In this document: positions 1-20,000 of the stretch, piece after piece
Layout: each line of letters begins with the position of its first letter
Position numbering within the stretch: position 1 is the stretch's first letter
DNA from: Atractiella rhizophila
Taxonomy: Eukaryota
Direction of reading: 5' to 3'
Assembly (NCBI GenBank): GCA_021432655.1
Contig: MU271446.1
Span: forward strand, 44,397-64,396
DNA length: 20,000 nt
Translations under genes and position numbers: made by a program
Notes under the pieces: model-generated
Seen by the model: only the letters and a program-made list of their open reading frames with translations
The model's database searches: none
Told to the model about the DNA's origin: nothing

Positions 1-1068
1 GCGATGGTCCACCTCACGGCATTGGCATGAAAGAGACGATGATACACACAATCCTGAGCGCCGGGATCACGACACCATTTGCAAGTGAGTCGAGCGGTCG
101 CCTAGCTCGACGGAAGACGGAGAAGTGTATTCAGAGCAGCTGCACTCAACAATCAGGGCTAGATGCAGATTGGACCAGGTGTCCTCGGCCAGATGGCGAG
201 CTGAGATTTTCTCGACCCGCTTACTACAGACATGCTTGTTCCAAACCCGCTCAGCACATACAACTTTGAGCTTCGACTGCGACGGTCGATGGTTTTCAGG
301 TGGCAATTCGAGCTTCCCGAGGGTAGGCAAGCGCCACACAAACCTCATCTTTCTACGTCGTGATTCGGAATATCTTTCTTGACGTGGAATGGGAGACAAG
401 CTCCACTTTGAAACAAGAAATGTCAACTTTGGGCAAATGGCGTGAGGAACATTGTATTGCCACGGTACAAAGGGAAGAAATGGAAGAGAGAAGGAAGCGG
501 GAGGCTAAAACGCGTCACAGAGTGATTCCTTTCTGCATGTGTGAAGAGTGGCACCACTCGCGCCATCCCACTGATCGCAATCCATCGATTGACGGACACA
601 TGCTTGGAGGAAGGACTGACCCTTTTCTATTCGCTAATCGCCAATCAAATATCCCGACATCCCCATCCATCCCCTCCTTCCCTGTTTCGAATATTATAAT
701 GCATAGCGCAGCTTCTCCACCCCGACCAGTAACACCAACGCCATTGAGAGTGACAAGACTATCCTGACCAAGTCCCGGGAGTGCCCATGAAGCACCTCTT
801 CCAAGGTCTGATGCACGTCGTCGTCTCGTTGTCGGCGAAAAGGCTGCGGGAAGCGGGGCCCCTCATGTTGAGCGTAAGTTTCGGTTTTGAGCAGATATAA
901 AAGGGCAGACGGTGGCATGCGGACCGCTTTTGGCTCTTCGGCCCTTTCTCCAGCCAGCAGCCTCGACCTGCCCACTCATCCAGACAGATTATTTTGGAGT
1001 CGAGATAACGATTCGTGCGCGTAATCTAAGTATATGCTGACAATATTTAATATTTAAGGAAGCAGAAG

Positions 1069-4000
1069 ATGAAGATTTATCCACCTGCGTCAGAGCCTTC
1101 GGTGTCACACCAGGCAGTCGAACCGCCTGGGACGGATCATGCACTCATCGCTGCTGCTGCGAAGAATGGGAACGGGAGTGGGAGCACGGAGGGTAGCACG
1201 AGCGGCGGGAATGGTACTGGAGAGAAGAACGAAAAGGGCGAAACGAAGACGGCGAAGAGGGGCAGCAGGGCATGTGCTGCTTGTAGGAAGGGAAAGAACC
1301 GGTACGTTTTACTTGCTTTCTTTCTCTTCTTTCCGTTTTTCATTCCATTACTTCTTTCATTCCTACGTTCTTGGTTATTTCCCTCTTTCCGATCCTGATT
1401 GCTTTCTTCCCTCTTTTCCACGTTTATTATTCGCGAAATTGTTTGCTTTTGCCGACTGGCCTTTCTCAAACTAATCTCCTTTTCTCGTGCTCATTCCTGT
1501 CTTTGCTTTTCTCCCTCCTGTTGCGATTATAATCATCTGCCTCCCTCGCCTTCTGATGGTGATCATCTTCCGTCATCCTTTCTCTTGCCCCGCCGCGCTT
1601 ATAATCTCCTCACGCAATACCCGACACTGTTGTGTTCTTGTGCTGTTACGGACTTGGCTGATCAAAGTTTGAATGCAGCTGCGAAGGATGGGAGAACCCT
1701 CCGTGAGTGAACCCGCCATTGGATGCGTAGCAAAAGCTCATGATTGTCACACTGCTTCCGATATAAAGCTGCAAGCGTTGCCGCACCACTTCCACCACCT
1801 GTTACTTCGAGAAGCCAGCCAAAGAACCGTCCTCGTTCGACGTCGCTTCACTCGAACGCATCTCCTCACTCGAGAACCAGATGACTCGCATGTCCTCCTC
1901 CCTCTCCGAACTCATCTCCATCTTCCGTCCTTCCCCTCCTCACCTTTCCAACCCCCAGCAACATCAACAGCAGCCACACCATCCGCAACAGCAACAACCT
2001 CAGATGTTACCCCAGCCTCCACCAGAAATGGCCTCGTACGAACCTTACGCCCCTTTCCCCCTCCCCTCCGTACGCAACTCCCTCCCTCCATACGCCGAGG
2101 ATCGCAGCCGTCTCTCCGGCGGGGTCAACGTGAACGGATTAGGCATCGGAGGGATGGGACTAGGATTGGGGATCGGGGTCCCTCAACAACACGCCCATCC
2201 TCATGGTCACAGTCACGGTGGACACCCTCAATGGTCTCCAGTGCCAGTGACGTCTGTTCCACTCCCTTCCCTCCCTGGCTCTTCCTCCCTTCCTCCGCTC
2301 CCTCTTCCAGTCCAAAACTCTGTCCCGACCTCCATTCCTCCTTCTGCCTCCTATGCCATCCTACCACCTCCCAACAGCTCCGCCGTCCCGCAAGCGGCGA
2401 GCATACCCCCTCCCGCTCCTCCTTCTTCCTCCGGCGGTACAAGGAAGGGCAGGAAGAGGAGTGCCTCTCAGACTGGCAGCGGGAACGGGCAGCCTGCGGC
2501 GCCACAAAAGAGGGCGAGGATAGCGGGAGAGGAGGATGGAGTGGCAGAGCCGACGGATGCAGCGGAGGGGAATAGGTTTCCTCGGTTGCCCAAGTATGCG
2601 AGTCCTAATCATGGTGCGTGGCCTTATTCTCGTTCCCCACCTGGAAGAAGGGGAAGTAGGTACTGATTTGGGGATGACTATGCATAGCTTTGGCTCACTA
2701 CGGATTGACCGCTCCTCCATCCCCCACCCTCTCGTGAGTCTCCCTCGTCCTAACTATTTCCCACAAGAAAGAGGCTGAAAGGCACTCAGTGACTCAGATC
2801 TACCCTCTTCCACGCTCACCGCTCCATTCGAAGCGCTAGCCACAGCGGCTGCAACTGCAGCCGAAGCCGAGGAGGTAGCATCAGCAGAATGCTCTCCAAC
2901 AGACGCGCGAGATCGAAGGGAGAGGAGGAAGGGAAAGGAGGGTGGGACGAAGGAGGGTGGAGGGAGTAGGACGAGGAGGACGGGGAGGAGGAGGGTCCCT
3001 CCGCCCCCGAATGCGTTTCCGGACGTCGTGCAGAAAGGAATGGTGGCTGAGGCGGAAGCGAGGGAATTGTTCGAGTTGTGAGTGTCTCCCAATCTGCCAT
3101 TCTTCCTTTCTCGGCTCGCATCGGCGACGGTCTTCCTCTACGCGTCTAGTAGTGATGGCTGATGTAATGCTGGAACAGCTATATGGCTTATTGCCATGCT
3201 TTCATTCCCCTCCTCGATCCTACCTACGACACCTATGCCGAATTCAAGGGACGCACCCAGTTCTGTTTCGACGCAGTCCTTAGCGTCGCCGCCAGGGTTA
3301 AATACACGCAAGGGAGTGCGTGCCACCTTCTATCCAGCGTTTATAAGAGGGAGAGAGAACTGATGGATGGAACAGCTACGAGCTTAGAAGTCCTCAGGGC
3401 GACGAGCGAAGAGGCACATGGCATAGCGAGGAGCACACTCTTTGCAGCCACCGTCAGGATCGAGGCTGTACAGGCTGGTTTGTCGTCCTTTCTACTACCG
3501 GTGGAGGAAGAAATTTGCTGATTGTTTATATGGCTGCATGTAGTCACCATCCTCGCTGCGTGGAGTGACAAGGGATACCTTGCTAGTGGACTCGCCTCTA
3601 GGATGGCCCTCGAGATGGTTCGTTTCTTCGGCTCCATATATTCATTCATGATATCGACGTTTTGTGAATTCAGGGCTTGAATCGGGCTCTTGAGAAGCTG
3701 GAAGACGGATCGAAAGAGCGTACGGAGGCAGAAGGACGAGATCTAGTCGTCAGCGCGAGGACTTGGTTGAGTGTTTACTACCTCGACTACGTGTTCGTAC
3801 CCTCGCCTTCTTCAATGTTAGGACGATCTAAATGATGACGGGTGCACTCCAGCATGTCTGTAGGAAATGGTCGCCCAGTCCTTCTCTCCCCCACCCACAT
3901 TCCGACCCGTGCCTTCCTTAGCTCTCCGTATGCGACAAAGACAGACATCAAGCTCGTGGCCGATATCGAGCTCTTGTCTCACAAGAGTAGGATAGGCGAG

Positions 4001-5051
4001 TCGATCGCGAGCTTTGGAGGGGCGGTGGATGAAAGGACACTCGGGTTTGTGAGGAGGGCTAGGGGAGATTTGGAGGGCTGGTTCGCGAGTTGGGATGGAG
4101 AGCTTTGTTCGTCTTTTCCTCCTTCACCATTCTCTGAGAACTAGACTCATACTTATGTTCGCTTAGCGAAACACTTTGCGGACGACAGCTTTGAGAGATT
4201 GAGCTTGAAGTTTAATTTACATCAGGCTATCATCTACCTTTGCTGTACTGGTCCGTCGAGTTTCTTTTCTACCCAGTTAAGTCGGTGTTAAGTTGGAAAT
4301 TGGTACAGCATTGCAAGGAAGAGGGACTTCAATTGATTCTCCACATCCCATCGAAGTCCGAGAACTCGCCCTTGAAGCAAGACTGTCCGCCCTCCAATCC
4401 CTTCACATCCTCCTCCACACTCCCTACCGTTCCTTCCTCAAGTACGGCACGCACAACACATTCGTGGAAAGTGCCTTCTCCGCCCTCTTTCTTCTCAAGA
4501 TGTCCAAGCTCTTCCCAGATGGTACCGACGTGGACCTCGCGCGAGAAGTGCGAGAGGTGGACTTGTTGGCCGAGGAACTGAAAGCTTGTCCTGGTGCTCA
4601 GCGGTTCGCTTGGACGCTCAAGATCGCCACAAGGAGGTGGAAGGAGGAGATGAACCTTGCCTCCTCTTCCTTCCTCATCAACGATCCGTCACCTCTGCCC
4701 CCTCCCACAACTTCTCAATATCAAGCGATCGACTGGCAGCAGCATCAACAGCAACAAGGACAACAACAGGGGCAAGCTGCTGAAAGTCCAACCGACAGTT
4801 TAGAGATCTACAACCTGCTCTCATCCATCCTTGGACAAGACAACGGGGCGACCTCCGCCAACGGAACTAACTCGAACGGAATATACAATCCCACGCAGAT
4901 GCAATCTCTACCTGGATGGATGACACAGCAGGACACGGCTTTCGATTTCGGAGATCTCGCGTTCCCGGCGATGGGACTCGATAGCATGTTCCTCCCCAGT
5001 TGGTTCGGGGCCCAATGGGTGGCAGGAGAGGAAGAAGGTCAGGCTTGGTAG
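1069..5051 (+). CDS. Zn2Cys6 (GAL4-type) fungal transcription factor with middle homology region, priB-like; 12 exons, ~982 aa
   Basis: Spliced cluster CAACRKGKNRCEGWENPPCKRCRTTSTTC fits C-x2-C-x6-C-x7-C-x2-C-x6-C. Exons deduced from GT..AG sites: 1069-1301, 1679-1702, 1769-2613, 2688-2733, 2790-3077, 3179-3315, 3376-3477, 3544-3617, 3674-3792, 3853-4106, 4167-4250, 4309-5051. They total 2949 nt and keep one frame. Middle-region motifs FIPLLDPTYDT, EAVQAVTILAAWSDKG and RTWLSVYYLDYVMSVGNGRP recall basidiomycete PriB-type factors. Confidence 0.93.
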
Positions 5052-5981
5052 CTTCGGCGTCATCTGGTTAGCTTCGTATACTCTTCTTGGATTTGAACGT
5101 TTCGCGTTCGTGGAATGATTCGACGCTTCTTTCTTTGGTATCATTGGTGCTTGATTTGGGTCAAAATGTAAATTACATGCTGATACCATTGTCTGAGCCT
5201 TGAAAGGGGGTTCAGGTTATCCCATACCACAAAAGCTAATGTTGCCCAATGGCGATGATGGGTCTGGGACAATGCCTGGGTCACGTGGCACGAAAGCTTT
5301 TTCCCTTTGTTCCTTGACCAACCCTCTATATAAACCCATACCAGTGAAAACCACCTTTGTTAGTGGAGGGCCCAGTTTCCAGATCATCTAAGGCAGATCA
5401 TTATCCTCCAAGGTAAGCCCAAACTCAGTATCTTAGCTCAGGTTGAGCTTTACTCTTGGTGTGTAGTCTCCTTGCATGGGGTGGCGTCCTCGACTCCAAC
5501 AAGTTTCTCGCCTTTCGGCGCTCATTATTTCTGCAGGTTGCTTGTGTCCATCCGTTCTTTTGACACATCCTAGCAGTGCCTCAGCTTACAAGTTGTGCTA
5601 TTCAGAGCCGTTGTTGATATCGTCCGACCTTCAAAGTGGAAATGGCAGTCAATACGGCAATTGTAGTGTAAGCATGAGGACAAATGAATAGCGTCCAAGA
5701 GCTAGGCGTGCGATTCCAATCCACCTTATCGCAGGACCCTCTTTTCCTGTCAATGATAATGTTACTAGCCTCTTCGTGCTGTCGTCAAGCACATGGGCAT
5801 AACAAGCCTCCTAAATAATCATCCCGCCTGCTTTCATTTCCTGCTGGTGCCTTGTTACCTTGGTGAGATTGTGAACCCCTTTGCCCCAAGTTTATTTTGC
5901 AAATAATTGTACTCACTGTGGCTAATCGAAGTAGGACCACTGGCCAAACGACTATTGTTCGAGTTTGCGGCTACCGTTAGA

Positions 5982-6736
5982 ATGAATCGCATTCGCGTCA
6001 GCTCTTTCATGATGTTGGAGGGTCAGCCTAATCACCGCTATAGGCAGAGTATCAGCGATTACTTTATGTCATTAGATACTCCAAGCATTTCGCTCTATCC
6101 ACTTATATCCGCCTCAAGCACACGTATAAGAACGAGAAGCACTGTTTCTGGGAACAACTCTGGTATCTGTTCTGGCCGATGCCCTGGTTCCATTCGATCC
6201 CTGCCCCTTATCCTCCTCTACAACTGCATGAAGAGGGAATCAAACTGATAGAACCCCGAATTCTGATGATTGAACGGTCGCGACACATCCCACTTTGGAA
6301 AGTTCGAGATACGCCTCTCGCTGCACTTTATAGACTCTACGAATATTCTTGCAGCCATGCTATTTGCTTCGTCCACGAGGTAACTTATATCTGGTATCGC
6401 TCCGATGGGCCAACCTACGATTTTCCGGATCCAAAAGATCCCGACCCTGTGCGATATGCTATTCTAGCCTGCTTGGTCGAGTCTATGGTTTACGCCTTCA
6501 ACTGGAGAATTGAAGAGCATGGATTCCGACGCGACAAACATGAAATTCTGTATCTTGGCCGAAATCCGCTTCCCCTGACTTTGGAGCGCGTACCTGAATG
6601 GTGCGGGAAAGTGCCACCATCTCCTATTGAGGTCGACATCCACAGGGAACCAAGTTCCGAAACGCGGAGAGGAGCCAAGATGCTGCAGAGGAAGAATATA
6701 ATTCACGAAGGATTTGCAGCGATGTTCTTTGTTTAA
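5982..6736 (+). CDS. Hypothetical protein (~235 aa), putative partner/antitoxin of the adjacent nucleotidyltransferase
   Basis: ATG at 5982, a 47-nt intron 5997-6043 (GTCAGC donor, CTAAT branch, TAG acceptor), then an open frame 6044-6736. Motif-like segments: LWYLFWPMPW, RDTPLAALYRLYE, PDPKDPDPVRYAILACLVESMVYAFNWR, VPEWCGKVPP, RKNII. The CDS is well supported; the function is inferred. Confidence 0.8.
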
Positions 6737-6792
6737 CATAGAATGAGATTGCGTATTACAAGCCGAAGGACATGAGGAACATTCTGCCGACT

Positions 6793-7505
6793 TCACAATA
6801 TGATTGTCCTCTTTTGATTCTCGTTGATGTATCCAATAGCCTTAGGCCAATGCTTTGAACTACGCCTGAGAAAGGGCCATCTCTCTAATATTTTGCCTTG
6901 GGAAGTCGTCTCCCCACTCTGTCGCGTCAGAAGGTCAGAAATTGCGATCGCGTCAGCAATGTCTTCTGCGCGAGGGGGACCAGCTACGCCTAGGTCGTCT
7001 AGATGAACATTGTTGCCGATCCGTCCCAGCTTCATCCCCAGTTGGAGGTGCCAATCGGTAGCAAAAATCTTGAGAACTTCACTTTCATAAACCACCAGCC
7101 GCTGGCGATAGCGGCACGTAGAACCTCATCGTTGAGAGTACCACCAATAAATGTGTTTACGTCGTTGTTGAGCCAGTCATCAGGAATGTTAAAAACCTTG
7201 CCGATAGCTTCGATGTGTAATTGCATAGCGCCTTGTACACTGGTTGGAAGGTCAAAAATGGCATCAATGTCCTTCGTGTTGGAGCGATTTTCAAGGTGCT
7301 TCATGGCGACGTAACCACCAAAAGCAACAGCTTGAATAGGAAATTTCACATTCAGGAATTCCGTACCGTTGAGCACTCTTGCAGATAGTTCGTCGAGAGC
7401 TAAGCAGAAGCGAACAAGCAAGTTAGAGAGAATTGTCTTGTCCCCACATGGACAATATGCACCTACCTCGGTCGGCAAGCTCAAGATCTAGAAAACCGTA
7501 CCCAT
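6793..7505 (-). pseudogene. Pol-beta-superfamily nucleotidyltransferase (AbiEii/MenT/DUF6036-like), ~215 aa when restored; two -1 frameshifts (pseudogene or assembly error)
   Basis: Motifs LDLELADRALDELS, AFGGYVAMKHLENRSNTKDIDAIF (GG at 7319, DxD at 7271-7263), DWLNND, IFATDWHLQLGMKLGR and RAEDIADA. A 67-nt intron spans 7466-7400 (GTAGGT, CTAAC, TTAG). Adding one G after the ATG at 7505 and one C at ~7105 gives a single 216-codon frame. Confidence 0.8.
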
Positions 7506-7569
7506 TTAGATTTCTAGTTGCGCTTAATAGACGTGTGGTGCTTTGTACCAGCTGGCTCTCAATCAAACA

Positions 7570-7577
7570 TTTATATA
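7570..7577 (-). promoter_or_regulatory. Putative TATA box of the nucleotidyltransferase gene
   Basis: TATATAAA on the minus strand, about 65 nt upstream of the ATG at 7505. Confidence 0.35.
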
Positions 7578-9534
7578 CGAGCAGCTGTCCTTGTACCAAA
7601 GCAGAACAAATGTAACAAGATAAGGAAAGGGTTTTCTCTTGTGAAGGAATGTGGCTTATCTTGTTCTTTACGCGTTTACTCCATCTCTTCCTTTCATACG
7701 TAGCAGCCCTTTGTACTCTGTAACCCCCCTCCCAGTGGCTCAGCAATAGGGTGTATGTCCCTCCTCAACTATCTGCTCTTTTGAGCTGTATCGGCTAGGA
7801 GAGTCTTCACGGCTCTTATACTCGAAAACCTAACTTGAACAAGTAAGAAGCGATGATTGTCAACAACTCCTTTGAACTTGCCTTCCAAAGTTAGTCTGTC
7901 ATGCCACTTCCCCAGCGATAGGAGTGGTGGAAGACAATCCTTTTGATCGATTCAAGTCGAGATTAGTGCATGTAGACCACTTCACTTTGCCTTCTTTTTC
8001 ATCCAGTATCAACATGGTACCCTTTAACATCTTCATTTTCGAAAACAGATAAACAGATAATGAACATTATGTCAGATAACTTCGCGGAGAAGGTGACCAA
8101 CTTCCATTCCATCCACTGCAGAAGGACGTGACCTACGTGGTGTGGCACCAGTGCCTTCGTGATTCGCCAACCGAAACCGAAGGTCGGTGGCAGAAGTAGG
8201 TGATTTGTTTCTCTTTCTTAAAACACCGATATTGGTGCGCATATCAGAAATTGTGGTGTCTCAATCGATCTTTTGACTTGATTATTGATATATCAACAGC
8301 AACAGTGGCACCCGGGTGCGTTTTATCTGCAAGCTGTAACCTCGTACTGCACCAGTTTCCATCTTCAGGGTTAGTGGGGTACTATCGTTTGTTCATGAAC
8401 ATTCCCTTTGACACCACTACTCATTCCATTTCATTTTTGAGCTAGCCTTCTGCTTGCTGCACATGCTAAAGTATCGAAATCCTCTGCGTCCATGAGTCAG
8501 CCCATCGACCGATGAGCCAACTTCTCAAACTTTTACGATGTGTTATATCATCCTTCAGGACTCTGCCTAGACGAGGACTCGGAGCTCTACACTTTGGATA
8601 TTTTGCTGGAACACTTTTCCTGTCCTTCTCTTTGAGAACTGATAAGAGAGGAGAGCTTACCATATTTGCATTGCACTACTGTATTTGCACCACGTGTGGG
8701 ACAGTACCCACCAATGGGACAGATTGAAAATCCATCTCTAACTTAGACAACCGACTTCCAATTTCCTTCAAACTTTGCAATAACATTCTCATCAATCTTG
8801 TCTACACTTGTACCAAGCATCTAAGCTGTTGCAGCTCTTTTGAAGCAGTAGGAAGGGTAAACGTGAAGAGCGGTTCTGTGAGGGACAATTTTCTGTGTAA
8901 AGTCCGACAGAACAAAGTTTGGCTGTCGGAGTTTGCCCCACCCCTGCCAAATCCCGCCTTTTACGTACTCCGTCAACTTGTCCCATTGGTGGGCCAAAGA
9001 GGTATCCTCTTTGGAGGTGAATATTTATAAGAGTATTGATCTTATTCACTCCTTTCCACGCAAAAATCAAAGATAAGATACATGTGTTTCGGCATGTCCC
9101 TGCTTGAATGAAGAGAGCTGCTTCTCTCTGCCAAATTCAGAGTTGAAAAAAGGGTGTCAAGTTTTGTCCCATTAGTGGTGCGAATATAGTAGTACCTCCA
9201 CCGAGTTTCATACGCCTCACCCTGCATCATTTTGTACCCACAGGTGACCTAAAGATGCTGAAGACTTAGTGAGAAATGTACTTTCTACCACCTTGCACTA
9301 ACAATCCCCAATCAATTATTAGTGAGTGCAAATGGTATAAACGAATATGTGATTGGGGAAAAAGAAAAGGAAAGAAAACACATCAAATACTTATAAGTCC
9401 GGACTAGCGGTGAAGTGCACATGTTTGGCACGGCATTCGGAACGCAATGCAAATAGAACAAACAAGTGACATCCACGGATCTCCAACAGACTTCACGCTC
9501 CTCAATTATGAGCCTCCAAGATGTATGTACAAGC

Positions 9535-9556
9535 TGTGATTGTGATTGTGATTGTG
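9535..9556. repeat. Short hexanucleotide microsatellite (TGTGAT)3+
   Basis: tgtgat tgtgat tgtgat tgtg read directly from the sequence. Confidence 0.85.
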
Positions 9557-9631
9557 TTGGAGCGAAGGGTAGGATACATCGAACGATGAGGAGAGAGCAG
9601 GGAGAGAGAGATTGGGGGAGACAAATGGGTT

Positions 9632-9703
9632 AGAAAGCGAACGAGCTGTAGAGCAGCCGAAAGCGCCATCTACAACTATAACAGTAGGCGGAAAGAGGTC
9701 CAT
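9632..9703 (-). pseudogene. Possible degenerate 5' fragment of an FAD-dependent oxidoreductase (DAO/sarcosine-oxidase type)
   Basis: MDLFPPTVIVVDGAFGCSTARSLS resembles the Rossmann motif VIVGAGAFGCSTA with the first Gly lost. No downstream exons were recognised. Confidence 0.3.
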
Positions 9704-10802
9704 GGAAAGTGAGCGTGGGAAGCAATGGTCATTTATCGCCGCGGGAAGTCGCTCCGAATCTTATTTTACTGTTGAAGGTTTTGATGCTTCCGGGATCGGA
9801 ACGGGACGGACCGGCACGAATTAAAATTTTTTTGTCCCATTAAGCAGCCGGCCATCAACGATGCATCAACCCACCCCAATTCACACGAGAGGTGCTGCAG
9901 GAGAAGGAGGCAGTGGTAATTTGAGTGTAACGTCGGGACAGGTGAAGGTGGTGAACATACCGAGGCAGCAAGGTGCGTGGCCACGTCAGGAAGAATCGGA
10001 TGATTCACTACATTATGTTCAAGCTACTGTCTGAGAGATAGGAGCTTTCTTCTTTCTGCAATTCTGACGTGTTGCCCTGCTGTTCAACGATATACCGACT
10101 TGTACTTCGGATAGGTTAATTAGGTTATTTCTGTTGAAGTCTACGTTTATTTACTAAGGTTGAACTTGGCTTTGTTTTTTCGTGGCGCATGAGTCAATGA
10201 TGTACGCTTCAGCCTTCAACGATCTTCAACCTCAGCGCTCGCAACACCTTGTTTCAAACGAGGAAGGGGCTTTGCGAGAACTGGCGGAGTCGAATGTGAG
10301 CAAGTTGCGTGGTGTGAGAGGTCATAGGTCAGGGACATAAGTCCAACTTTGATGTGACGTCCGTGGCCGCTGTACAAGAGCATGATACAACAACGATCTT
10401 TCGTGTAATCTACATATCACAAATCAGGCAGAAAGCGTCCATTATCGCCTTGCAGAACAAGAAGAGCCAGAGAAACCGCACATCCTTAAGGAAGGAGAAT
10501 GGAGCGGAGAAAGCTCATCTGAGAAGAACCATGAGGTCCTTCAAACATAGACAGATTCGAAAGAGCCAGGGTCCCTTGCGAGGGACCTATGAGCTTGAGA
10601 AGGAGAAGGGGGATGACATTGGTAGGTGTGCCCAAAGCAGCCTGTAGCCACATGTCCACTTCAATGCCAGCAGAAGTCGATGAGAATGGAGAGGAAGAAA
10701 GTTGTCCAAAAGGACGAATAAGCTTCTAGCTCACAACCCAGCAGCGACGCGTGAAATCATCCGTCGAGGTGACTTCAGAGATTAGAGCCGATTCGTAACG
10801 AG

Positions 10803-11819
10803 CTACTCCCGCATCTGGGAGATCGAATACATCTCGACAGAAACTGTAGAAACCCCCACATGGGCTGGAGGGGGTGTTTGAGGGACCGGATAAAGAACAG
10901 GTAGCGGGTGAGGGGGAGGCGATGGTAGTGGTAGAACGAAGGTGTTCCGCTGCCATCGTCTGCGGTAGAACAAAAAAGCGAGGGCGATGGCTCCGATGGC
11001 GCAAGGAATGGCGATGAGACTTCCTTTAGTGATCCAAGTCAATCCAGAGGGACCAGGGTAATCGGAAAGGAGGGAGGACCCTGTTGTAGTATCGAAGGTG
11101 GTGGTGGTCCTCTGGATGAGGGTAGTAGAGAGTTTTGTTGTGGTAGGAGAGATTCCAGCCTGACCTGAAGGAATCATGCCGCCCGTTGTGATGGTGGTGA
11201 AGCCGGAAGCGGCGGTGAAGGTGGTATCCGAGGTAGTTGTTGTCGTTTCTGAAGCGTTCAGCGCCTCCTTGAGTTGTTCCTCTGTATATTGCGTGCACTT
11301 GTCATCACTAGCCTCCCCACTGACACAAGCCAGTTTGGGGTCAAGCCCAGCTTGGAACACGGCCTCGTAGCCTCCACATACCCCATCCGACCCTTTACAT
11401 TTGCTTCTTAAAATCCATTTCAATCTCAGAAAAGAGGACGCACCACAATGGATCTTGCCCTGGCAGGTGCCTTCCGCCAAAGGAGAGCAGTTCCCCCCGA
11501 TGTTCCCGACACATTTACCCCCGAAACAACTGCCCCCATCGCAGTTGCTATCAGAAAAACAGGGACTTCCTAATCCCATAAAGCTGGTCAGAGAGCAGTA
11601 AAGCAGATGGAACAACTGACCAAAGAAGCAGAATGCCTGTGATGTGTCGTGCGGATTTAGGTTGCAAAGGTTGGCATCTGGATAAGAGCCTTGTGGCGTG
11701 TTGTACTGCTGCTGGCAGCTGAGCCCTTGACCGTCGCAAGGAAAATTACCGATTGGCGTAAAGCCACTGCAAACTTCTTGAAAGAAGAGGAAGAGAGAGA
11801 AAATAGGTGTGATTCTCAT
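10803..11819 (-). CDS. Cys-rich type I membrane protein (~304 aa): signal peptide, Cys/Gly-rich ectodomain, Thr/Ser stalk, one TM helix, Pro-rich tail
   Basis: ATG at 11819 gives the signal peptide MRITPIFSLFLFFQEVCSG. Two 51-nt introns lie at 11620-11570 (GTCAGT..TAG) and 11443-11393 (GTGCGT..AAG). TM segment LIAIPCAIGAIALAFLFY is followed by the positive-inside RRR. Confidence 0.85.
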   Translation of the reverse strand: MRITPIFSLFLFFQEVCSGFTPIGNFPCDGQGLSCQQQYNTPQGSYPDANLCNLNPHDTSQAFCFFGQLFHLLYCSLTSFMGLGSPCFSDSNCDGGSCFGGKCVGNIGGNCSPLAEGTCQGKIHCGASSFLRLKWILRSKCKGSDGVCGGYEAVFQAGLDPKLACVSGEASDDKCTQYTEEQLKEALNASETTTTTSDTTFTAASGFTTITTGGMIPSGQAGISPTTTKLSTTLIQRTTTTFDTTTGSSLLSDYPGPSGLTWITKGSLIAIPCAIGAIALAFLFYRRRWQRNTFVLPLPSPPPHPLPVLYPVPQTPPPAHVGVSTVSVEMYSISQMRE

Positions 11820-12103
11820 GATGATGGTTGCAAATGAAAGGTGCGAGTCACCTTTAAATATTCCCTGTGTTAATTGTTGCGGCTGTGAGATCGGGTAAGC
11901 CATTGAGTTGAACTTGCCCGCTGGATGCTCCCTTGCAAACGGCCAACAAGTAAAGCGGGTTCGCTCGGTGCCAACTCGTCGGGGAAAACCTGAAGAGAAG
12001 ATCATTGTATGGCGTGTGCGCGATGAGGATAGGAGACCAAATTGGGCGATTTAACGCGAAAACACCCGTTTCCCGCCAGCATTTGATCACGTCCATGTGG
12101 AAT

Positions 12104-12132
12104 ATTTTATGAGGGACCATTTTATGAGGGAC
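12104..12132. repeat. Tandem duplication of ATTTTATGAGGGAC (15-nt period, 2 copies)
   Basis: attttatgagggac c attttatgagggac read directly from the sequence. Confidence 0.8.
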
Positions 12133-13102
12133 TGATGTTGTCTTTCCCACAGATGCAGAGCGGATATGTCTGAAAGGGGAGGTGACAAATGCCTTTATGG
12201 AGTCTCCCCTTTTACTCGATCTTACTCAATTGAATCTTTCGCTGTTTGTCTTCGCTCTCTCGTGCCGGCTGACCAATTCTTAGCATCCAGATATCCTGGA
12301 AAACGAGATTTGGCGGGTTGGGAGCCTTGATCCAAAATTGTTGCCTTTTCGTTTTCATTTGACTGTTATCCTGACTCTTATCGTAGCTTAGGAGTTGATT
12401 GCCCTTTCATGTCCAACATGAGGAGGAGCTTCAATTTATATGCTCGACTTCATGATCAGCTCCATCGAGCCTCAGGTCACATGGGTATGCTCTCATTTAC
12501 TGTACTAGAGTCCATCGCACTCGAAGATGGAGATCTCAGCTGGAGACATGTCCGTCTTCAGTAGATGATTTGGAGGTCGCCATAATCTTGCAGTCACGTT
12601 AACAGCGGAGGATGTTTTGAATAGGTTGACGTTCCCAACGCGAACCCAGAGCTCCAAGAGCCACAATTTTTACATACGTGACGTTCTCATCACCATGTGG
12701 ACATTCGGCTGGACTTGTCATAGTCTCTTTTGCTTCTCCTTGCCAATTTACTAGACTACCTTCCTTTGTCGTTCGCATTTGCTTCGGCCGGTCCGGAGAA
12801 GTTCAGACCTATTATGTGATGTTCTCGATCCAACCCATCAGTCTAGTAGCGCTCTATGTGGTCCATATCGGTCGACTGGAATGCTGAAAAGTAAATGAGT
12901 GAATAGCTGTTCGGACCCTGAGCGATTGGGTCCGCTCCTCCCCATTCAGTTCCCCCAGTTGGAGCCGTTGCCCATCGTTATCTTCCCTTCTGGTGGTGAA
13001 AATACACAGCAACGGCGAATTCGATGTCATATTTAGTTTTTTGGTCGGGAGAGCAAGTCTGGTCCCATATTAGTGTTGGCATAAGCTGTCTTGATTTCTA
13101 GG

Positions 13103-13330
13103 AAGTATAGAGAGTGGGATGATTGGGTTGCCTTATAAGCTTCACCTTCGTGAGAGCAAGTAACAACGCCATATGCATATGACGATGCCTCATGATGGAG
13201 AAATCAACGAATTTGGGACTTGCTGGTAACCCCGGCACAAGGACGAAGAATGAGTCGCGAACCATGTGAAGTGCAGTATGGGGAGTACGGAGGAGTGCGG
13301 TATCCAGGAGAAGAGAAGGGGATATTGTAC
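13103..13330 (+). pseudogene. Degenerate exon of an unidentified gene fused in frame to the BRF1 fragment
   Basis: After an acceptor-like TTTCTAG the frame reads KYREWDDWVAL*ASPS*EQVTTPYAYDDAS*WRNQRIWDLLVTP...EEKGILY. It has three stops and shows no likeness to Brf1 cyclin folds. Confidence 0.35.
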
Positions 13331-13941
13331 GTTGACGATCTGGACGATGAGGAGCTTGATGCGTTCATACTCGATGAAGAGGAATCCGAGGCGAAGGCGA
13401 GGGTGTGGATGGAGTTCAATCGGGATTATCTCGAGAAGTTAGCCGGTGTGTCTTGCTTTCCCGATCTCAGAATGAAGCTAATGCTGGGAAATGGGAAGAG
13501 AAACAGCGAGAAGAAGAAGAGGGCATCAATAAACCGAAGAGGAAACGAAAACCTGTCCGTTCCTTCTTCTGATTCACAGATGGTTCTGACAATTGCCCAT
13601 TGTAGCGCAAGAAAAAGCTCAAACCTGGCGATCCGGCTGCCGCTGGAACTCAACAAACTACAGCAGCCGAAGCAGCGACAGAAATGATGCGCAAAAAGTT
13701 CTCTCGAAAGATTAATTATGCAGCCATCGAAGGGATGCTCGATTCCAACAATGTAATCGCCGCGATCGAGAGGCAAAAGAAAGGGTCGACTGCTCCCCTG
13801 CCATCAGCTGCCGGAGAGGAGGAAGAGGAAGTCAATTATCAAGAACATGGTGCAATGCCAGTTGAGGAGGAAGCTATGGAAGCAGACGCAGGCGGTTGGG
13901 AGGAGGGTGTAGAGGAAGAGGGATTCGATGAATACGAGTAG
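13250..13941 (+). pseudogene. BRF1: 5'-truncated BRF1 (TFIIIB subunit), C-terminal TBP-binding region only, copy 1
   Basis: DDLDDEELDAFILDEEESEAKARVWMEFNRDYLEKL and AAEAATEMMRKKFSRKINYAAI match Brf1 homology blocks II/III. Introns 13446-13498 and 13555-13605 are retained. Homology starts near 13332, with no zinc ribbon or cyclin repeats upstream. An in-frame ATG at 13250 would give ~195 aa. Confidence 0.85.
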
Positions 13942-14209
13942 CAGTTGGAGGGGAGAGATCAATTCGTTTCGCCTTTCGAATCCTGCTGCCAGGTAACTAG
14001 TCTTTTATCGTCCTTAAATTCTTTCTTTGTTCCTTCGTATCAATCATACATTTGTATCTCGGCATACATCCTGAACGTTCTGTTTGAGCCATGTAGAGTA
14101 CAAATTCAATGCAGAAATTGCGAATCCTTGTAACTTGAACACACAAGCTATTCACTGCCAGATCGATATTGTCTTGTTGTTGTACCAATTGGTGCCTAGG
14201 TCAGTGATC

Positions 14210-15136
14210 TCACTGCAAGTTGACGAATAAGCCTCCATCTGGTTCGGGTAAGCATCCGCGAACTCGCGAAGAAAAAAGGACATGTACCGACAAGAAGTTG
14301 AGCACCAGTCTAATCATCCCTTCAGCACGAAGTAATTGAGCAGTAAATAATGAATACGCACGACATAACCGCTCAAATCGCTAGCGAGAAACACAGCAGG
14401 ACCAACGATGTCCTCTGGTTGGCCCAACCTTCCGAGTGGGATCCTACCTTCCATGTACTCTCTCTTCTTACTATCCTTCAAATCCTCCTCGTTGAGCTGA
14501 GTTCTACAAAGCTTATTGTTGATAAAACACCCAGCCTGGGGAATGATCAAGTACAAACCGGATAGTGCCTGGCAAAATGGCATTACACCTGATCCCATTT
14601 CCGCCTAACGCGCAAGCTGTGCTCTGCATCAAGCTAAGAATTCCCGCTTTAGTCGGCGTGTAATGTGTCTGCCCTGCTCCGCCCACGAGAGCCGAAATTG
14701 ACGAAATTCCAATAATGCTCCCTCCTTTCCCTTGCAAAGCCATTTGTTTCGCTGCAGCTTGCACAGCATAAAATGCTCCGTCAAGGTTCACACGAACTGT
14801 TTTCGAGTATAACTCGGCTGGCAAGTCGAGAAATTCGTGGAATGTACAGATCCCTGCATTGGAGACCATGACATCCAACCCACCGAACTTTTCCACCGCC
14901 TTCTCGACAAGGGTGATTGAGGTGACTGGTTCCGAAATGTCTCCAGGAACTGCGAGAAGGGAAGGTATTTGGGACTGTAAGGAAGACAAAGCTTCCTCCG
15001 ACGAGGGGATTGGAAGATAGTTGACACAGACATTTGCGCCATGCTGGGAGAATCCAATCGCCAGCGCTCGACCGATGCCTGTGAGACCACCTGTGATGAT
15101 TGCAGTTTTTCCAAGGAGTAGTTGAGGGATTGCCAT
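14210..15136 (-). CDS. LRA1: L-rhamnose 1-dehydrogenase (SDR family), 256 aa, copy 1
   Basis: TGGLTGIG, NAGICTFHEFL, HYTPTKAG (YxxxK) and the C-terminus LVDGGLFVNLQ* are typical of fungal LRA1/RHA1. Exons 15136-14559, 14503-14362, 14309-14288, 14238-14210 total 771 nt. Confidence 0.9.
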
Positions 15137-15256
15137 AGTTGCCCTCAAATCGATTAATCTGCGTGGAGATGAATCAGTCAGTGGACCAATTTTTGCAGAA
15201 ATAGGAGGCGACGTAAAGATGAGAGACGATATGAAAGCAGGCCTACCGTGTCCAAT

Positions 15257-16256
15257 CTAATAAATTCCAAGAGATGCAAGCTTTGGAGGATCGCTAAAGA
15301 GGAGCAATAGGTGTAAGCTGGTTGTGCTTGGGTGTGCAGCGGGCCGGAGCGCCGTCAAGCGTTGAAGGTGCCATCTGTAATGTGAGAAGAAATTTGTAGG
15401 AATAATCAGTCAAAACTGCCGGACAAAAGATCAAGGGTCAGGCACTGGAAAGAGTCCTGCGGCTAGCGCGGTGGTTGATTGGTGGTCCAAGAGTACAGAC
15501 GGTGCGGAATAGGTACTAGATAGGTTGAGGTAGAAATGGAAGTTTGGTTGAGTGCTTTCGACGTGCTTTGCGCGGTGACCAAAACGTGGCGGAAAGGGGC
15601 CGCTTGCTTCGAGCTTGAATTATAGTGAAAAGGCTTCGCATCCACCCTTCACCTTTTCCGCTCCTGACATGCCTGACAGGCACACGCTCAATAGAATTGC
15701 AGTCAACGTGTTTAAAAACACTGTAATACGCACTAACAGTGCCGAATAACCATTTGCCAATATGTTGCTTTGATTGAAACCAAGGTCCAGGAAAATCAGA
15801 TAATACCATAACTGGACGGAGCCTTTTCTCTCACTCTCTGCCTCCTTCATTTCGTCGAACATTAGGTTGATGTTGTAGTATTCGCTGAACCAGTTCCGGC
15901 TTCTTTCCACGCGTTGGAAGCCCGAAATCCTTCCCAGTGGTTCATGTCAAATTCATCGGTGGAAACTTATTATAAAGACTGACCATTGAGGCGGTCCTGC
16001 GATTTGAGATCGTATACTTGTTCCTGTTATTCAACTCTTTTTCCAATGCTCCCCAGGCCATATCCTCACCCTTACCCTCTTCCCCATGCCAAGTCCAATA
16101 AATGCCGCTATCATCCTTATCACCTCCAGGCACATCGTCATTTTGCCTTTTCTTCTTCTTTTCTAGCTCAACACCGCTCATTGTGTGTCCAGATTTCAGA
16201 TCATCTAAAGGAGTTGTTGTTGTTAGGTTATCTGGGAAAGTGGTGCGAGTAGGCAT
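15257..16256 (-). pseudogene. Degenerate SAP-domain gene
   Basis: Removing a 54-nt intron (15983-15930, GTCAGT..AAG) gives YTISNRRTASMDFGLPTRGKKPELVQRILQH, a SAP motif. A probable frameshift near 15865 follows, then a frame with stops at 15622, 15433 and 15412. Both ends are approximate. Confidence 0.55.
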
Positions 16257-16457
16257 GAGAACCTGGGACCTGCGATTTGGAGGGAGACTGCAGTCTGTGC
16301 AGACACATCAACCACGTTGCAACTGGTGGGGCAACGAGAGAACTCAACTTTTCCTGACGCTCAGTTCGTCTCTGGGTTGTGGTGTCTTAGCCAGTCATGA
16401 CTCAGAATCATGTCAACTGTCCCCAACTCTGCCACAGCGAATTGCCAAACTTCGTGA

Positions 16458-16844
16458 TGTCAGGCTTGCCCCTACGCATTACCGAAATGCACCATTTGAA
16501 GTCACGTGACCTATTTTACTGCATCATAGGATCACGTGCCTACCCGTCGCCGCTTTGCTCACATTCGTGCTGACCGCCGCCTTCCCCCATCTCACACGAA
16601 TCGCCGCTCAGCAAACCTTACACATTTCGCCGGTCTGCACCGTCTCCATTATTGCCTTATTATCCTTTCTCACTTGTACTGCTCAGTATGTCTTATTTTC
16701 AAGTATTCCCTTTATTGCTTTCCTGATCTAGCTATCTTACATGTTTCAAGAAACGTATGTTACAGTTTATGGCAGTGCCTATATATACATCGAAATGTAG
16801 TAGTGGTGACCTCAGAGTATTCGATTAGGTTTACCTCCACTACA
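16458..16844. mobile_element. Possible solo/partial LTR
   Basis: TGTCA...CTACA ends, an internal GTCACGTGAC palindrome, a CCTATATATAC TATA-like box and adjacency to the Gypsy relic. No target-site duplication, PBS or PPT was found. Confidence 0.3.
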
Positions 16845-16879
16845 GACGCATCGACCATCGGCAACCGCACATAGCGTTT

Positions 16880-17580
16880 GACACGTGATGGGTGGCGATC
16901 GAAATGGGTAAATAAGTGACATGGAACCCCGCTGATTAAGGGATCCGTCGATATTGTAAACGGGCACTGGGGAAGGGTATTCAGAAACGAGTTTTGGAGA
17001 AATAAAGGAAGTGGTTGCCCCGCTGTCGATGAGCGCCAATGTGGCGTGTCAGCAATGGGAATGTGGGTGATGGAAAGCGGTTCTGAGTTTCGTTTTTGAA
17101 CTGACTAGGGATGCAGTTGTCGAACATAAGTGGACTTTGTTGCACATTTTTGTGACATCTGCGCATCTTTGTCTCCAAGATGGAAAAAGCAATTTGGAAA
17201 TGGGGAGTCATGTTCGGAAGAAGGGAAATCTGCGCAAAGCGGCGCTTTGTTGGAGGTGATTTTAGGTGATGAAAATGAATTGTAAGTCGGTGACAGGGAC
17301 ACTCCTTTCTCCTGTCACCGTCTCAAGAATCCTCATCCAGATCCAATGATTGAGCGACGCTCGTTTTCGGCGACCGGTTGGCGATTTGGGCAGATTGTCG
17401 TTCTTGTTCTACGAGACGAGTGTCGATATATTTTCCTTGTGCATGAAGGTATTGCTCTTTGCTCATGGACCTCTTGCATTCCTTCTCTCTGTGTCTGATT
17501 TTTTGGCATCTTTGACAACGGGCGATCTGAATTTCATCTCATCTACCTCCATATCGTCGGAGTCTTTAGCTTCATGAAGT
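16880..17580 (-). mobile_element. Ty3/Gypsy LTR-retrotransposon relic (gag C-terminus and aspartic protease)
   Basis: MEVD (17552-17541), CCHC knuckle CQRCQKIRHREKEC (17517-17476), then ALIDSGATTSFIS (DSG at 17027-17019) and PVYNIDGSLN. The order is gag then protease, with frameshifts and no RT or integrase. Confidence 0.85.
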
Positions 17581-17971
17581 TGCGAAGCGGCGATTGGTGT
17601 TATTTGGTCAAAATTTATGACCCCACTACGAGACCGCTAACTAAAAGAAGTGGGTTTTTCTAGGGCCTGACCCTTGATCTTTTGTCCGGCAGTTTTGACT
17701 GATTATTCCTACAAATTTCTTCTCACATTACAGATGGCACCTTCAACGCTTGACGGCGCTCCGGCCCGCTGCACACCCAAGCACAACCAGCTTACACCTA
17801 TTGCTCCTCTTTAGCGATCCTCCAAAGCTTGCATCTCTTGGAATTTATTAGATTGGACACGGTAGGCCTGCTTTCATATCGTCTCTCATCTTTACGTCGC
17901 CTCCTATTCCTGCAAAAATTGGTCCACTGACTGATTCATCTCCACGCAGATTAATCGATTTGAGGGCAACT

Positions 17972-18898
17972 ATGGCAATCCCTCAACTACTCCTTGGAAA
18001 AACTGCAATCATCACAGGTGGTCTCACAGGCATCGGTCGAGCGCTGGCGATTGGATTCTCCCAGCATGGCGCAAATGTCTGTGTCAACTATCTTCCAATC
18101 CCCTCGTCGGAGGAAGCTTTGTCTTCCTTACAGTCCCAAATACCTTCCCTTCTCGCAGTTCCTGGAGACATTTCGGAACCAGTCACCTCAATCACCCTTG
18201 TCGAGAAGGCGGTGGAAAAGTTCGGTGGGTTGGATGTCATGGTCTCCAATGCAGGGATCTGTACATTCCACGAATTTCTCGACTTGCCAGCCGAGTTATA
18301 CTCGAAAACAGTTCGTGTGAACCTTGACGGAGCATTTTATGCTGTGCAAGCTGCAGCGAAACAAATGGCTTTGCAAGGGAAAGGAGGGAGCATTATTGGA
18401 ATTTCGTCAATTTCGGCTCTCGTGGGCGGAGCAGGGCAGACACATTACACGCCGACTAAAGCGGGAATTCTTAGCTTGATGCAGAGCACAGCTTGCGCGT
18501 TAGGCGGAAATGGGATCAGGTGTAATGCCATTTTGCCAGGCACTATCCGGTTTGTACTTGATCATTCCCCAGGCTGGGTGTTTTATCAACAATAAGCTTT
18601 GTAGAACTCAGCTCAACGAGGAGGATTTGAAGGATAGTAAGAAGAGAGAGTACATGGAAGGTAGGATCCCACTCGGAAGGTTGGGCCAACCAGAGGACAT
18701 CGTTGGTCCTGCTGTGTTTCTCGCTAGCGATTTGAGCGGTTATGTCGTGCGTATTCATTATTTACTGCTCAATTACTTCGTGCTGAAGGGATGATTAGAC
18801 TGGTGCTCAACTTCTTGTCGGTACATGTCCTTTTTTCTTCGCGAGTTCGCGGATGCTTACCCGAACCAGATGGAGGCTTATTCGTCAACTTGCAGTGA
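17972..18898 (+). CDS. LRA1: L-rhamnose 1-dehydrogenase (SDR family), 256 aa, copy 2
   Basis: Exons 17972-18549, 18605-18746, 18799-18820, 18870-18898. Same motifs and translation as copy 1. Confidence 0.9.
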
Positions 18899-19166
18899 GA
18901 TCACTGACCTAGGCACCAATTGGTACAACAACAAGACAATATCGATCTGGCAGTGAATAGCTTGTGTGTTCAAGTTACAAGGATTCGCAATTTCTGCATT
19001 GAATTTGTACTCTACATGGCTCAAACAGAACGTTCAGGATGTATGCCGAGATACAAATGTATGATTGATACGAAGGAACAAAGAAAGAATTTAAGGACGA
19101 TAAAAGACTAGTTACCTGGCAGCAGGATTCGAAAGGCGAAACGAATTGATCTCTCCCCTCCAACTG

Positions 19167-19858
19167 CTACTCGTATTCATCGAATCCCTCTTCCTCTACA
19201 CCCTCCTCCCAACCGCCTGCGTCTGCTTCCATAGCTTCCTCCTCAACTGGCATTGCACCATGTTCTTGATAATTGACTTCCTCTTCCTCCTCTCCGGCAG
19301 CTGATGGCAGGGGAGCAGTCGACCCTTTCTTTTGCCTCTCGATCGCGGCGATTACATTGTTGGAATCGAGCATCCCTTCGATGGCTGCATAATTAATCTT
19401 TCGAGAGAACTTTTTGCGCATCATTTCTGTCGCTGCTTCGGCTGCTGTAGTTTGTTGAGTTCCAGCGGCAGCCGGATCGCCAGGTTTGAGCTTTTTCTTG
19501 CGCTACAATGGGCAACTGTCAGAACCATCTGTGAATCAGAAGAAGGAACGGACAGGTTTTCGTTTCCTCTTCGGTTTATTGATGCCCTCTTCTTCTTCTC
19601 GCTGTTTCTCTTCCCATTTCCCAGCATTAGCTTCATTCTGAGATCGGGAAAGCAAGACACACCGGCTAACTTCTCGAGATAATCCCGATTGAACTCCATC
19701 CACACCCTCGCCTTCGCCTCGGATTCCTCTTCATCGAGTATGAACGCATCAAGCTCCTCATCGTCCAGATCGTCAACGTACAATATCCCCTTCTCTTCTC
19801 CTGGATACCGCACTCCTCCGTACTCCCCATAATGCACTTCACATGGTTCGCGACTCAT
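19167..19858 (-). pseudogene. BRF1: 5'-truncated BRF1 C-terminal fragment, copy 2
   Basis: Mirror of 13250-13941. It differs by Q/H in the non-Brf1 leader (19832) and one intronic base (19516). Confidence 0.85.
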
Positions 19859-20000
19859 TCTTCGTCCTTGTGCCGGGGTTACCAGCAAGTCCCAAATTCG
19901 TTGATTTCTCCATCATGAGGCATCGTCATATGCATATGGCGTTGTTACTTGCTCTCACGAAGGTGAAGCTTATAAGGCAACCCAATCATCCCACTCTCTA

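Follow-up and report, generated by a model that had tools for sequence, protein, structure and literature searches.

Two small genes converge within the window, a 20,000-nt stretch of contig MU271446.1 from Atractiella rhizophila. An intact gene of a fungal family, referred to hereafter as the partner gene, lies on the plus strand (5982–6736), and the remains of a nucleotidyltransferase (NTase)-like gene lie on the minus strand (6793–7505). Their stop codons are 56 nt apart (6737–6792), in agreement with the convergent arrangement and spacing given in a preliminary description of the locus.

The partner gene begins with a short exon encoding MNRIR (5982–5996; ATG at 5982–5984), followed by a GT..AG intron of 47 nt (5997–6043) and a second exon that is open up to the TAA at 6734–6736 (6044–6736). 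The intron, correctly predicted as the only one of this gene and close to its 5′ end, is skipped exactly, with position 5996 joined to 6044, by a 900-nt contig of one public RNA-type run (X3); confirmation of splicing comes from this contig of this single run. The reading frame is intact and encodes a protein of 235 amino acids, and the gene model agrees with a relative, P0001, that is 93% identical. Record 18 of the X3 contigs covers 6044–6878 and provides the transcript with a 3′ untranslated part (6737–6878), so that it overlaps the 3′ end of the NTase-like gene on the other strand by 86 nt or more.

The NTase-like gene had been described as having one intron near its 5′ end and as needing restoration of its frame. 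Splice sites and phase do point to such an intron, of 67 nt (GTAGGT...TTAG; 7400–7466), downstream of a putative first exon (7467–7505), but the reading frame is broken. An HMM of the NTase family, built without the window sequence, matches the frame 7035–7487 with its positions 5–111 (E = 1.9e-21) and the frame 6796–7125 with its positions 111–173 (E = 4.4e-10). Because these matches abut in different frames, a 1-nt shift can be placed at about 7104–7106, where the codon GCC of the first frame (7106–7104) and the codon CAG of the second (7104–7102) overlap by one base; homologues align across these positions without interruption. The N-terminal frame of exon 2, followed by HMM and phmmer, occupies 7105–7399, and the C-terminal frame, followed by HMM and alignments, occupies 6793–7104 and ends in TGA (6793–6795).

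The beginning of the gene is also disturbed. The ATG at 7505–7503 is offset by one base from the frame that would splice in phase with exon 2, and its own frame runs into a TAG (7490–7488) after five codons, while the exon 1 frame that would splice in phase contains no ATG. The start frame has probably been lost, with the ATG at 7505–7503 as the likely ancestral start. Record 8 of the X1 contigs spans 7120–7600 without gaps, and record 15 of the X2 contigs ends at 7105. Since no contig bridges 7104–7106, a sequencing error there could also account for the shift. The organism carries a second copy (~91%) in addition. The region 6926–7600 is uncovered by contigs of X3, the RNA-type run, or of X4, a lack of cover that does not amount to silence of the gene. 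As judged from its sequence, the NTase-like gene in the window is a pseudogene, with a shifted frame and probably a lost start; the locus therefore cannot be an active toxin–antidote pair.

The NTase-like gene and its superfamily

Despite its decay, the gene keeps all four motifs of AbiEii/MenT-type NTases. Motifs I and II together read F-G-G-x14-D-I-D (GG of motif I at 7319–7314), and motif II by itself reads N-R-x-x-T-x-D-I-D, ending in T-K-D-I-D (D-I-D at 7271–7263), with N-R five residues ahead of the first Asp. Motif III is M-K-L-G-R-I (K-L-G-R at 7032–7021) and motif IV is R-A-E-D-I-A-D (6972–6952); D-W-L-N is present as well. The motif series had been recognized in the preliminary description, with the distance from GG to Thr misread as GG-x11-T; it is GG-x12-T. 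In the family alignment A5, the motif II Arg is found in 15 of 15 rows, the Thr at −2 in 14 and D-x-D in 13, and in the narrower alignment A6 the K, R, D and D of motifs III and IV are invariant. In motif IV, the positive residue that directly precedes the first Asp varies within the family. Both superfamily patterns for AbiEii/DUF1814, hG[GS]-x(n)-D-h-D with an internal Arg for motifs I and II, and a K-L-x-A-a-x-x-R type helix with +D-x-x-D for motifs III and IV, are found here as they are defined in an excerpt of PMC3985639. With AbiE and AbiGII the fungal family shares the hGG of motif I, the Arg of motif II and its Thr two residues before D-h-D, a Lys (K-L-x-R) within the hydrophobic helix of motif III, the D-x-x-D of motif IV and a two-gene organization. 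The motif spacing is longer than in classical Pol-beta enzymes, x14 here and x15 in AbiEii.

Among PDB sequences, profile A5 aligned across both motif blocks with AbiGII (9hlo_B, E = 3.1e-6), and a phmmer search of 1.84 billion proteins with the N-terminal frame from the window returned six family members (E = 2.6e-5 to 8e-4). The Pfam family DUF7582 (PF24483), which consists of fungal proteins, was matched by 8 of 16 family rows (best E = 4.9e-8), with scores of 31.2 bits for P0062 and 30.3 bits for the NTase of locus L002 against a gathering threshold of 27 bits. The fragments from the window gave no Pfam match at E ≤ 1, and the window gene is putatively assigned to DUF7582 by homology to these matching relatives. 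The nearest ESM Atlas clusters were DUF7582, mostly from Ascomycota, and then bacterial DUF6036/AbiEii. Pfam AbiEii (PF08843) was matched by 1 of 16 rows, at E = 0.042; because this sole match is below threshold, we treat the NTase as a distant relative of AbiEii and not as a member of PF08843. Searches of PADLOC, NCBIfam and PDB sequences with the window fragments gave nothing usable. A word-index search at near lengths found none with the window fragment, and a search with the family alignment found only five proteins. Prokaryotic genomes scanned with A6 yielded no NTase of this family by a pattern-limited method that distant relatives could escape.

The fold was assessed on a relative, P0058, and not on the broken window protein. 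The P0058 model (pLDDT 77.9) is predicted to have the bi-lobed fold of MenT/AbiEii-type NTases: its top ten VIA matches were all NTase folds (Z 8.2 to 5.0), and the next match beyond them had a Z of 3.4. The best matches came from the MenAT systems of Mycobacterium tuberculosis, namely MenT1 (8an4_A; Z 8.2 over 165 residues, rmsd 4.0), TglT (Rv1045 or MenT3, 6j7n_A; Z 7.5) and MenT4 (6y56_A; Z 7.0), values of 7–8 that denote a shared fold class and not a shared function; any tRNA tailing by the fungal enzymes is proposed by analogy. Between them ranked the Pb27 antigen of Paracoccidioides brasiliensis (PDB 5uvd; Z 7.3 over 171 residues), a fungal member of the same NTase superfamily, which was also the top Foldseek row (E = 0.07) and gave no sequence-level match in PDB profile searches. 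The AbiGII profile match, the MenT1, TglT and MenT4 fold matches and the occurrence of DUF7582 in relatives support the placement of the minus-strand gene, already proposed from its motifs, in the AbiEii/MenT-like superfamily of Pol-beta NTases.

A full-text literature search for ‘DUF7582’ found no paper. Genome papers mention fungal AbiEii/MenT-type homologues, for which no function is known, according to excerpts of PMC13468701 and PMC13448219, and the founding AbiE paper, in the excerpt cited above (PMC3985639), describes fungal DUF1814 homologues as lacking linked putative antitoxins. The excerpts of the literature examined name no partner gene of a fungal AbiEii, DUF1814 or DUF7582 homologue.

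A fungal family of partner proteins

The partner protein has 56 relatives at E ≤ 1e-3, and all named ones are fungal. The cluster members that carry names are two Mycena olivaceomarginata proteins only. Twelve residues are invariant in the family, mostly polar or charged (R, D, T, Y, R, D, R, N and others), and the window protein contains the family's invariant residues in R-D-T, Y-R, P-D-P-x-D-P-D-P-x-R-Y-A and F-N-W-R. An AF2 model of the partner is all-alpha (pLDDT 82.5).

No match to the partner was found in Pfam, NCBIfam or PADLOC, and no ESM Atlas cluster scored ≥0.9. Foldseek returned nothing at E ≤ 0.001, and a wide VIA search returned nothing at Z ≥ 5. The best VIA matches, helical-repeat proteins at Z 4.9, do not rise above the noise expected of helical models. 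None of the known antitoxin classes (AbiEi/COG5340, COG4861, MenA, MazE-like) occurs among the 15 Foldseek and 50 VIA matches listed for the partner, a result that leaves room for distant kinship. The fungal partner does not appear to be a winged-helix protein of COG5340 or COG4861, as AbiE antitoxins are, and MenA antitoxins seem unrelated to it. A pattern scan, confirmed with tblastn, of one genome from each of 185,579 prokaryotic species detected no relative of the partner, within the reach of such patterns, which distant relatives could escape. The partner had been tentatively likened to the proteins encoded beside bacterial DUF6036-type NTases. This link is unsupported, since the partner has no Pfam family, fold match or prokaryotic relative, and its named relatives are exclusively fungal.

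Linkage and co-divergence of the two genes

Linkage was surveyed from the partner side in 39 independent metagenome loci (318 kb) fetched with the partner family. In 12 of them, the gene immediately downstream of the partner is an NTase homologue encoded on the opposite strand. Of the 29 loci that extend 900 nt or more beyond the partner on its downstream side, 9 are linked and 20 carry a solo partner; after identical rows are collapsed, 8 of 24 loci are linked. On the partner tree, the linked pairs are spread over at least seven deep clades. A gap of 33–144 nt separates the stop codons in 10 of 13 pairs, despite protein identities between pairs of only 20–55%. Partner identity tracks NTase identity (r = 0.96 in 7 of the 12 linked loci), a correlation that 1 of 5040 permutations equalled. 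The two genes thus have homologues that adjoin far more often than expected by chance and co-diverge, which upholds the above-chance linkage on which the preliminary description had made its case depend. They display the recurrent tight linkage that marks toxin–antitoxin and poison–antidote modules. Such linkage recurs in many distant fungi, and the two genes therefore probably work together.

That the genes are neighbours by descent or by chance, with no shared function, deserves almost no credence. Two-thirds of the partner loci with context have no NTase, and adjacency alone is no proof of co-function; chance would nevertheless have to keep the same orientation and short gap between such diverged proteins, and to correlate their divergence tightly. 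It would also have to do so where nothing else is retained, as the flanks of linked pairs have no other gene in common except in the near-identical L018 and L022, and the 318 kb contain no NTase match elsewhere. Inspection of the sequence flanking the pair in the window, L004 and L012 revealed no convincing terminal repeats or mobile-element borders.

The distribution of the NTase is patchy, and decay affects the two genes unequally. In L016 the NTase is broken by an in-frame stop (2076–2078) beside an intact partner, and no broken partner was found among the linked loci. Two linked NTases have an altered catalytic D-x-D, D-V-N in L012 and N-V-D in L018. Comparison of L018 with L022 indicates purifying selection on both genes (dN/dS 0.16 and 0.40). 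Selection of this kind on the N-V-D protein of L018 agrees with a role that, in that locus at least, involves no catalysis or no toxicity. Naturally intact pairs include L002 and the Penicillium-like type of L004. A complex prediction with ESMFold2 for the intact L002 pair scored 0.00, in a run without alignments and with an uncertain partner fold, a value that bears neither way on binding.

Possible functions of the pair

AbiEii/MenT-type NTases are well-studied bacterial toxins. The AbiEii, AbiGII and MenT enzymes block translation via nucleotide addition to tRNA 3′ ends, and AbiEi, MenA1 and MenA3 trigger auto-phosphorylation of a conserved threonine of the NTase. The bacterial AbiE and MenAT pairs are co-directional operons, whereas the fungal pair is convergent, contains introns and resides in a fungal host.

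The explanation we tentatively favour, with rather less than even confidence, is that the NTase is an effector kept in check by a partner peculiar to fungi, which would act as its cognate controller or antidote, and that this effector was recently lost in the window. The two genes would form a conserved, co-inherited fungal module, in which the DUF7582 NTase would be the harmful or effector component and the all-helical partner would restrain it by binding. By analogy with AbiEi, MenA1 and MenA3, the partner might trigger auto-phosphorylation of the Thr two residues before the catalytic D-x-D. The conserved Thr of the family matches the position of the phospho-acceptors T65 of AbiEii and T39 of MenT1, as reported in an excerpt of bioRxiv 10.64898/2026.01.19.700257. 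The convergent layout with overlapping 3′ ends would hold the two genes side by side, with antisense control as a possible addition. The effector in the window would have decayed recently, with its catalytic motifs left behind, and the partner would survive as an expressed orphan.

A broken NTase beside an intact partner, seen both in the window and in L016, is a hint that the NTase is the effector of the two, as are the frequent solo partners and the lack of any broken partner among the linked loci. Other observations speak against an effector held by its controller. The partner is like no known antitoxin and has no known fold, and bacterial pairs are co-directional rather than convergent. 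Pb27 is described as an antigen of high abundance and not as a toxin, in excerpts of bioRxiv 10.64898/2026.01.19.700257 and in a table of PMC12565617. The partner may also have a job of its own, because 20 of the 29 loci with room for an NTase have none.

A non-toxic two-component enzyme system is a possibility to be taken seriously, doubtful as it is. The NTase would nucleotidylate RNA, protein or a small molecule in normal or stress physiology, the partner would serve it as a subunit for specificity, localization or regulation or would catalyse another step of the pathway, and linkage would reflect co-function, as in small fungal gene clusters. Linkage and co-divergence fit this proposal equally well, and the invariant, mostly polar or charged residues of the partner would suit an active site or a tight interface. 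Solo partners are many and have metabolic genes as neighbours (2OG-Fe(II) oxygenase, P450, NmrA), which agrees with such a role, as does purifying selection on the NTase even with N-V-D. The proposal sits less well with the toxins that are the closest characterized relatives of the NTase, and no third conserved gene lies nearby. The patchiness of the NTase and its asymmetric decay, lost while the partner is kept, better fit a dispensable harmful gene.

It is quite improbable that the polarity is reversed, with a helical partner as the harmful effector and the NTase neutralizing it by nucleotidylylation, in the manner of HEPN–MNT pairs. The role of antitoxin falls to the minimal NTase in HepT/MntA systems; MNT–HEPN entries do appear low among the structural matches of the NTase model, and the all-helical partner has Arg, Asp and Asn among its invariant residues. 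The conserved R-x4-6-H of HEPN proteins is, however, not present in the partner family, which has no His among its invariant or near-invariant columns (43 to 45 sequences), and none of the 50 VIA matches listed for the partner is a HEPN structure, nor does any reach Z 5. The partner is, moreover, intact and transcribed beside a broken NTase in the window, and a toxin that occurs solo so often, with nothing to restrain it, would be expected to do harm.

If the NTase is an effector controlled by its partner, a more far-reaching version, which we consider unlikely, would make the pair the first chromosomal two-gene toxin–antidote system of AbiE/MenT type in eukaryotes. A bacterial-type tRNA-tailing NTase would then be paired with an antidote invented by fungi that turns it off via the phospho-acceptor Thr; the module would serve abortive defence against mycoviruses or allorecognition, or be a selfish killer–rescue element.

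The analysis identifies a fungal NTase subfamily with a conserved, co-diverging and convergently overlapping partner of no recognized family or fold. The pair offers a first functional handle on DUF7582 and on the partner family, and is a testable candidate for a bacterial-style effector–controller module in fungi. Were the pair such a toxin–antidote system, its patchy occurrence, antidotes left as orphans and decayed toxin copies like that in the window would all be accounted for.

The partner gene and its family

The partner gene (5982-6736, plus strand) starts at 5982, ends with a TAA codon at 6734-6736 and encodes an intact 235-aa product. Its 47 nt GT..AG intron (5997-6043, plus strand) was recognized in the sequence and in a 900 nt contig from the public RNA-type sequencing run X3. 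This contig omits precisely 5997-6043 and extends to 6878, indicating that the gene is transcribed and spliced and that its transcript enters the opposite gene by at least 86 nt. The gene model agrees with that of P0001, an Atractiella rhizophila hypothetical protein of equal length (235 aa) that is 93% identical to the partner. Two versions of the partner locus (5900-6750) occur in sequencing runs X1 and X2, so that a second copy or haplotype must be present in the organism. One is near-identical to the window. The other shows 26 differences over 292 nt (about 91% identity), with changes that match P0001, for example 6045 C>A, and past 6750 it is too diverged to align with the window.

Searches gave 56 matches to the partner family at E ≤ 1e-3, the named ones all being fungal (Aspergillus, Penicillium, Onygenales, Helotiales, Mycena and Trichomonascus). 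Twelve residues are invariant, including R-D-T, Y-R, P-D-P-x-D-x-D-P-x-R-Y-A and F-N-W-R. The partner had no match in Pfam, PADLOC or NCBIfam. It was modelled confidently as an all-helical protein (pLDDT 82.5, pTM 0.82); the model gave no fold match, there being none at E ≤ 0.001 in Foldseek and a best Z of 4.9 in VIA, a structure aligner run against fold representatives. No relative was found in prokaryotes in a scan of one genome from each of 185,579 species. The likeness to neighbours of bacterial DUF6036 nucleotidyltransferases, suggested in the preliminary description, is therefore unsupported, and bacterial ancestry of the partner is likewise not supported. We conclude that the partner is a member of no described family.

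In ascomycete-type partners (L002, a metagenome locus encoding a partner homologue, 214-350, plus strand) and in the family consensus, the first ∼45 residues are very Arg-rich and lack acidic residues (M-V-R-P-R-P-K-L-T-W-W-M-R-L-R-R-F-I-R-H...), so that in composition they resemble an organelle or nucleolar targeting segment; this N-terminus is less extreme in the window's copy. Upstream of the partner, a multi-exon gene (1051-5051, plus strand) contains a Cys-rich stretch (C-A-A-C-R-K-G-K / C-K-R-C-R), which we take to be reminiscent of a fungal zinc-cluster regulator; three ORF pieces scanned had no Pfam match at E ≤ 0.001. Elsewhere in the window lies a 2344 nt inverted repeat (13108-15451 and 17657-20000), whose arms, reported to be 100% complementary, are separated by 2205 nt, the second reaching the window end. 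A short-chain dehydrogenase gene and a Brf1-like TBP-binding-domain ORF are found on both arms, with ORF translations that differ at a few residues. Either a genuine inverted duplication or a fold-back in the assembly could account for the repeat.

The nucleotidyltransferase family and the broken window copy

Fragments of the minus-strand nucleotidyltransferase (NTase) gene (6793-7505), searched alone, matched nothing in Pfam, PADLOC or NCBIfam, nor any PDB sequence. When 1.84 billion proteins were searched exhaustively with phmmer, eight rows emerged, of which six (118-274 aa, E 2.6e-5 to 8e-4) were taken as true relatives and two were rejected as repetitive false matches. A 16-row profile, which includes seven homologues found adjoining partner genes, matched the sequence of AbiGII, an abortive-infection protein of solved structure (9hlo_B, E 3.1e-6), in an alignment that takes in both motif blocks. 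In Pfam, eight of the 16 rows fall in DUF7582, two in DUF2204 and one, weakly, in AbiEii. The family relative P0058 was modelled (AlphaFold2, pLDDT 77.9) instead of the broken window protein. Foldseek gave weak rows only; with the all-against-representatives aligner the best ten matches were all NTase folds (Z 8.2 to 5.0), and unrelated folds began at Z 3.4. Matches included MenT1 (8.2), TglT/Rv1045 (7.5), ANT(2'') (7.4), MenT4 (7.0) and a Paracoccidioides NTase-like antigen, 5uvd (7.3). In the ESM Atlas, the L002 NTase homologue fell nearest to DUF7582 clusters (0.98), then to bacterial DUF6036/AbiEii clusters (0.95). The proposed AbiEii/MenT-type identity is thus supported: the NTase is a distant relative of AbiEii, AbiGII and MenT and putatively works like them. 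It lies below the Pfam AbiEii threshold and fits DUF7582 better.

The four AbiEii motifs, as defined by Dy et al. (PMC3985639), are all recognizable in the family, including the Arg within motif II. The motif series first described in the window is present in full, with the spacing corrected from x11 to GG-x12-T-x-D-I-D. A Thr two residues ahead of the first catalytic Asp is found in 14 of 15 rows. By motif comparison, it would be the positional counterpart of AbiEii T65, at which, according to a preprint (bioRxiv 10.64898/2026.01.19.700257), antitoxin-induced auto-phosphorylation turns the toxin off.

Some homologues (L007 3980-4480, minus strand; P0062, a family relative, residues ∼205-274) have a long C-terminal extension in which Tyr, Ser and Thr abound and which includes Y-E-Y-E-Y and Trp-rich W-S-E-W-(S/T)-W segments. 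Two homologues linked to partners have an altered catalytic pair in motif II (D-V-N in L012, N-V-D in L018) and are possibly pseudo-enzymes; the L018 gene is nevertheless under purifying selection relative to that of L022. The L016 homologue reads G-A-T-S-G-I-G-R-S-L-A at the motif I position, a sequence reminiscent of a dehydrogenase dinucleotide-binding motif, and retains R-S-T-H-D-I-D.

The NTase stop codon in the window (TGA, 6793-6795, minus strand) lies 56 nt from the partner stop, as originally stated. An HMM of 14 NTase relatives, built with no window sequence, matched the frame 7035-7487 over profile positions 5-111 (E 1.9e-21) and the frame 6796-7125 over positions 111-173 (E 4.4e-10). 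These matches adjoin in the profile, yet lie in different reading frames, and by codon reading the shift falls at 7104-7106 (minus strand). An intron was rejected as the cause because homologues align continuously across the site. No contig across 7104-7106 was found among those of the runs. The sole ATG (7505, minus strand) is followed by TAG after five codons; the exon-1 frame that a canonical candidate intron (GTAGGT..TTAG, 7466-7400, minus strand) joins in phase to exon 2 has no ATG, and a second lesion at the 5' end seems probable from these features. X1 contig record 8 spans 7120-7600 gap-free, reproducing the 5' sequence, although X1 may be the source sample. Every catalytic motif residue is retained, which indicates that decay is recent or that one site is a sequencing error. 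We conclude that the window locus carries a dead NTase gene.

Linkage and co-divergence of the two genes

An NTase-family HMM was searched against all six-frame ORFs (318 kb) of 39 metagenome loci encoding partner homologues, fetched with up to 10 kb per side. NTase matches were found in 12 of the 39, each lying immediately downstream of the partner gene in the opposite orientation, and nowhere else in the 318 kb. Six had E values of 1e-52 to 1e-62; that in L038 was weak (E 0.003) and interrupted by a contig end, and those in L005 and L019 were also cut. Of 29 loci in which 900 nt or more follow the partner, nine had the NTase and 20 lacked it; with identical partner rows collapsed, the linked share was 8/24. 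In 10 of 13 pairs, the window included, a distance of 33-144 nt separates the stop codons, the exceptions being L005 (382 nt) and L007/L008 (751 nt). On a partner tree of 96 rows, from which we infer that the metagenome loci are fungal, the linked state occurs in at least seven deep clades, including the window's own, one within named Penicillium proteins and one beside Helotiales proteins.

Co-divergence was assessed in seven linked loci with near-complete NTase ORFs. The truncated loci L005, L019 and L038, the locus L008, which is identical to L007, and the two broken cases, L016 and the window, were left out. Partner and NTase identities were correlated with r 0.96, equalled by 1 of 5040 permutations. 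Flanking ORFs were common only to the close relatives L018 and L022, so that the pair is the sole conserved unit outside these two. Between L018 and L022, dN/dS was 0.16 in the NTase gene and 0.40 in the partner gene, both genes being under purifying selection. The preliminary description had proposed looking for such linkage in other genomes, and it was found.

Solo partners adjoin unrelated genes (2OG-Fe(II) oxygenase, P450, NmrA, metallophosphoesterase). In a divergent partner clade (eight loci, four distinct), a 2OG-Fe(II) oxygenase replaces the NTase as convergent downstream neighbour (L027 1882-2658, L029 3952-4740, L031 749-1537, L034 4338-5126; all minus strand). These loci are closely related, and the adjacency may be plain synteny.

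Proposed direction of control

An effector-controller module is suggested by the linkage and co-divergence of the two genes and by the relationship of the NTase to toxins. In the window, a broken NTase adjoins an intact, transcribed partner. Similarly, the L016 NTase homologue (1752-2444, minus strand) is interrupted by an in-frame stop (2076-2078), flanked on either side by homologous residues, while its partner is intact across profile positions 29-242; no broken partner was seen in the linked loci. This asymmetric decay, together with the frequency of solo partners, suggests that the partner restrains the NTase, the pattern being as expected of a harmless partner and an NTase that is dispensable or harmful. 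The same observations argue against the reverse, HEPN-MNT-like polarity, in which the helical protein would be the effector and the NTase its neutralizer. We therefore favour an NTase effector kept in check by the partner. By analogy with AbiE/MenAT systems, Thr-dependent auto-phosphorylation would be a candidate control step, and the overlapping convergent transcripts may provide a second layer of control. A non-toxic enzyme with its subunit is nearly as likely, given the many solo partners, the enzyme-like invariant residues of the partner and the altered D-x-D in two linked NTases. The pair is a candidate toxin-antidote module.

The study of Dy et al. (PMC3985639) reports fungal DUF1814 homologues without a link to putative antitoxins, and the accessible parts of recent fungal genome papers (PMC13468701, PMC13448219) describe AbiEii-domain expansions without function or partner. 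A full-text literature search returned no paper on DUF7582 or DUF6036, and no account of such a pair surfaced in the passages of open-access articles retrieved on fungal AbiEii and toxin-antitoxin NTases. The pair is of interest for research on toxin-antitoxin systems and fungal immunity, and is readily testable.
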